Shown: positions 1-64,000 of the stretch, piece after piece
How the letters are laid out: every line of letters begins with the position of its first letter
Numbering within the stretch: the first letter of the stretch is position 1
Assembly (NCBI GenBank): GCA_039794845.1
Contig: JAUQVK010000025.1
Location: forward strand, 32,001 to 96,000
DNA from: Thermostichus sp. DRC_bins_24
GTDB lineage: Bacteria > Cyanobacteriota > Cyanobacteriia > Thermostichales > Thermostichaceae
Direction of reading: 5' to 3'
DNA: 64,000 bases
Notes under the pieces: model-generated
What the model was told of the DNA's origin: nothing
The model's input: the letters and a program-made list of their open reading frames with translations, nothing else
Databases searched by the model: none
Position numbers and translations under genes: made by a program

Positions 1-117
1 TGCAAGGATCCCTCGGCCAGATCCCCAGGCGGCTTATCCCGAAAACGTGAAAAGTATCTTAAGATCAACGGTAAGCAAATCTCACATGCATTAGGTCAGC
101 ACCTCAGGAGGTAACCG

Positions 118-1197
118 ATGGCTCTCGTTGCAATGCGGACGCTGCTGGATCATGCCGCTGAAAACGGCTACGGCATTCCTGCCTTCAATGTCAACAATAT
201 GGAGCAGATCCAGTCAATCATGCAGGCAGCCCACGAAACCAACAGCCCCGTCATTCTGCAAGCCTCTCGGGGGGCACGCAAATATGCGGGCGAGAACTTC
301 CTGCGGCACCTGATCTTGGCGGCAGCGGAAACCTACCCCCACATTCCCATTGCCATGCACCAAGACCATGGCAACAGCCCCGCCACCTGCTACTCCGCCA
401 TCCGCAACGGCTTCACCAGCGTCATGATGGATGGCTCCCTCAAGGCCGATGCCAAAACCCCCGCCAGCTACGAGTACAACGTGGAAGTGACCTCTGAAGT
501 GGTGAAGGTGGCCCACTCGATTGGGGTGAGTGTAGAAGGGGAACTGGGCTGCCTGGGATCCCTGGAAACCGGCATGGGGGACAAAGAGGACGGCCACGGG
601 GCTGAGGGCGTACTCAGCCACGATCAACTGCTGACGGATCCTGACCAAGCGGTGGATTTTGTGGAGCAAACTCAGGTGGATGCCTTGGCGGTTGCCATCG
701 GTACCAGCCATGGGGCCTACAAGTTCTCCCGTAAGCCCACCGGCGACATCCTCGATATGGAGCGTATCGCTGAAATTCACCGTCGTCTGCCCAACACCCA
801 CTTGGTGATGCACGGATCCTCTTCGGTGCCCAAGGAGCTGATCGACATCATCAACGAGTTTGGGGGCTCCATCCCGGAAACCTACGGGGTGCCTGTGGAA
901 GAGATCCAGCGGGGCATTAAAAACGGGGTGCGTAAGGTCAACATTGATACGGACAACCGGCTGGCAATTACGGCAGCGGTACGGCGTGCCTTGGCGGAAA
1001 AACCGGAGGAGTTTGATCCCCGTCATTTCCTTAAGCCCTCCATCAAGGAGATGCAGAAGGTGTGTGCCGACCGTTATCAGCAGTTCGGCTGTGCCGGTCA
1101 GGGAACCAAGGTGCCGGTGGTTACTCTGGATGAGATGGCTGCTAAGTATGCCTCGGGCGCTTTGGCGGCCCAGGTGAAAAAGACCGTTGTGGTTTAA
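118..1197 (+). CDS. fbaA: Class II fructose-bisphosphate aldolase
   Basis: Motifs [55 protein letters not shown] upstream. Confidence 0.97.
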
Positions 1198-1471
1198 GGT
1201 AAAGGATCCGATCAGCCTGGGCAACATCCGGGGCTTGATCGAGAGAGTCTGATGAGCGAAGGGATCCCATGCGGATCCCTTTTTTTGTTGCCTGTTGGGA
1301 GAAGATGGATACCCCTTGGGGTGCTCCTAACGCCTGACGGATTTCCTGTTGCGCTGAGGCAGAAATGGTGAGGCCGATTTTGCGGCGGAGCTTCTCAATG
1401 TTGCGGGCGGGGGTGCTGTACTCGGTTAGCTCATCCTCCGCCATCATGATCAGCCGTTTGAGCTGGGACAT
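1142..1471 (-). pseudogene. Probably truncated cyanobacterial hypothetical protein
   Basis: N-terminus MSQLKRLIMMAEDELTEYST...IEKLRRKI looks like a real protein; the frame then runs antisense through the fbaA terminator and 3' end. Confidence 0.45.
1259..1286 (+). terminator. Intrinsic terminator of fbaA with a stem built from GGATCC-core sites
   Basis: AAGGGATCC-catgc-GGATCCCTT followed by a T run. Confidence 0.8.
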
Positions 1472-1604
1472 ACATGGGCTCTCCTGGCTTTGACCTTGGT
1501 CTGGAGCCCAGTATGGGGCAAGCAGGAGAAGCATGAGGCGAAAGTGTCAACGGGATCCCTGATTCGCCCACCTCAACACACCCTTTTCAGGAATCCCGCC
1601 AACG

Positions 1605-1862
1605 CTAGAGGGGGAAATTAAGCCGTTCGTGCTGGGGGAACGGAACCTTTTCCGCCACAATATCGTGGTTGAGCAGTGCCAAAATAAGGCGATCCAGCAT
1701 TTCCAGCTCGGCCTCGGAATAACGGCGCCCGAAGAGCAAATCGTTGATCATGTTCTCTTGACTCAAGCTCAGGAACCCGCTGCGAAACACTTGCTCCACA
1801 ATTTCTTGAATGCTGGAGGTGGAGAGAGAAACTGTGTTAGGAGGATAAATCAAGGTATTCAT
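1605..1862 (-). CDS. Small helical hypothetical protein
   Basis: 85 aa; IQEIVEQVFRSGFLSLSQE...ELEMLDRL resembles small cyanobacterial conserved proteins. Confidence 0.7.
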   Translation of the reverse strand: MNTLIYPPNTVSLSTSSIQEIVEQVFRSGFLSLSQENMINDLLFGRRYSEAELEMLDRLILALLNHDIVAEKVPFPQHERLNFPL

Positions 1863-1864
1863 GG

Positions 1865-2104
1865 TTACTTTTGACGGGGTGTAAGATAGCGTTGTTCAAT
1901 TTGCTGCCATGAAAGACGGGGTAAGGATACCCCAGATTCAGCAGGCGCAGGAGAGGCAGAGGCTTGCCACATCAGGGAAATGCCCCGCAGCTCCCCCAAT
2001 TCCAAGTGCTCGTTCAGCAGGGTGGCCAAACGATAGGCACGGTAGTCTAATGTTGGATCTACGGCAGTTGCCATCCGTATTTCCTCGCTGTTTCCAAAAC
2101 TCAT
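1865..2104 (-). CDS. Hypothetical protein (start uncertain)
   Basis: ORF ends 2 bp before the next start, suggesting coupling. Confidence 0.5.
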   Translation of the reverse strand: MSFGNSEEIRMATAVDPTLDYRAYRLATLLNEHLELGELRGISLMWQASASPAPAESGVSLPRLSWQQIEQRYLTPRQK

Positions 2105-2271
2105 GGCCCTATCGTAGCCATTAACCGGGGAAAAACCGGGGAAATACCGAAAATACACGTAGGTAGTTTATACGTATTCCCTACGCGATTTAGCGGAGAG
2201 CAGACAGGTTCCCTGAGGATCTTTGGTTTTGCTTTAGATTCGTTGGGGAACACCGTTGTTTTGGGAACGAG

Positions 2272-2649
2272 CTAGGGATCCCAGCCCGCGAAAGCAGAGA
2301 TTTCAGCAGCCAAGGTAGCCGCATTAAAGGGTTTGCTGATAATGCCATCAACCCCCAAGTGATCGAAGGAGCCATCGCGGGCATCCTTCACTTTGGCCGT
2401 CAGGAGAATGACAGGGATCCCCTGGGTTTCGGGACGTGCTCGCAATTGGGCTAAGGTTGCCGGGCCGTCCATCCCCGGCATCATCACATCCAGCAAAATC
2501 GCCTCCGGTTGTTCTTGGGCGGCTTTTTGGATCCCTTCCGGGCCGGATCCCGCCGTTAACACCTCCCAACCCGCCAAGTTTTCCAGGATGAGCTGAGTCA
2601 TTTCCCAGATATCGGGCTCATCGTCGATGATCAACAGGCGATGGGTCAT
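2272..2649 (-). CDS. Single-domain response regulator (CheY-like)
   Basis: LLIIDDE, ILLDVMMPGMDG, LLTAK, SKPF. Confidence 0.95.
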   Translation of the reverse strand: MTHRLLIIDDEPDIWEMTQLILENLAGWEVLTAGSGPEGIQKAAQEQPEAILLDVMMPGMDGPATLAQLRARPETQGIPVILLTAKVKDARDGSFDHLGVDGIISKPFNAATLAAEISAFAGWDP

Positions 2650-3023
2650 GAGGTTTGGGCTAGCAGTTGGTGTACCCGTTCTTGAAATTCTGCCGGGCTA
2701 ATGCGCCCCTTGGTAAAAACCTGAGTGAGCTGAGATTCTAGGCGGAGGCGCTCCTGATACTCCACATCGCGGGCGGTATAAATCAGAATCGGGATCGGTT
2801 TGGCAGGAGGATGCTGCTCCAACCAATCCAGCAGGGCAAAGCCTTCGTCTCCCGCCAGTTCCAAGTCCAGGATGATCAGATCGGGGGTTGAGGTTTGACA
2901 ATGGCTGATGGCCCTGCGAGCCGAAGCAACCGTGACAAATTCCGTGCCCTGCCGCTCCAGCAATAAGCTCAGAATATAGGCGAGATTGGGATCATCCTCG
3001 ACAATTAACACCTGCTGAGACAT
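2646..3023 (-). CDS. Single-domain response regulator (CheY-like)
   Basis: VLIVEDD, IILDLEL, YTAR, TKG; 4-bp overlap with the next gene. Confidence 0.92.
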   Translation of the reverse strand: MSQQVLIVEDDPNLAYILSLLLERQGTEFVTVASARRAISHCQTSTPDLIILDLELAGDEGFALLDWLEQHPPAKPIPILIYTARDVEYQERLRLESQLTQVFTKGRISPAEFQERVHQLLAQTS

Positions 3024-3112
3024 TGTGGGCCCCTAATGGAAATCGTGGAGCTTAAAAGGGAGAACCCTATTCAATTTAGCCATCAAGTGGGGTAAAACCA
3101 GAGAAAGATCAA

Positions 3113-3589
3113 TCAATCGCCGGCTTCGTTGCTGACAAAGGCCAGGGCGTTTGGTTCCTTCGATTCCAGTGCATATTTCAGGGTGTGCCAGGCCAAATTG
3201 GCACATTTGATCCGTACCGGAAACTGGGCCACCCCTTTCATGGCGTTGAGGGCCCGTTGCTCCCGTGGAAACTCTTCACCCCCGCGCATCATGCCCTGAA
3301 ACCGCTCGACCAACTGCAGCGCCTCCGGCACCGTTAGCCCCCGCAAGGCATCCGCCATCAAATCTGCCGAGGCCAAGGCAATTGCGCAGCCTTCCCCCTC
3401 AAATTTCACATCTGTGATTCGCTCTTGAGCGGGATCCAGTTGCAGGGTGAGGTCGATGGTATCGCCACAGGAGGGATTGTGGCCCCGCTGGTGACGATGC
3501 ACGGGATCCACTCTGCCGCGGTTGTGGGGCTTTTTGTATCGCTCCAGAATGACTTGCTGATAAAGTCCGCGCAGGTTATCTAAAGGCAT
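3113..3589 (-). CDS. sufU: SUF system sulfur-transfer/scaffold protein (NifU-like)
   Basis: LYQQVIL, NPSCGD, FEGEGCA, RIKCA. Confidence 0.93.
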   Translation of the reverse strand: MPLDNLRGLYQQVILERYKKPHNRGRVDPVHRHQRGHNPSCGDTIDLTLQLDPAQERITDVKFEGEGCAIALASADLMADALRGLTVPEALQLVERFQGMMRGGEEFPREQRALNAMKGVAQFPVRIKCANLAWHTLKYALESKEPNALAFVSNEAGD

Positions 3590-3698
3590 TCTTGCTCCTG
3601 ATGTGCCGCCGCTTTTGCTGAAGAAAGTCCGGCTGGTCGATGAAAGAAAGGGATCTGAATCTATGTCTGATCTTAACCCCGTTCTTGGGGGGCTTGGA

Positions 3699-4889
3699 TT
3701 AGTAGAAAAACTCTTGCCAGCGCACAGGTTTGAGCTGGCGCATGTAGAGCCAATCGAACAGGTTTTTCAAAGCTGTGGCCCAATATCCCCGCCAAATTAG
3801 CCACCCCTTCTTGGCCACAGCGATGCGGTTACCCACCGTTACACAGACAAAAGCCGTGGCTTGCGGGCGGTAAGGGATCAGAGGTTGAGCGCGGATCAGC
3901 CGCAGCAGGTTTTGGGCTGCAATCGGCCCCTGTCGCACCGCATACACGCCGATCTTGGGTAGCAGCCGGCCTTTGGAGGCAAAATCGGCACAGTCCCCCA
4001 TGGCCAAGATGCGTTCGGTTCCTTGCACCCGCAGGCATTCATCCACAATCAGGGATCCCTCTGGCCCCACCGGCAAGCCACATTCCGAGAGCCACGCCGG
4101 CACTTGTAACCCACCGGCCCATAGGCGCGTCTGGGCCACCAACTCGCTGCCATCGGTCAGCCAAACTTGCTCCGGCCCAAAGGCTTTAACCTGGCGCTCG
4201 GCCCAAATTTCTACCCCCAATCGGCGGATCCCGGCTTCGACGGAGCGGCTGAAGCGGTTGTCTTCCCCTGCGGCAACGCCGGCGGCCAGGTGTCGATTGC
4301 GGCTGATCAACACGAATCGGGCTTGGGTTATGGGGATCCCGGTTTTTGCGCTCATCTCTTGGCACAGGTCGTAGAGTTCTCCCATCAGCTCGGTGCCTGT
4401 GCAGCCGCCCCCTGCCACCACAAAGGTGAGTAAGCCTGGGGTCGGATCCTTCTGGGCAGCCCGTTGCCAGCAGTGGCGGATCCAGGCTTGGGCAGCCAGC
4501 AATTGCTGGGCAGGGCGAATTGTAAAGGCGTGTTGGATCCCCTCGATGGTGCGTAGCTCACGGCCCACATTCACCAGCAAATAGTCGTAGGCAAGGGTCT
4601 GTACCCCGGTTTCGCTCTGTACTGTCAGGGTTTGGGCTGCGGGTTGGATATGGGTAACTCGTCCTGGCAAAAACTGTGCTCCATTGGCCTGAATATGCTC
4701 TAGTAGCGGGATCCGTACCAGCTCTAAGGAAAACCGACCGCTGAGAAGCCGCGTCGACATCCCGGAATTAACAATGTAGGGATAGGGATTAATGGCGATA
4801 ACCCGTGCCTGCCCTTTGAGCGCCCGCAAAGCATCGATGGCGCCATAGCCGCATCCGGCCAAGATCACCGTGGGCAGGGATCCCGTCAT
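3699..4889 (-). CDS. FAD-dependent pyridine nucleotide-disulfide oxidoreductase (NDH-2-like; resembles the SelD-associated domain)
   Basis: GCGYGA, YDYL, GGGCTGTE, AMGDCA, PKIGVYAVRQGP, YRPQ. Confidence 0.85.
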   Translation of the reverse strand: MTGSLPTVILAGCGYGAIDALRALKGQARVIAINPYPYIVNSGMSTRLLSGRFSLELVRIPLLEHIQANGAQFLPGRVTHIQPAAQTLTVQSETGVQTLAYDYLLVNVGRELRTIEGIQHAFTIRPAQQLLAAQAWIRHCWQRAAQKDPTPGLLTFVVAGGGCTGTELMGELYDLCQEMSAKTGIPITQARFVLISRNRHLAAGVAAGEDNRFSRSVEAGIRRLGVEIWAERQVKAFGPEQVWLTDGSELVAQTRLWAGGLQVPAWLSECGLPVGPEGSLIVDECLRVQGTERILAMGDCADFASKGRLLPKIGVYAVRQGPIAAQNLLRLIRAQPLIPYRPQATAFVCVTVGNRIAVAKKGWLIWRGYWATALKNLFDWLYMRQLKPVRWQEFFY

Positions 4890-5836
4890 CTTTCCAGAGG
4901 ATAGTCTTGGGGGTCACTAGCCGCCCATTCGTAAATGGATCCAGAATAGTTCTTCGCCCTCAAGCCCAAGTGGGTCAAGACGGTGGTTAACCAAGCTGAA
5001 CGGATCCCGGCTGTGCAATAGGAAACGATCTCAGCATTGAGATCCACTCCTGCTTTTTGTAACCGCGAGCGAATTTCCTCAGGTGGCAACAGGGATCCCT
5101 TCGCATCCATCAGTTCTTTGTAGTGGAGATGCACAGCACCGGGGATATGGCCACCGCGCACCTCGCCATAGGGGGTAGCCCCCTCGTATTCTTTGGCTTC
5201 GCGGCTATCGATGATCACCACGCTGTCGGATCCAAGGCTGGCCTGCAGGGTCTCGCGGTCAATCTCCCACCGGTCGGTGCGTTGCACCACAAAGTCACCT
5301 CGTTGCGGTTCGATCAGTTGAGTCGTCGTGGGCACCCCCAGCTCCACCAAAGCCGGATAGCCCCCATCCACCATGACCGCCTGCTGATGACCCAGACTGC
5401 GCAACATCCAAACAATGCGGCCATCTTCTCCCCAGCCCTGCAGGGGATCCGCCACCACCACAACCGGGCGCTCCTGAAACACTCCGATTGCCTGGAGCTT
5501 CTCGGTAAGGAGGGCATCATCTGCCAAGAGCTTGCCGTTGTTGGGGGCCTCTGACTGGGAAAACTCTCCCCATGTCACAGGAATTGAGCCCGTTAGGATC
5601 CCGGCGGCTTGCAACTTTGCGCTGCGTGTATCCAGAAGGGTTGCCCCTTGTTCGATCAACTGACGGGCGGTTTCGGGGCCGACCACCCACTCTTGCAGTT
5701 GGGTCATGGGTTGAGCTTGGGCCGAGAGGAACCTGACCGAAGAACTCGCCGGAAAGAGGGCAACCAGGGGATCCCCGATTGCGATGAAACCGAGGATCCC
5801 TGCAGTCAGCGTCAATCTGGAAAAGGTACGGAACAT
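4886..5836 (-). CDS. Tandem-domain rhodanese sulfurtransferase with N-terminal export signal
   Basis: GEDGRIVW, DGG, IDSR..EY.G, GGHIPGA, YCTAGIRS, YSGSIYEW; hydrophobic N-terminus ending AQA. Confidence 0.92.
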   Translation of the reverse strand: MFRTFSRLTLTAGILGFIAIGDPLVALFPASSSVRFLSAQAQPMTQLQEWVVGPETARQLIEQGATLLDTRSAKLQAAGILTGSIPVTWGEFSQSEAPNNGKLLADDALLTEKLQAIGVFQERPVVVVADPLQGWGEDGRIVWMLRSLGHQQAVMVDGGYPALVELGVPTTTQLIEPQRGDFVVQRTDRWEIDRETLQASLGSDSVVIIDSREAKEYEGATPYGEVRGGHIPGAVHLHYKELMDAKGSLLPPEEIRSRLQKAGVDLNAEIVSYCTAGIRSAWLTTVLTHLGLRAKNYSGSIYEWAASDPQDYPLER

Positions 5837-5981
5837 CCTCAGTCTCTCAACAGGCCCTGAAGATTCTATCTCACCTTTGCCTGAGGCCCTCTCTTGTGTT
5901 CATGAGGGATCCCAGCCCTCCAACTCTTGGCATTAGCTTCGGTTCTGCTTCTGGAAGCCTGTGAGTTTTCTTCAGGACAGC

Positions 5982-6839
5982 TCAAGCCTCGAGTTCCTCA
6001 TTTTTGACAACATCAACTGGCAGCCAATGGGCCTGAGAAAGCCAGTTGAGAGCAACGAAAGTCACCCCAAGCGAGAGCACCCCCATCAGTCCGGCCAGCG
6101 GGTTTTCCCCGATCCCCGTCACCCATTCCGGCGCCCTGCCGGTGTAGTCGAACCAACCCACATTATTGACCCAAGCAATGCCCCATACCCAGCCAGCATG
6201 AAGCCCCAAGCTCAAGCCCAGTCTTCTTTGGGTCCACAGGCGAGCCTGCACCAGCAACAACCCCATCAGCCACAACCCCGGAAACTGGGGCCAAGTGGCG
6301 AGGATCTCTTCCAGGGGCTTGAGAAAATGGGCCACCGCAAAAAGGAGGCTAGAACCCCAGCCGGCAGCAGCTAGGCCGTAGTCTAGGGCCATTTCTTCCA
6401 GCATCCAACCGCGAAAAAACAACTCCTCCACCAAGGCTACCGCCAAACCCAAGAGCAAACCCAGCAACCCGTAGCCCAACAGGGATCCCCAGCCAACCGA
6501 CCTCCAGGCCAGCCAACCGAACCACCCTTCCACAACAAAAAGCAGCAACAGTCCCCCGCACCCCGTCACCAGGCCCTGTAGAATCCCGCCCCGGCAGGCC
6601 CAACTGCGATCCAGGCCATAGGTGGCAAACCCCTGGGATCCGCGCCATTCCCCCCACAGCCACAGCCAACCCAGCAGCAGGCCGTACAAGGGCAACCACA
6701 GGTAGTCTCGTCCCTGCGGAAACAGCCACCAACCCAGCCCGACGAAGGGCAGCCAGGCCAAAGCCAGGATCCCCAGAAACACGAGCAACCGCAATGGGAA
6801 CGGATAGGCCCTCCAGCCAGTGGGCATCGGCCTCAACAT
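5982..6839 (-). CDS. CPBP (CAAX/Abi) intramembrane metalloprotease
   Basis: EELFFRG, FAVAH, LHAGW; multiple TM segments. Confidence 0.92.
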   Translation of the reverse strand: MLRPMPTGWRAYPFPLRLLVFLGILALAWLPFVGLGWWLFPQGRDYLWLPLYGLLLGWLWLWGEWRGSQGFATYGLDRSWACRGGILQGLVTGCGGLLLLFVVEGWFGWLAWRSVGWGSLLGYGLLGLLLGLAVALVEELFFRGWMLEEMALDYGLAAAGWGSSLLFAVAHFLKPLEEILATWPQFPGLWLMGLLLVQARLWTQRRLGLSLGLHAGWVWGIAWVNNVGWFDYTGRAPEWVTGIGENPLAGLMGVLSLGVTFVALNWLSQAHWLPVDVVKNEELEA

Positions 6840-7123
6840 TCCGGCTCAATCGAGCTGGTCAGGCCATGTTGGCGCAGCTGTTCACAGTAAAACTCGGCGT
6901 GTTCTCGAGGAACCACGATCACCACGGCCATGCCATTGTTGTGGGCCTCTAGCATGATCTCCGTGGCTTGGGGGGGCATCATCGCCGGGATCACCTGCAC
7001 CAAAACCCCTACCACATACTCCATCGTGTTGAAATCGTCGTTGTGCAGCAGCACCCGGTACATGGGCATGTGCTTTGGGGTGACAGAGGGCTTAACCAGA
7101 GTCTCCGTAGGCACGACGATCAC
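6833..7123 (-). CDS. clpS: Clp protease adaptor ClpS
   Basis: YRVLLHNDDFNTMEYV, MLEAHNNG, HAEFYCEQL. Confidence 0.96.
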   Translation of the reverse strand: MIVVPTETLVKPSVTPKHMPMYRVLLHNDDFNTMEYVVGVLVQVIPAMMPPQATEIMLEAHNNGMAVVIVVPREHAEFYCEQLRQHGLTSSIEPEC

Positions 7124-7300
7124 TCCTTAGAAGGTAAAAACAGAGGATAGAAAGCAAGTGGATGACGAACTGTAGTGAAATTTTAGCCTTCTCAGCAGAG
7201 CCTGTGGAGTAAAAAAGGTAACCACAACAGGATCCCAAGATTTAGCCCGTAGGAAAACTGCCCATAGGAGCGGTCAATCTTGGATTTATTAAACAGATTT

Positions 7301-7341
7301 ATTAAACAAGTGCTAACCCAGCCTTCACCTGCTCACAACCT
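7301..7341 (+). promoter_or_regulatory. Pho box (SphR/PhoB site): four 8-mers at 11-bp period
   Basis: ATTAAACA(7301), GCTAACCC(7312), CTTCACCT(7323), CACAACCT(7334) versus consensus CTTAACCT, upstream of phoD. Confidence 0.75.
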
Positions 7342-7429
7342 CACCCTAGGCGCAAAAATGCTTGACTAAGGGCGACTGGTTTTGATTGCGGATCCCTTTA
7401 CATTCGCCGGCGTCGCTGAGGTTGGTTTC

Positions 7430-9160
7430 ATGAGTTCCCTGCATTCCCGTCGCTTTTTCTTGCAGCTGATGATGTTTGGGGGTGGGGCAGCTGCCCTTGC
7501 CGCCTGTGGGGGTAGTTCCAGTTCTTCGGTTGCCCCATTGGGGGAACCGGGTTTTCCGCAGGGGGTGTTCGCCGGGGATCCCACGGCTCAGGGGGCGGTG
7601 CTCTCGACGCGGGTGATCCCTGCCGCTGCAGCGGATACGGTATCTGTCACCCTGCAAATTGCCGAGAATCCTGATTTTGCGCCGCTCCTACAAGAGATTC
7701 CCCTCAGCGCCCGTCGTACCGCTGGCAGTAATTATCGCAACGAGCCCGGAGACTACATTGCCCGCGCCGTGGTGCAGGGGTTGGGTGCTGCTCAAACCTA
7801 TTACTACCGCTTTGTCAGTGCCGATGGCTTTACCAGCCCGGTGGGTCAGTTCCGCACGCTGCCGGATGCCGGGGATGGACGCACCATTCGCTTCATGCAC
7901 ATCAGTTGTGCCAATGAGCCGCCTTTTCCCATTGGGGCTGCCATGCTCGCGGAGGTGAGCCGGGGGGATATCGACTTCATTTCTTTTAACGGCGATACCG
8001 TTTATGCCGACCGCTTCTGGCTGGGTCTGGATCCAACGGGGAACTTGGATTTTTACCGCAGCCTTTACCGCGACCAACGGGATCCCAACTACGCGGGGCC
8101 GGAGTTTCCGCAACTGTTTGGCCGCACCTCTTTTGTGATCAACTGGGATGACCATGAGGTAATCGACAACTACAGCGGTCAGAAGGATCGCGGTGGCCCT
8201 GCGACTCAATTGGATGACACGACGGGGCAAACCCGCGATGTCGAGGATCTCAAGGTTCTCGGCTATCAAGCCTTTTTCGAGTACAACCCCATTACCCCCA
8301 ACCTGACGGATGTGGGGGGTGTCGATGCTCGGGATCGGGTGTTTCGCAGCTTCCGCTATGGGGCCAATGCGGAGGTGTTCATTCCCGATTTGCGCCAGTA
8401 CCGCGATCTGGCAGTGGTGACTCCGATTCTGCCCATCTTGCCCCCGGGTTTGACTCGCGATCAATTTTTGGCCCTCTCCGGCATTAGCCTCACCCCCGAA
8501 CAGGAGGCCCTTTTCTTCGGCCCCCCCGGATCGGAAGAGGCCCTGTTTAACCTGCTGCGTCGCACCCCGCGTACCCTGTTGGGCGGCCCCCAAAAGCAGT
8601 GGTTGCTGAATGGCCTGCGCAACTCCACCGCCACCTATAAGTTCATCGTCAGCCAGTTCCCGATCACCGTTACCTATTTCCGCTCCAACGATGTTTGGGA
8701 AGGCTACTGGTTGGAACGACAAGAAGTGATCGACTTTATCGAGGCCAACAACATCCGCAATGTGGTGTTCTTGACGGGGAATAACCATGCGGGCTTTATC
8801 GGCCAAGTTAACCCCGGCAGCAACAATCCGATCTGGGAGGTCTGGGCCGGCCCCACCGGGCGCAGTGTCACCGCCCTCAGCATTGATGAGCTGGGCAATC
8901 AATTGGGGATCCCCAACGCCAGCCGCATCTACTACGGCATTGTCAATGGCTTTTTGGCCCCGGTGAATCCTGGCAACCCGCAGATCAGCGGCATCCCAGG
9001 AGTGACCACCAGTAACCTGCGCTTTTTGGAGCTGGCGGTGCCCAACTACCACACCATTGAGGTTTCCGGCAGCCGGTGCACCATCCAGATTAAAGGGCCG
9101 ACGGGCAGCGTCTTGACGGATCCCTTCGGGCGGCGGGGGGAGTTGATCTTGCCGCAATAA
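7430..9160 (+). CDS. phoD: PhoD-family alkaline phosphatase, Tat-exported lipoprotein
   Basis: SRRFFL twin-arginine motif, LAAC lipobox, SCAN, GDTVYAD, WDDHEVIDNY, DLRQYR, QKQWL, WEGY..ER. Confidence 0.92.
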   Translation: MSSLHSRRFFLQLMMFGGGAAALAACGGSSSSSVAPLGEPGFPQGVFAGDPTAQGAVLSTRVIPAAAADTVSVTLQIAENPDFAPLLQEIPLSARRTAGSNYRNEPGDYIARAVVQGLGAAQTYYYRFVSADGFTSPVGQFRTLPDAGDGRTIRFMHISCANEPPFPIGAAMLAEVSRGDIDFISFNGDTVYADRFWLGLDPTGNLDFYRSLYRDQRDPNYAGPEFPQLFGRTSFVINWDDHEVIDNYSGQKDRGGPATQLDDTTGQTRDVEDLKVLGYQAFFEYNPITPNLTDVGGVDARDRVFRSFRYGANAEVFIPDLRQYRDLAVVTPILPILPPGLTRDQFLALSGISLTPEQEALFFGPPGSEEALFNLLRRTPRTLLGGPQKQWLLNGLRNSTATYKFIVSQFPITVTYFRSNDVWEGYWLERQEVIDFIEANNIRNVVFLTGNNHAGFIGQVNPGSNNPIWEVWAGPTGRSVTALSIDELGNQLGIPNASRIYYGIVNGFLAPVNPGNPQISGIPGVTTSNLRFLELAVPNYHTIEVSGSRCTIQIKGPTGSVLTDPFGRRGELILPQ

Positions 9161-9448
9161 ATCTACAAAAGTAATCCTGTAAACAATCATGCTAAAGATG
9201 TGATTTGGATCATCCACCAGATGAAAGGGATGGATGCTAGAGTAGGGGCAAGACAAGTGTTAGGAATAGCCAGGCATCGGTTGCTTAAACTTGGGTTGTT
9301 AGATTAGAGCAACAGAAATGACTGGTTTGTGTTGAGGTTTTTCAGACAGATTCCTATTCTGTAGGTGTTTGATAGTAAACTTAGCTGGTATTCCTAATCT
9401 ATCTTGTTTTGCCAAATATCTTTTTATAGTTTATAGGGATGGTGAAAG

Positions 9449-9811
9449 ATGGGTTCTCTTTGGAGGGGCGGAGCCTCTGCTTTCCTGGTGGCAGCTTTGG
9501 GATTGTGCATGAGTGGGGAAGGTTGGGCTCAAAGTCGAACTTTCCTGTTGCGTCGTGGGCAGTCCACGCTTACCACCGGCTACTTTGTCAGGAATGAAGC
9601 CATTTGGGCCGAATGCGATAGAGATTGTTTGGATGTAGATCTTAAACTTTTTGATCGCAATAATCGGTTGGTTGATGCTGATGAATTGAGGGATGACTTT
9701 CCGGTGGTGCGGGCACCCTTCGATGGGGAGTTTACCCTTGAGGTAATTATGTTTGACTGTCGCAGTTCCGCTGGATGTTATGTAGTGGTTGATTCTGAAT
9801 TGGGCTTTTGA
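9449..9811 (+). CDS. Small secreted protein with CDxDCxDxDL motif (PPC-like)
   Basis: Signal peptide; ECDRDCLDVDLKLFD. Confidence 0.7.
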   Translation: MGSLWRGGASAFLVAALGLCMSGEGWAQSRTFLLRRGQSTLTTGYFVRNEAIWAECDRDCLDVDLKLFDRNNRLVDADELRDDFPVVRAPFDGEFTLEVIMFDCRSSAGCYVVVDSELGF

Positions 9812-9821
9812 AGCGATTGGG

Positions 9822-9918
9822 TAGACTGCGGAGGGATGGTGCTCTGCACATGGCCTAGCGAGAGCAGGAGTAGGAAGCATAAGCCAGCCCTGTGTAGAAA
9901 ACCTGCGCAAGGGCTGTA
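9822..9918 (-). mobile_element. MITE-like repeat, partial copy (left part)
   Basis: Reverse complement TACAGCCCTTGCGCAGGTTTTCTACACAGGG...GAGCACCATCCC aligns with 52430-52508. Confidence 0.7.
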
Positions 9919-9982
9919 ACCTGAAGGGGTGCTTCTGGGGCGACAATGAGAGGGATCCCTCATTTTTTCGCTTGCCGATCCC

Positions 9983-10441
9983 ATGCTGCAGAATCTTTCT
10001 CTCGAGTCGATTCCTTTGTTCTCCATTGCGGCAGCCATGTTTTTGGTTTATTTGCCAATGGGGGTCGTGGGCTATGCTCGCGCCCGTGTGGGTTACGACA
10101 TCAGTGCGCCTCGCGCCATGTTTGATAAGCTCCCTCCTTACGGGCAACGGGCGACTTGGGCCCACCAGAATGGCTTTGAGACCTTCGGTATGTTTTCGGC
10201 AGCGGCGTTGGTCGCCTACGTGACCCGGCCCCATGGGGATCCCTGGTATTTGGGCCTGAGCGGTGAGGAAGGGGTGGCCCTGCTGTGTGGGGTTTTTCTG
10301 GTGGCACGGCTATTTTACAACCTCTGCTACATTGCCGATATTCCCATCGGGCGGTCGCTGTCGTTTCTGGCGGGATCCCTGGCCACGTTGGGGCTGTTGT
10401 TGATCAGTTTGTTGCCGTTGCTCCAGCCGGGATTGGCCTAG
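9983..10441 (+). CDS. MAPEG family membrane protein
   Basis: QRATWAHQNGFETF, FLVARLFY. Confidence 0.92.
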   Translation: MLQNLSLESIPLFSIAAAMFLVYLPMGVVGYARARVGYDISAPRAMFDKLPPYGQRATWAHQNGFETFGMFSAAALVAYVTRPHGDPWYLGLSGEEGVALLCGVFLVARLFYNLCYIADIPIGRSLSFLAGSLATLGLLLISLLPLLQPGLA

Positions 10442-10442
10442 T

Positions 10443-11717
10443 TCAGGAAAGTGCAGATCTTGAGGGATCCGATTTGACTTCGCCTTGGGAATCCCGGGTT
10501 GGGTTCTGGGCTTTGAGGGCGCGCAGCACCTCGTAGCACGCTCCCATGGTGTGGTAGTCGGTTTTGCCGGCGGGGCTTTTCAGGTCGTCGTATCTCTGGT
10601 TGGTGCGGTTCAGAATGCGGTACCAAGCCCCCCACCGATGATCCACCAAATGCTGCCAACTGTAGGCCCAGAGGCGGTCGTACCACTGCCAATAGCCGGG
10701 ATCCCCTGTCCGTAGAGCCAACAGGGCTGCTGCCGCCAACGACTCCGCCTGTACCCAGAAGTATTTGTCGCCGTCGCAAACCTTGCCCTCCAGATCCAAC
10801 CCGTAGCAGAGCCCGCCATACTCGGGATCCCAGGCCAATTGCACAGCGCGGTCAAACAAAAATTGGGCACGGGAAAGCCCATTCATCTGCGGAGCATAGC
10901 GTTCCAGAATCAACAGCAGCTTGGCCCATTCCGTTTGGTGGCCAGGTTGATATCCCCAGGGGCGAAACAGGTGGCGGGGATCCGAGCGGTTGTAATTCCA
11001 ATCGGGATCCCAGTTGGGGTCATAGTGCTCCCAGATCAGCCCCAGCGGGGAAAGAGCCGCCTGCCGCTCACAAAGGTTATGGGCTAGGGTGAGGGCCCGC
11101 TCCAGGTAACGCCCGTCTTGGGTGGCCTCATAGGCGGCGATCAGAGCCTCGCAGGTGTGCATGTTGGCGTTTTGGCCGCGGTAGGGGGAAAGGGATCCCC
11201 AGTCGGCAGTAAATTCATCGGCGTACAGGCCGTCGGCTTCTGACCAAAAGTGCTCCTCCATCAGGGTGAAGGTTTCTGCCAGATAGTCCCCACAGTGGGG
11301 GATTCCGGCTTTAAGGCCACAGGCATAGGCCAAGAGCACAAAGGCATGGCCGTAGCAATGTAGGGTGGGATCCACCACCTCTGGGCCCCGTAACATCCAG
11401 GCATACCCACCTGAGGCCTGGCGATGCCTCTCCCGCAAAAACCGGATCCCATGCTCCGCCCAGTGGCGGTACTCCGAGTTTTGGAAATACACCGCCGCCA
11501 TGGCGTAGTTGAAGACAAAACGGGTGCTGCTCACCAAGTGGCGGGTTTCGCGGTCGTAAAGGCTGCCATCCTCCCGAAAGTGCTGGAAAAAGCCCCCTTG
11601 CTCGTCAATGCAGCGGGGATGATAAAACGCCAGGGTTTGGCGAATGTGGTCTTCGAGAAAACGGGGATCCCAGTCGCGGTAGCGTTGCGGAGCAACAACG
11701 TTGGGGAGAGGAGGCAT
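10443..11717 (-). CDS. AGE-family epimerase/isomerase (mannose isomerase-like)
   Basis: RHLVSSTRF, YGHAF, QNANMH, QPGHQTEW, FWVQAE, DYH. Confidence 0.92.
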   Translation of the reverse strand: MPPLPNVVAPQRYRDWDPRFLEDHIRQTLAFYHPRCIDEQGGFFQHFREDGSLYDRETRHLVSSTRFVFNYAMAAVYFQNSEYRHWAEHGIRFLRERHRQASGGYAWMLRGPEVVDPTLHCYGHAFVLLAYACGLKAGIPHCGDYLAETFTLMEEHFWSEADGLYADEFTADWGSLSPYRGQNANMHTCEALIAAYEATQDGRYLERALTLAHNLCERQAALSPLGLIWEHYDPNWDPDWNYNRSDPRHLFRPWGYQPGHQTEWAKLLLILERYAPQMNGLSRAQFLFDRAVQLAWDPEYGGLCYGLDLEGKVCDGDKYFWVQAESLAAAALLALRTGDPGYWQWYDRLWAYSWQHLVDHRWGAWYRILNRTNQRYDDLKSPAGKTDYHTMGACYEVLRALKAQNPTRDSQGEVKSDPSRSALS

Positions 11718-11776
11718 CGGGTCTTTAGAGCAGGTGAATCTCTTGTGATGGTCTCATGATGATCTCACGGGATGAC

Positions 11777-12802
11777 TTAGCTTGCGGGCCAAACCGAGGC
11801 CAAAGCCACCCCGGCCCTGTGGGCGACGACCGCCCCGACAGCCTCTAGGTAGGATCCCACCTGCACATGAGGGATCCCCAATTGGCGCGGATGCACCTGC
11901 ATCAGTGTGGTATTTTCCGCAACCGCGATGAAGAGGGGTGGGCGGGAGCGGCTGGCCAAATGCAACAGGCCCGGCCCCCCAAAAGCGGTTGCTGGAGCAA
12001 TGACGCTATCCACCTGCTCGGCCTGAAGATCTCCCGGCTGGGGGGAATCGGAACGGCTTACGAACCGGGGGGCGTAACTGAGCCCTGCCAAAACCGAAGG
12101 CAAAAAGGTAAACCCCACCTCTTCTGCAGCGGCGCGGGGATGAACAGGCTTGGGTTGGGTCTCTGCGTAAAAGGCCGGGGCATGGGCACAGGGGATCCGC
12201 AACTCCCGTACCACCAGATGGCTGATGATCGCCTCGACCCCCGCCAAGGGATCCACCCCCACCCCCTGCTCGTATTGGCTGAAATCCAGATCATCCGGGA
12301 AGCGTGCCACCACCGCAATCGCCTCTGCCCCTGCATTCAACAGGTCTTTGGCGGCTGCCAAGAGCACCTCAGGATGGGCCAAGGAGCCCTGGCTGGCTCC
12401 AGAAGGGGAATGGCCGAGGGATAGGCCCAAGGGCCGGCTTGTCACACGCCAAGGGCCGATGTCCAACCCCAGCGTGGCTTGAGCGGCTTGCATCACCTGG
12501 ATCTGTCGTTGCTGCAGATCGGCAGGGATCCCGGCATCCAGCACTACCCCAACACAGTTTTGCCGCACGGGCCGCAGGTTCCAGCTCCCGGCACAGAACT
12601 GGTCAAGGCCATACCCTTCCACGTAGAGTACATTCCTCAGCGGCCAAAACAAGCTGGCTCCGTTCAACACATTCGGATGGGTGAGCACCCGTTCAGCCGC
12701 CGCTGCCAACATGCGGGCAATGGGCAACGCGTCTCCGGCGAAGCCCCCAATACGGGCTCCGATACCGGTAGGAATGAGCAGTAGGGTGGTGTAGGGGTTC
12801 AA
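11777..12802 (-). CDS. DUF3326-domain protein
   Basis: IPTGIGARIGGFAGDA, THPNVLNG, YVEGY, DPLAGVEAIISH, HPRAAAEE. Confidence 0.9.
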   Translation of the reverse strand: MNPYTTLLLIPTGIGARIGGFAGDALPIARMLAAAAERVLTHPNVLNGASLFWPLRNVLYVEGYGLDQFCAGSWNLRPVRQNCVGVVLDAGIPADLQQRQIQVMQAAQATLGLDIGPWRVTSRPLGLSLGHSPSGASQGSLAHPEVLLAAAKDLLNAGAEAIAVVARFPDDLDFSQYEQGVGVDPLAGVEAIISHLVVRELRIPCAHAPAFYAETQPKPVHPRAAAEEVGFTFLPSVLAGLSYAPRFVSRSDSPQPGDLQAEQVDSVIAPATAFGGPGLLHLASRSRPPLFIAVAENTTLMQVHPRQLGIPHVQVGSYLEAVGAVVAHRAGVALASVWPAS

Positions 12803-12875
12803 AGTACCAAATGCGCCCAAAGACAGGGGTGAAACCTCTCTTGGTCGCCCCTTCGGCGGGCTCAGTGTTCATCGA

Positions 12876-13142
12876 TCATCGTTTATCGATCATCTTCCGG
12901 GAGCTTTGGCGACGTTTCTCCAACCAGCCCCAAACCCCACTCAACAGCGCCCCAACCATCAGGATCCCCAAGGCGGGTTGAAACAAAGGCAACCACAACC
13001 GCATCCAAAGTTTATAGCCCAACGGGATTCCGATGAATGCTCCCGTCACCGAAAAGACAAACCAAACAAACCCGACAAACACCAGAAAGACAACGGCAAC
13101 CAGGAGGTTATCCAGCCAGCGCTTGAGCTCAGAGGAAGTCAT
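12876..13142 (-). CDS. Small 2-TM hypothetical protein
   Basis: Two hydrophobic helices; LWLPLFQPALGILM. Confidence 0.75.
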   Translation of the reverse strand: MTSSELKRWLDNLLVAVVFLVFVGFVWFVFSVTGAFIGIPLGYKLWMRLWLPLFQPALGILMVGALLSGVWGWLEKRRQSSRKMIDKR

Positions 13143-13192
13143 AGGAGTTACAGGAGATCGGGGGAGAAAGAGGTGGATCCAGGCAGCGCTCC

Positions 13193-13534
13193 TCAAATCT
13201 TATCCTTTACAGGAGACAGACCCTTTCGGGATCCCCCCAGATCTTGTCGTTGGGCAACCGGTTGAATGCGATTTTGGGCGAAAATCCGCTCTACCTTGCG
13301 GCCTTCCTGCCAAAGCTGTAAGGAGAGAGGTTCTTGATGGGTTCGAGTCGGGCTGACGGTCGGCACCACCCGCAAAGAGCAAGATCCTCGCGCTTCTCTC
13401 CGAAGCCGAGGGGCGGGCTGAGGAGAAACGGCCTGTGCCACAGGTGCATCCCCTCGCAAAAAGCGCAGGTAACGTTGCAGCCAACTCTCCCGCCGCAAGG
13501 GCAACATAGGTGGATGACCCGATTCCGATTGCAT
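13193..13534 (-). CDS. Hypothetical protein divergent from the S24 repressor
   Basis: ATG preceded by a GGAGAGG RBS; no recognisable domain. Confidence 0.55.
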   Translation of the reverse strand: MQSESGHPPMLPLRRESWLQRYLRFLRGDAPVAQAVSPQPAPRLRREARGSCSLRVVPTVSPTRTHQEPLSLQLWQEGRKVERIFAQNRIQPVAQRQDLGGSRKGLSPVKDKI

Positions 13535-13660
13535 AGCCTCTCCTCAACAGAACAAATCGGCAGGACTCACCAAAAACAACCAGCCTCAACAGAGAAATTC
13601 ACTAAATCTAGCAAGTCCCGGAATCAGGGTATCCACAAATTGTCGGTCAGTCAAGATATA

Positions 13661-13684
13661 GTGGTAAAGACCTCTGCTTACCAC
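13661..13684. promoter_or_regulatory. Candidate repressor operator (inverted repeat)
   Basis: GTGGTAA-N10-TTACCAC immediately upstream of the repressor start. Confidence 0.5.
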
Positions 13685-13695
13685 AACCTATAGCG

Positions 13696-14367
13696 TTGAA
13701 CCCAATGCACTCCCCTTCCAGCTCCACCTTTGCAGCCCGCCTGCGGCAGGTGATCGGCCATGAGGCCATTTATGCGTTTGGACGCCGCGCCGGCATCAGC
13801 GACACCGCTCTGCGCAGCTACCTGAAGGGATCCGTTCCCAGCATTGATAAGGCTCTGCAAATTGCCCAAGCGGGCCAGGTGAATCTCAGCTGGTTGATTA
13901 CGGGCGAGGGATCCCCGCAGTTGAATCCTGCTAAGGCCGAGACCGAGTATGTGTACGTGCCCTTTGTCGATGTGGCGGCCTCCGCCGGAACAGGGGTGCT
14001 GGTGCGGGAAGAATCGATCGAATCGGTGATTGGTTTCGAGCGCAACTGGTTGCGGACGTACTTGAAGGGAAGTCCTGCCGAACTCAGCCTGATTCGGGTG
14101 CAGGGGGATAGCATGTCCCCCACCTTGGAGGACGGGGATCTGATCTTTGTGGAACGACAAGCGGGAGAAGACAACAGCCGCGAGGGTATCTACGTCTTTC
14201 AAATGGATGGAGATTTGTTGGTCAAACGCCTACAGCGCTTGCCCGGATCCCAGATCAAGGTCATCAGCGATAACCCGCGCTTTCCCCCTTTCGTGGTGGA
14301 TTTGGCGGATCCCGCCAACGGGTTGAACCTGATCGGGCGCTACCGAGGCCGTATCAGTTTTGATTAG
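13696..14367 (+). CDS. XRE HTH + peptidase S24 (phage CI/LexA-like) repressor
   Basis: N-terminal HTH ending WLITGEG; SAG cleavage site; GDSMSP Ser; VKRL Lys; ISDN. Confidence 0.92.
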   Translation: MNPMHSPSSSTFAARLRQVIGHEAIYAFGRRAGISDTALRSYLKGSVPSIDKALQIAQAGQVNLSWLITGEGSPQLNPAKAETEYVYVPFVDVAASAGTGVLVREESIESVIGFERNWLRTYLKGSPAELSLIRVQGDSMSPTLEDGDLIFVERQAGEDNSREGIYVFQMDGDLLVKRLQRLPGSQIKVISDNPRFPPFVVDLADPANGLNLIGRYRGRISFD

Positions 14368-14485
14368 CTCAAAAGATGGGTGACAGGAGGTAAGCTTTTC
14401 CGTTAGCATTAAAGACTGCTGTAAACGCTCGGATCAGGTTCCAAGATCCACAGGTAGGTGGGCACCTGTACGGCGAGGAGAAACC

Positions 14486-14893
14486 ATGACTTATGCGATT
14501 GTTGAAACCGGTGGCAAGCAGCTTTGGGTGGAACCAGGGCGCTTTTACGATGTAGAGCGTCTACCTGAGGCCGACGAAGATAGCCCTCTGGATCTGTCTC
14601 AAGTGTTGTTGGTGAACCATGAGGGACAAGTAACCCTAGGGCATCCCTACATTTCGGAGGCGGTTGTTAAGGCCCGAGTTTTACACCATCGACGCGGCAG
14701 CAAGGTCATCGTTTACAAAATGAAGCCGAAGAAAAAGACCCGCAGGAAAAAAGGCCATCGGCAAGAATTGACCCGGGTGTTGATCGAGTCTATCGAGCTA
14801 AATGGGGTTTCCCTGGGAGCTGCAGAATCCACGGCTGAATCAACAGCCTCTGCGGAAGTGGAAACGGCAGGGATCCCTGCTGATGGGGAATAA
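14486..14893 (+). CDS. rplU: 50S ribosomal protein L21
   Basis: YAIVETGGKQ, KKGHRQELT. Confidence 0.98.
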   Translation: MTYAIVETGGKQLWVEPGRFYDVERLPEADEDSPLDLSQVLLVNHEGQVTLGHPYISEAVVKARVLHHRRGSKVIVYKMKPKKKTRRKKGHRQELTRVLIESIELNGVSLGAAESTAESTASAEVETAGIPADGE

Positions 14894-14957
14894 AACCTCA
14901 AAGCAGCACTCATTTTTTTCAGTGAAGACATAAGGACAAAGTTGCTCAGGAGGCGTT

Positions 14958-15239
14958 ATGGCTCACAAGAAAGGGACAGGCAGTACCCGCAACGGGCGTG
15001 ACTCCAATGCCAAACGGCTTGGGGTGAAGCGCTACGGCGGCGAACTGGTTCATCCTGGTCACATCCTGGTGAGACAGCGAGGAACCAAGTTTCACCCAGG
15101 AGTCAATGTGCGCATCGGCGGAGACGATACCCTCTTCTCGGTGGTGAGTGGCATTGTTACTTTCGAGCACTACGGCAAGCGTCGGCAGAAAGTCAGTGTC
15201 TATCCGGTTGAGGCCGCTACTGAAGTAATGGAGAAGTAA
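14958..15239 (+). CDS. rpmA: 50S ribosomal protein L27
   Basis: [24 protein letters not shown]. Confidence 0.99.
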
Positions 15240-15389
15240 TGGAGTAATGGCGGATCCCTGAAGTGTCTTGATTACCCCTTGGGAGCCTTTTATACCCGCC
15301 TCCTTGACGATTCTCATCACAATCTGGGCATGATCAAGGAGAGACAGGTACGGGCCCTCTGACCTGCAGGTTGTTTCCTGAGAAAGCTT

Positions 15390-16889
15390 GTGTGGGAGAT
15401 GAAGCCGATGCGGCTGCATCTGTTTCGCTGGGTGGGGTTGCTTCACCTGATCATGGGGGTGATGTACCTTTACTGGCGGTTGACGGCGGGCTTGACCGGT
15501 TTTGGTTCCTTTCTGTTCTGGATGGCGGAACTGTTCGTCTGGGTGGCAGCGGTCGGTTTTTCTTTGAGTCGTTTCCCTCGAGAATTTGTATTTGTTCCGG
15601 AGCCGGAGGCAGTACAGCAGGCCTTCTTTCAGATGCCGCGGGTGGATGTCTTGGTGATGCGTTGCTGGGACTCGCCAGAGGCCACGCGACAGACAGTCCT
15701 GGCGGCTCTGCGCCTCAACTATCCCTGGGATCGGCTGTTCGTTCATGTTGTCGATCTGGCCGAAGATGAGGAGATGGCCAAGGTGGCTCGGGCCGTTCCC
15801 TGCGAGTACTGGGCTTGCCCGGACCCAACTGTGGATCCCTTGGCCTACGTTCTGCAATTGGAGCAGGTCAAAGGAGACTATTTTCTACTCTTGGATCCCG
15901 GTCAGTTTCCTGAGCCCAATTTGCTGTTTCAGACACTGCCCCTCTTTTTCGACTCCCCAGAACGCGCCCCCATTGCCAACCGCACGGGCTTTGTGCAGGT
16001 GATGTTGCGAACCCTTGGCCGGCCAAGAGCCGTTCACCCGCTGCAGCAGGTTTTGGCGGTGGGATCCCGAGGTTATCACGCGGCACCGCTGTTGGGATCC
16101 GGCTGCGTTGTGCGGCGGCAAGCTCTCGACGGAATCCCCAACCTAGACTCTCGTAAACCGGTGCGCTTGGGGTGCCAGATCCATCGGCAGGGGTGGGTAT
16201 CCCATCTGGTGAGGGAAACCCAGGTGACGGGGGCCCTGTTGCCTTTGCGCAATCGGCGCATTGCTTTGCTGGCTTTGTTTTCTGCCCTCAAGGAAAATCC
16301 GTTTTGGGGTGGGCAAACCAGCCAACAGCAGCGGTTTCAATACCTGTGGTTGGCCCTTTGGGGGGCGGGCGGGGTGGCAGAGCTGGCCTACCTGGCGGTG
16401 CCGATTGCCTATCTGTGGACGGGGTGGATGCCGGTACCGGCTTTTGATGGGCAGTTCTTTGCGTGGTTCTTGCCCTATGCGCTGTTGGGTCGCCTCAGTG
16501 GGTTGCTGGCCTTTCCCCCCCATCTGTGGAGGGCCGCTTGGCGGTCGGAACGGCAGACGGGCAGCCAGTTTTTTCAGTCGATTCAGGCCCTGGTTCAGTT
16601 GTTTCAGGGGGTGATCCCCGACCGAGAACAGCCGTCGCAGTTGTCGTTGGGGCCTCAGGCCCTGGCCATTTTGCTCACCCTCTCGGGGATCGGGGTGGGA
16701 TCCGTTCGCTTTGTGGGATCTTGGGATCCCGGTTGGCCTGGATTTGCCTTTGGCTTGCTTTGGGCTGTTTACAATTTGCTGATCCTGACGGTGCGCCCTG
16801 ACGATCACGATGTTGGCGGGTTTCAATTCCCCAGAAAAAGACTGGCCAATCCTCCTGCAGATCCGGTTGCGAGCCTGAAAGAGGATTGA
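15390..16889 (+). CDS. Cellulose-synthase (BcsA)-like GT2 membrane protein with degenerate catalytic motifs
   Basis: YLYWR, PRVDVLV, LNYP.DRL, GFVQ, GSGCVVRRQAL, W..YN; canonical D,D,D,QxxRW set absent. Confidence 0.8.
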   Translation: MWEMKPMRLHLFRWVGLLHLIMGVMYLYWRLTAGLTGFGSFLFWMAELFVWVAAVGFSLSRFPREFVFVPEPEAVQQAFFQMPRVDVLVMRCWDSPEATRQTVLAALRLNYPWDRLFVHVVDLAEDEEMAKVARAVPCEYWACPDPTVDPLAYVLQLEQVKGDYFLLLDPGQFPEPNLLFQTLPLFFDSPERAPIANRTGFVQVMLRTLGRPRAVHPLQQVLAVGSRGYHAAPLLGSGCVVRRQALDGIPNLDSRKPVRLGCQIHRQGWVSHLVRETQVTGALLPLRNRRIALLALFSALKENPFWGGQTSQQQRFQYLWLALWGAGGVAELAYLAVPIAYLWTGWMPVPAFDGQFFAWFLPYALLGRLSGLLAFPPHLWRAAWRSERQTGSQFFQSIQALVQLFQGVIPDREQPSQLSLGPQALAILLTLSGIGVGSVRFVGSWDPGWPGFAFGLLWAVYNLLILTVRPDDHDVGGFQFPRKRLANPPADPVASLKED

Positions 16890-17366
16890 CATCCTCTCTA
16901 CACAAATCAAACAAAAACAAAAAAGATTATGCGTGGAGATTCCCTGGGTCGCCCCAAAGATTTCCTGTCTCACAGCCAGCCGGCTAGACTGTTCGCACCG
17001 GCGTGCCCGAGGCACTGTGACCCCGGCCCCCGCCGCCCCAACTCCACAGGCATTTTCAGTTCCCCGTTGCCCACGGGTACAGACTACTTGAGCCGCTGCC
17101 ATATCACAAGGTTCGATCGACCCGCACTCAGGACAGTGGTGAACACGAGTCGAGAGATTCTTGCGAACCTCCGCCCCGCAGTCAGGATACTCCTGAGACG
17201 TACCCCTTGCATCCACCTTTACACATCCCGCTTGAAGCACACCCACGGCAAAATCCGGTTCACAAATTGCCCCAGCTCCGCATCGAGGGTGTGCTTGCCC
17301 AGCATCCCCTTGGCCATGAGGCGAAAGTCCAAGTCCTAGCATCCCTGCACTGTCACAGAGACGATG
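16886..17366 (-). mobile_element. tnpB: IS200/IS605-family tnpB 3' remnant with right end
   Basis: HRLCDSAGM / *DLDFRLMAKGMLGKHTLD / KVDARGTSQE.PDCG...HHCPECG in broken frames; subterminal hairpin and GAGGATGTCAA terminus. Confidence 0.88.
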
Positions 17367-17369
17367 AAA

Positions 17370-17530
17370 AAGATTTCATCACATCCAGCACCTCCCGCAC
17401 CATTTCCGGATCCAAGGCGGAGGTGGGCTCATCGAATAGCATGACCTGGGGCTCCATGGCCAGAGAGCGGGCGATCGCCACCCGTTGCTTTTGCCCACCC
17501 GAGAGCCGCGACGGATACACATCGGCTTCG
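17370..17530 (-). pseudogene. Fragment of a polar amino-acid ABC ATPase (GlnQ-like)
   Basis: [40 protein letters not shown] only; no Walker A and no C-terminus. Confidence 0.85.
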
Positions 17531-17696
17531 GTGCCCGTGGAACCAGTTTGGATACAAAAGCTATGCTGAAGTGTAGATCGACTCTTTGGGGCGACACATC
17601 TGTCTGTTGGTACCGAAGGGGATCCCTGGCCGGTGTGCTTTAGCCTGGCATTGCTTGCATTGCTTAAGTATGGCCTAGTGAATTCGGAACAAATCT

Positions 17697-19529
17697 GTGG
17701 AGCCAGCAAGACCGCCCCTTCGACTGATCCCCCTGGGTACGGATCCCCACCAGCAGGGTTGTGCACATTGGTTGGAGATGGGATCCCATTGCTTGCTCTT
17801 GGATTGCGGGTTGCCCGCCGCCACCCTTCTCAAGGTGTTGCCCGGGATCCCGGATGCGGTGATCTGTAGCCATGCCCACTTTGACCATTTGCAGGGGCTG
17901 CCCATCTTTCACCGTCGTTACCCGCAGGTCCCCCTTTACGCCACTCCGGTGACCGCCCATTTGGCCGGTGGCCTGTGGGAGCGCGGCATCTGGCCGGGGT
18001 ATGACCGGGATCTTCGCTTTCCCCCCTTTCGGGCACTGCCCTTGGGACAAGCACGAGAAATTTTGCCCCATCTGATGCTTACCTTCTTTGCGGCTGGGCA
18101 CCTGCCAGGGGCGGCGGTGACGCTGCTGCAAAACACCCAAATCTCTCCTGCCCAGACCTGTGTTTACAGTGGCGACTGTTCGTTGGCCTCCACCCGTTTT
18201 GCCCCCGGCTTTGATTTGACGGCCTTGCGGCATTGGCAGCCGGATTTGCTGCTGATGGAAGCCTCGCTGGGATCCACCCGATATCCTGCCCGTCGCCACC
18301 TGGAAAACCGGCTGGTGGAGCGGCTGCTGGCAGCCCTGGAGGCGGGCCAAACGGTGCTGCTTCCCTTGCCGGTTTTGGGGTTGGGACAGGAGTTGATCTT
18401 TTTGCTGAAGGCCCATCACCGCTTTACTCAATCTCTCAGGGAACTGAGGGTGTGGGTGGCCCCAGGGCTGGCGGCAGGCTGTGATCTGTACGAACGCTTG
18501 CTTGCCCAGATGCCGGAGCCGGTGCAAAATTTCGCCACCTATCAGCCTTTGTTTTGGGAAACGCGCCTACAGCCGCAGGTGCAACCCCTGACCGAGATGG
18601 ATCCCTTACCCCAGGGCCTGTTACTGTGCGATGCCGATGCCGGGCCAGAGTCTTGGGATCCCATCTGGTCGAGGGTGTTGGCCCAACCGCAGCGCTCCTG
18701 TTTGCTGGTGCACCTACCGGAGGTGAAACTGGCAACTCCCTTTGACCGTTGGCCGGCGCTGCTGCGCTCCCGCATTCAAGTGGAATCCATGACCTGGCAC
18801 AGCCACAACGATGTCGGGCACCTGACTCAAATCATTCACACCTTCCGACCGCAACACTTGGTTTTGATCCATGGCAGCCCCAAACAAGCTCAGGATTTGG
18901 CGGATCTGCCGGAGCTGTGCAATCGCTACCATGTCCACTGCCCCCAGCCCGGCCATTGGCTGGAGTTCCCCGATGGGCGCTTACAAACCCAAGTTAAGGC
19001 CCCAGAGCTGAATGGCACATCTGCTGCTGAGGTGGCGGATCCCGCTTTGCGCTATGAGGGAGAAGTGGAAGAAGTCTGGCAAGAGCAGGGATCCCCTCGG
19101 GTTCTGGCCGGGGTACAGGTACGCCTACCGGCTCAATTGACCGAAGATCCGCGCTGGTTAGCCTGGGCCGATACGGGTTTGGTGGAAGCCCGTTGGCAGG
19201 GATCCGAACTGGTACTGCGGGGTCTTTCGCCACGGGAGCTGATCCGTCCGGCAGCGGCCCCATCTGGAGGAGCATCAGGGCCACGCCCAACCCGCTCTTC
19301 TGCCCGTCTTGGCTCTGGGGGCGTTGGGGGTGCTGAGGGGGGGATGAAGTGCCAGAGTTGCCGTTTTGCCCGCCAGATCTTGACCTCCCGAACCCAATCC
19401 TTTCGCTGCGATCAGGAGCGCTCCCCCCTCTATCGCCTGACGGTGGATGCCCAGGGCACCTGCCCCTACTATCTTGCTACGCAAGGTGCGGAGCACCATC
19501 AAGCCCCGGAGATCTGCTCCTCTGGCTAA
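17697..19529 (+). CDS. MBL-fold beta-CASP ribonuclease with C-terminal Cys4 motif
   Basis: LLDCG, HAHFDH, AGHLPG, YSGD, HSH, IHG; C-terminal CQSC...C...C. Confidence 0.88.
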
Positions 19530-19589
19530 GATCCTGGGTTGGAAAGCGCAGGTGGCCCCCCACCCCCCAACGTTAGAATGGGCCAAAGA

Positions 19590-19721
19590 TACAGCCTTTT
19601 CCGACTTTATGCGCGACATGAGGCAAAGAAGAAATCCTTGTCCGACAAAGGATTGGTCTGCATCTGCTGCAGTAGGTAAAGGACTCCGTCCCGCTGAGCG
19701 AACGCTGAAAAAAAGGCTGTA
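19590..19721. mobile_element. MITE-like element, 132 bp, with 11-bp perfect terminal inverted repeats
   Basis: TACAGCCTTTT ... AAAAGGCTGTA; internal hairpin AATCCTTGTCCGACAAAGGATT. Confidence 0.65.
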
Positions 19722-19724
19722 ACC

Positions 19725-20489
19725 ATGCTTGAGCAAGAACACCGGCTAGCCCGCCGCAATGGGTCGAATGGGTCGGTCGGATCCCTAGAACGTCTGGCCG
19801 AAACTTCCACTCCGGCTCCCCCGCCCGTGGTACAGATGGCTGGGGTGAGTAAGGTGTATCTGCTGCCAGAGGGCAGTTTTCAAGCCCTTTACGATATCAA
19901 CCTGGTGATCGAGCCCGGAGAGTATTGCGCAATCATGGGGCCCTCGGGTTCGGGCAAATCCACCCTGATGAACATCATCGGTTGTTTGGATCGGCCCAGT
20001 TCCGGGCACTACTGGCTGGATGGGGTGGAGGTGTCTACCCTGTCGGATCGGGAGCTGGCCCACATTCGCAATCAAAAAATTGGCTTTGTCTTTCAGCAAT
20101 TTCATCTGCTCCCCGTGTTGACGGCGTTGGAAAATGTCATGCTACCCCTGGCTTACAGCGGGATCCCGGAACCGGAGCAACGCCGGCGGGCTAAGCAGGC
20201 TCTGGAACAAGTGGGGTTGGGGAGCAAATTGCAGCAGCGCCCGGCCCAGCTGTCTGGGGGCCAGCAGCAGCGGGTTGCCATTGCCCGTGCCATTGTCAAC
20301 CGACCCCGACTCTTGCTGGCGGATGAACCAACGGGGGCCTTGGATAGCCACACCAGCCAGGAAGTGCTGAACATTTTCGCCGATCTGCACCGGCAGGGCA
20401 TGACAATCGCCATGGTTACCCACGGCATTGAGGTGGCCCAAGCCGCTGAGCGCATTATCCGGGTTGGGGATGGACGTTTGTTGGGTTGA
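19725..20489 (+). CDS. ABC ATP-binding protein (MacB/LolD-type)
   Basis: GPSGSGKST, GFVFQQFHL, LSGGQQQRVAIAR, LLADEPT, VTH. Confidence 0.95.
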   Translation: MLEQEHRLARRNGSNGSVGSLERLAETSTPAPPPVVQMAGVSKVYLLPEGSFQALYDINLVIEPGEYCAIMGPSGSGKSTLMNIIGCLDRPSSGHYWLDGVEVSTLSDRELAHIRNQKIGFVFQQFHLLPVLTALENVMLPLAYSGIPEPEQRRRAKQALEQVGLGSKLQQRPAQLSGGQQQRVAIARAIVNRPRLLLADEPTGALDSHTSQEVLNIFADLHRQGMTIAMVTHGIEVAQAAERIIRVGDGRLLG

Positions 20490-20559
20490 GGAGAACAGGG
20501 ATCCCCACCAGTCTGTTCGGATCGGGATAGATCTATCTAATCCCTAATCCATCTGGTGC

Positions 20560-20665
20560 GCTTCTCCTGTTCTTGCTCCGTGAGGTGCGGAGCGCTATTC
20601 CTCCGGATGCTAAGTCTCAGCCTCCACAGTTGTTGTAGCTGTACATGACCAGCGAAAAGGCTGTA
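20560..20665 (+). mobile_element. MITE-like repeat, partial copy (right part)
   Basis: Shares CCTCCACAGTTGTTGTAG (20621-38 = 52528-45) and flanking similarity with 52430-52566; ends AAAAGGCTGTA. Confidence 0.72.
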
Positions 20666-20710
20666 GGCTACTCTGGACGCAACTGAGGGCTTGGGCCAAG
20701 GGATCCGCCA

Positions 20711-21271
20711 ATGGGACTCATCGACGATCTGATCCGGTTTTTGGAAACCCGCCTGGAGGAGTTTCTTAAGGCCCACCCGGAGATCGAGCTGCAAGCCCTC
20801 GATGAGCAGTTGCGCCAGCAAGAATCCGATACCCTGCGCCTGCTGCAGGAGAGCCGTACCCAAGAACAAGCTTTACAAAAGAGCATTCTCAGCTTGGGAG
20901 AAGAGATCAAAACCTGGCACTTTCGCATTGAAAAGGCTCGGCGTGCCAACCGCCCCGATTTGGCTCAGGGTGCCCAACGGCGTGAGGCAGATCTGTTGCA
21001 AAAAGGCAGTCAGTTGTGGAGCCAAATGAAAGGCTTAAAAGAGAAAATCCAGCAAATGGAGGGGCTGTTGCCGCAAATTCGGCAGCGTCGCCAAGAGGTA
21101 AAAGCCAAGCTGCAGGAGGTGAAAGCTGCGCAAGCCAAAAGTGCCAGCCGCAACGACTTCGGATTTGGCGGTTGGGCCAAACCGTCCGATGCCTGGGATG
21201 ACTTGGAAAAGCAATTTCATCAGCTGGAAGTGGAGGAGGAGTTGCGGAAGCTGCGACAGCAGCGGCGCTAA
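20711..21271 (+). CDS. PspA-like coiled-coil protein (TIGR04376-type)
   Basis: MGLIDDLIRFLETRLEEFL..HP, C-terminal DDLEKQF..LE.EEEL. Confidence 0.85.
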   Translation: MGLIDDLIRFLETRLEEFLKAHPEIELQALDEQLRQQESDTLRLLQESRTQEQALQKSILSLGEEIKTWHFRIEKARRANRPDLAQGAQRREADLLQKGSQLWSQMKGLKEKIQQMEGLLPQIRQRRQEVKAKLQEVKAAQAKSASRNDFGFGGWAKPSDAWDDLEKQFHQLEVEEELRKLRQQRR

Positions 21272-22272
21272 CGTTGCCCCCGCAAATAAGGGATCCCCAG
21301 AGCTGCCGGGGCCTCCACCTGTTTGCCCTTACGCCACAACACCGCCAAGGTGAGCAAATAGGGCAGCATCAACAAAAACTCATAGGGAAATTGCTGGGAT
21401 CCCAGGGCTTGAATGCGAAACTGCAGTGCATCCGCCACCCCGAACAACAAAGAACCCAGCAGGGCATGCCAGGGGTGCCAACGGGCAAAAAACACCAGCG
21501 CCACTGCGATCCACCCTCGTCCGGCAGTGATCCCTTCCGCAAACAGACGCAACTGCACCACCGTCAGCACAGCCCCCCCCAGCCCTGCCAGTGCCGAGCC
21601 GATCAAAATGGCAATCCAACGGGTTCTCTCAACGTCAATGCCAGATGTCTCCGCTGCCGCCGGATTTTCCCCCACCGCCCGCAACGAACGACCAAAGCGT
21701 GTGCGAAACAGCAAAAACCAACAGCCCACCACCAACAGGCCACTTAGGTATACCATCGGGTCGTGGTTAAACAACACCGTGCCCACCCCTGGGATCTCTG
21801 ACAAGCCTGGAATCGGCCAAGGGGAAAGCCCCGTCACCCGTACATTGCTGTTGGGCAACAGTTGCCGAAACAGATAGGTGCTCAACCCTTGCCCCAGCAA
21901 CACCAGCGTTACCCCCGCCACCACCTGATCCGCCTTGAGCCGCACCGCCAAAATCGCCATCACGGATCCCATTGCCATGCCCGCCAGGATCCCCGCCGCC
22001 AATCCTGCCCACGCTGCCCCCGGCACTCCCGCCTGTTCCAGATGATAGGTGGTGGCAAAGCCCGCCAGAGACCCCATCAGCAGGATCCCCTCCAGGCCCA
22101 AGTTGAGAATGCCCGACCGCTGGGTGATCACCTCCCCCAACACCGCCAGCAAGACCGGCACCGCCAAACGAATACCAGATACCAACAACGAGATCAAAAA
22201 GCTCCAGGTGAAGATGCGCTCCAGCAGGGTTTGGCCCAGCAGCCCATCTGGTGGGGGAAAAGGCAGGTTCAT
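21268..22272 (-). CDS. Nucleoside/sugar-type ABC permease
   Basis: RSGILNLGLEG, LRAVGENP, AGRGWIAVALV, MLPY, APAALGIPY. Confidence 0.93.
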   Translation of the reverse strand: MNLPFPPPDGLLGQTLLERIFTWSFLISLLVSGIRLAVPVLLAVLGEVITQRSGILNLGLEGILLMGSLAGFATTYHLEQAGVPGAAWAGLAAGILAGMAMGSVMAILAVRLKADQVVAGVTLVLLGQGLSTYLFRQLLPNSNVRVTGLSPWPIPGLSEIPGVGTVLFNHDPMVYLSGLLVVGCWFLLFRTRFGRSLRAVGENPAAAETSGIDVERTRWIAILIGSALAGLGGAVLTVVQLRLFAEGITAGRGWIAVALVFFARWHPWHALLGSLLFGVADALQFRIQALGSQQFPYEFLLMLPYLLTLAVLWRKGKQVEAPAALGIPYLRGQR

Positions 22273-22400
22273 ATTTTTTAAGGATCAAATTTAAGAATCA
22301 AACCCCAAAAGCCGGAAGAGGTCTCTTTTAAGTAAGATGCCCCAGTTTGAGCATGGGATCGGTTAGTGGCGAACTTCACAGCCCAACTTGTAGTCACCCC

Positions 22401-22510
22401 AAGCAAGAACGATACACTTTTTGACTCCCCTCTCCCGCTCTGGGAGGAGGGCTACGGCCGGTGCCACGCTGCGCGAAGAGGGTGAGGGCAAGTGTTGCCA
22501 ACTCGATTCA
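22401..22510 (+). repeat. ~110 bp REP-like palindromic dispersed repeat, copy A
   Basis: CCCCTCTCCCGCTCTGGGAG...GCTGCGCGAAG.GGGTGAGG; matches 49212-49320. Confidence 0.85.
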
Positions 22511-22581
22511 TAAGGACTATGGTCTATCCTCCGGGTTTTTATTGCGGTGGAGGCCCAAGACAAACTCCCCACTTCCTGTCT

Positions 22582-24282
22582 ATGATCGGGGCCATTCTCT
22601 GGAGTTGGGGTGCCGAGGTGTTGGCTTGGTGGAAGACATCAGGGATCCGCTGGATGATTGGGATCCTCAGTGGTCTGGTGTTGTTATGCACCTGGAGTAT
22701 GGGGATGGAAGCCCAGATTTTCTGGCCAAGGACGGGATCCCCTGCTCTGCCGGACGCCAGTGAGCCGCAACGCACCCTCTCCTTAAACAGCTTTTGTCAG
22801 CAATCGCCTGCCGAAATCGCCCGTAAAACCGAACTACGCCAGCAAGCCAACCAGTCAGACTCCGCCTGGGCCGACTACACGCAAATCCTGGCAGACCATC
22901 GCGCTGCCCTAATCGCCTGCCGCAGCCAACGCTGGCCCCAGATCCAAGCCATTTGGGTCCGTCTTCATCCTTGTGATGCCCATCCAGGGGTGTTGGATCA
23001 AGTGTTCGACCAAGTGGTGAACTTGGGCTACAACCGCGTGTTTATCGAGACCTTTTACGATGGCCGCTCCATTTTGCCGGAGGGTGGGGCTTGGCCCAGC
23101 ATTCAGCCCAATGCCGATCTGTTGGATCTGGCCCTGAAAGCCGCACGACAACGGGGATTATCCGCCTACGCTTGGGTGTTTTCCCTCAACTTTGGCTACA
23201 GCTACGGGCAACGCCCCGATCGACAGGTGGCCTTAGCCCGCAACGGTCGAGGGATTACCACCGTCTTGGATCCCGCCACGGCCCATTTGGAGGACTTGGG
23301 TAGCCCGGATGAGGTGTTTGTGGATCCCTTTCATCCTCTGGCCCGACAGGATTTTGCCGAGTTAATGGGGCGTCTACTGCAGCGACGACCCGACGGGATC
23401 CTCTTCGACTACATTCGCTATCCGCGCGGTTCGGGAGGCTCCAGCGTGGCGGCCACTGTCAAAGATCTCTGGATTCATGGAGAGGCAGCTCGGCAAGCCT
23501 ATCTGGATAGGGCAGAAAACCCAGCCGGTCGTGCCCTGTTGGAGCGCTATTTGGCCCAGGGCTATGTGACGGTGGGCGATGTGTTGCAATTGGATGAACG
23601 CTATGGAGAGGAGCCCAAGTGGCATTGGCCGGGGGAACCGGAGCCCAACCCTGCAGGGATCCCTGAGCTGGAATTAGCCCTTTCTCCCGAGCTGTGGGAT
23701 GAGGAGGCCCCGTTGATGGGTTTGGACTCTGAAATCCAGATGGATTTTCCTCCCCCAAAGGACGTGGATCCCACCCCCACGCCCACCCCCAATGCGGCTA
23801 TCCGACAGGAGCGCTGGCAGAACGAGCTTTGGGCCTTCAGCACAGACTTCGCCCGCTACGGAATCTTGGACTACTTGAATCAGGCAGCCCAACCGGCCCA
23901 GGCCCTCGGGATCCCTACCGGGGCGGTCTTTTTCCCAGATGGCAACCAAGCGGTGAGGGGAAAAGGATTTGATGCCCGCCTCCAGCCGTGGGATCGCTTC
24001 GACCCGACCATGGAATGGCACCCAATGGCCTATGCCAAGTGTGAGGATGCCTCCTGTGTGGCGCAGCAGGTGGAGCAAGTCTTGACGATGGCCTCTCCCC
24101 AAACCTTTGTCTGCCCGGCCATCGCCGGATTGTGGGGGCAACCGCAACGCCAGCGTCCTGCCCTAGAGGTGCAAATGGGAGAATTGGCCCGTCGGTTTCC
24201 GCAGCTGCCTTGCGTAAGCCATTTTGCCCTTTCTTGGATTGAACCCGAACTGGAGCGCAGCCGCCGAGCCTGCCAATTGTAG
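22582..24282 (+). CDS. Glycoside-hydrolase-like family 10 (DUF187-type) secreted protein; start uncertain
   Basis: AIWVRL, GYNRVFIETFYDG, YAWVFSLNFG, FVDP, GILFDYIRYP; acidic/Pro-rich insert. Confidence 0.8.
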   Translation: MIGAILWSWGAEVLAWWKTSGIRWMIGILSGLVLLCTWSMGMEAQIFWPRTGSPALPDASEPQRTLSLNSFCQQSPAEIARKTELRQQANQSDSAWADYTQILADHRAALIACRSQRWPQIQAIWVRLHPCDAHPGVLDQVFDQVVNLGYNRVFIETFYDGRSILPEGGAWPSIQPNADLLDLALKAARQRGLSAYAWVFSLNFGYSYGQRPDRQVALARNGRGITTVLDPATAHLEDLGSPDEVFVDPFHPLARQDFAELMGRLLQRRPDGILFDYIRYPRGSGGSSVAATVKDLWIHGEAARQAYLDRAENPAGRALLERYLAQGYVTVGDVLQLDERYGEEPKWHWPGEPEPNPAGIPELELALSPELWDEEAPLMGLDSEIQMDFPPPKDVDPTPTPTPNAAIRQERWQNELWAFSTDFARYGILDYLNQAAQPAQALGIPTGAVFFPDGNQAVRGKGFDARLQPWDRFDPTMEWHPMAYAKCEDASCVAQQVEQVLTMASPQTFVCPAIAGLWGQPQRQRPALEVQMGELARRFPQLPCVSHFALSWIEPELERSRRACQL

Positions 24283-24477
24283 GATTATTCTCAAAAACGG
24301 GATCCCCGAGGGTGAACCACTTTAAACCTTTGTTTCATCGTGATCCCTGCTACCGGCGCCAATCCACCCACCCTGCAAGATCAGCCTTGGGATCCGACCG
24401 GATGAACTCGGCTGGGCGCAAGAGCAAATGGCATGGCAGAAAAACGGGTTGCGGATGGTTTCGCGGCGTATCGGCTT

Positions 24478-26223
24478 ATGAACCCCTTGATCATTGTGTG
24501 TGGCCTCGGTCGCACCGGCTTAAACATTTTCCGGCTTTTGCAGCAGCAGGGGGCTCAGGGATCCCTGGTGCGCGGCATCAGTGATGTACCGATAGAGGGC
24601 GAGAATGGCGAGACGATTGTGATCGGGGATCCCCGACGGGCAGAAACCTTGATTGCTGCCGGTATTCAGCGGGCCCACACGCTGGTCTTGGCGGGGGCAG
24701 ACCATACGCTCAATTTGGCCATTCTCACCCAGGCACGGGTGCTCAACCCTCACATCCGCATCATCAACCGCATTTTGGATCCCCACTTGGGCGAACACCT
24801 GGATCGGATCTTGCCGGATCATTTCACCCTCAGCGTCGCCGCGTTGGCCGCCCCCATTTTTACCTTTGCGGCCTTGGGCAGTCGGGCGATTGGGCAACTG
24901 CAACTGTTCGACCAAACCTGGCCGATTCACGAAGAGGTGATCACCCCAGACCACCCCTGGTGTGGACGGCGCATGAACGAGTTTTGGGACAACAAAAACC
25001 GCATGTTGATCTACTATCTTTCGGCGCGGGATCCCATGGATTTGGTGTCAGCCGTGATCCAAGAGCGGGTGCTGCAACCGGGGGATCGCCTGTTGATCGG
25101 CAACAAACCCACCCAAGCGCGACGGCAACAGCCTTGGCAAGAGCGCTTGCGCAAGCTTTGGAAAGGGATCCAACGTCTGCAACACCACGATCAGCCGATT
25201 CTGGCGGTGACCCTCACCCTGTTGCTGACGATCTTTCTGGCCACCTGTACTTATCTGGCTGTGGATCTGGATACTCCGTTTGTGGATGCCCTGTATTTTT
25301 CGGTGGGCATGATCACCGGGGCCGGTGGCCAAGAAGAAGTAGCAGAAACAGCCCCGGCAGGGATCAAACTCTTTACTGCAGTGATGATGTTGGTGGGGGC
25401 AGGCATCATCGGCATTTGCTACGCCCTGCTCAACGATTTCATTTTGGGATCCCGATTGCGACAGGTCTGGGATATGGCGCGCGCTCCCCAAAGGGGCCAC
25501 TACATCATCTGCGGGTTGGGGGGAATCGGGATCAACATTGCCAGCCAGTTGCAGGCTGGTGGCCACGAAGTGGTGGTGATCGAGCGGGATGGGGAATGTC
25601 GCTTTTTAAGCAGTGCGCGGGAGCAGCGGATCCCGGTGTTGATCGCCGATGCCAGCCTTTCGGATACCCTGACGGCGGCCCACGTTCAACAGGCAGAAGC
25701 CCTGATCGCCGTCACCAGCAACGATACGGTCAATCTGCAGGTGGCCTTGGCAGCCAAAGGCTTGGCCCCGCGCCTGCCGGTGGTGGTGCGCAACCACGAT
25801 CCCGACTTTGCCCGGCAAGTGCAGCAGGTGTTCGAGTTTGAAGCGGTGCTCAGCCCGGCAGAATTGGTGGCACCGACCTTTGCAGCGGCGGCTTTGGGGG
25901 GCAAAATTCTCGGCAATGGCCTGGTGGGCAACCGGCTTTGGGTGGCCCTGGGCACGCTGATCACCCGCAACCACAGCTTTTTTGGCCGACAAATCAAAGA
26001 AATTGCCGCCGCAGTGGATCTAGTACCCCTTTACCTGGAGCGCCCCACCGGTCGAATCCACGGCTGGGAGTTGCTGGTTGCGGTTCTGCAAGAGGGGGAT
26101 GTGCTCTACCTAACGATCCCGGCGGCCCAGTTGGATCATCTATGGCGCTCCACCTCCAACCCGGACAGCCCAAAACGGGATCCCTACTTTTTCTCTCAGG
26201 TGGAGGGTTTGGCGGATGCTTGA
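24478..26223 (+). CDS. TrkA_N/RCK-domain potassium-channel-like protein
   Basis: Two I.CGLG NAD-binding RCK domains flanking a 2-TM pore (DALYFSVGMITGAGG). Confidence 0.88.
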   Translation: MNPLIIVCGLGRTGLNIFRLLQQQGAQGSLVRGISDVPIEGENGETIVIGDPRRAETLIAAGIQRAHTLVLAGADHTLNLAILTQARVLNPHIRIINRILDPHLGEHLDRILPDHFTLSVAALAAPIFTFAALGSRAIGQLQLFDQTWPIHEEVITPDHPWCGRRMNEFWDNKNRMLIYYLSARDPMDLVSAVIQERVLQPGDRLLIGNKPTQARRQQPWQERLRKLWKGIQRLQHHDQPILAVTLTLLLTIFLATCTYLAVDLDTPFVDALYFSVGMITGAGGQEEVAETAPAGIKLFTAVMMLVGAGIIGICYALLNDFILGSRLRQVWDMARAPQRGHYIICGLGGIGINIASQLQAGGHEVVVIERDGECRFLSSAREQRIPVLIADASLSDTLTAAHVQQAEALIAVTSNDTVNLQVALAAKGLAPRLPVVVRNHDPDFARQVQQVFEFEAVLSPAELVAPTFAAAALGGKILGNGLVGNRLWVALGTLITRNHSFFGRQIKEIAAAVDLVPLYLERPTGRIHGWELLVAVLQEGDVLYLTIPAAQLDHLWRSTSNPDSPKRDPYFFSQVEGLADA

Positions 26224-26232
26224 CACAGCTCC

Positions 26233-28029
26233 CTACATCGACTCTGGTGCGCTCAGCCCCAGAATGCCCGTGAGCAGATTAAACAACACCTGGCGCGTGG
26301 CCTGTACCAGCTGAATTCGCGCTTGCGCCAACTCGGGATCCTCCTGTAGGAGGGGCAGGATCCGGCAGTTGTCGTAAAACTTGTTGAAATCAGCAGCAAC
26401 CGCTTCGGTGTAGCGGATGATTTTGTGGGGAGCCCGTTCTTCCGCAGCGGCGATCAACTCATCTGGCAAGGCCACTAGGCGCAGCAACAGGTGCCGTTCT
26501 TCCGGCTCTTTGTAAGGGAGTTCCCCCTTGTCCGAGAGTGACACTGTCGGGGTTAGTTCTACTTGTTCTTCTTCTTGCAGCCGCCGCAATAGGGTGCAAC
26601 AGCGGGCATGGCTGTAGTGCACATACACCACGGGGTTATCGAAGGTTTGCTTAACGGCCAAATCCAGATCGAAATGGATCGGGCTATCCATACTGTTGCT
26701 GAGCAAAAACCAGCGGGCAGCATCGGCTCCCACCCCAATGTCGGGATCCTCGATCAGATCGTTTAAGGAGACAAAATTGCCGGTGCGTTTGGACATGCGT
26801 ACTTCGGTTTTTTCGCCCGTTTCCGGATCCGTTTTGAACAATTTGACAAACTGACCGATTAAAATCTCCAGCTTGACCTCCAAGCTAAAAGCCCCCACCG
26901 CCGCATTCAGCCGACCGATGTAACCGTGGTGATCCGAGCCAAGAATGTTGATCAGCCGCTGGTAGCCACGCCGCACTTTATCTCGGTGATAGGCAATATC
27001 GGCCGCCAGATAGGTTACGGAGCCATCGGCTTTTTGTACCACCCGATCTTTGTCGTCGCCAAATTCTCGGGTTTTGAAATAGATGGCTTCTTCGGCATTG
27101 GGCTTGGGATCCTCACCGCGCGGAGCCTTGGCCCTGTAGAGAAAGCCTCGCTCCTGCAGTTCCTGTAGAGACTGTTGGATGGCGCTCAGGCCCGTCTGGG
27201 GATCGGGGGCGTGTAAACGGCGCTCGCTGAACCATTGCTCAAACTCCGTTTGCAGCTGCCGGAGGGTGTTTTTTTGCCAAGCGAGCATTTCCCCATAGGC
27301 AAAATCGGTGTACTCCTCCAGGGTGGCGGGCAGGGTACGGATCCCGGCTTTGACTTGATCCAACAGCCGTTGCGCCACATCGATCAAGTAAGTACCGCGA
27401 TAGGCATCATCCGGCAGGGGAATGTCTTCTCCTTGCAGCTGCTTCACCCGCACCGCCAAGGACTTGCCCAAAATCTGCATTTGGTTGCCGGCATCGTTGA
27501 TGTAAAACTCCCGATCCACCTGATGCCCTGTCCAGCGCAACAGATTGGCCACCGTAGAGCCGACGGCTGCCCAACGCCCATGCCCCACATGCAACGGCCC
27601 GGTTGGGTTGGCAGAGACAAACTCCAGCAGAATCCGCTCGGGGTGGGGGTTAGCTGTTTTGCCAAACTCCGACCCTAGGCTGAGTAATTCCTGTAAACGT
27701 TCCGCCAAAAAGGGATCCCCCAACCGAAAATTGATAAACCCGGCCCCTGCCACACGGGTTTCTACATTGGATAAATCCAGGTGTGCGAGGATCGCTTGGG
27801 CAATTTGCGCTGGGGCCATACCACAGAGCTTCTTCATCCCCAGGGCGGTCGGGCAGGCGTAGTCGCCATAGCGGGTATCGTTGGGGATTTGAATGACAGG
27901 GACCACCTGGGAGGTTTGGTCGGGGGCCAGGGATCCCAGATGGCCTGCTTCTGCCGCCCGTTGAATGGCCTCAGATACCGCAGCAGTGAGAAACCGAATC
28001 AAGGATGTGGACTGGGGTTGGAGTGCCAT
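26233..28029 (-). CDS. argS: Arginine--tRNA ligase
   Basis: [40 protein letters not shown]. Confidence 0.98.
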
Positions 28030-28244
28030 GAGGAAACCGGGGGCATGAGCAACAGAACTTAAGTATGACAAAAGACACCCGACAACAGGGGATCCAAGCG
28101 GGAGCAGGTAGCCAAGAGTGGGGGGATCCCGATCAAGCGGAATCGAGCCGCTGGTTCGGACCCGGGGCCAGATGAAGGCGTCCCCCCGTCTTTGAATGTC
28201 GGGAGAATGTCAGAATGAGGACGATATGCTTCCTGGCGTCAACG

Positions 28245-29438
28245 ATGAAACTAGCCTACTTTGACTGTGCGGCGGGTATTGCAGGCGATATGTGTTTGGG
28301 GGCGTTACTGGATTGTGGGGTGCCCCTGGAATACCTGAACCGGCAGCTGCAGGCGTTGGGGCTAGAAGGGGAATTTCACCTACAGGTGAACCGGGTGAAG
28401 CGCTGTGGCCAACCGGCTCTGCACGTGGTGGTGGAGGTGTTGGGATCCGAGGTACACCGCGCCCGTCATTGGCCAGAAATCCAGGCCATTATCGAGGGAT
28501 CCCAGTTGGCCCCCGCCATCAAGGCCCGCAGCCTCGCGGTGTTCCACAAGCTGGCCCAGGCGGAAGCAAAGGTGCACCAAATGCCCTTGGATAAAGTTCA
28601 TTTTCACGAGGTGGGGGCGGTGGATGCCTTGGTGGATATCATCGGCACTTGCATCGGCCTCGACTGGCTGCAGGTGGAGCAGGTGTTGTCTTCTCCTCAT
28701 CCGATTGGAGGGGGCTGGGTGAATACAGAGCATGGCAAGCTTTCTGTACCGGTGCCGGCAGTGATCGAGCTGTGGGAAATGGCCCGTGTGCCGGTCTTCA
28801 GCAACGGTGTCGAAGCGGAGCTGGTCACTCCTACGGGGGCAGCTTTGGCGGTGGCTTTGGCCCAGGAGTTTGTTCCCTGCCCGCCGATGCGGGTGGAGAA
28901 AGTTGGGCGCGGGGCCGGTACCCGTGATCTGCCGATCCCGAATGTGTTCCGCCTTTGGCTCGGGGAAACCGCCGGGGCAGAGCAGACAGAAACCGTGTCG
29001 GTCTTGCAAACCCAAATCGACGATCTCAACCCTCAGGTCATCGCCTACGCCTGCGAGCAGCTGTTGGCCCTCGGCGTTTGGGATGTGTTTACCCAGCCCA
29101 TCACCATGAAGCAAGGGCGACCAGGGGTGCTGCTGACGGTGATCTGTCCGCCGGATCGGGTGCCTGAGTGTCAAAATCTGCTCTTCCGAGAGACCACTAC
29201 CCTAGGCATTCGACATTCCCAGGAGCAACGCACCCTGCTGGAGCGGGTGATCGAGCGAGTGGAAACCCCCTATGGCCTGGTGGATGTCAAGGTGGCCCGC
29301 CATCACGGCCACATCGTCAACGCCCAACCGGAGTTTCGAGATTGTGCTGCCCGCGCCCAAGAATTTCGGGTACCGGTACAGACGGTATGGTTGGCGGCCC
29401 AGTCGGTTTGGCAAAAACGCCTACAAGTGAATCCCTGA
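28245..29438 (+). CDS. larC: Nickel-insertion protein LarC
   Basis: YFDCAAGIAGDM, VHFHEVGAVD, TPTGAA, MKQGRPG, ETTTLGIR, PEFRD. Confidence 0.95.
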   Translation: MKLAYFDCAAGIAGDMCLGALLDCGVPLEYLNRQLQALGLEGEFHLQVNRVKRCGQPALHVVVEVLGSEVHRARHWPEIQAIIEGSQLAPAIKARSLAVFHKLAQAEAKVHQMPLDKVHFHEVGAVDALVDIIGTCIGLDWLQVEQVLSSPHPIGGGWVNTEHGKLSVPVPAVIELWEMARVPVFSNGVEAELVTPTGAALAVALAQEFVPCPPMRVEKVGRGAGTRDLPIPNVFRLWLGETAGAEQTETVSVLQTQIDDLNPQVIAYACEQLLALGVWDVFTQPITMKQGRPGVLLTVICPPDRVPECQNLLFRETTTLGIRHSQEQRTLLERVIERVETPYGLVDVKVARHHGHIVNAQPEFRDCAARAQEFRVPVQTVWLAAQSVWQKRLQVNP

Positions 29439-29464
29439 AGACAAAGAAAAGCGCCATGCCCGGC

Positions 29465-30271
29465 TCAGAGCAACTCGTCGATCAGCAACAACACCGGCTG
29501 TAACTCAGCCCTGAGGGATCCCGCTTGCTCCAGGTTGACCTCCACCAACTGCTTCAGGGCAAGCACCTTGATATTGGCCTCCACAGCGGCAGTGGCCATC
29601 GCCGGTGCCCCCGGCAAATAACCACTGGCCCCCAAATCCAAGAGGGCAGCCCGCCGCAAGTGAACATTCTCGTGAGCCAGCACCGGCAACAGGCGCTGGG
29701 CGAAGGCGGGATCCCCGCTGATGCGGTAGCAAGCCCGCGCAGCTGCACATTGCAGGCGAATCGAGTCGTGTTCCAGATAGGGACGAATCTGCTCGAAAGC
29801 GGTGGCCGAGCGCAGCTGGCCGAGGGCTTCGATAATCGCCTCAAGGGCAGCTAGAGCCTCTGTTTCCACCCCGACCCCGACAAAGTTCAGCCCCTCGAGC
29901 AAAACAGCCCCCAACTCCTCGATCTCGTGCCGGAGGGCAATTTCCGCCAGGGCCTGGGCCGCTGCCGCCACCACCTGGCCATCCGAGCAGCGCAGTGCCG
30001 TTTTCAGGGCTGGGATCCCGGCGGGGGATCCCAACTTGCCCAGGGCACGGGCAGCATTGCGACGCAGCGGATACCCCCCTTGGGCGGTGCGATCCCGCTC
30101 GTCTGCCAGCGCCTCGATCAAAGCCGGGATCCCTTCCGAGATGCGCATCCGCCCCAACCACCAGGCCGCATAGTAGCGTTCCCCCGGATCCCCGTGGCGC
30201 AGCTTGGCGATCTGTCCGGCGGGGGTCAGATCCGCCGGTGGATGGGGATCCAGGGGAACAGCAGTGGTCAT
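29465..30271 (-). CDS. cpcE: Phycocyanin alpha-subunit phycocyanobilin lyase subunit (HEAT repeats)
   Basis: RYYAAWWLG, GGYPLRRNAARALGKL, LRRAALLDLGA; position in the cpc operon. Confidence 0.9.
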   Translation of the reverse strand: MTTAVPLDPHPPADLTPAGQIAKLRHGDPGERYYAAWWLGRMRISEGIPALIEALADERDRTAQGGYPLRRNAARALGKLGSPAGIPALKTALRCSDGQVVAAAAQALAEIALRHEIEELGAVLLEGLNFVGVGVETEALAALEAIIEALGQLRSATAFEQIRPYLEHDSIRLQCAAARACYRISGDPAFAQRLLPVLAHENVHLRRAALLDLGASGYLPGAPAMATAAVEANIKVLALKQLVEVNLEQAGSLRAELQPVLLLIDELL

Positions 30272-30304
30272 GGAAGCAATGGCAAAGGGAACAGCAAGGA
30301 GAGA

Positions 30305-31162
30305 TCAAGCGCTACGAACGCTGACGATCTTGGCACCCGATTTGAGTACCCGCTGCATCGTCGCCGACAGTTGATCGGCGGAAACAAAAATCTGCTGGTT
30401 GGATTTGCGCACTCGGCTGGAGGTGGCCAAGGCAGAGGCCGGGTTGAGCAGGCGGGTCACCTCCACACAGAACATGCGGTCGGATTCGCCCGTTGGGGGT
30501 CCCAAGTGCTTAGAAATGGGGCTAGGCGGCAACAGACCCCGTACCCCGATGCGCCGAATCGCCGGGGTAAACCCGGTTCCTAGGGCGGTCATCAAACGCG
30601 GCCTTGCCCCTTGGGAACGATCGTTGTTGGCATAGCCGCCGTAGAGGGCAAACAGATTGGTAAAATCGCGGGTGGAATGGGCCCGACGGTATTCAAAACC
30701 GCGCGGATAGGGGACGATGTTGTCGCCGAAGGATTCCAGATATTCTGGGCTGTCAATGTAGGAATCGATCTCCGCTCCATGGCCACCGGACTGGTAGATA
30801 TCCAAATGGCGGGCAATATCCTTGCCATCCGTGGGGGCGCGGCCCAACAGATGCTTGAAATTAAGTTCGATGGCACGGGTTTGGGAGTTGGGGTAGAAAA
30901 ACCGCTTCTTATAGGCTTCGGATTTAGCGATCAGGCGCACAAATTCCCGCACCGTCAGACTGCCCTGGCGCAGTAGCGATTCGGCACTGGCCAGCTCGTC
31001 CACATCGGCCCCGAACAGATGGTCGTTGCCCAGAATCTGGCGATAGATGGCCCGCAGCACCGCATTGAACTGATCCTGGCTGGCCTTGGGGCGCAACTCC
31101 AGTGGAGTGGTATCCGTGATGCCCCGGATCCCCATCTGGCTCGCCGCTGTGATTGCACTCAT
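30305..31162 (-). CDS. cpcC: Phycocyanin rod linker polypeptide
   Basis: AIYRQILGN, AESLL, ELNFKHLLGRAP, DSPEY..FGDNIVPY, C-terminal CpcD-like domain. Confidence 0.93.
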   Translation of the reverse strand: MSAITAASQMGIRGITDTTPLELRPKASQDQFNAVLRAIYRQILGNDHLFGADVDELASAESLLRQGSLTVREFVRLIAKSEAYKKRFFYPNSQTRAIELNFKHLLGRAPTDGKDIARHLDIYQSGGHGAEIDSYIDSPEYLESFGDNIVPYPRGFEYRRAHSTRDFTNLFALYGGYANNDRSQGARPRLMTALGTGFTPAIRRIGVRGLLPPSPISKHLGPPTGESDRMFCVEVTRLLNPASALATSSRVRKSNQQIFVSADQLSATMQRVLKSGAKIVSVRSA

Positions 31163-31396
31163 GCTGATTCCCCTGATGAACTGGATGGACAAAAGGCTTG
31201 CGTCGCCGGATTTCGGCTAGATCAAATCGGCTAGATCAAAGTAGATCGAACTGGAGCAACAGCAGTGCCCCTCTCCGGGAGATCGAACCCCAGCCCAAAC
31301 GGGGATCCATCCACCCGGCGACAGACTTACCACCATTGCCCCAAGTGACCTTCCCTCGGCATGAACCTGGGATCCCAGGCCATACCCCCTAGCTGA

Positions 31397-31879
31397 TTAG
31401 CTGAGGGCGTTGATGGCGTAGTCGATGTAGGTGTTGGCTTCGGTGGCCGCTTGTCCACTCAGGCCGTGGTTGGCCTTGATGTAGCGCAGGGCTTCGATGA
31501 ACCAACTGGGGGAGAGTTCAAAGGCGGTGTTGATCTCACGGATCCCGGCCAACTGATACTCATCCATGGGGCCGGTGCCACCCGCCACCAAGCAGTAGGT
31601 GACGTAGCGCAGGTAGTGGCGCACATCGCGGGCACACTTGTCTTTGCCGGCTTGGTTGTTGCACTGCCCACCGGGTTGGGTGGTGTAGGGGAACTTGGCG
31701 TAAACCGCTTCGGTAGCACCGCGCACAAGCTCATCCGCACGGCTGGTCAGGGCTTGAGCGGCTTCCATGCTGGCGGCAGCACGCTGAAGGCGGCCATTGA
31801 TGGCTTGCAGCTCGCTGTTGCTCAAATAGCGCCCTTGGCTATCGGCAGTGGCGATGGCATCGACAATCGGGGTTTGCAT
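31397..31879 (-). CDS. cpcA: Phycocyanin alpha subunit (divergent, 160 aa)
   Basis: [34 protein letters not shown]. Confidence 0.95.
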
Positions 31880-32070
31880 GATTCAAAACGCTCCTTTACT
31901 TAAGCTCAACGCAAAAAAACAAAGCAAAAACGGCAAGATTGCAACTGCGAAAAAATGAAAAGAGTTCTCTTCTGGGATCCCAAGACCATCACGGTCGCTC
32001 TGAACCCCATGGCAGCCCCAAACAGGAACTCAAGGCCAAGAATGACGCCCCTTTGGGTTCTGCGGAGCCA

Positions 32071-32589
32071 TCAAACCACCGCGGCCGCGGCACGATCGAA
32101 ATAGGACTCAATTTCGGCCACCAAAGCACTGCAGTCGCCCCGGGTAATGCCGTTGGGATCGTTCACCACTGCCACAGCAGCTCTCTTCATTTTTTGGATG
32201 CCATTGGCAACGGAGTTGCCGGGGGTGCCTAGGGCTTGGTAGGTTTCCCGCAGACCGTTCAAGCAGCGCTCGTTCAGCACGCTGGCATCTCCCGCCGCCA
32301 CCGAGTAGGTGATGTAGCGAAGGATGATATCCATGTCCCGCATACAGGCCGCCACGTTGCGGCTGGGGTAGGCAGGGCCACCGGGAGCATTCAGGTTGGG
32401 CTCTTCGGCGAACAGCTCGCGGATGGCATCAGTGACAATCTTGGAGGCATTGCTGGTGAGGCGGTTCACGGCATCCAGGCGCTTGTTGCCTTCGGCGATC
32501 ACCTGCTGTAGGGCGGAAAACTCGTTGGCTCCCAGAAAGGCACCTTTGGAGTCGGCCTGTGCAACAACTTTGCCAAATACATCATTCAT
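32071..32589 (-). CDS. cpcB: Phycocyanin beta subunit (divergent)
   Basis: GNKRLDAVN, Cys82, [17 protein letters not shown] (Cys153), YFDRAA; 172 aa from the ATG at 32589. Confidence 0.95.
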
Positions 32590-33328
32590 GGTTTTGGATC
32601 TCCCTAGCGAAAGCAAAAGAAGTTATGAATCAACACTCCCCTCTACGGAACTGAGAGCACCCGCCGGACGGGAATGCAGCAACGCTCGGATCCCTGCTGC
32701 CGAGGGGCGCTGTTTCCCTGAACAGACCCGCCGACGGGATCAAAGCCAGTAGAACCAAGACGGGCAAGCAAACCCTCGTAGGCCTCAGCCGCAACAAACC
32801 AACCCCCGAGGGAAAACCACTCGGCGGCGTAACCTGCCGGATCAAGCTCGGATGGAGATCCCCAGTGGCGCTCACCCCGGAGCGGGATCACGGATGGCAA
32901 CTTCAACTGGGCAGACGAGGAGAAGCTGGCTCGCTTTGTTTCCAGTCCTGTTCTACCGCGAAGGCGGGAAGCGATTAAGTCAAAAAATGTAAAGGGACTT
33001 TACCCGGCGCAAGAAAGCTCGGATCAGTTCCCACTGCGGGATCCCGATTTGCCTACTCTACCTTTCACAGCCGTAGTTTTTACAAAAGAAGATATTCATT
33101 TGTATAAGTTTATATTGTAAGGAAAAATGTCAATCCCGATCTTGGCTTCGGGGCTTGGATTGAGGTCGTTTTCTGTGCTAGAGCGAACATTCTCAGAAAG
33201 AATACATAATTTAACATTAGTCGGAATCCTTTGGTGGAGCTGAGATTGGAGAGAAAATCTGAGAGGCCTTCCCTCGACGACCGGAAAATTTCGGTATACA
33301 TCTTTACAGAACTTCTGGACACCTGCTT

Positions 33329-33961
33329 ATGCCTGTCTGGCCCGCTCCCACCCCCTCCCCAGAGCTTTTGCAGATGGCGCGCTGGCTGGCGGGAGACTTT
33401 AGCAACCAAGAGCAAGCCTGGGAGAACCCGCCGTTTTTCGCCCAGATCCGGGTAGCCTATCGCCCCTTGCCCCTCCGGGTGCTGGGTGGGATTGGCTTTT
33501 ACGTGGAGCAAGCCTACGGGGGTCATTTGGAGGATCCCTATCGACAGGCGGTGGTGGAGTTGGTGCAGGCAGGATCCGAGATTGTCATTCGCAACTATCG
33601 ACCCCTAGAGCCGGAACGGTGGCGGGGCTGCGCACGGGAGCAGGCGGATTTGTTAGGCCAGTTGACGGCGGACGACATCACCTATTTGCCGGGGTGCGAT
33701 GTCCGGGTCAAGCAGCAGGGGCAGATCTTTGTCGGAACCACCGAACCGGGGCAGCAGTGTTGTGTGGTGCGCAAAGGGCAGACCACCTACTTGCAGACCA
33801 CCCTACACCTGAGCGAAACCGAGTTCTGCAGCCACGATCAGGGGATGGATCCCGTCACCCATCAACAGGTGTGGGGGGCTTTGGCGGGGGCGTTTCGCTT
33901 CCAAAAGGTCGTCGATTGGCAAGCGGAGCTGCCGTTGTTCCCAGCAGATCCAGCCCTTTGA
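33329..33961 (+). CDS. cpcT: CpcT/CpeT bilin lyase
   Basis: WLAGDFSNQEQA.ENPP.FA, EQAY, PYR, PGC, CCVVRKG..TYL, DQG.D, VWG. Confidence 0.93.
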   Translation: MPVWPAPTPSPELLQMARWLAGDFSNQEQAWENPPFFAQIRVAYRPLPLRVLGGIGFYVEQAYGGHLEDPYRQAVVELVQAGSEIVIRNYRPLEPERWRGCAREQADLLGQLTADDITYLPGCDVRVKQQGQIFVGTTEPGQQCCVVRKGQTTYLQTTLHLSETEFCSHDQGMDPVTHQQVWGALAGAFRFQKVVDWQAELPLFPADPAL

Positions 33962-34107
33962 CCCCCAACTTGACTGCACTCTTGCGCGACTGTGGCTGGT
34001 AAGCCCTGGGTACACTGACCTTGGGGACTTTGGGTTGGAAAGATGGGGATCCCATCGGTCGGGATCGCTCCCTGCCTAGGTTCCCGATGGAGTGTGAGCG
34101 GGATCCG

Positions 34108-35214
34108 ATGCGTCCACAGCTTGAGAAGGGAAATGTCTTGCGGTGGGGATCCCTGGCCGCCGGAGTCTGGCGCACCCTGTGGGGGATGTTGGCCTTGGTG
34201 TTGATGCTAGTCAGTGGCGGGTGTTCTGGCCCAGGTGAGTCTTCTGCATCCACGCTGGTGCCCCCACCCCCCCAGTTGGGGACCGAATCGATTCCGATGC
34301 CGGTACGCACCCTGGGCATGAGCCGCTTTAAGTTGCTGGGGTTAAACGTGGGGGTGGCTGGAGGCAGTGCCGAGTTGCTCTTGGATACGGGCTCGGCAGG
34401 GGTACGGATCGTGTCTAGTGCCGCCGGGAGTTTCGGCCTGGAGCGTACTTCGATTCCTTCTACCATCACCTTCGGGGATGGCACCCAATTCATCGGAGTG
34501 TTGGCCCGTGCTCCCTTTAGCCTCGGGGGGGTACAAAGTCGGGAACCCGTCACATTACAGTTGATTGACCGGGTAACCTGCGTGGATGCACTGGTCGCCG
34601 GCTGTTCAGAAACCTTGTTTGGGGAAGGGCGACCCTTTGCCGGGATCCTTGGCACCTCCTTGGATGAGCGCAGCGCCGACCGAGAGGTCTTTAGCCCACT
34701 GACTCGCTTTCCCGGAAATTTCCGCTCCGGTTATATCATTCAAACGGGTGGCTTTGATTCCAGCCAGGGCCTTTTTACCATTGGCCTCACGGAAGCCAAT
34801 ACGGCAGGATTTAATTTCCGGCAGTTTCCACAGGTGGGCTCTTTTCCTGACGGTACTCCGATTTGGCGGGATGAAGCGCTCCAGGTGGCCTATAGCATTA
34901 GCAACACCTCCATTCAAAATGTCCCCAGCCCCACCAACTTTGACAGCGGTTCCTCCGACATTTTCTTGAATGTCAGTTTGCTGGGGGCGGCACCCTTTTC
35001 CACCAGCACATTGCCGGCGGGGGCGGAATGGCGAGCGGTTTTGGATGGGGCTTTCGATTACCGCATTCGGGTAGGATTTCCGGTTACCCCCAGTCGGGAT
35101 CGGATTTTTGTGAATGGGCTTTTGAATAAGCAGCTGTTGGGCATGCCACTGTTTTTTAATGCCGATGTTGCTTTTGATATCGAGCGGGGCCGCATCGGCT
35201 TTCGCCTGCGTTAA
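34108..35214 (+). CDS. Pepsin-like aspartic-protease lipoprotein (DUF3443-like); start uncertain
   Basis: Hydrophobic signal ending VSGGC; LLDTGS and NFDSGS motifs; TFGDG flap; GILG; LLGMPLF...FD...RIGF. Confidence 0.75.
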   Translation: MRPQLEKGNVLRWGSLAAGVWRTLWGMLALVLMLVSGGCSGPGESSASTLVPPPPQLGTESIPMPVRTLGMSRFKLLGLNVGVAGGSAELLLDTGSAGVRIVSSAAGSFGLERTSIPSTITFGDGTQFIGVLARAPFSLGGVQSREPVTLQLIDRVTCVDALVAGCSETLFGEGRPFAGILGTSLDERSADREVFSPLTRFPGNFRSGYIIQTGGFDSSQGLFTIGLTEANTAGFNFRQFPQVGSFPDGTPIWRDEALQVAYSISNTSIQNVPSPTNFDSGSSDIFLNVSLLGAAPFSTSTLPAGAEWRAVLDGAFDYRIRVGFPVTPSRDRIFVNGLLNKQLLGMPLFFNADVAFDIERGRIGFRLR

Positions 35215-35273
35215 ACAGGTACGGAAAGTTTGACGACAGGTTGGGTTCTAAGTGGGTTTCTTGAGGGGGCAGA

Positions 35274-35741
35274 ATGCTGAGGAAATACGGGATCCCAAGC
35301 AAAGTATTCAACAGTAGGAGCTGGCTTTGGGGCCTCTGGCTGCTGCTGGCTTGTTGGTGGGGGTGGACTCTGCCGGGGTGGGCGGTTAGCTTAGGGGATC
35401 CCTTGCCGGAATGGGCAGAGTCGATGCGCGTGGGGCGGCAGCAGGTGCGTGGAATCGAGCAGCACCAGGGGCAAGAGCAGATCCGCGCCTATGGGAACGA
35501 AGCAGGGCGGGTGTTTTGGATCCAGATCGACAGCCGATCGGATCTTCCGCCGGATTATCGAGCGTATCTGGGAGAATACCAGCAGTTTCCGCCACAGGTG
35601 GTTGAGGTGGTGCCGTTGCGGGCACAGATCTTGCGCTTTAGCCAGGGAAATCGTAGCGCCGAGTGGCGGGTGGTGGGCATGAGTGGCCACTTTCAGGCGG
35701 AGGCCATCAGCCAGGATCTGGCGCCAGCCGCACTGAGGTGA
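35274..35741 (+). CDS. Small secreted protein (DUF2844-like)
   Basis: Signal ending GWA-VSLG; IRAY...GRVF...PDYRAYLGEY...GHFQAEA...P. Confidence 0.65.
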   Translation: MLRKYGIPSKVFNSRSWLWGLWLLLACWWGWTLPGWAVSLGDPLPEWAESMRVGRQQVRGIEQHQGQEQIRAYGNEAGRVFWIQIDSRSDLPPDYRAYLGEYQQFPPQVVEVVPLRAQILRFSQGNRSAEWRVVGMSGHFQAEAISQDLAPAALR

Positions 35742-35785
35742 TTCGCAAGGGATTCGAGGGCTGATCTTGAGCCCTATCTCAACCG

Positions 35786-37090
35786 CTAGTTCATCTGGTT
35801 CATCAGGGCGGGTTGCTTGGGTACGGCGGCCAACTCTGCCAACAGTTGCTTGCGTAGAGGCACGATCTCGTCCAAAACCGCTTGGGCTGTGGGGTAGCGT
35901 TCGTCTGCATCCGCGGCAATCATGCGCTCCAAAATGGCCAACAGGCGCGGATCCCCGAATCCGAAGGGGATGGCTTCCTGCAGAGACTCGCCGATCTCCG
36001 GCAGGGTTCCTGTGGACATTTCCACTGCCACCCGACCTAAGGCAAAAAGATCGCTGTTGAAACGGGGCCGACCTGAGTATTGCTCGTAGGGGGCATAGCC
36101 CGTTGTGCCAATGAAGCTGGTGACGTGCTCGCTGGGCTGAGCTTCGATGCGTTTGATGGCGCCAAAGTCGATCAGGGTGAAGGAGGTACGCTTATCCCTT
36201 CGAGTCTGGATGATATTGGAGGGTTTGATATCCCCGTGGATGACGCCGTGCTGGTGGACAAAGGTAAGGATCTTGAGGAGCTCGCAGAGGAAGTAGGCGG
36301 TTTGGGCAGGAGACCAAATCACTCCTCGATTGGACTGCTGCCGTAGGGAGGAGCCCTGGATAAACTCTTGCACCGTGTAAAATTGCCCGTCTTCTTCAAA
36401 ATGGGCCAACAACTTGGGGATGTGGGGATGGCTGCCCAGCTTTTCCAGAATGTCGGCCTCCTGCTCAAAGGCGGCCTTGGCGATTTCCATCACCATTTTG
36501 TGCTCATCCGTCCAGTCTTTGCCTTCTCCTTCTTTGTCATCTAAGCGTTGGAGGCGCTTGACCACGCAGCGGGGATGTCCGGGGCGATGGGTGTCGCGGG
36601 CTAGGTAGGTTTGGCTAAAGCCACCGATACCGACCAGGCGCTCGATCTGGTAGCGCCCATTGCCAACACTGTTTTGCTGCTTCGGAGCCCCAGCTCGCTT
36701 GGTTGCAGCCAGGGTAATCTGAGACCGAATGCGGGCCAGCACCACTTCTGGGTCGAAGGGTTTGGTGATGTAGTCGTCCGCCCCCAGGTCGAAGGCCGCC
36801 ACCATTGTGTTGGAATCCGCGCGTTCGGAGAGGATCAGCACCGGCAACTCCAGACGGGAACGGGCCGAGCGGATCATTTGGAGCAGCTCCAGGCCATTCA
36901 ACCCCGGCAAGGCCAACTCCATCAGGAGCAAATCCAGTGGTTGATGAACAATGGCTTCCAGGACTTTGGCACCGCTTTCCACCACGATGACGCTGTAGCC
37001 AGCTTGTTCGATGTAGAGCTTTAGCTGCGGGTTGACTGCAGGATCCGCGTCCAGCAACAGAACCTTGCCAAGCCGTTCTCCGGACAACAT
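35786..37090 (-). CDS. Receiver domain fused to a Ser/Thr protein kinase
   Basis: REC (GADDYITKPF) plus GIGGFSQTY, VVK, HGDIKPSN, DFG, GTTGYAPYE. Confidence 0.93.
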   Translation of the reverse strand: MLSGERLGKVLLLDADPAVNPQLKLYIEQAGYSVIVVESGAKVLEAIVHQPLDLLLMELALPGLNGLELLQMIRSARSRLELPVLILSERADSNTMVAAFDLGADDYITKPFDPEVVLARIRSQITLAATKRAGAPKQQNSVGNGRYQIERLVGIGGFSQTYLARDTHRPGHPRCVVKRLQRLDDKEGEGKDWTDEHKMVMEIAKAAFEQEADILEKLGSHPHIPKLLAHFEEDGQFYTVQEFIQGSSLRQQSNRGVIWSPAQTAYFLCELLKILTFVHQHGVIHGDIKPSNIIQTRRDKRTSFTLIDFGAIKRIEAQPSEHVTSFIGTTGYAPYEQYSGRPRFNSDLFALGRVAVEMSTGTLPEIGESLQEAIPFGFGDPRLLAILERMIAADADERYPTAQAVLDEIVPLRKQLLAELAAVPKQPALMNQMN

Positions 37091-37231
37091 CGCGAATGCC
37101 CACGTAGTGCTGAGTTGAGTATATCTAATAACAGTGAATCGGCGGGGGGGTAGGGTGCCCGGAGGAGGGGGTAGCCGGGATCCCCGCCCAAGTCGCCCTG
37201 CTAGGATTGGGGGGTGATTGGTGTTGTGGCT

Positions 37232-37426
37232 ATGGAAATGAATGAGGTTTGGAAAGAATTTCTGAGCAATCCCGTTCCTTTCTGTGGTGGTTTGCTGAGC
37301 GGTTTGCTGCGTCTGGATGTGAAGCAGGATCCCTTACGCAGTTGGCTAGAATCTCAGGGGCTGGTGGTGGAAGATGGCCCCTCCTCGGGTAACTCGGCTG
37401 GGCCCAAGTCTATTTCTATTGAGTAG
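37232..37426 (+). CDS. Small conserved cyanobacterial protein
   Basis: P.PFCGGLLSGLLRL...DPLRSWL...PKSISIE. Confidence 0.8.
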   Translation: MEMNEVWKEFLSNPVPFCGGLLSGLLRLDVKQDPLRSWLESQGLVVEDGPSSGNSAGPKSISIE

Positions 37427-37529
37427 ACGTACTGAGAGTAGGGAGGGATCCCTACTGAGGGGGCCATTCTCAGGTGTGGGAAGCGCTCAGCACAAAAAGC
37501 AACCAGAGCAGGGGTACGAGGTGAACCGG

Positions 37530-38804
37530 ATGCTCCCCAGACGCACTCGATGCAGACAGTGGTTACAGCAAGGCGGGCCCGTCGCGCTGGCGGGACGAGG
37601 TTCTCACTTGGGTCTGTGGAAATCCCTCTGTGGGGTTTTGCTCCTGCTGGGGGGGCTCTGCCCCATCCCGTCGGGGGTTTCCGCCTTTGCCCAATCGGGC
37701 CAGCCTGTTACCAACACCCAAAGCTCTGAACCCGATTCCCAAGCCTGGCTGGAGCGCTACAACGCCGCCCTGAGCCAACTTCCCCCCCTGCCCAATTTGC
37801 AATATCGCCAGCAGGTGCGGGTGCAGGGATCCCAAACCTTTACGGCCACTTTGGATGTGCTCTATCGCCGCGATGGCAGTTGGCAAGCTTGGGTGGCGGA
37901 AGGGGATCGCATTCGGCTGCTGGATTCCCGCCGGCTGGAGGTGGTGAACCAATCGGATTTGCTCGGGCTGTACTCGGTCTATGTGAACCGGCCAGAGGCG
38001 CTGTTGCCCTCGGTGGGCTTTAATCTGGAGGCATTGCCCAGCCGCTATCGGGTGCTCTCTTCAGAAACGGTGGATTTGGCAGGATCCCCCGCTCAACATC
38101 TGCGCCTAGAACCTCTGCAGGAGGGCCAGTTGCGGGAGCTGTGGTTGGATCCCGAGTCGGGGTTGCCTCGGCAGGTGTTGTTGTTTCTGTCGGGGGTATG
38201 GGGCCAGGCTTACGCACTGATTGGCTTTACGGAGGTACCCGCCGAAGGGGGAGAACGCTACTGGTTGCCGGATAGCACCCGCATCAATTTGGGCTACGGG
38301 TTTTGGACCCTAGAGGGCCTGACGCGCCGGGTGTTCCGGGGATCCCTTTCCATTCAGCACGATTACCAGGACTATCGCATTTTGCCCGCAGGGTCACAAC
38401 TGCGCTTTGTTCCCTCGCAACCGCCCGTGGACAACCTGCCGGTTGTGGCCGGCGTGGACGACCGTGCCCCACGCATCGAGTTGGGAGATGTGCAGGCTTT
38501 GGGAGTGGACGAGCAGGGCAACCAACAGTTCAGCATCGGCATTGGCGGGCGCACTTCCCCCGAGACCCGCCTAGAAGACCGCATCACCGCCTTTAACCTA
38601 ACCCGACCGGCCAGCCGCAACGTGTTAACCCAGATCGATACCCTGGCCTTTTTGCCTCTCGGCTCCGACCGGCTGCCCATCTACCTGTTTCAATTCGACA
38701 CCGGCCGTCCCCTCTCACCCTTGCAAGGGGTGGAAAGCCCGCGGGTGGATCCCAACGAGGTGTTTGGCCCCAGACCGCCCGCCCTCAAACTGTTCGGAGA
38801 TTGA
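37530..38804 (+). CDS. Secreted hypothetical protein (possible LolA/MucB-like beta fold)
   Basis: Signal ending AFAQ; ELWLDPESGLP, YWLP, DYQDY patterns. Confidence 0.7.
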   Translation: MLPRRTRCRQWLQQGGPVALAGRGSHLGLWKSLCGVLLLLGGLCPIPSGVSAFAQSGQPVTNTQSSEPDSQAWLERYNAALSQLPPLPNLQYRQQVRVQGSQTFTATLDVLYRRDGSWQAWVAEGDRIRLLDSRRLEVVNQSDLLGLYSVYVNRPEALLPSVGFNLEALPSRYRVLSSETVDLAGSPAQHLRLEPLQEGQLRELWLDPESGLPRQVLLFLSGVWGQAYALIGFTEVPAEGGERYWLPDSTRINLGYGFWTLEGLTRRVFRGSLSIQHDYQDYRILPAGSQLRFVPSQPPVDNLPVVAGVDDRAPRIELGDVQALGVDEQGNQQFSIGIGGRTSPETRLEDRITAFNLTRPASRNVLTQIDTLAFLPLGSDRLPIYLFQFDTGRPLSPLQGVESPRVDPNEVFGPRPPALKLFGD

Positions 38805-38808
38805 ACAA

Positions 38809-39291
38809 TTGAACACCCCCACGCTGACGGACGCTGCCTACGGCCTGATCCCCGTCATTCCCCCCACCCAGGGATCCCCGCGCCTGTACTTGCTCATTCA
38901 GCATCAAAAGGGGCATTGGGCTTTCCCTAAAGGGCACAAAGATGGCTCAGAGACCGACCTAGAAGCCGCCCAACGGGAGCTCCGGGAAGAAACCGGCTTA
39001 ACCGACTATCGGGTGCTCACCCTCCCCCACCCGCCCACCCCCTTGACCCTGCAGGAGGTCTACCAGTTTACCGACAAACAGGGCAACGTAATCGCCAAAA
39101 CCGTCACCTACTATGTCGCCCTGTTGCCGCCCCAATCACCCCCCCCTGCTGTAGAACTGCAACCGGAAGAAGTAGCTGCCTATCGTTGGTGCTCCTACAG
39201 CGAGGCCCTAGAGCAGATTAGCTTTGAGGAAAGCCGCCAACTGTTGCACCGTTGCCAGGCCCATCTCGATCAAATGTGCGATCAAATGTAG
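38809..39291 (+). CDS. NUDIX hydrolase (Ap4A hydrolase-like)
   Basis: HWAFPKGH...ETDLEAAQRELREETGL Nudix box. Confidence 0.92.
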   Translation: MNTPTLTDAAYGLIPVIPPTQGSPRLYLLIQHQKGHWAFPKGHKDGSETDLEAAQRELREETGLTDYRVLTLPHPPTPLTLQEVYQFTDKQGNVIAKTVTYYVALLPPQSPPPAVELQPEEVAAYRWCSYSEALEQISFEESRQLLHRCQAHLDQMCDQM

Positions 39292-39593
39292 AAGAGTAGA
39301 AGAATTTTGCCATTGTTGCAAAGCCATCCGTATTTTCACGGGGAAAAAGATTGACGGCTTCGCACCTGCGTGTTAGAAGATTTGTCTAGTTTGTGTTGAG
39401 CTTGCTAGGGATCGCCCGTTGTCTTGCGCCACAGCCCTGAAGCCCCGATCTGCTGCGCGAACTTTTCATACCTGGAGTGTCCAGGGTAAAGTTTTACTCT
39501 CAGCGCTGAAGTATTCCTTCTTGGTTATTCAGTAGATTCACAGTATTGGTCGAAGGTGTTTTTCAGGATACAGCTAAGGAGAACGACTTCAAC

Positions 39594-40853
39594 ATGACTC
39601 CATTGATGGATTGCTCATCCGCCTTCATGAAGGTATCCGCCCATTTGTTGAAAGTCGAGCCGGTTTTCACGGGGATCGTGCAGTACCAGGATCTTTCCCT
39701 AACCCCAGCGGTGCTGAGCACCTGGTCAATTGTGCGGAGTCAGGGTCGCTTTGTGTTTGCCAGCCATAGTTTCGACCCCTTGGAGCGATTGGATCGACAT
39801 CTGCGTCGTCTCCGCCATCAGGTGCCTTCCCTCACCCGCGAGGTTTGTCTGCGCGTTCGTCGGCAAGCCGAGTCGATTCTGGCCCAAGAGGCTGGGCCTT
39901 TGCCGGCAGACTTTCTCACCTTAATCTGGATGGTGGAAGAACATCTGGTGCCCCGCGAAGCGGCCCGAAAATTAAGCGCCTGGATGAGCGAGGAAGTGCT
40001 ACAAAATTTGCTCCTTTCTCCGGCTCAGAACCTGGAGCAACGGCTGATCCGCCTCGATGGGTTGCCTACCCTGGGCCAATGGGAAGTGGGATCCCTGCTC
40101 AGCCATATCCAAAAGCGGCTAGAAGCCTGGCAAAGTCTGGGGCCGCAAATTACCTCCCCTTACCAGCGGCCCTATTTCACCAGCCGTGCCCAAGCGGAGC
40201 GCCTACCCCCCGATCAGCAGGAGCACCTGAGCCAATTGCTGCGCGGGTTTAGCTTCCGTCAGTTGAGCGCCCTGATCGACCAAGATGAATTGCTGATCGC
40301 CCGTCGCCTTTACCCCCTGATCAACGCCGGCATCATCATGCTGCGGGATCCCCAAGCCCCTTTCGACAAATTGCCCAAAACCCACCTGGCCGGCGCCACG
40401 GCCGTGCCCATGTTGACCCCCCCGCCTCAAAAGACTGCCCAACTGGCGGAAGGCCTTCGGGATCTGTGCCCTGCCACCCAGGTCACCCAAACCTGGACAG
40501 TCGCCTGCATCGACGATAGCCAAGCCATGTTGAACGAAATCTGTCGGTTGCTGGAGGGGCAAAACCTGGTCATTCACACCATTAACGACTCTTTAAAAGC
40601 GCTGATGAAATTGACCAGTCTCAAGCCAGATTTAATCCTGCTGGATGTGGGCATGCCCAATGTCGATGGCTACCAGTTGTGTGGGTTGATTCGCAAATAT
40701 TCGGTGTTGAAGGAGGTGCCCGTGGTGATGGTGACCGGCCACAAAAGCCTCATCGATCGGGTGAAGGCGCGCATGGCCGGAGCCACCGATTATCTCACCA
40801 AACCCTTTCAGCAGGAAGAATTGCTGCAGATCGTGTTTCGCTATCTCAGCTAG
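39594..40853 (+). CDS. PatA-family response regulator (PixG/TaxP-type)
   Basis: N-terminal PATAN-like region, SPYQRPY, C-terminal REC (ACIDDS, LLDVGMP, TKPF). Confidence 0.92.
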   Translation: MTPLMDCSSAFMKVSAHLLKVEPVFTGIVQYQDLSLTPAVLSTWSIVRSQGRFVFASHSFDPLERLDRHLRRLRHQVPSLTREVCLRVRRQAESILAQEAGPLPADFLTLIWMVEEHLVPREAARKLSAWMSEEVLQNLLLSPAQNLEQRLIRLDGLPTLGQWEVGSLLSHIQKRLEAWQSLGPQITSPYQRPYFTSRAQAERLPPDQQEHLSQLLRGFSFRQLSALIDQDELLIARRLYPLINAGIIMLRDPQAPFDKLPKTHLAGATAVPMLTPPPQKTAQLAEGLRDLCPATQVTQTWTVACIDDSQAMLNEICRLLEGQNLVIHTINDSLKALMKLTSLKPDLILLDVGMPNVDGYQLCGLIRKYSVLKEVPVVMVTGHKSLIDRVKARMAGATDYLTKPFQQEELLQIVFRYLS

Positions 40854-40909
40854 GGATCCCGTCGGTTTTCGTGTTCAGACCCCTGATTTTGGAGAAGGAG
40901 TTGTCCATT

Positions 40910-41275
40910 ATGGTAACGGTGCTTGTGGTGGAAGATGTGGCTTCAGAGCGGCAGCTGATCAGCGACTATCTCAGGGCAGAGGGCTATCAAGTGGTGCCTG
41001 TGGCCAATGCACAAGAGGCGCTGCAACAGATCCGCAGCGACAAGCCGGATGTGGTTCTAACGGATTTGGTCATGGAAGGGATGAGCGGCTTGGAACTGTG
41101 TCGCATGATCAAGAAAAATCCGGAGACCGGAAAGCTGCCGGTGGTGGCTTGCACCTCCAAAAACCAGGAATTGGATAAGTTGTGGGGAATGAAGCAGGGG
41201 GTAGATGTTTACCTCACCAAACCCTTCACCCGCGAAGAGATTTTACGCGCTATCAAATCGGTGGTGCTTAGCTAA
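40910..41275 (+). CDS. CheY-like regulator (PixH-type)
   Basis: VLVVED, TDLVM, TSKNQELDKLWGMKQG. Confidence 0.94.
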   Translation: MVTVLVVEDVASERQLISDYLRAEGYQVVPVANAQEALQQIRSDKPDVVLTDLVMEGMSGLELCRMIKKNPETGKLPVVACTSKNQELDKLWGMKQGVDVYLTKPFTREEILRAIKSVVLS

Positions 41276-41301
41276 GATTTGTACTTAAATTAAGCAAAAG
41301 A

Positions 41302-41856
41302 GTGAGAATTGCTAGGGTGGCCAGTTTTCCATCACAGGCAACGGCTTCCATCGGTAAGGGCGAACTGTACTTACGGCTACAGGTGCAGGCTGGTTTATCT
41401 GTGGTTCTGCCGATGCAGTTTGCTCAGGAGGCTTTGATCGTCAGCCCGCAGCAATTTACCCTTCTCCCCAATCAACCGGCGTGGGCGCTGGGCCTCTTTA
41501 ACTATCGCAGCCGAGTGATTGGGAGTCTGGATCTGCCCCAGTTTCTTGGCAGGGATCCCTTGGATTTTGGGCTACCCGACTATCACCTTGTGGTCGTGCG
41601 CCAAGGGGCTGTGGGGCTGGGTCTGGCCGTCCCCCTGGTGAGGGGGGTTACCCGTATTTCTACGGATCCGATTCAATCCCTATCGGAGCTGGTGCTGGAT
41701 TGGCCTGCATCCAGCCATGTCTTTTTCAGCGGCTACCTGTGGGATGGTGCGGAGCGGCTGTGGATCCTGGATGTAAGCACCCTCATCCTCCGGATTGTGG
41801 AGAGCATGATTCCCCAACGGCTTAGCTCCGTTTCCCGTGCCCATGCCAGCGGTTGA
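41302..41856 (+). CDS. CheW-like adaptor
   Basis: [26 protein letters not shown]. Confidence 0.9.
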
Positions 41857-41893
41857 TCCCCTCTATTTCTATTCAGGCAAAAAAGCTAAAGCT

Positions 41894-44125
41894 ATGGTTT
41901 ACTCCCGTCGCCTTTCTCTCTCTTCCAAACTGCAGCCGCAACGCAAAGTGGCGGGTTCCCGCTTGGCCCCGGCCATTAGTCTTTCGCTGGGGTTAAGCTC
42001 ACTGTTGTTTGCCATTTCTGCCGGTATGGTGGCCCGCACCTACTTCAACTTCAACCCCACCATTTCTCGGCAATTTACCCTGCAAAATCTGAGCGATCAG
42101 GTGATCTATTTGGACGAAGTTCTGACCATGTCTGCCCGCATGGGATCCGCCACCGGGAACTTGGCCTGGGAAGAACGCTACAACATCCACGTGCCGAAAC
42201 TGGACGAAGTCTTGGCGGAAATTGAGCGTTTGGATCCCGTCTCTTACGAAGCTTACGCCGCACAAACCACAGCAGCCAACATCAAGCTGGTGGACTGGGA
42301 AGTGGAGGCCTTCGACCTGATCCGGGCTGGAGAGCGGGAGCAAGCCTTTGAGATCTTGCACAGCCCCGACTACGAAGAACAAAAACGCATCTACGCCGAA
42401 GGGATCAACCAAACCATCGAGGAAATTCGCGGCAACATTCAGGCCAGTCTTATTCTTTACGAGCAGGGGCTGTTGCGCTCTTTGATCCTTTCCGGCATCA
42501 GCTTCCCGATTTTGCTGGTGAGCTGGGCCACTATTTTGATCCTGGTGCGCAATTTTGTACGGGAACGGAACGAAACCTATGAACGACAGGCCTCCGATAC
42601 CCGCTTGGCGCAGCGGTTCGCCGATATTGCCCGTATCCGCCAGGATCAAGAGCTGATCGAGCCCCTCACCGACCTCCTGAGCGAAATCCGCCAGCGCTAC
42701 GCAGCCGAACGGGTAGCCGTCTATCGGCTCACCCACCCCGAAGAAGCCCAGGTGATCGCAGAAGCCCGTGGCAGCCGCCAAAGCAGCACCCTTGGGGCCG
42801 TTGTTCACGGGATCCCAGCGCCGCTCCAGCAAACCTTGGACAACGGACAAGTTTATGCCTTCAGCCAAGTGCCCGTGGCGGAGCTGAGCGCCGACTACCT
42901 CCAAGTGCTGGCCACGGCCCAACTGAAGGCGGAGATGGTAGCCCCGGTGATGCGCGGCGATGAGCCCTACGGCTTCTTGGGGATCGGCCGTGCCCAAAGC
43001 TACAGCTGGTCTCAAGAAGAGCAAGAAAACCTGGCGGAGTTGGCCAGCCGCCTCGGACAAGCCCTGAGCAACCTGGGAGCGCTGGAACAAAAAGCTGTGG
43101 CCGCTCAAGAACGCGAGCGGTCAGAAGCCCTGCAGCAGGAACTGTTGCAGCTGATCAACGACGTCATGGAAGCTTCTCGGGGCGACCTGACGGTACGGGC
43201 ACAGCTAACGGCGGGACAGATTGGTATTGTCGCCGACTTTTTCAACGCCATCATCGAAAGCCTGCGGGACATCGTCATCCAGGTTCAGCAGGCTGCCGGC
43301 CAGGTGAACAACTCCGTCGGCAACAACGAGGCGGCCATTCGAGAACTGGCGGATGCGGCCCTCAAGCAAGCCACCCAGATTGGCGAGACCTTGCGCTCCG
43401 TCGAACAAATGACCCTCTCCATTCAGGAGGTTGCCGACAAAGCCCAGCAGGCGGCTGCCGTCTCCGAATCCGCCGCTGCCACCGCCACCGCCAGCAGCTT
43501 GACCATGGATCGCACGGTGCAAAACATCCTGCAACTGCGAGAAACGGTCGCGGAAACCGCCAAGAAAGTCAAGCGTTTAGGCGAATCCTCCCAGCAGATT
43601 TCTAAAGTGGTGTCTTTGATCAACCAGATTGCCCTGAAAACCAACCTATTGGCGGTGAATGCCAGCATTGAGGCGGCCCGTGCAGGGGAAGAAGGTCGCG
43701 GCTTTGCGGTGGTTGCCGAAGAGGTGGGGGCACTGGCGGCTCAGTCGGCGGAGGCAACGCGAGAGATCGAGCGCATCGTCGAAGGGATCCAACGGGAAAC
43801 CGGCGAAGTGGTGCAGGCGATGGAAACCGGCACCAGTCAAGTGGTGGAGGGAACCCGCCTGGTGGAGGATGCCAAACAAAGCCTGGGACAAATCGTGGAG
43901 GTATCGCGACAGGTGAACCAACTGTTCCAGGCTATCGCCCAATCCACCGACTCCCAGGCGGATGCCTCGCAAATGGTGCGGCAACTGATGGAGCAGATCG
44001 CCAGCATTGCCACCCACACTTCGGAAGCCTCGCAACGGGTGGCCAACTCTCTACAGGACACCGTGGCCATTGCCCGCCAGCTGCAAACCTCGGTATCCAC
44101 CTTCAAGGTGGGGGAGGCCATCTGA
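41894..44125 (+). CDS. Methyl-accepting chemotaxis protein (periplasmic sensor, GAF, HAMP, MA)
   Basis: Two TM helices; GAF (ERVAVYR...VAPV); [36 protein letters not shown]. Confidence 0.96.
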
Positions 44126-44126
44126 A

Positions 44127-46913
44127 ATGTCACCCAATCTCACGCCACCCCAAGTTCGTGACGGTGAATGGGAGGTGAGGCTTCAGTTTCTCGGCGAGGC
44201 TCAAACCTATTTCGACAGCATCGAAGCGGGGGTGCTGGGGCTGGCCGACCAGGGGTTGGAGCGAGGCCGTATCGATCGCATTCTGCGGGCAGCTCACTCG
44301 GTCAAAGGCGGCTCAGCCATGATGGGCTTCCCGGTACTCAGCGACTTGGCCCACCGGCTGGAGGACTGCTTCAAGATCCTACAGGTGGAGCCCCAAAAGG
44401 CCAGCCCCACCGTGGAACGCGCCATCCTGGCAGCCTTGGATTGCATGCGCCAGATCGCCCAGCGACACCGGCAGCGGCAACCCCTGGAGGAAGCCTGGCT
44501 GGCGGAACAGGTGCAGCCGATTTTCGACCGCCTGAAGCAGCAGTTGGGAGAGTGGCAATCCAAAGATACGGCCCATCTGCTTGCGGCAGAAGCCGGCGGG
44601 GATATTCGGGTGCTGATGTTTGAAACCGAGGTCGATGCCTGCCTGCAGCGGCTGGAGGGGGTTTTGGCCCACCCGGAACAGCCCTGTCTGCGGGAGGAAT
44701 TTCTCATCGCCAGCCAGGAGTTGGGGGCCTTGGGGGAGATGCTGGATCTGCCCGCCTTCGCCACCCTCTGCGGATCTCTGTCCCGAGAGTTGGAAGCCAC
44801 CCCCGTAGAAGCCAAAGCGCAAGTTCTGCAGTTGGCCCAAGCGGCGCTCGAGGTGTGGCGACGGTCTCAGGCTTTGGTGGTGATCGGACGGTTGGATCTG
44901 CTGCCCACCACCTGGGATCCCGCTCCTCAAGCGTCTATTCAACCTGCCCCATCTGCGCAACTGACCGCCCCGACCCCAGCCACAACAGAGCCTCCCCCCA
45001 CCTCCCCAGAGGGCATGATGCGGGTACCCGCTCGCCCACTAGAACAGCTGGGGGAACTGTTTGGGGAGTTGACCACCGAGCGCAACGGTCTGAATGGCCA
45101 CCTGCAACGGCTGAGAGACCTGGTGAGTTTGCTCAAACGGCGGGTGCGCACTCTAGAGGAGACCAACAGTCGCCTGCGCAGCAGCTACGACCGCGTCGCC
45201 ACCGGCTCCGCCAAGGTTTGCCGCCCTGCCGGACTAGATGAGACCACAGAGGGCAGGGATCCCTTGCAAGCCAGCCTGTTTCCCAGGGAATTTGATCTGC
45301 TGGAGATGGATCGCTACGGGGAAATGCACCTACTGGCCCAAGAGGTGATGGAAACCGTCGTCCAGATCGATGAGGTGACCGGCGATATTGACACCGCCCT
45401 ACAGGAGACGGAAGGCACAGCCCGACAGCTCACCCGCACCTCCCGGCAAATGCAAACCCGCCTCACCCAAGTGCGAATGCAGCCCCTGTCGGATCTGACG
45501 GATCGCTTTCCTCGCGCCTTGCGGGAGATGAGCTTGACCCATGGCAAAGGGGTGGAGTTGCGGGTCATCGGCGGATCTACCCTAATCGAGCGCTCCATCC
45601 TGGAGATTTTGGCGGATCCCTTGTTGCATTTGATTCGGAATGCCTTCGACCACGGCATTGAGGACCCCAAAACCCGTCTAGCCCAGGGCAAACCCGCCAA
45701 AGGCCTGATCGAAATTACCGCTGCCCACCGAGGCAACCGCACCTTTCTCACAGTGCGGGACGATGGCGCTGGGATCCGCTTGGACAAAATTCGTGCCCGT
45801 GCTTTACAAATGGGCTTCCCGGAATCGGACCTAGCCGCCGCCACTTCCCAGGAACTGCTGGAGCTGATCTTCGAACCGGGGTTTAGTACCGCCCCTCAAG
45901 TGACCGATCTGTCTGGGCGGGGTGTGGGGATGGACGTGGTGCGCACCAACCTGGAACAGGTGGGCGGTCGTGTGCAGGTGGAGTCCTGGCCGGGGGAGGG
46001 AACCCGCTTCACCCTGACGCTGCCTCTTTCTCTAACGGTGACTCGGGTTCTGCTGACGGAATGTCATGGCTTGATGCTGGCTTTTCCGGCCAATGCGGTG
46101 GAAGAGCTGCTCATCCCCCCCGAGCTGTCCACCTCTGAACTGCCTTCCTCTTTTGTTTGGGAAGATCACCAGGTTCCTCTCATACCGCTGGGGCAATGGT
46201 TTCACTTTGCCCGACCCCAACAACATCCCGAGATCGAAGACACTCCGACCCTTGATCAGCCCACCGTGCTGCTGGTGGTGGAGGGTAACCAACCCTTTGG
46301 CCTGCTGGTGGATCGCTACTGGCGAGAGCAGGAAGTCACTCTGCGCCCTGTGGAAGAGGGGCTGCCCCTACCGCCTGGGTTTTCCAGCTGTACGATCTTG
46401 GCGGATGGACGGATCGTCCCTCTGGTGGATATCCCGGAGCTGCTCCGCTGGGTCCAAGCCAATCCGCCACGGTCGCACCCCTCACCGGATGAGCCCTTAT
46501 CTCGGTCTGCTCATCACCCCACAACCCTCTTGGTGGTGGAAGACTCGGTAAATGTGCGGCGATTCCTGGCCATGACGTTGGAAAAAGCAGGGTTCCGCGT
46601 CGAACAAGCCCGCGACGGACAAGAGGCCCTCGAACACCTCCAGAGCGGGATCCCAATCCAAGCGGTGATCAGCGACATCGAAATGCCCCGCCTAGATGGC
46701 TTCGGCCTGTTGGCCCAGATTCGCTCCCACCCCCTGCACAATCGCCTGCCGGTGATTATGCTCACTTCCCGCAGCGGCGACAAACACCGGCAACTGGCCC
46801 AGAGGCTGGGGGCAACGGGCTATTTCTCCAAGCCCTTTCAGGAACAGGAGCTAATTCAGTCGCTGCGGCAACTGCTCCAACCGGATCCCCCTGCTGTGCT
46901 GGCAGCGAGGTGA
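44127..46913 (+). CDS. cheA: Hybrid CheA kinase (Hpt, HATPase, CheW, REC)
   Basis: RAAHSVKG, HLIRNAFDHGIE, DDGAGI, SGRGVGMDVV, C-terminal receiver. Confidence 0.96.
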   Translation: MSPNLTPPQVRDGEWEVRLQFLGEAQTYFDSIEAGVLGLADQGLERGRIDRILRAAHSVKGGSAMMGFPVLSDLAHRLEDCFKILQVEPQKASPTVERAILAALDCMRQIAQRHRQRQPLEEAWLAEQVQPIFDRLKQQLGEWQSKDTAHLLAAEAGGDIRVLMFETEVDACLQRLEGVLAHPEQPCLREEFLIASQELGALGEMLDLPAFATLCGSLSRELEATPVEAKAQVLQLAQAALEVWRRSQALVVIGRLDLLPTTWDPAPQASIQPAPSAQLTAPTPATTEPPPTSPEGMMRVPARPLEQLGELFGELTTERNGLNGHLQRLRDLVSLLKRRVRTLEETNSRLRSSYDRVATGSAKVCRPAGLDETTEGRDPLQASLFPREFDLLEMDRYGEMHLLAQEVMETVVQIDEVTGDIDTALQETEGTARQLTRTSRQMQTRLTQVRMQPLSDLTDRFPRALREMSLTHGKGVELRVIGGSTLIERSILEILADPLLHLIRNAFDHGIEDPKTRLAQGKPAKGLIEITAAHRGNRTFLTVRDDGAGIRLDKIRARALQMGFPESDLAAATSQELLELIFEPGFSTAPQVTDLSGRGVGMDVVRTNLEQVGGRVQVESWPGEGTRFTLTLPLSLTVTRVLLTECHGLMLAFPANAVEELLIPPELSTSELPSSFVWEDHQVPLIPLGQWFHFARPQQHPEIEDTPTLDQPTVLLVVEGNQPFGLLVDRYWREQEVTLRPVEEGLPLPPGFSSCTILADGRIVPLVDIPELLRWVQANPPRSHPSPDEPLSRSAHHPTTLLVVEDSVNVRRFLAMTLEKAGFRVEQARDGQEALEHLQSGIPIQAVISDIEMPRLDGFGLLAQIRSHPLHNRLPVIMLTSRSGDKHRQLAQRLGATGYFSKPFQEQELIQSLRQLLQPDPPAVLAAR

Positions 46914-46916
46914 CCC

Positions 46917-47444
46917 ATGCCTCTACTTTCTCCCCTGCGCTCCCGACGTCTGGCTCAGCAGGAGCATCTGAAAAATCAACAGACCTTGATCACCTTCCAA
47001 CTGGGATCCCATCGTGTTGGCAGGGCGGAGCCCTTTAACTTCGGGTTGCCAATCCTGTGGGCAAAGCGGGTTTTGGCTTGGCAAGACCTTCAAGCGGGTC
47101 ATGGCAACTCATCCATTCGCCTGGGGCCTTCCCACCGTTCTGAAACTTCAGAGCGTTCCATCCCACTTCTGGATACGGGTCGTCTCTTGCTGGGCAAACC
47201 CCTCCTCTTTCAGCCCCAAGCCCTGATCCTCCTACAGCCGCCGGGCCAAGAGGAGGTTGGCCTGCCCATCCCTACCCAACCGATGTTGCGTCGTCTGTCC
47301 TTGGCTCAGATTCAGGCTGTTCCCAGCAGCCATGCCGCTCAAGCTCGCCAGCGGGGCATTGTGCAGTGGGTACCTGCCGCTGGGGGGGTTCCCCATCTGT
47401 TTTTGCTCGACCCAGACTTGTGGTTTGCCCAAAACAAGCCTTAA
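46917..47444 (+). CDS. Divergent CheW-like protein closing the taxis operon
   Basis: SPLRSRR N-terminus, LITFQL, VGLPI..P, FLLD. Confidence 0.75.
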   Translation: MPLLSPLRSRRLAQQEHLKNQQTLITFQLGSHRVGRAEPFNFGLPILWAKRVLAWQDLQAGHGNSSIRLGPSHRSETSERSIPLLDTGRLLLGKPLLFQPQALILLQPPGQEEVGLPIPTQPMLRRLSLAQIQAVPSSHAAQARQRGIVQWVPAAGGVPHLFLLDPDLWFAQNKP

Positions 47445-47478
47445 ACGGTGAACGGGGCAAGCCCGCTCAGATCTGTCG

Positions 47479-48018
47479 TCAGGGACGAAGCTCAGGGATC
47501 TCCAAGTCAGGGTTCTCAATGCGCATCAACTCCCAGCGGTAGGGGTTGCCGCCGGGGCGCTGCCAATAAAACTGAAACGGTTGCTCCAACGCATTTACCT
47601 GATCCCGAGTTAGGTTGGCCAGGGGGCCGCCGGATCCCTCGATCACAAACCAAACGGTAGCCCGACCACTGTTGTCTGGGCTGATCTGCACCTGTAGCTC
47701 CTGCGGCTGGATGCGGAGGCGAAAAAATTGGCCAAAAATCTGCTGACCATAGGAAAGCGCCGTCTGCTTATCAAACCCCCAGTCATCGGCGTAAGCCTCT
47801 GAAAACAAAGACTCCACCCGTTCCCAATGGCGTCCCTCTACCGCCCGCAACAAGGTTTCGGTGTGAGCGCGTACCTGGCGTTCCGGCTGCCCATATTGCC
47901 AGAAAGCGCCCAGCCCAATCGCCACGACAACGGATCCCACCAGGCCCCAGCGGATCCAGGGGGAAAGCGGAGGGCTCTGGCGAGCAGAGCTTGACGAGGC
48001 ACCAGAAGAGGGCGGCAA
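47479..48018 (-). CDS. Single-TM protein with NTF2-like soluble domain (start uncertain)
   Basis: TM helix, then LLRAVE..W......SEAYADDWG, ending WEL..I. Confidence 0.7.
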   Translation of the reverse strand: MPPSSGASSSSARQSPPLSPWIRWGLVGSVVVAIGLGAFWQYGQPERQVRAHTETLLRAVEGRHWERVESLFSEAYADDWGFDKQTALSYGQQIFGQFFRLRIQPQELQVQISPDNSGRATVWFVIEGSGGPLANLTRDQVNALEQPFQFYWQRPGGNPYRWELMRIENPDLEIPELRP

Positions 48019-48196
48019 GGGATCCCTTTCCTCAAAAGACGAACCTACTCTCCACCTTAAACGCAGCGGGCCATCGCTTGGCAGAACCCTGCAGGAGTAG
48101 AGAGCATCGATTCTTGATTTTTCAGCTTTCGGGGAACTGGATGTGAGAAGATCAACATCCAGCCCTGCGCACTCCAACGCACAACCTTGATCGGTC

Positions 48197-49177
48197 ATGA
48201 CCACCAAATCTACCGACCGTATGCTGCTGGATTTTGAGCAGCCTGTCGCCGCCCTAGAGCAACGCATTGAGGAGATTCGCTCTTTGGCCGAAGATAACGA
48301 AATTGAAGCCTCCGAGCAAATTCGCCAGCTGGAGGCCAAAGCCGAAGAACTGCGCCGTGAGATCTTCCGTCATCTCACCCCCGTAGAGCGCCTACAGGTG
48401 GCCCGTCACCCCCGTCGGCCCAGTACCCTCGACTACGTGCAAACCATTTGCGACGATTGGTTTGAGCTGCATGGGGATCGACATGGCCAGGATGATCCGG
48501 CCATTGTCGGCGGTCTGGCCAAGCTGGAGGATCAGCCGGTTATGATCCTGGGACATCAAAAGGGTCGGGACACCAAAGACAACATTCATCGCAACTTTGG
48601 AATGCCCAACCCCGCCGGCTACCGCAAAGCCCTGCGGCTGATGGAACATGCCCACCGTTTTGGTCTGCCCCTGCTCACTTTTATCGATACGCCAGGGGCC
48701 TACCCCGGCCTCAAGGCCGAAGCAGAAGGACAAGGAGAAGCAATTGCCACCAATTTACAAGCTCTCTTCCGCTTCGAGATCCCGATCATCTGCACCATCA
48801 TCGGCGAGGGTGGCTCCGGGGGAGCATTGGCCATTGGCATTGGCGACCGGGTGTTGATGTTTGAACACGCCGTTTATTCGGTGATCTCACCGGAGGGGTG
48901 TGCGGCTATTCTCTGGAAAGATGCCAAAAAAGCCCCACAAGCAGCGGCTGCCCTGCGCATTACCGCCCAGGATCTGCTGCAACTGGAGGTGATCGACGAA
49001 ATCTTGCCAGAGCCGGCGGGGGGCGCCCATCGTGCCCCGGTAGAAGCAGCCCAAACCCTGAAACAAGCCCTTCTCCGCCATCTGGAGGATCTTTCAACCT
49101 TGAGTGGACGACAATTGCGGGAAGAACGCTACCAAAAGTTTCGCCGCATGGGATCCTTTCTGGAACTACCTCAGTAG
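48197..49177 (+). CDS. accA: Acetyl-CoA carboxylase carboxyltransferase alpha
   Basis: [44 protein letters not shown]. Confidence 0.98.
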
Positions 49178-49211
49178 ATAGTAGATATAGGTAGGAAGCT
49201 TGTCGGTGCTG

Positions 49212-49320
49212 AAGCAGAACGATACCCCTTCTGGATCCCCTCTCCCGCTCTGGGAGAGGGGCTAGGGCTAGCGCCATGCTGCGCGAAGGGGGTGAGGTCA
49301 GGTGTTGCAAACTCAATTCA
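49212..49320 (+). repeat. ~110 bp REP-like palindromic dispersed repeat, copy B
   Basis: CCCCTCTCCCGCTCTGGGAGAGGGG hairpin; aligns end to end with 22401-22510. Confidence 0.85.
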
Positions 49321-49348
49321 AAAACTCAATTCAAAAGACTGTATTTTC

Positions 49349-49860
49349 GTAGCGTCTTCCCGACGCTGACGGCTTACGCAGCACGGCGCGGGCTTTCCAA
49401 AAGCCCTTCAGTAGCCCTCCGGCTACCTCGTTCAAGATAACCAGGAGCCTCCAGGCTGTATTACCGACAGCCCAATCGATGTAGGTAACAAAGCCCGCCT
49501 TGACCGCTTTGACCGGGCGATGCTTTTGTTTGGCCACCTTCGGAGGACCGGCGACTCGCCTGCAAACCTGTTGGGCCAAGTTGCTCGACAGGCCAAAGCG
49601 AGCGCAAATCTCGTGGTAGCAAAAGGATTGCAGCTTGAGGGCATTGACCATCTTCTCGGGTGTGTTCTGGTTAACCCAGTTCAATGCCTGCCCAAACGCC
49701 TCCGGAGTCGGATTGGTTTTGTGGTCTGTGATTCGGATACCTTGAGCTTGCAAGAGATGGTCAGGAGTTGGTTCATCGCCCTCATGTTATTTCATCCCGT
49801 TGCCGGCGGCGCATTCCTCCCGCCCCCCCTCGAAAGGGTAGGATGCGGGGCTCCTGCTGC
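49349..49860 (-). mobile_element. tnpB: Internally deleted IS200/IS605-type tnpB element retaining both end hairpins
   Basis: MNQLLTISCKLKVS (49776), frameshift, EAFGQALNWVNQNTPEK...FVTY, then a jump to a 3'-end-like sequence with hairpin 49359-49392; upstream hairpin ~49815-49853. Confidence 0.8.
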
Positions 49861-49976
49861 CCTAGCTGACCAAGGCACCAAACGCCAACTGAGCCAATGG
49901 GAGAGACTATTCAAGGCTGAGGCCAGCCAGTAAAGAAACCAATCAGATCGACTAACGAAATGCTTGCCTGGAATCA

Positions 49977-50468
49977 TCAGGGATCCCCCAACTGGGCCAA
50001 TGCCAGCAGATCTTCCCCCGTTACCCGGTTCAAAATCCACTCTGCATGTTGTTTGGCCCCCATCCGTCGATAAAACTCAATCGCCGGTTGATTCCAATCC
50101 AATACCATCCACTCCAGCCGTCCGTATCCCTTAGCCACAGCCTCTTGCGCCAATCGAACCAACAGCGCTTTGCCAATGCCTCTACCACGAAACTCCGGCA
50201 ACACAAACAGGTCTTCTAAGTAAAAGCCTGGGCGGGCGAGGAACGTAGAAAAATTACGAAAATAGAGGGCAAATCCTACAGGGGAGCGGGGGCGTTCTTC
50301 CACTTCAGCCAGCAACACTGCCGCTACGGCCTCAGGGCCAAACAAATACTGCTGCAAATCTGCTGCCGTTCCGCTTACCAAGTGGCTCAGCTTTTCATAC
50401 TCAGCCAACGCACAAATGAGCTCAAAAATGATCGGTACATCAGCTGGGGTAGCGGGTCGAACTTGCAT
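49977..50468 (-). CDS. GNAT acetyltransferase (diamine N-acetyltransferase-like)
   Basis: LAEYEK, FSTF, YLEDLFV.PEFRGRGIG, VLDWN..AIEFY. Confidence 0.94.
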   Translation of the reverse strand: MQVRPATPADVPIIFELICALAEYEKLSHLVSGTAADLQQYLFGPEAVAAVLLAEVEERPRSPVGFALYFRNFSTFLARPGFYLEDLFVLPEFRGRGIGKALLVRLAQEAVAKGYGRLEWMVLDWNQPAIEFYRRMGAKQHAEWILNRVTGEDLLALAQLGDP

Positions 50469-50496
50469 GGCCAAGATACACCGGAAAGAAATAAAC

Positions 50497-50883
50497 TCAT
50501 GAGCGCCGACTGGATCGTAGAGCCTTGTGGCGGTTGTTCACTTGCTTCAAAAACAAGGGCAAAAGGTGTGCCTGAATATGGGCAAAGGCAGCCTGTAATC
50601 CTTCCGTTTCGTAAACCAGGCCAATTTCTGCTTCTACCCCAGTGGGATCCCCAAGGGCGGACAAAAACTGATTGGAAGTGAGCCAAGTAAACAGCTCTGT
50701 GCGCCCCAAATCCGAGTGGGGAGGAGGATCCATTTGCCACTCCTGCGGCGAGCCAAGTAACCACTGCCGAGCAAACAAACCCAACACCGCATCCCCTAGC
50801 CAGGCTTTATCTCGACGGGATCCCTCGTCCAATTGGGCCACTTGCTGTTTGTAGGTCAAGGGGGAATTCGATTCTGTAGGCAT
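50497..50883 (-). CDS. Stand-alone RNase III-like catalytic domain protein
   Basis: KAWLGDAVL, TSNQFL, VEAEIG.VY; no dsRBD. Confidence 0.75.
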   Translation of the reverse strand: MPTESNSPLTYKQQVAQLDEGSRRDKAWLGDAVLGLFARQWLLGSPQEWQMDPPPHSDLGRTELFTWLTSNQFLSALGDPTGVEAEIGLVYETEGLQAAFAHIQAHLLPLFLKQVNNRHKALRSSRRS

Positions 50884-50942
50884 GGTGAATCGAGAGTGGT
50901 AGAGCTCTTTAGAAGGGATCCCCAACCGAGCTATGTAGGGGG

Positions 50943-52355
50943 TCAGGAGTTGGTAGGGATGTGGGATTGGTACTCCGGCAGGACAAAGTAAAACGTCGTC
51001 CCCGAATCCACTGCTGAATCAAAACCAATTTTGCCGCCGTGCTGTTCGATGATTGCCTTACAAATGCTCAAGCCCAAGCCTGTGCCGCCCCGCATACGGG
51101 TGGTGGAGCTATCGGCCTGGGCAAACTTTTGGAAGATGCGCTCCTTGAATTCCTCAGGGATCCCTGTGCCTTGATCGATCACAGCAACCCGCACCTGCCT
51201 CTGCTGCTGGCTCACCTGAATCTGCACGACGGATCCCGGCGGAGAAAACTTGCAGGCATTGGAGAGCAAGTTGGTGAGAACCTGCAGCAAGCGATGGCTG
51301 TCTCCCATCACCCAACATTCTGTTGAGCCCGGATCCAGCTGCAGCTCTACCTCATACTGTGTGGCATAGGTGCGATTGTCCTCCATGGCCTGATGCACCA
51401 GCTCCAACATCTGCTGGGGCTGCATCCGGAACTCCATCCGACCCGCCTCGATCTTCTCGATATCGAGAATGTCATTCACCAAGGCCACTAACCGTTCCAC
51501 ACTACGGTAAGCAATCTCTGCCAAAGACTTCACTTGGCTTGGCAACTCTCCTACCGCCCCGCCAATGATCAGACCCAAAGCCCCCCGGATGGCCGTCAAA
51601 GGAGTACGCAACTCATGGTTCACCGTCGAGACAAATTCTTTTTTCATCTGATCCATATGCTTGCGTTCGGTGATGTCCTCAATGGTGCTTTCGAAATAGA
51701 GCAGTTCTCCCTCGCGGTCATACACCGGCTGTACACTTTGGGAAATCCAGGCCAAGCGACCATCTAACCGTTGTACCTGCGCTTCAAACTGAGTAATGTG
51801 CCCTTCTGCCTGCAGTTGTTTAAGAAAGTCTGTGTAACGGGTTGGATCCGTATGAAAACGCTCCATGCCCTGCTGTAAATCTGCGAGTAACTCCTCCGGG
51901 GATCCATAGCCAAAAATGCGGGCCAGAGCTTGATTGGCGGATAGGTAGCACCCTTGGGGCGAAATCTGGCACATCCCCTCCGGTGCATTCTCAAAAATGC
52001 TGCGAAAGCGAGCTTCTGAGGCGCGTAGATCCGCTTCTACGGTGTCTCCATGCTCGGTGGTGGTTTGCAGTATTAACTCCAAATCTGATTTGGCCAACAC
52101 CAATTCTTCCGTTTTCTGGATTAAAACGGCCTCGATAGTATCGGCATGTTCGGTGGTGGTTTCCAATAAAATTTCCAGATCCCGTTTTTCTTGGGTCAGT
52201 TGTTGAATCTGTTGCCAATACTCCTCCACCTGAGTGAGCAGTTGCATGCGTTCCTTGCGCTCCAGAGCAAGCTGCTGTTGCAAAAACTCCACTTGCTTCT
52301 GCAAATCGGTTTCTATGCTATTCGGCATTGCGTCAGAAGGTTTTGGAGATGGCAC
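50943..52355 (-). CDS. Cytoplasmic PAS-domain histidine kinase
   Basis: FRSIFENA PAS, EDITERK, HELRTPL, NLLSNACKF, DQGTGI, GGTGLGL. Confidence 0.95.
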   Translation of the reverse strand: MPSPKPSDAMPNSIETDLQKQVEFLQQQLALERKERMQLLTQVEEYWQQIQQLTQEKRDLEILLETTTEHADTIEAVLIQKTEELVLAKSDLELILQTTTEHGDTVEADLRASEARFRSIFENAPEGMCQISPQGCYLSANQALARIFGYGSPEELLADLQQGMERFHTDPTRYTDFLKQLQAEGHITQFEAQVQRLDGRLAWISQSVQPVYDREGELLYFESTIEDITERKHMDQMKKEFVSTVNHELRTPLTAIRGALGLIIGGAVGELPSQVKSLAEIAYRSVERLVALVNDILDIEKIEAGRMEFRMQPQQMLELVHQAMEDNRTYATQYEVELQLDPGSTECWVMGDSHRLLQVLTNLLSNACKFSPPGSVVQIQVSQQQRQVRVAVIDQGTGIPEEFKERIFQKFAQADSSTTRMRGGTGLGLSICKAIIEQHGGKIGFDSAVDSGTTFYFVLPEYQSHIPTNS

Positions 52356-52429
52356 GGGCGCAGGAGCCTCAACCTCTTCATGTTAGCGATTCAAGACTCG
52401 ACTGAGCTATCCGAAAAAAAAGTGGACTG

Positions 52430-52566
52430 TACGGCCTCTGCACGGATTCTCTACACAGGGATCGGGCTTCCTATTCCCGCTATGCTGCAAGGCGCGGAGC
52501 ACCATCCCTACAAGAGGTAGGTCTTAACCTCCACAGTTGTTGTAGGGGGCTAGCGAAGGAGCTGTA
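52430..52566 (+). mobile_element. MITE-like element, apparently full length (137 bp)
   Basis: TACGGCC...GAGCTGTA termini; internal identity with the 9822-9918 and 20560-20665 copies. Confidence 0.72.
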
Positions 52567-52680
52567 ACGGGTAGTCCGTGAACTCAGCGGCAAAGCACTT
52601 CTACCTCATCTTAAGATAGGGGCTGGCCCACCCCCGTCAGGGTTGCGGATTGATTTTGGCATTGCGAGGATCCTAAGAAC

Positions 52681-53352
52681 ATGTTGTTGGAGCTAACCCC
52701 AGAAGAGTGTGAAGCGGTGATTCCGGTGGTGCCGACGCGCCTCCAGTATGCAGCTTACTGGAGCGATGCTCTCAAGAGTACGGGGCGCATCATCACGGCC
52801 ATTTTGGTGGGGGTAGCGCTGCTGGTGCTTTCTCGTGCTTTCGGGGAGGGATCTTTCCTGGGGGCCATTTGCTTTCTGGCCGGGATCCTCTCGTTGCTCT
52901 ATCCCTTTTTGTGGGGGCCGCTCTATGTCATCTCCCGTCGTCAAATCGCCTTTCGAGAGATCCCCTACGGAGGGTTGTTCTTTGGGCAGGTGTTGCGCAC
53001 GCGCCGCATCAACGTGGTGGTGGAGGAACGAGAAAAGCTAGACGAGAACGGCGACCTGTACATCGAGGAGGTGCGGGAACGGCAGTTCGAGATGGAAATG
53101 GGGGATGAAACCGGGGTGACCTACCGGCTGCGGGCCAAGGATGACCCCCGTTACGGGCGAATTGTAAAAAAGCAATCGGTGATCGGGCTGGTGAAAGCCT
53201 ATTCCCGCGATTTGCAGCGCCGCCCTACCCTGAGCGAGGTATACGTGGTCAAGTTGGGGGAATGGGTGGGAGATGTCTCCTATCTGGATCGGGAGGCGTT
53301 TTTGGACATGGCGGATGAGCTGTTGGAGCTGCATGCCCAGGGGTTGGCTTAA
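52681..53352 (+). CDS. Conserved cyanobacterial 2-TM hypothetical protein
   Basis: IPVVPTRLQY..YW, LWGP, EREKLDENGDL.I.E, GDETG. Confidence 0.8.
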   Translation: MLLELTPEECEAVIPVVPTRLQYAAYWSDALKSTGRIITAILVGVALLVLSRAFGEGSFLGAICFLAGILSLLYPFLWGPLYVISRRQIAFREIPYGGLFFGQVLRTRRINVVVEEREKLDENGDLYIEEVRERQFEMEMGDETGVTYRLRAKDDPRYGRIVKKQSVIGLVKAYSRDLQRRPTLSEVYVVKLGEWVGDVSYLDREAFLDMADELLELHAQGLA

Positions 53353-53531
53353 GCATAGGCATTGGACTGGTTTTTGAGGATGTCTCGAAACGGCGAACCC
53401 GGATCCCTTTCAAATCTTGGAGAACTTGGTTCGGCGGCGGATCTGAGGTTAGGCTATTCCCAGCTTGGGGAACCAAGACACATCGATGCCCTGCCCCAGA
53501 ACCTATGAGCTGTGTGTGAGGGAAAGCTGAG

Positions 53532-54380
53532 GTGAATTGGAGACTGATCCGCCATTTCTCCGTGTTGCTGTCGGCCTTGACCTTTTGGGGATCCCCGACC
53601 TGGGCTGGGGAGTATTTCACCGAGGAAGTGACCAGCCCGAGCCTGGAGATCATTCACGGTTGGCGACAGGAGGTCTACGGCATCACGATTACCATCACCA
53701 ATACCAGCCTGGGATCCTTTCAGGTGCCGCTGGAGATTGACCTGGATGATCGTGACAGTTGTGAGCGTGCCGATTTGGTGCTGACCAACAACCGCACCAT
53801 GCCGATGGGATCCTTCCAGGAGTGCATTCTCAACATCTTTCCCTTCCTGGATAAGTTCATTAACCAAGAAGTCGCCAGCATTCAGGTCACCCTCAGGGGG
53901 GCAGCCCCCCTCCTAGAGATTCCGGTAGAAGAATCGGATCGGCTGATTTTGGCGCAGGTAGCCAACCAATCGCGGGAAGCGTTTGTTTTCTTTCAGCAGG
54001 AGCTAGCTCGAGTTTTGGAGTTGTTGAAGCAGTCGGATCCCGGCGAGAGTGAGATCGCTCAACAGCCCCCCACCCCAGCACCGACGGCCATGCCAGCTGA
54101 GTCTGGGGCGAACCCTGGTGACTTTGTCATTGTCGGGCAAATTCGGGAAGAACGGGTTGGGGCAGGCAGTCGCCTCAGCGTTGAGGCCATCAACCGCAGC
54201 ACTCGCACCGTGTTAAATGCCCAAGCCCGCTTTAGCTTTTATCAAGGAGAAGAGGTGGTGGATACGCGGGTGGCGGGGTTTGAACCCAGCGATGTGCCGG
54301 CTGGAGAACGGGCCTTTGCCAGCGTGTTAAAAACAGAAGCCAATTGGGATCGCGTCACCGTCACCTTTCAGTGGCAGTAG
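53532..54380 (+). CDS. Secreted protein with C-terminal FxLYD-like Ig-type domain
   Basis: Signal peptide; Pro-rich linker; N.S....NA...FSFY...VVD....DVPAGE... Confidence 0.7.
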   Translation: MNWRLIRHFSVLLSALTFWGSPTWAGEYFTEEVTSPSLEIIHGWRQEVYGITITITNTSLGSFQVPLEIDLDDRDSCERADLVLTNNRTMPMGSFQECILNIFPFLDKFINQEVASIQVTLRGAAPLLEIPVEESDRLILAQVANQSREAFVFFQQELARVLELLKQSDPGESEIAQQPPTPAPTAMPAESGANPGDFVIVGQIREERVGAGSRLSVEAINRSTRTVLNAQARFSFYQGEEVVDTRVAGFEPSDVPAGERAFASVLKTEANWDRVTVTFQWQ

Positions 54381-54465
54381 TGGCCAATGCACGGGAGCCA
54401 AGGGATCCCGATCCGCGAATGGGTGGGATCCCCCTGCCTGTTTTTGTGAAGGGGTGGAATTGGGC

Positions 54466-55686
54466 TTAGGGGGCCAAGGCGTTGCCGCGAATCAGGCTAC
54501 CCAGGGTTTTGGCAGTCACTTTCAGCTGTACCCAAGGGTTCATGGGCACCACCGTCTTGTAGAGATAACTGTCAAAGGTCATCTTCTGCACATCCGGGTC
54601 GGCGCACATTTCCACAAAGGCTTCACGGGTGGCGTTGGAACGATAGAAGATCCGTTGCAAAATATCCAGCACTTTGTAGGTCATGCCGTACTGGCGATCC
54701 CAGCGCTTGAGGTAGAGCTTCAGCTCATTTTCCGTAGGGATCCGTGCCCCATTGTTGGATACCTCCACAATCGTTTCGGCACACATGCGGCCCGATTTGG
54801 CGGCAAAATAGATGCCTTCCCCGCTGGATTTGGTCACATACCCTGCAGCATCCCCCACCAAAGCCGCCCGACCCACAACACGACGCGGACGCGGATGCTC
54901 GGGAATCGGATGGGCTTCCACCTTGATCACCTGCCCCCCGCGAATGCGCTCGGCGGCCCGCGCCCGGATCCCTGCTTGCAACTTTTGAATATTGGCTTGG
55001 TTCACCTTCATGGTGCCGGTGCCCACAGCCACATGGTTGGACTTGGGAAACACCCAGGCATAAAAATCGGTGGAAACATCATCCCCCACGTACATTTCCG
55101 CCCGGTCTTCGTAGTAGGCCATTTTGTCGTCGGGGATTTTGATGCGCTCCTGAAAGGCAAGGGCATAGTTGTAGTCGCCGGCATCGATCGCTTCGGCCAC
55201 CTTGGAGTGAAAGCCATCGGCCCCAATCACCAAATCCACCGCCAAAGAACGGGGTGACCCCTGCTTGGAACCCTCAGAAAAATCGTTGTAGTGCAAAAGA
55301 TAGGGATCCCGTCCATTCTTGGGGATCTCCAAATGCATCACCTTGCCGTTGATCAGCTCCGCCCCTTTTTCGTGGGCACGGTTGCGCAAGAAGCCATCGA
55401 GGATCTCGCGGCGGCACATGCCGATGTATTCGTCTTCTTTTTCGAGGTAGATATCCACTTCGTAATTGGAAGGGGAGATCATCTTCATCTTGCGCACTTT
55501 GCGGTCGATGATCTCGGGGGGGAGGTCAAATTCCGACACCATGCAGAGAGGAATGGCACCCCCGCAGGGCTTGGCATTATCCAGCTTACGTTCGAACAAG
55601 AAGGTTTCAATTCCGGCTCGGGCTAGAACTTCAGCAGCAGAAGCTCCGGCTGGCCCGCCTCCCACGACAGCAACTCTCAGGCTCAA
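54466..55686 (-). CDS. chlP: Geranylgeranyl reductase
   Basis: VAVVGGGPAG, AKPCGGAIPLCM, VGDAAGYVTKSSGEGIYFAAKSG; TTG start behind a GGAGAG RBS. Confidence 0.98.
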   Translation of the reverse strand: MSLRVAVVGGGPAGASAAEVLARAGIETFLFERKLDNAKPCGGAIPLCMVSEFDLPPEIIDRKVRKMKMISPSNYEVDIYLEKEDEYIGMCRREILDGFLRNRAHEKGAELINGKVMHLEIPKNGRDPYLLHYNDFSEGSKQGSPRSLAVDLVIGADGFHSKVAEAIDAGDYNYALAFQERIKIPDDKMAYYEDRAEMYVGDDVSTDFYAWVFPKSNHVAVGTGTMKVNQANIQKLQAGIRARAAERIRGGQVIKVEAHPIPEHPRPRRVVGRAALVGDAAGYVTKSSGEGIYFAAKSGRMCAETIVEVSNNGARIPTENELKLYLKRWDRQYGMTYKVLDILQRIFYRSNATREAFVEMCADPDVQKMTFDSYLYKTVVPMNPWVQLKVTAKTLGSLIRGNALAP

Positions 55687-55871
55687 AGCTCTCTCCTCGA
55701 TGCAAATGCGATCTGTCCAATTGACAGCAGGCATCCTACCACAGCTCCCCAGAAGCCTTGCGAACCTTGACGAAGTGTTGCAGTTTGGCGGCGAGAGGGT
55801 GAAGTGTTGTGGAAAAACAAGGGGGGATCCCTAAAATATGGGTTTTGCTGCGGGTGCGTTGATTGCGGAGG

Positions 55872-58800
55872 TTAGGGAACCACGCTTAGGGAGGTGCTGG
55901 CGCTTTGTCCGTAGCGGCTGGGATCGTACATTTCCTCGGCTACAGCCGGAGAAACTTGGAATTGCCCCGGAATTTCAGGGCGGAAGAGGTAGACCAATTC
56001 GTGGCGGCCTTTGCTCAACTCAGTGCTAAAGAAGGCCACCCGATCATCCCGATTTTCTTGGTGGGTCCAAAACCAATCCCACCAATAGTCGGGTAAGGAC
56101 TCCGTCCCGCTAACGCGAACAGAGCCGGTGAGCAGGCGGGGATCCTGAGAGGCGATCTCCACACCGCTGGGCAAGGGATCCTCGATCAGCACGTAATGGC
56201 TATCCCGCTCTGCCTCTACGATCAGCCGACCCAACACCATTTCCCCGGCCTGTACGGAGTCTTGGGGCTGTAGAGGCTGTTCGCGGTAGAGAATTTGCCC
56301 ATGGGCTTGGGGCTGGGGTTGCAGACGGAAGTAACGGCGGCTAACGGTGAAGCCCTGGCTTTGGGGCCCTGCAGGGGTGGGGGTAAAGGCGGATCCCGTC
56401 AGGCTGTAGTAGAGAGGGCCCGGCCCCGTTTTTTCCAGGCGCAGGCTGCGCAGATTCTCCACATCGGCATCCGCCAAGGCGATCACCTGGCGGGGATCCG
56501 GGGTGCTGGGCTGCCAACGACCCACCAGGGATCTGCTTTCGCCGTTGAACACGAAGACTTCTCCAGGGCTGGGGTTTTGCCGGAACTGGGCCTGGTAGTA
56601 GGGAATGAGGCCGAGCAGGGCATCGGCGGTGGCTTTGGTGGTGGACCAGCGGTTGTTTTGCTGTTGGTTAAGGATGGCTGCCGCGATCTCTGCAGCGCGG
56701 GGATCCTGCAACTGGGTGGCCAACTGCAGCAAAGGCCCGGCCACTTCCATGTCATGGTAGCTGGAGCGCTCCTGAGCGGTACGGACATGGGCTTGGGGAA
56801 TGAACCAGCGACCTTGGGGATCCGTCTGATGCCGTTGCAGGGCTTGATCCAGGGCAGCCTGGGCCAGAGGGGTTTGCCCCAGTTGGAGGGCAGTTAGGCC
56901 CCGATAGGCGAGCCCAAAGGTGGAGAGCTGCTCCGGTGGAGGGGTTGTCAACAGGGAGGGGCTACTGGGATCCCAGAGGACAAGGCCATGAGCGACGAAG
57001 GCTTGCATATCCGGGGATAGGGCCTGTGGCTGGGCCAGTTGTTCCGTCAGGTAGGTAAGGCCCCGTTGCACCTGCCAGTCTTTGAGGGTATATCCCGCAG
57101 CTTGGGCAAGGTGATACCCCTGCAGGATGTAGCTGGTGAGGTAAGGGTTGCTCGTGTCGTAGGCCCACCAGCCCCAGCCCCCATCGAAGTTTTGGGATCC
57201 CTCGAGGCGTTGGAGCCCCGCCTGTAAAACTCTGGGCAGACGCTCCAGGGTTTGAGACCGCAAGCTGAGGCCCAGTTGCTCGCTGGCTAGGTTAACCGCA
57301 AGGGCGGGCAAAAAGCGGCTCAGGGTTTGCTCGGTGCAGCCGTAGGGAAACTCCACCAGGTAGTCAAGGGGGCCCAGCAGGGCGGCCAGCGGGCTAGAGG
57401 CCAGTTCCAGACGGGCATTGCGGGATCCCGCTACCCAGGTGGAGGGCCAATCCAAGGGCAAGTTCAGGGTGGCTGCATCTTGCAGTTGTCCCGATTGAGA
57501 GAAGCGGTGCACAGCCCCGAAGGGCTGGCTGGGGATCTGCAGTTGCAGGGCATCTTGTAGAGTGCTCCCCTCTGCCCAAACCCGCACGGTGGTGTCTCCG
57601 GCCCCTAAGACCTGGACGGGCCATTCCACCCGCTCTGCCCCCTGGGCTGCCACGGTCAGGCGTTGACGCAGTGGGGCCTGCAGTTGCAGGTTACCCGGCA
57701 CGTCCAGCCGCACCTCCACCCCTTGAGCTTGGTCGGTACGGTTTTGCACGATGGCCGCCAAGGTGAGGCGATCGCCCACTTGGAAAAAGCGGGGGGTGGC
57801 GAGACGAACCAACAGATCTTTGCTGACCAAGACGCTGCTGAGGGCGGATCCCACTTGGGTGTCGGCGGTGGCGGCGCGGGCGGTGAGGCGCCAGGTGGTG
57901 AGGTTGTCGGGCCAGCGCACCTGCACTTGGGCCAAGCCGTTGGCATCTGTGAGCACGTTCGGGAACCAAGCGGCTGTATCTTGAAAATCTTCCCGGATTT
58001 GGTTGGCCAGTTTATCGGCCCCGCCAGGGTACTGCTGCGGAAATGAAGTGGTGGTGGTGACTTGGTTGTAGATGCGTCCGTAAAAAAAGCGGCGAATATC
58101 CGGGGTGCGATCCGGCCTAAGGAGGTAAATGGCGCTGTCGACAATGCCCAAACCGACTTCAGCGCTGACGGGTTGGCCTTGGGCATCGCGGGTGCGGATT
58201 TGAATTTGGGCGGTTTCTCCGGGTTGATAGTTGGGTTTGTCCGTTTGCAGCTCCACCTGCAAGAAGCGATCCAACGGTGAAACTCGCAGCAGGGTTTCGT
58301 TTTGGTACAGTCGCCGCTCGGGGCCGATGACGGTGGCGGTGGCGTAGATGTTGGGGCGATAGTCGCCTGTGATCGGCAGGGTGAGGGTGGCGGTATGCCC
58401 CTGCAAGGGCAGCACCTGCACCTGATGCAGCCGGGATCCCTCAATGCCCACCAACACCGACACATCCGGCACCGGCGAGATGATCAACAGTTGGGCCTCT
58501 TCCCCCACTTGATACACTTGCCGATCCGGGATTACCTCCAGGCTTTGGGTGGATCCCCAACTCTGTAAAGGGCTGCCCGGTTGCACCACCCAGAGATAGG
58601 CGATATCCTGCACTCGCCGCCGTTGGGGATCCCGGGCGGTCAGTCGTACCCGATAGTCTCCCGGCTCCAAGTCGGCGGGCAAGTTAACCGTGACGCTACC
58701 CTCTCCGTCGGCAATGCGAAAAGATTGTCTCAACAGGGTGCTCTGCTGTTGGTAGGTATTGCTGCGGGGATCCCAGCGCCAGCGCTCCAGGCTCAATTCC

Positions 58801-60650
58801 CCCTCGGTGCTGACAGGCTTGCCATCGTAATCGCGGGCTTGTAAACGATAGGTGACCGACTCTCCCGGGGCAGGCAGGTGGCGATCTGCCTCCGAAAAGA
58901 GGGCAAAATCGGCGGCGGTCACCCAGGCGCGAGCGGATCCCGTCACCAGCCGTCGGCTGATATCGGTGACTTCCACTTCGATGCGCAGTTGTTGCACCTC
59001 CTGGCTACCCCAGTAGCCTTCTTCCTCCCAGTTCAGATCCTGCAAAAGGCGGTTAAGGCGAAAATCCGCTCTGCCATTGGCATCGGTCAGGCCATCCCCT
59101 TCTGCCACCAGGCGACCATAGCCACCGTAGTACCCCTCCTCCTCGCCGATGTCGTTGGCGAAATAGTCTTCCGCCTCGGAACGGGGCAATAACCCGTAGC
59201 GCAGGCTCCAATCGGGGCTGCTGTAAACCCGGTAGTGAACCTGGGCATTGGCCACAGGCCCGCCAAACAGGTATTCCGCTTCGATCCCCACCGCCAGGGA
59301 TCCCCCCCGCACCAGCCAAGGTTGGGAGGGCAACACCGTCACCTCAAATTCGGGCTTGCGATAGGCTTCCACCTGAAAGGAGGTGTATTCACTGCCGGAT
59401 CCTGCTGGCCCCGACACTTGCCAATCGAGGCCATAGCTGCCCAGGGGGGCTTCTTCCGGCAGCCGGAATTCTCCGTGAACGCTGCCAAAAGTGCTGGTGG
59501 TCAAGGTTTGCTCCCTGAGCAGGTCTCCATTGGGGGCGGTGATCGACAGTTGGACAGCTTGTCCGGGTGGGGGTGGGGTAAGGGTGGTTTGATCCCGCAC
59601 TAAGGCCCGGAAATACACCGTTTGGCCAGGACGATAGAGGGGGCGATCGGTGTAGGCGTAGATGCGCTCAGACGGGGTGAAGCCGTAGGCGTAGCTGGTG
59701 GACAAAGATTGCAAGCTCGGGTTGGATCCCTGGCCCAGGATCAACACCGAGGTTCTGTCAGCGGCGGGCAGCGTAAATCGGGCCAGCCCCTCCGCATCGG
59801 TGGTGCCCGTCAGGGGATCCCCTTCTCCCGTGAAAACCTGCAACTGGATCCCTGGTAGGGGGCGTAACTCGCGCAGGTGAACCGCCTGCACCACCAGTTG
59901 AGTTGCGCTCTGCTTTTGAATCAGGCCCAGGTCGCTCACCAAAAACCAATGGTCGGAACGGGGCAACGATTCGGAGTTACCCAGAGGTTCTCGTCCCTCC
60001 GCTTCCACCCAATAGGCGCCCGGCGGCAGGATCCCCAGATCCAAGGTTTGGGCCGTCCATCCTTGTTCTGGCTGCGGTTGTACGGGCTGCTGCCAACTGC
60101 GAAGGCGTTCTCGCCGCAGGGTGGGATCCAGGGCAGGATTGAGGGATCCATAGCCAGCATTGGCCAAATCCCGCAAAAGTGGGGATCCCTGCACCTCCGC
60201 CAGGGAAAAGCGATAAAGGCTGAACTGCACCGCCCGCAAGCTGGTGGCCCGCATATTGAGCTGCGCAGGTTCCCCGGCGGTAAACACCTGGCTGGTGCTG
60301 TAGAGATTCAGGCTGGGGGGCAAAAGCTGAGGCCGTAAGGTCGGGATCCGCGCTGTCGCCCCTTCTCGCACTTGGGCTGCCACCTCGCTGCGCAGCGTTT
60401 CCAGACCAGCCCCCCGTAAGGTTACTTGGTATTGGCCGAGGGGCAACCGATCCAGCCGATACTGGCCCTTGTCATCAAGGGTAGCGCTGCGACTGACCGG
60501 GCCAGACGCGATCACCTGTACCACCCCAGGGGGGGATCCCGCCGGTAACTCCACACTGCCCATCAGGGATCCCGTCGGTTGCTCCGAGAGCAAAACCGCC
60601 AGCCCCAACCCCAGGAACATCACCAGGGCCACCAACCATCGCCGCAGCAT
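55872..60650 (-). CDS. Bacterial alpha-2-macroglobulin
   Basis: SDLGL, TDRPLYRPG, YRKPEF, PDNLTTW, PYGCTEQ thioester, DGGWGWW, EEMY.P. Confidence 0.95.
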   Translation of the reverse strand: MLRRWLVALVMFLGLGLAVLLSEQPTGSLMGSVELPAGSPPGVVQVIASGPVSRSATLDDKGQYRLDRLPLGQYQVTLRGAGLETLRSEVAAQVREGATARIPTLRPQLLPPSLNLYSTSQVFTAGEPAQLNMRATSLRAVQFSLYRFSLAEVQGSPLLRDLANAGYGSLNPALDPTLRRERLRSWQQPVQPQPEQGWTAQTLDLGILPPGAYWVEAEGREPLGNSESLPRSDHWFLVSDLGLIQKQSATQLVVQAVHLRELRPLPGIQLQVFTGEGDPLTGTTDAEGLARFTLPAADRTSVLILGQGSNPSLQSLSTSYAYGFTPSERIYAYTDRPLYRPGQTVYFRALVRDQTTLTPPPPGQAVQLSITAPNGDLLREQTLTTSTFGSVHGEFRLPEEAPLGSYGLDWQVSGPAGSGSEYTSFQVEAYRKPEFEVTVLPSQPWLVRGGSLAVGIEAEYLFGGPVANAQVHYRVYSSPDWSLRYGLLPRSEAEDYFANDIGEEEGYYGGYGRLVAEGDGLTDANGRADFRLNRLLQDLNWEEEGYWGSQEVQQLRIEVEVTDISRRLVTGSARAWVTAADFALFSEADRHLPAPGESVTYRLQARDYDGKPVSTEGELSLERWRWDPRSNTYQQQSTLLRQSFRIADGEGSVTVNLPADLEPGDYRVRLTARDPQRRRVQDIAYLWVVQPGSPLQSWGSTQSLEVIPDRQVYQVGEEAQLLIISPVPDVSVLVGIEGSRLHQVQVLPLQGHTATLTLPITGDYRPNIYATATVIGPERRLYQNETLLRVSPLDRFLQVELQTDKPNYQPGETAQIQIRTRDAQGQPVSAEVGLGIVDSAIYLLRPDRTPDIRRFFYGRIYNQVTTTTSFPQQYPGGADKLANQIREDFQDTAAWFPNVLTDANGLAQVQVRWPDNLTTWRLTARAATADTQVGSALSSVLVSKDLLVRLATPRFFQVGDRLTLAAIVQNRTDQAQGVEVRLDVPGNLQLQAPLRQRLTVAAQGAERVEWPVQVLGAGDTTVRVWAEGSTLQDALQLQIPSQPFGAVHRFSQSGQLQDAATLNLPLDWPSTWVAGSRNARLELASSPLAALLGPLDYLVEFPYGCTEQTLSRFLPALAVNLASEQLGLSLRSQTLERLPRVLQAGLQRLEGSQNFDGGWGWWAYDTSNPYLTSYILQGYHLAQAAGYTLKDWQVQRGLTYLTEQLAQPQALSPDMQAFVAHGLVLWDPSSPSLLTTPPPEQLSTFGLAYRGLTALQLGQTPLAQAALDQALQRHQTDPQGRWFIPQAHVRTAQERSSYHDMEVAGPLLQLATQLQDPRAAEIAAAILNQQQNNRWSTTKATADALLGLIPYYQAQFRQNPSPGEVFVFNGESRSLVGRWQPSTPDPRQVIALADADVENLRSLRLEKTGPGPLYYSLTGSAFTPTPAGPQSQGFTVSRRYFRLQPQPQAHGQILYREQPLQPQDSVQAGEMVLGRLIVEAERDSHYVLIEDPLPSGVEIASQDPRLLTGSVRVSGTESLPDYWWDWFWTHQENRDDRVAFFSTELSKGRHELVYLFRPEIPGQFQVSPAVAEEMYDPSRYGQSASTSLSVVP

Positions 60651-60749
60651 CGGATCCCTCCCCCCAGTTGATCCCATCCTGCCTTAGGGATCCCCTTACC
60701 CGAAGAACTTTCAGGTCAGGATCCAAAGTGGCGCTCTTGCCCGTTCCGA

Positions 60750-61979
60750 TTACTTCACCAGATCAAACACCCCGAACATCGGCAGGTACATGGCCACGAT
60801 AATGCAGCCCACCATGCCCCCCAACACCACGATCATCAAAGGCTCGATCAAACTGGTGAGGGCGCGCACCGCTTCTTCCACTTCCAATTCGTAGAAATCC
60901 GCCGTCTTCATCAACATGGCATCCAGTTCGCCAGTCTCTTCGCCGACGCTGATCATCTGCACCGCCATGATCGGGAAGACCTTCGCCTTGTCCAAGGCCG
61001 GGGCAATCTGTCCCCCTTCAGAAATCGCCTGCCGGGATCCATCGATGGCGTTGGCCACCACCTGGTTGCCCGAGGTATCCCGCACGATCTCCAACGAGGT
61101 AAGCACCGGCACACCGGAGCGGGTGAGGGCTCCAAAGGTGCGACAGAAACGAGCGACCGAAGACTTTTGAATCAGATCCCCAAAAATGGGGAGTTTCAGG
61201 GCCAACGCATCAATGGTTTCTTTGCCGGCGGGAGTGCGATAAAAGCGCTGGTAAGCAAAGAACAACGCCACCAAAAAGCCCACCAAACCCAAGCTGTACT
61301 GGGGGGTGCGCAGAAACTTGCTGATGTTGATAAAAAACTGGGTAAAGGCGGGCAATTCCCCCCCCAAATCATTGTAAATACTTTCAAAAGTCGGCAGAAT
61401 AAACAGCACCATCCCCAAAAAGATGGCTGTGGCCAGAATGGTAACCACCACCGGATAGGTCATGGCAGACTTGATCTGCTTCTGCAAGCGATCCATGTCC
61501 TCCAGCAGCTTGGCCAGACGATTCAGCACTTCGTCCAGAACCCCCCCCACTTCACCCGCCTGCACCATACTGCAGTAGAGGCCATCGAAGGCATCGGGAT
61601 AGGCACGGATGGAATCGGAAAGGTTTTTCCCCGCTTCTACGTCGGAGCGGACAGCCCTGAGGTACTTCTTCAGTTTGGGGTTGCCGGTCTGCTCCTCCAT
61701 GATCGTTAGGGAGCGCACCATCGACACCCCAGAGTTGATCAGGGCGGCAAATTGTCGGGAGAACACGGCCTTGTCGCGGATATCGATGGATCCCAGCATC
61801 GACAGGTCAAAGGAGGATTTATCGAAAGAAAAGAGAGGTTTTTCCTCCTGAATGTCCTCGGGCTTGGCAAAAATGCCCTCTTGGCGCAGCCGAGAGCGAG
61901 CCTCTGTCAAGTTGTTGGCCACTACCGTTCGACGTACAGGTTGACCGGCTTGTAACCCCCGAACTTTGAAGCGCGGCAT
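60750..61979 (-). CDS. pilC: Type IV pilus platform protein
   Basis: FSRQFA, AGEVGG.LD, SAMTYP, GEETGELD.ML, EP, MYLPMF. Confidence 0.96.
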   Translation of the reverse strand: MPRFKVRGLQAGQPVRRTVVANNLTEARSRLRQEGIFAKPEDIQEEKPLFSFDKSSFDLSMLGSIDIRDKAVFSRQFAALINSGVSMVRSLTIMEEQTGNPKLKKYLRAVRSDVEAGKNLSDSIRAYPDAFDGLYCSMVQAGEVGGVLDEVLNRLAKLLEDMDRLQKQIKSAMTYPVVVTILATAIFLGMVLFILPTFESIYNDLGGELPAFTQFFINISKFLRTPQYSLGLVGFLVALFFAYQRFYRTPAGKETIDALALKLPIFGDLIQKSSVARFCRTFGALTRSGVPVLTSLEIVRDTSGNQVVANAIDGSRQAISEGGQIAPALDKAKVFPIMAVQMISVGEETGELDAMLMKTADFYELEVEEAVRALTSLIEPLMIVVLGGMVGCIIVAMYLPMFGVFDLVK

Positions 61980-62143
61980 GGCTCTACCCTCATTAAGCTA
62001 GTTTGGATCGTTCGATGCTGTGGAATGGGATCCCTTGGCTCAGTCCGTAAAGAGGGACAACTCTCTTAGCTAGAGCTTAGCCACAAACTGGGTCTCTCGC
62101 TAGAGACTTGTGAGGAACTCTCGCCCAGGGATCCCCCGGGCTT

Positions 62144-63283
62144 TTAGCGACGCACGGCAACAGCAGCAGGCCGTTGCTGAGCGGCAGCCCCGGCGGAGGG
62201 GCCCCCGGCGGTGTTACCCAGAAGCCGCTGCAGTTCTTCGGGGCGGGAAGTTTTGGACATGGCCGTGTCGAAGTCGATCTTGCCCTCCAGGTAAAGATCC
62301 GCCAGATCCCGCTCCAGGGTCTTCATGCCCTGCTTACCCCCCGTTTGAATGGCAGAGTAGATCTGGGCGGTTTTCCCCTCCCGGATCAGGTTGGCGATGG
62401 CGGGAGTCACAACCATAATCTCTTGCACCAACACCCGTCCGGGCTCTCCCGGTTTGGGGTTGTGGCGGCGGGCCAGGGTTTGGCTGAAGACGGCCCGCAA
62501 GGAGTTGGACAGCTGCACCCGAATCTGCTGCTGTTGCTCCGGCGGAAACACATCCACCAAGCGATCCACAGTTTGGGCCGCCGAGCTGGTGTGAACGGTG
62601 GCAAAGCAGAGGTGGCCGGTTTCGGCGGCGGTAATGGCCAACTGAATGGTTTCCAGATCCCGCATCTCCCCGATTAGGATGACATCGGGATCTTCCCGCA
62701 TCGCCGCCTTGAGGGCATTGGCAAAACTCTTGGTGTCTTCCCCCAGTTGCCGTTGGTGTACGATGCTGCGGATGGGGGTGTAGATGTACTCGATCGGATC
62801 TTCAATGGTGAGAATGTGCTCGGCCCGCTCACGGTTGATCATATCCAGCATCGAGGCCAGGGTGGTGGATTTGCCGGAGCCGGTGGGGCCAGTCACCAGC
62901 ACCAGTCCCCGTGGCAAACGGGCCATCTCTTTACAAATGTCGGGCAATCCCAGCTTGTCGATGTGGGGGATCTCGGCGGCAAGGGCGCGCATGGCACAAG
63001 CATAGGTGCCGCGATCCCGGTAAACGTTCACCCGGAAACGGCCAATCCCCCGCACCCCGTAGGAACAGTCCAACTCCCAGGTTTGTTCCAGGTGCTTGCG
63101 CTGCGTATTGTTAAGCATGCTGAAGATCAGCCGCTGCACTTCCTCTGCCGAAAGGGGGTCATGCTCCGTTGGCTCCAGGCGACCGTTGATGCGGAAGTAG
63201 GGGGGCAGACCCACCGAAATGTGAATATCGGAGCCACCTTTTTGGACGATGGCTTCCATCAAGTCTTCGATCATCAGTTGCAT
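62144..63283 (-). CDS. pilT: Type IV pilus retraction ATPase
   Basis: GPTGSGKST, TIEDPIE, REDPD, GEMRD, AAETGH, AIANLIRE. Confidence 0.97.
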   Translation of the reverse strand: MQLMIEDLMEAIVQKGGSDIHISVGLPPYFRINGRLEPTEHDPLSAEEVQRLIFSMLNNTQRKHLEQTWELDCSYGVRGIGRFRVNVYRDRGTYACAMRALAAEIPHIDKLGLPDICKEMARLPRGLVLVTGPTGSGKSTTLASMLDMINRERAEHILTIEDPIEYIYTPIRSIVHQRQLGEDTKSFANALKAAMREDPDVILIGEMRDLETIQLAITAAETGHLCFATVHTSSAAQTVDRLVDVFPPEQQQQIRVQLSNSLRAVFSQTLARRHNPKPGEPGRVLVQEIMVVTPAIANLIREGKTAQIYSAIQTGGKQGMKTLERDLADLYLEGKIDFDTAMSKTSRPEELQRLLGNTAGGPSAGAAAQQRPAAVAVRR

Positions 63284-63415
63284 AGGGTCGGGGTCTCCAA
63301 AGGTGAGTGGATCCGTTAATCAACAGGGGTCGGTGGCAGCAGCCGTGGCATAGGGGTAACCGTATAGGATCGTTATAGTCGACACCTCGGCATCGTCAAG
63401 CCTCTGGCAGATTTC

Positions 63416-64000
63416 CTAAAACTTCGGGGTCAAGCAATAGGGACAATCCATCCAGTCGATGTGCAGAGCAGCCCCACAGTTACGGCAGGTGCTGAGGGCT
63501 TTGGCACGGGCTTTCAGCTCGCTTTCTAGGCCTTTGTCGGTGAGGGTCACCCGGTCGACCTCCTCCAGGGTGGTGTGGCCCTGTTTCACCAACATCAAAC
63601 TGTAGGCCAGCAGGGTTTTCATGCCAGACTCCACGGCCGCTTCCTTGATCACCTCGGTGGGGGCTTCTTTGTTGATCAACTCGGCAAGGCGGTCGTTCAT
63701 ACGCATAAACTCGTACACGCCGACCCGGCCTTTGTAGCCCACCCCGCCACATTTTTCGCAAATCGGCTTGCCGGTGGCCTTGTGCTGCTCCACCTCTTTT
63801 GGGGAGAGCTTGTTGGCCTTGTAAAAGGTGAGCTGTTCCCCATCGCCGGTCAGGGTGAGGCCGTAGCGGGCCAACTCTTCCGGGCTGGGGTGATAAGGGA
63901 TCCGACAGGCGCTACAAACGCGGCGCATCAACCGCTGGGCCAGTACCCCCAACAACGAGCTGGAGATCATAAAGGGCTCGATCCCCATTTCCGTCAGGCG
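63416..64000 (-). CDS. pilB: Type IV pilus assembly ATPase, 3' part (runs off window)
   Basis: AQRL.RRVC..C, C..CGG.GYKGR.G.YE, cyanobacterial C-terminal CxxC...CPYC; precedes pilT-pilC. Confidence 0.95.
   Translation of the reverse strand, partial: RLTEMGIEPFMISSSLLGVLAQRLMRRVCSACRIPYHPSPEELARYGLTLTGDGEQLTFYKANKLSPKEVEQHKATGKPICEKCGGVGYKGRVGVYEFMRMNDRLAELINKEAPTEVIKEAAVESGMKTLLAYSLMLVKQGHTTLEEVDRVTLTDKGLESELKARAKALSTCRNCGAALHIDWMDCPYCLTPKF

Follow-up and report, generated by a model that had tools for sequence, protein, structure and literature searches.

A second phycocyanin of the Thermostichaceae with altered pigment-pocket residues and a proposed place in shared phycobilisome rods

The window analyzed here, a stretch of 64,000 nucleotides from Thermostichus sp. 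DRC_bins_24, carries the genes for an atypical phycocyanin, which we call PC2. Its beta subunit gene, cpcB2 (32071..32589, minus strand, start ATG at 32589), was identified from the open reading frame list and a sequence read-out and encodes 172 residues with a PF00502 domain match of 184 bits. The pigment cysteines Cys82 and Cys153 are kept in the translation and are invariant in the alignment of beta relatives, and among solved structures C-phycocyanin beta chains match best (E 2e-76). The protein lies just under the NCBIfam equivalog TIGR01339, at about 271 bits (270.3 on a second scoring) versus a cut-off of 279.3.

Residue 72 of phycocyanin beta is normally an asparagine, the gamma-N-methylation site of CpcM. 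CpcB2 has a proline here (codon CCT, 32374..32376, minus strand, read out within a 17-residue context), so that the asparagine characteristic of C-phycocyanin beta is absent and the CpcM methylation site is gone. Among 106 ordinary phycocyanin beta chains, which like the 110 alpha chains below are the top matches to the PC2 proteins and not a sample of all phycobiliproteins, Asn72 occurs in 105 and lysine in the remaining one; none has Pro72. Arg78 is found in all 106, and the Asn78 of CpcB2 in none. Elsewhere in this genome the asparagine is retained, in PGGNAY or PGGNMY, by CpcB1, by ApcB, and by the remaining beta-type subunits. Beside N72P, the fixed changes I67N, T75P, R78N, M79V, and E87D were found, and a signature comparison places 6 of the 15 fixed beta positions within residues 67-87, around Cys82.

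The alpha subunit gene, cpcA2 (31397..31879, minus strand; open reading frame list and sequence read-out), encodes 160 residues with a PF00502 match of 187 bits and has C-phycocyanin alpha chains as its closest solved counterparts (E 8.5e-75). It too scores below its equivalog, TIGR01338, at about 258 bits (258.8 at most) versus 269.45. Its pigment cysteine, Cys82 in GKDKCARD, aligns with Cys84 of the solved chains and has the K-x-K-C-x-R-D context. Relative to ordinary alpha subunits, two residues are missing from the B-E loop; Tyr74 is absent and a cysteine stands in place of Ala75, giving Cys73 (codon TGC, 31661..31663, minus strand), which was read out with Cys82 within a single 23-residue stretch. 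None of the 110 ordinary alpha matches (162 or 163 residues) has a loop cysteine before Cys84. M92Y and Y127F are also seen, and the alpha signature positions cluster in the loop ahead of Cys82. A preliminary description of this DNA had reported the CCT codon for Pro72 and the 160-residue alpha with Cys73 and Cys82, all of which the read-out bears out; the norms it assumed, beta Asn72 and an alpha (162 or 163 residues in the matches) lacking a second loop cysteine, hold in 105/106 and 110/110 ordinary matches.

Next to the subunit genes lies cpcC (30305..31192, minus strand), which encodes a rod linker that has a PF00427 domain at its N terminus (residues 38-164, 152 bits) and a CpcD-like PF01383 domain at its C terminus (239-293, 57.5 bits); no other linker with this domain architecture was found in the genome. 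Its start may be the TTG at 31192 or the ATG at 31162. The gene cpcE2 (29465..30271, minus strand) encodes a CpcE-like HEAT-repeat lyase subunit of 268 residues (NF058502, PF03130, and PF13646); its match to NF058502 (251.7 bits, E 7.8e-75) is below the equivalog cut-off of 330, and it is 44% identical to the CpcE encoded on another contig of the genome, C4. Across a 740-base upstream region, cpcT2 (33329..33961, plus strand) is transcribed divergently from the cpcB2 operon and encodes a CpcT/CpeT-family lyase (PF06206, 215.7 bits, covering positions 1-181 of 181), one of three CpcT-family members in a genome that also has two CpcS-family genes. Profile searches of the window found no cpcD, cpcF, or cpcG, and hence no cpcF partner beside cpcE2; the only CpcF-like gene of the genome is on contig C4. 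The preliminary description was thus right that this phycocyanin has its own linker and lyase genes and that cpcD, cpcF, and cpcG are not nearby, although all three are present on contig C4.

There they form part of a second phycocyanin cluster, PC1, with the order cpcB1-A1-cpcD-cpcE-cpcF-cpcG. The search for a canonical cpcBA suggested earlier therefore did find another cpcBA, but one whose alpha subunit is not fully canonical: PC1 beta passes TIGR01339 (290.9 bits, cut-off 279.3), whereas PC1 alpha scores lower than CpcA2 on the C-phycocyanin model (228 versus 258 bits, cut-off 269.45). Genome-wide, the CpcC-type linker at the PC2 locus is the only one, and full-length CpcG and CpcF each occur once as well; the simplest reading is therefore that both clusters contribute to one rod. 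This complementarity makes an independent second antenna unlikely, and the missing cpcD, cpcF, and cpcG, taken earlier as a sign of one, are accounted for by the PC1 cluster. Two genomes that consist of a single contig (G019 and G020) also carry both clusters, so the pair is not a binning artefact.

Mapping 20 fetched loci of the family shows that both clusters are conserved. Wherever a related locus extends downstream of cpcA2 (L057, L058, L060, L062, L064, L066, and L074), cpcC comes directly after it; cpcC is never found behind cpcA1, and cpcD follows cpcA1 in 11/11 PC1 loci. The divergent position of cpcT2 is kept in three relatives (L057, L058, and L074). The cpcG gene follows cpcF in the same direction in five genomes (G000, G020, G011, G008, and G014); in genus g5 (L057 and L075) it converges on the PC1 cluster and shares the direction of the PC2 cluster, and no cpcG adjoining PC1 was found in the mapped loci of G018, G009, and G010.

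Pro72 and Cys73 occur together in all 18 Thermostichaceae genomes that have a 160-residue alpha, within a 14-residue beta motif and the alpha motif GGQC. Their codons vary synonymously (CCT in 14 genomes and CCC in 4; TGC in 17 and TGT in 1), and the two residues after Cys73 vary as well (N/H/C/Q/S, then N/T/S). These features are more than chance. In the sister clade of PC2, represented by three genomes, beta 72 is Asn, Ala, or Gly; the position may thus first have become unconstrained, and the proline need not tune the pigment. Quick trees, with the trait columns removed (for beta, 66 rows with columns 66-88 out) and roots on single long outgroups, unite the PC2 crown and sister sequences in one clade inside mainstream phycocyanin (SH-aLRT 95 for beta and 99 for alpha) and split PC1 from all others (99 and 100). 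In the 66-row beta tree, CpcB2 falls among cyanobacterial phycocyanin beta chains (SH-aLRT 99). As judged from these sequences, PC2 is a member of the mainstream C-phycocyanin lineage in which both pigment pockets have been rebuilt. The preliminary description had allowed that the substitutions might simply be the norm of the lineage's only phycocyanin, with Cys73 unconserved. They are indeed the family-wide norm of the PC2 paralog, but a second phycocyanin exists and Cys73 is conserved.

We favor a model in which PC2 is probably a second phycocyanin of the Thermostichaceae phycobilisome, with retuned pigment pockets and with CpcC-linked discs joined to PC1 in shared rods. The data under this model are gene content, conservation, lineage placement, and the complementarity of the clusters; the order of the discs, taken from gene linkage alone, any spectral shift and its direction, and the lyase specificities are what we infer. 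The operon cpcB2-cpcA2-cpcC-cpcE2, with the divergent cpcT2, would encode PC2. A PC1 hexamer would be attached to the core by CpcG, and CpcC would join one PC2 hexamer to PC1; genera that have two cpcC genes would add a second PC2 hexamer. Each rod would then contain two kinds of phycocyanin disc, both carrying phycocyanobilin only, with the PC2 discs probably core-distal. The gene for the cap linker, cpcD, sits with PC1 and not with PC2, which runs against this order, as do the cpcG orientation in genus g5 and the loci of G018, G009, and G010 where PC1 has no cpcG beside it. CpcE2 may be an alpha2-specific partner of the single CpcF, and CpcT2 would presumably serve Cys153 of CpcB2.

Under the shared-rod model, the pocket changes would move the alpha84/beta84 pigment pair to different energies, and the loss of Asn72 would remove the need for CpcM methylation of PC2 beta. 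For C-phycocyanin, emission at about 639-640 nm is on the short side. The phycocyanin emission of related strains at 77 K is given as about 639-640 nm in a passage of PMC4484337, and the alpha B-E loop is placed at the contact between alpha-beta units in a passage of PMC12883523. The changes may serve to fit PC2 for donating to PC1, a role played by phycoerythrocyanin or phycoerythrin in other cyanobacteria.

The preliminary description had instead read PC2 as a possible second, conditionally expressed antenna. Such a separately regulated module could extend rods only at low light or under certain nutrient regimes, or could form separate rods, and would not be a constant constituent of every rod. 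PC2 does have its own operon and lyase genes apart from the PC1 cluster, with the 740-base divergent region upstream, and a one-disc rod could be assembled from the PC1 cluster alone, which supplies phycocyanin, cap, lyase, and rod-core linker. Tolypothrix, with its inducible second phycocyanin operon, offers a precedent. Related strains reduce their phycobiliprotein content at high light, according to a passage of PMC4484337. However, neither a rod-core nor a rod-membrane linker is encoded with PC2, so that PC2 cannot dock by itself, and PC2 is found in all 18 crown genomes regardless of habitat. We consider separate regulation unlikely, though the best of the alternatives.

A second question is whether Cys73 is itself a covalent pigment site, through either a second phycocyanobilin or a second thioether to the bilin bound at Cys82. 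The former would bring the alpha-beta unit to four bilins, in the manner of the alpha-75 site of phycoerythrin II, and either attachment, if real, would mean a larger cross-section or a shifted color. Cys73 is invariant in 18/18 genomes while its neighbors vary, with one synonymous change, and is matched by no loop cysteine in the 110 ordinary alphas. The genome has lyases to draw on, with its three CpcT-family and two CpcS-family genes, and the phycoerythrin II alpha subunit, which carries an additional pigment-binding cysteine at alpha-75 in the portion of PMC2246261 that describes it, provides a precedent. The contexts are also similar, (K/Q)-C-x3-GKEK-C in five MpeA-like sequences identified by their three cysteines and Q-C-x4-GKDK-C in CpcA2. 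However, Cys73 lies 9 residues before the canonical cysteine and MpeA Cys75 lies 8 before it, and in a MAFFT alignment the two fall one column apart, so CpcA2 does not have the MpeA-type cysteine.

The pigment and lyase complement also weighs against attachment at Cys73. A search of the genome for bilin reductases gave one PF05996 match, which points to phycocyanobilin as the predicted pigment; phycoerythrobilin or phycourobilin is not expected. Phycocyanobilin has no ring-D vinyl group, which the known double linkage needs, and the double thioether suggested in the preliminary description is therefore unlikely. Nor does any lyase gene track Cys73: the sister clade, which lacks this cysteine, has CpcE2 and CpcT2 too, and the third CpcT is missing from five crown genomes (G022, G023, G029, G015, and G016), while the counts for the sister-clade genomes are 2 (G009), 3 (G012), and 4 (G013). 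With this and the one-column offset, the earlier idea of a second bilin at Cys73 finds little support, and we regard a second pigment site as improbable. More doubtful still is its extension, in which a second Cys73-pigment contact, by a fourth phycocyanobilin or by a thioether that shortens conjugation, combines with the methyl-Asn-free beta pocket to give a short-wavelength phycocyanin. Were it true, PC2 would be a stand-in for phycoerythrocyanin or phycoerythrin made with phycocyanobilin alone, in a lineage without other bilins.

It is very unlikely that the changes serve heat stability alone, with a deamidation-prone Asn and a Thr exchanged for rigid prolines and no spectral meaning: the lineage is thermophilic, judged by the names of its closest matches, two fixed beta changes go to proline (N72P and T75P), and the alpha loop is shortened, but the other beta-type subunits of this genome still have their Asn, the sister clade tolerates three other residues at beta 72, and the changes gather in stretches that contact the pigment instead of being scattered along the chain. 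From the preliminary description, then, the atypical phycocyanin stands, as do the linker and lyase genes that accompany it, whereas the separate antenna and the double thioether are unlikely.

PC2 resembles the ordinary C-phycocyanin of cyanobacteria and red algae in fold, length class, identity (about 70-78%), its three pigment cysteines, its position inside the mainstream clade in both trees, its CpcC linker, and its CpcE- and CpcT-type lyase genes. It differs in Pro72 and Asn78 (0/106 each), in the Cys73 loop shortened by two residues (0/110), and in equivalog scores below the cut-offs. With MpeA, the phycoerythrin II alpha subunit, it shares an extra cysteine a few residues before the canonical one, in the context Q/K-C...GK(D/E)K-C. 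Unlike MpeA, it has this cysteine offset by one residue and lacks the third site at 140, and MpeA binds phycourobilin or phycoerythrobilin, neither of which is expected from a genome with one PF05996 match.

Rod paralogs encoded with their own rod linkers and placed distal to a core-proximal phycocyanin are known from Tolypothrix/Fremyella PCC 7601 (cpcB2A2) and from pecBACEF. The second phycocyanin of PCC 7601 and phycoerythrocyanin keep Asn72, whereas PC2 does not. The color change of phycoerythrocyanin depends on the isomerizing PecE/F lyase, whereas the PC2 locus has no F-type subunit and the genome one CpcF-like gene. We also considered PC2 as a phycoerythrocyanin (PecBA) and rejected this, as solved PecA scores 191 bits versus 253 for phycocyanin alpha and the locus encodes no PecE/PecF pair.

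The pair of clusters was already published in 2023. Sections of Tang et al. (PMC10053587) on six Thermostichus strains describe the same arrangement, cpcB-A-D-E-F-G and cpcB-A-C-E with a divergent cpcT, and call the functions of the two clusters unknown. They count two cpcF and two cpcT genes, versus one CpcF-like and three CpcT-family genes here. For the residue changes, no published mention was found: the passages of that paper on asparagine, cysteine, and methyl do not mention Pro72 or Cys73, which its supplementary alignments may show. In Acaryochloris marina, as described in parts of PMC12883523, two co-existing pairs form separate alpha1-beta1 and alpha2-beta2 complexes that differ in the alpha B-E loop. 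One difference from PC2 is the antenna there, which is described as single phycocyanin rods. The calculated masses of the A. marina isoforms are without Asn72 methylation in the same account; that species retains Asn72 and only the methyl group is absent, whereas PC2 replaces the residue itself.

The phycocyanin of the window, PC2, is encoded on the reverse strand by cpcB2 (32071-32589, ATG at 32589, 172 aa) and cpcA2 (31397-31879, 160 aa), both PF00502 proteins. The same strand carries a linker gene of CpcC architecture (30305-31192; PF00427 plus a C-terminal PF01383) and a HEAT-repeat, CpcE-like gene (29465-30271; 251.7 bits on the CpcE model against a cut-off of 330), and a CpcT-family gene (33329-33961, forward strand; PF06206) is divergent from cpcB2. 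Residue 72 of CpcB2 is proline (codon CCT, 32376-32374, reverse strand), and residue 73 of CpcA2 is a cysteine (codon TGC, 31663-31661, reverse strand) that lies nine residues ahead of the pigment-bearing Cys82. Family assignments by Pfam and NCBIfam concur for the proteins at the locus, with CpcB2 (271 bits) and CpcA2 (258.8 bits) falling slightly under the NCBI C-phycocyanin equivalog cut-offs of 279.3 (beta) and 269.45 (alpha). The nearest solved structures are ordinary C-phycocyanin chains for both CpcB2 (E 2e-76) and CpcA2 (E 8.5e-75); phycoerythrocyanin alpha and the phycoerythrins scored clearly lower than these chains. The read-out, the family matches and the solved relatives thus bear out the residues and genes of the preliminary description, which had proposed an atypical phycocyanin. 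The locus is flanked by a gene for LarC, of the nickel-pincer cofactor (28215-29438, forward strand), and on the opposite side by a 397-aa ORF (34021-35214, forward strand) with weak DUF3443 and aspartyl-protease-like matches under the Pfam cut-offs. Neither the scans for promoters and terminators nor Rfam yielded anything exceeding chance.

The closest database proteins of CpcB2 and CpcA2 carry the names Thermostichus or Thermostichales. With CpcA2 as query, a search over all 30 species genomes of the order gave 30 loci, and we inspected the motifs in each. A 160-aa alpha subunit with GGQC occurs in 18 loci, which we call the crown (L023-L040; genera g1, g4, g6, g7 and g8), and the Pro72-type beta motif is present in all 18. 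In three related sister loci (L041-L043; genera g5 and g3), the alpha subunit has 162 residues and no loop cysteine, and beta residue 72 is Asn, Ala or Gly, with AYPARN(M/V)AAC already present. The other nine of the 30 loci hold ordinary phycocyanin or the other paralog. Fourteen loci encode Pro72 as CCT and four as CCC, Cys73 is TGC in 17 and TGT in one, and the adjoining glycine codons vary freely. Pro72 and Cys73 have therefore been kept against synonymous drift. The alpha loop of one locus (L035, genome G024) has two neighbouring cysteines, GGQCC.

Ordinary subunits were taken from the top matches to the query, which are no sample of all phycobiliproteins: 106 of 107 betas (P0134-P0240) were retained at 172 or 173 aa, and 110 of 111 alphas (P0010-P0120) at 162 or 163 aa. 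Proline is found at position 72 in none of these 106 betas (Asn in 105, Lys after PGG in one), Arg78 is present in every one, and a loop cysteine is found in none of the 110 alphas. The search of 50%-identity representatives was too coarse for mapping residues 72 and 73 family-wide and served for outgroups only.

These substitutions belong to a wider set of changes around the pigments. Fifteen CpcB2 positions have a residue that is fixed in the crown (at least 90%) and that few of the ordinary betas share (at most 5%); six of these positions lie within residues 67-87 around Cys82 (I67N, N72P, T75P, R78N, M79V and E87D). T75P and R78N occur in the sister clade as well as in the crown, which dates them before N72P and Cys73. 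In CpcA2, the fixed changes are concentrated in the loop ahead of Cys82. Two residues are gone from this loop, including a tyrosine found in 108 of 110 ordinary alphas, and its cysteine stands where 108 of 110 have alanine; M92Y, I110L, L113I, D114R and Y127F are fixed in addition. In the textbook phycocyanin structure, the alpha-84 and beta-84 pigments of adjacent units face one another across the alpha B-E loop contact. A 2026 paper describes this loop as lying at the contact of alpha-beta units within the trimer (PMC12883523).

The genome that holds the window (G000; 3.5 Mb, 115 contigs, 99.9% complete) has 16 PF00502 matches. The genome search for another cpcBA suggested in the preliminary description turned up cpcB1A1 on contig C4, in a cluster of cpcB1, cpcA1, a CpcD-like gene, cpcE1, cpcF and cpcG, which encodes a second phycocyanin (PC1); there are allophycocyanin genes besides. 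CpcB1 has the ordinary PGGNAYTNRRMAAC and scores 290.9 bits, above the beta cut-off, and on the alpha model CpcA1 (228 bits) scores lower than CpcA2 (258 bits). The reported absence of cpcD, cpcF and cpcG holds for the neighbourhood of PC2 and does not extend to the genome, since each is present once in the PC1 cluster. The two clusters are complementary. The CpcC-architecture linker in the window, a full-length CpcG and a CpcF-like gene are single copies in the genome, which also has three CpcT-family genes, two CpcS-family genes and one PF05996 bilin reductase match. Neither tblastn nor NF058515 found a second CpcF in this genome; the HEAT protein on contig C13 is NblB-like. On the CpcE model, CpcE2 of the window scores higher than CpcE1 (251 against 222 bits), and it is without a CpcF of its own. 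We infer that CpcE2 takes the genome's only CpcF as partner and acts with it on CpcA2.

For the Asn72 methyltransferase CpcM, PF08241 gave 30 matches, among which eight candidates (375-473 aa) are without a CpcM-specific NCBIfam match and carry only the generic cluster name 'class I SAM-dependent methyltransferase'. Contigs C68, C37 (two), C24 and C91 carry five class I SAM methyltransferase paralogs (420-442 aa) whose catalytic domain is N-terminal; CpcM may be among them. Elsewhere in the genome, an allophycocyanin-like pair (C72:6016-7117) presumably resembles the low-light far-red ApcD4/ApcB3 of related strains (cf. PMC10038336). At C6:13509-17186, a 172-aa protein with the PF00427 linker domain alone and weak CpcG-like matches adjoins two strongly diverged phycobiliprotein-like ORFs (21-63 bits on PF00502), and contigs C95 and C84 hold two more solitary divergent PF00502 ORFs. 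A search of sequencing runs listed no RNA run that contains the window. One metatranscriptome of the same study, searched at 85% likeness, gave two stray pieces, none on cpc genes, and is uninformative on expression.

The division of genes between the clusters recurs in the family, as mapped by tblastn in 20 larger loci, which come from 12 genomes of the order. All seven PC2 loci examined (L057, L058, L060, L062, L064, L066 and L074) have cpcC after cpcA2; genus g1 and L064 (G018, genus g8) have a single cpcC, and the other genera that were mapped have two. CpcE2 is downstream in six of these seven loci, and the divergent position of CpcT2 is retained in L057, L058 and L074. In PC1 clusters, cpcD follows cpcA1 in 11 of 11 loci, and tblastn found no cpcC in any of the 11. 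cpcG lies after cpcF and co-directional with it in G000, G020, G011, G008 and G014. In genus g5 (L057, L075), cpcG and the PC1 cluster run convergently. The PC1 and PC2 clusters adjoin on one contig in G013. Both alpha types are present in each of two single-contig genomes (G019 and G020), and their co-occurrence is therefore no binning artefact. One genome of the family (G010; L069, L070) lacks PC2 and has, besides PC1, a phycocyanin of the ordinary type (with Asn72) whose genes precede two cpcC copies. A phycocyanin of another lineage can thus take the CpcC-linked rod position.

We placed the paralogs with quick maximum-likelihood trees from which the trait columns were removed; the careful beta search was unfinished. 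The beta tree had 66 rows (columns 66-88 out, ApcB outgroup; every fourth of P0134-P0240, 27 of 107 hits), and the alpha tree had 67 rows (loop columns 67-86 out, a CpeA representative as outgroup). In both trees, crown and sister PC2 form one clade (SH-aLRT 95 for beta, 99 for alpha) nested among mainstream phycocyanins from other cyanobacteria; the branch that sets PC1 apart from all of them has support 99 (beta) and 100 (alpha). This placement, in trees whose roots depend on single long outgroups, makes PC2 a derived member of the ordinary lineage and PC1 the deep-branching one.

CpcA1 (C4:44713-45201, outside the window) has a phycoerythrin-like B-E loop, the length of CpeA and the motif ...QPGEMGHGDVFQAKC, and is 48% identical to the CpeA representative. 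In a CpeA search of 401 genomes, CpcA1 (from G000 and G020) was the only phycocyanin alpha type passing E 1e-35. CpcA1 may represent an ancient form that is intermediate between phycocyanin and phycoerythrin. We also compared the alpha loops of L057, L061 and L075 with those of L059, L063, L065, L067, L069 and L076. Genus g5 and G009 (genus g3) have a long ordinary loop in CpcA1 and CpcA2 alike, and in the crown both loops are two residues shorter and begin QPG; CpcA1 of G010 (L069, genus g3) has the short QPG loop, and this genome is without PC2. That the two loops change together suggests that the segment was exchanged between the paralogs by gene conversion.

We propose that PC2 would share its rods with PC1: CpcC would hold PC2 in them, and PC1 would fasten them to the core via CpcG. 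The PC1 cluster alone encodes a full one-disc rod set (phycocyanin, rod-core linker, cap and lyase), and the PC2 cluster encodes phycocyanin and one or more rod-rod linkers; judged by these genes, PC2 by itself cannot dock. Gene linkage of this kind favours the order core-CpcG-PC1-CpcC-PC2, in which PC2 would be distal with its pigment pockets retuned. Two points weaken this disc order, the location of cpcD beside PC1 and the way cpcG is oriented in genus g5. An emission of ~639-640 nm is on the short side for phycocyanin at 77 K. Related strains have their 77 K phycocyanin emission there, according to a passage in PMC4484337, which is the only hint as to the direction of a spectral shift in PC2.

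An alternative is that Cys73 of CpcA2 is a second bilin site. The alpha subunit of PEII has an extra pigment-binding cysteine at alpha-75, as a passage of PMC2246261 relates, and in five MpeA-like genes from picocyanobacterial genomes, picked as second phycoerythrin-alpha matches with Cys 75, 83 and 140, the context is similar: (K/Q)-C-x3-GKEK-C, against Q-C-x4-GKDK-C in CpcA2. However, the extra cysteine is eight residues from the canonical one in the MpeA-like proteins and nine in CpcA2, and the alignment puts the two one column apart. In addition, no lyase tracks Cys73. In the mapped loci CpcE2 and CpcT2 occur in the sister clade too, which makes them older than Cys73, and in CpcT-family counts over 30 genomes of the order, a third CpcT is absent from five crown genomes and sister genomes have two to four. 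With its one bilin reductase gene, G000 is expected to make phycocyanobilin alone, which also argues against a second pigment site, and we regard this reading as unlikely. The same expectation rules out the known ring-D double linkage, and makes the double thioether that had been suggested unlikely.

We thus prefer to see PC2 as a retuned phycocyanin that would share rods with PC1. If the colours of PC1 and PC2 differ, such rods would form an energy gradient from one pigment through protein tuning alone, and heat-stable phycocyanin variants would also be on offer. Unusual spectra or pigment content would make PC2 much more interesting, and ordinary spectra would leave it a sequence variant of one lineage, of limited interest. 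An entire family of hot-spring cyanobacteria, which branch early and dominate ecologically, possesses a phycocyanin in which beta Asn72 has been given up. The graded series at this position, which runs from the Asn, Ala or Gly of the sister genera to a Pro that is fixed throughout the crown, amounts to a natural experiment on the purpose of Asn72 methylation.

Our literature search found a description of the two clusters and no report of a phycocyanin with beta Pro72 or alpha Cys73; PMC4477158 makes no mention of cpc genes. Both clusters were described in six Thermostichus strains, with their functions left open (Tang et al., 2023; PMC10053587). The passages of that paper on asparagine, cysteine and methyl groups do not mention Pro72 or the extra cysteine. 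The two clusters are already known, and Pro72 and Cys73 appear to be new and moderately interesting to specialists. As a passage in PMC8556327 has it, the gamma-N-methyl-asparagine at beta 72 ranks with the best-conserved features that beta subunits of phycobiliproteins have, and is considered important for efficient energy transfer. For Acaryochloris marina, the part of PMC12883523 on its phycocyanin gives masses calculated without Asn72 methylation, and describes two isoforms that differ in the alpha B-E loop and assemble separately.
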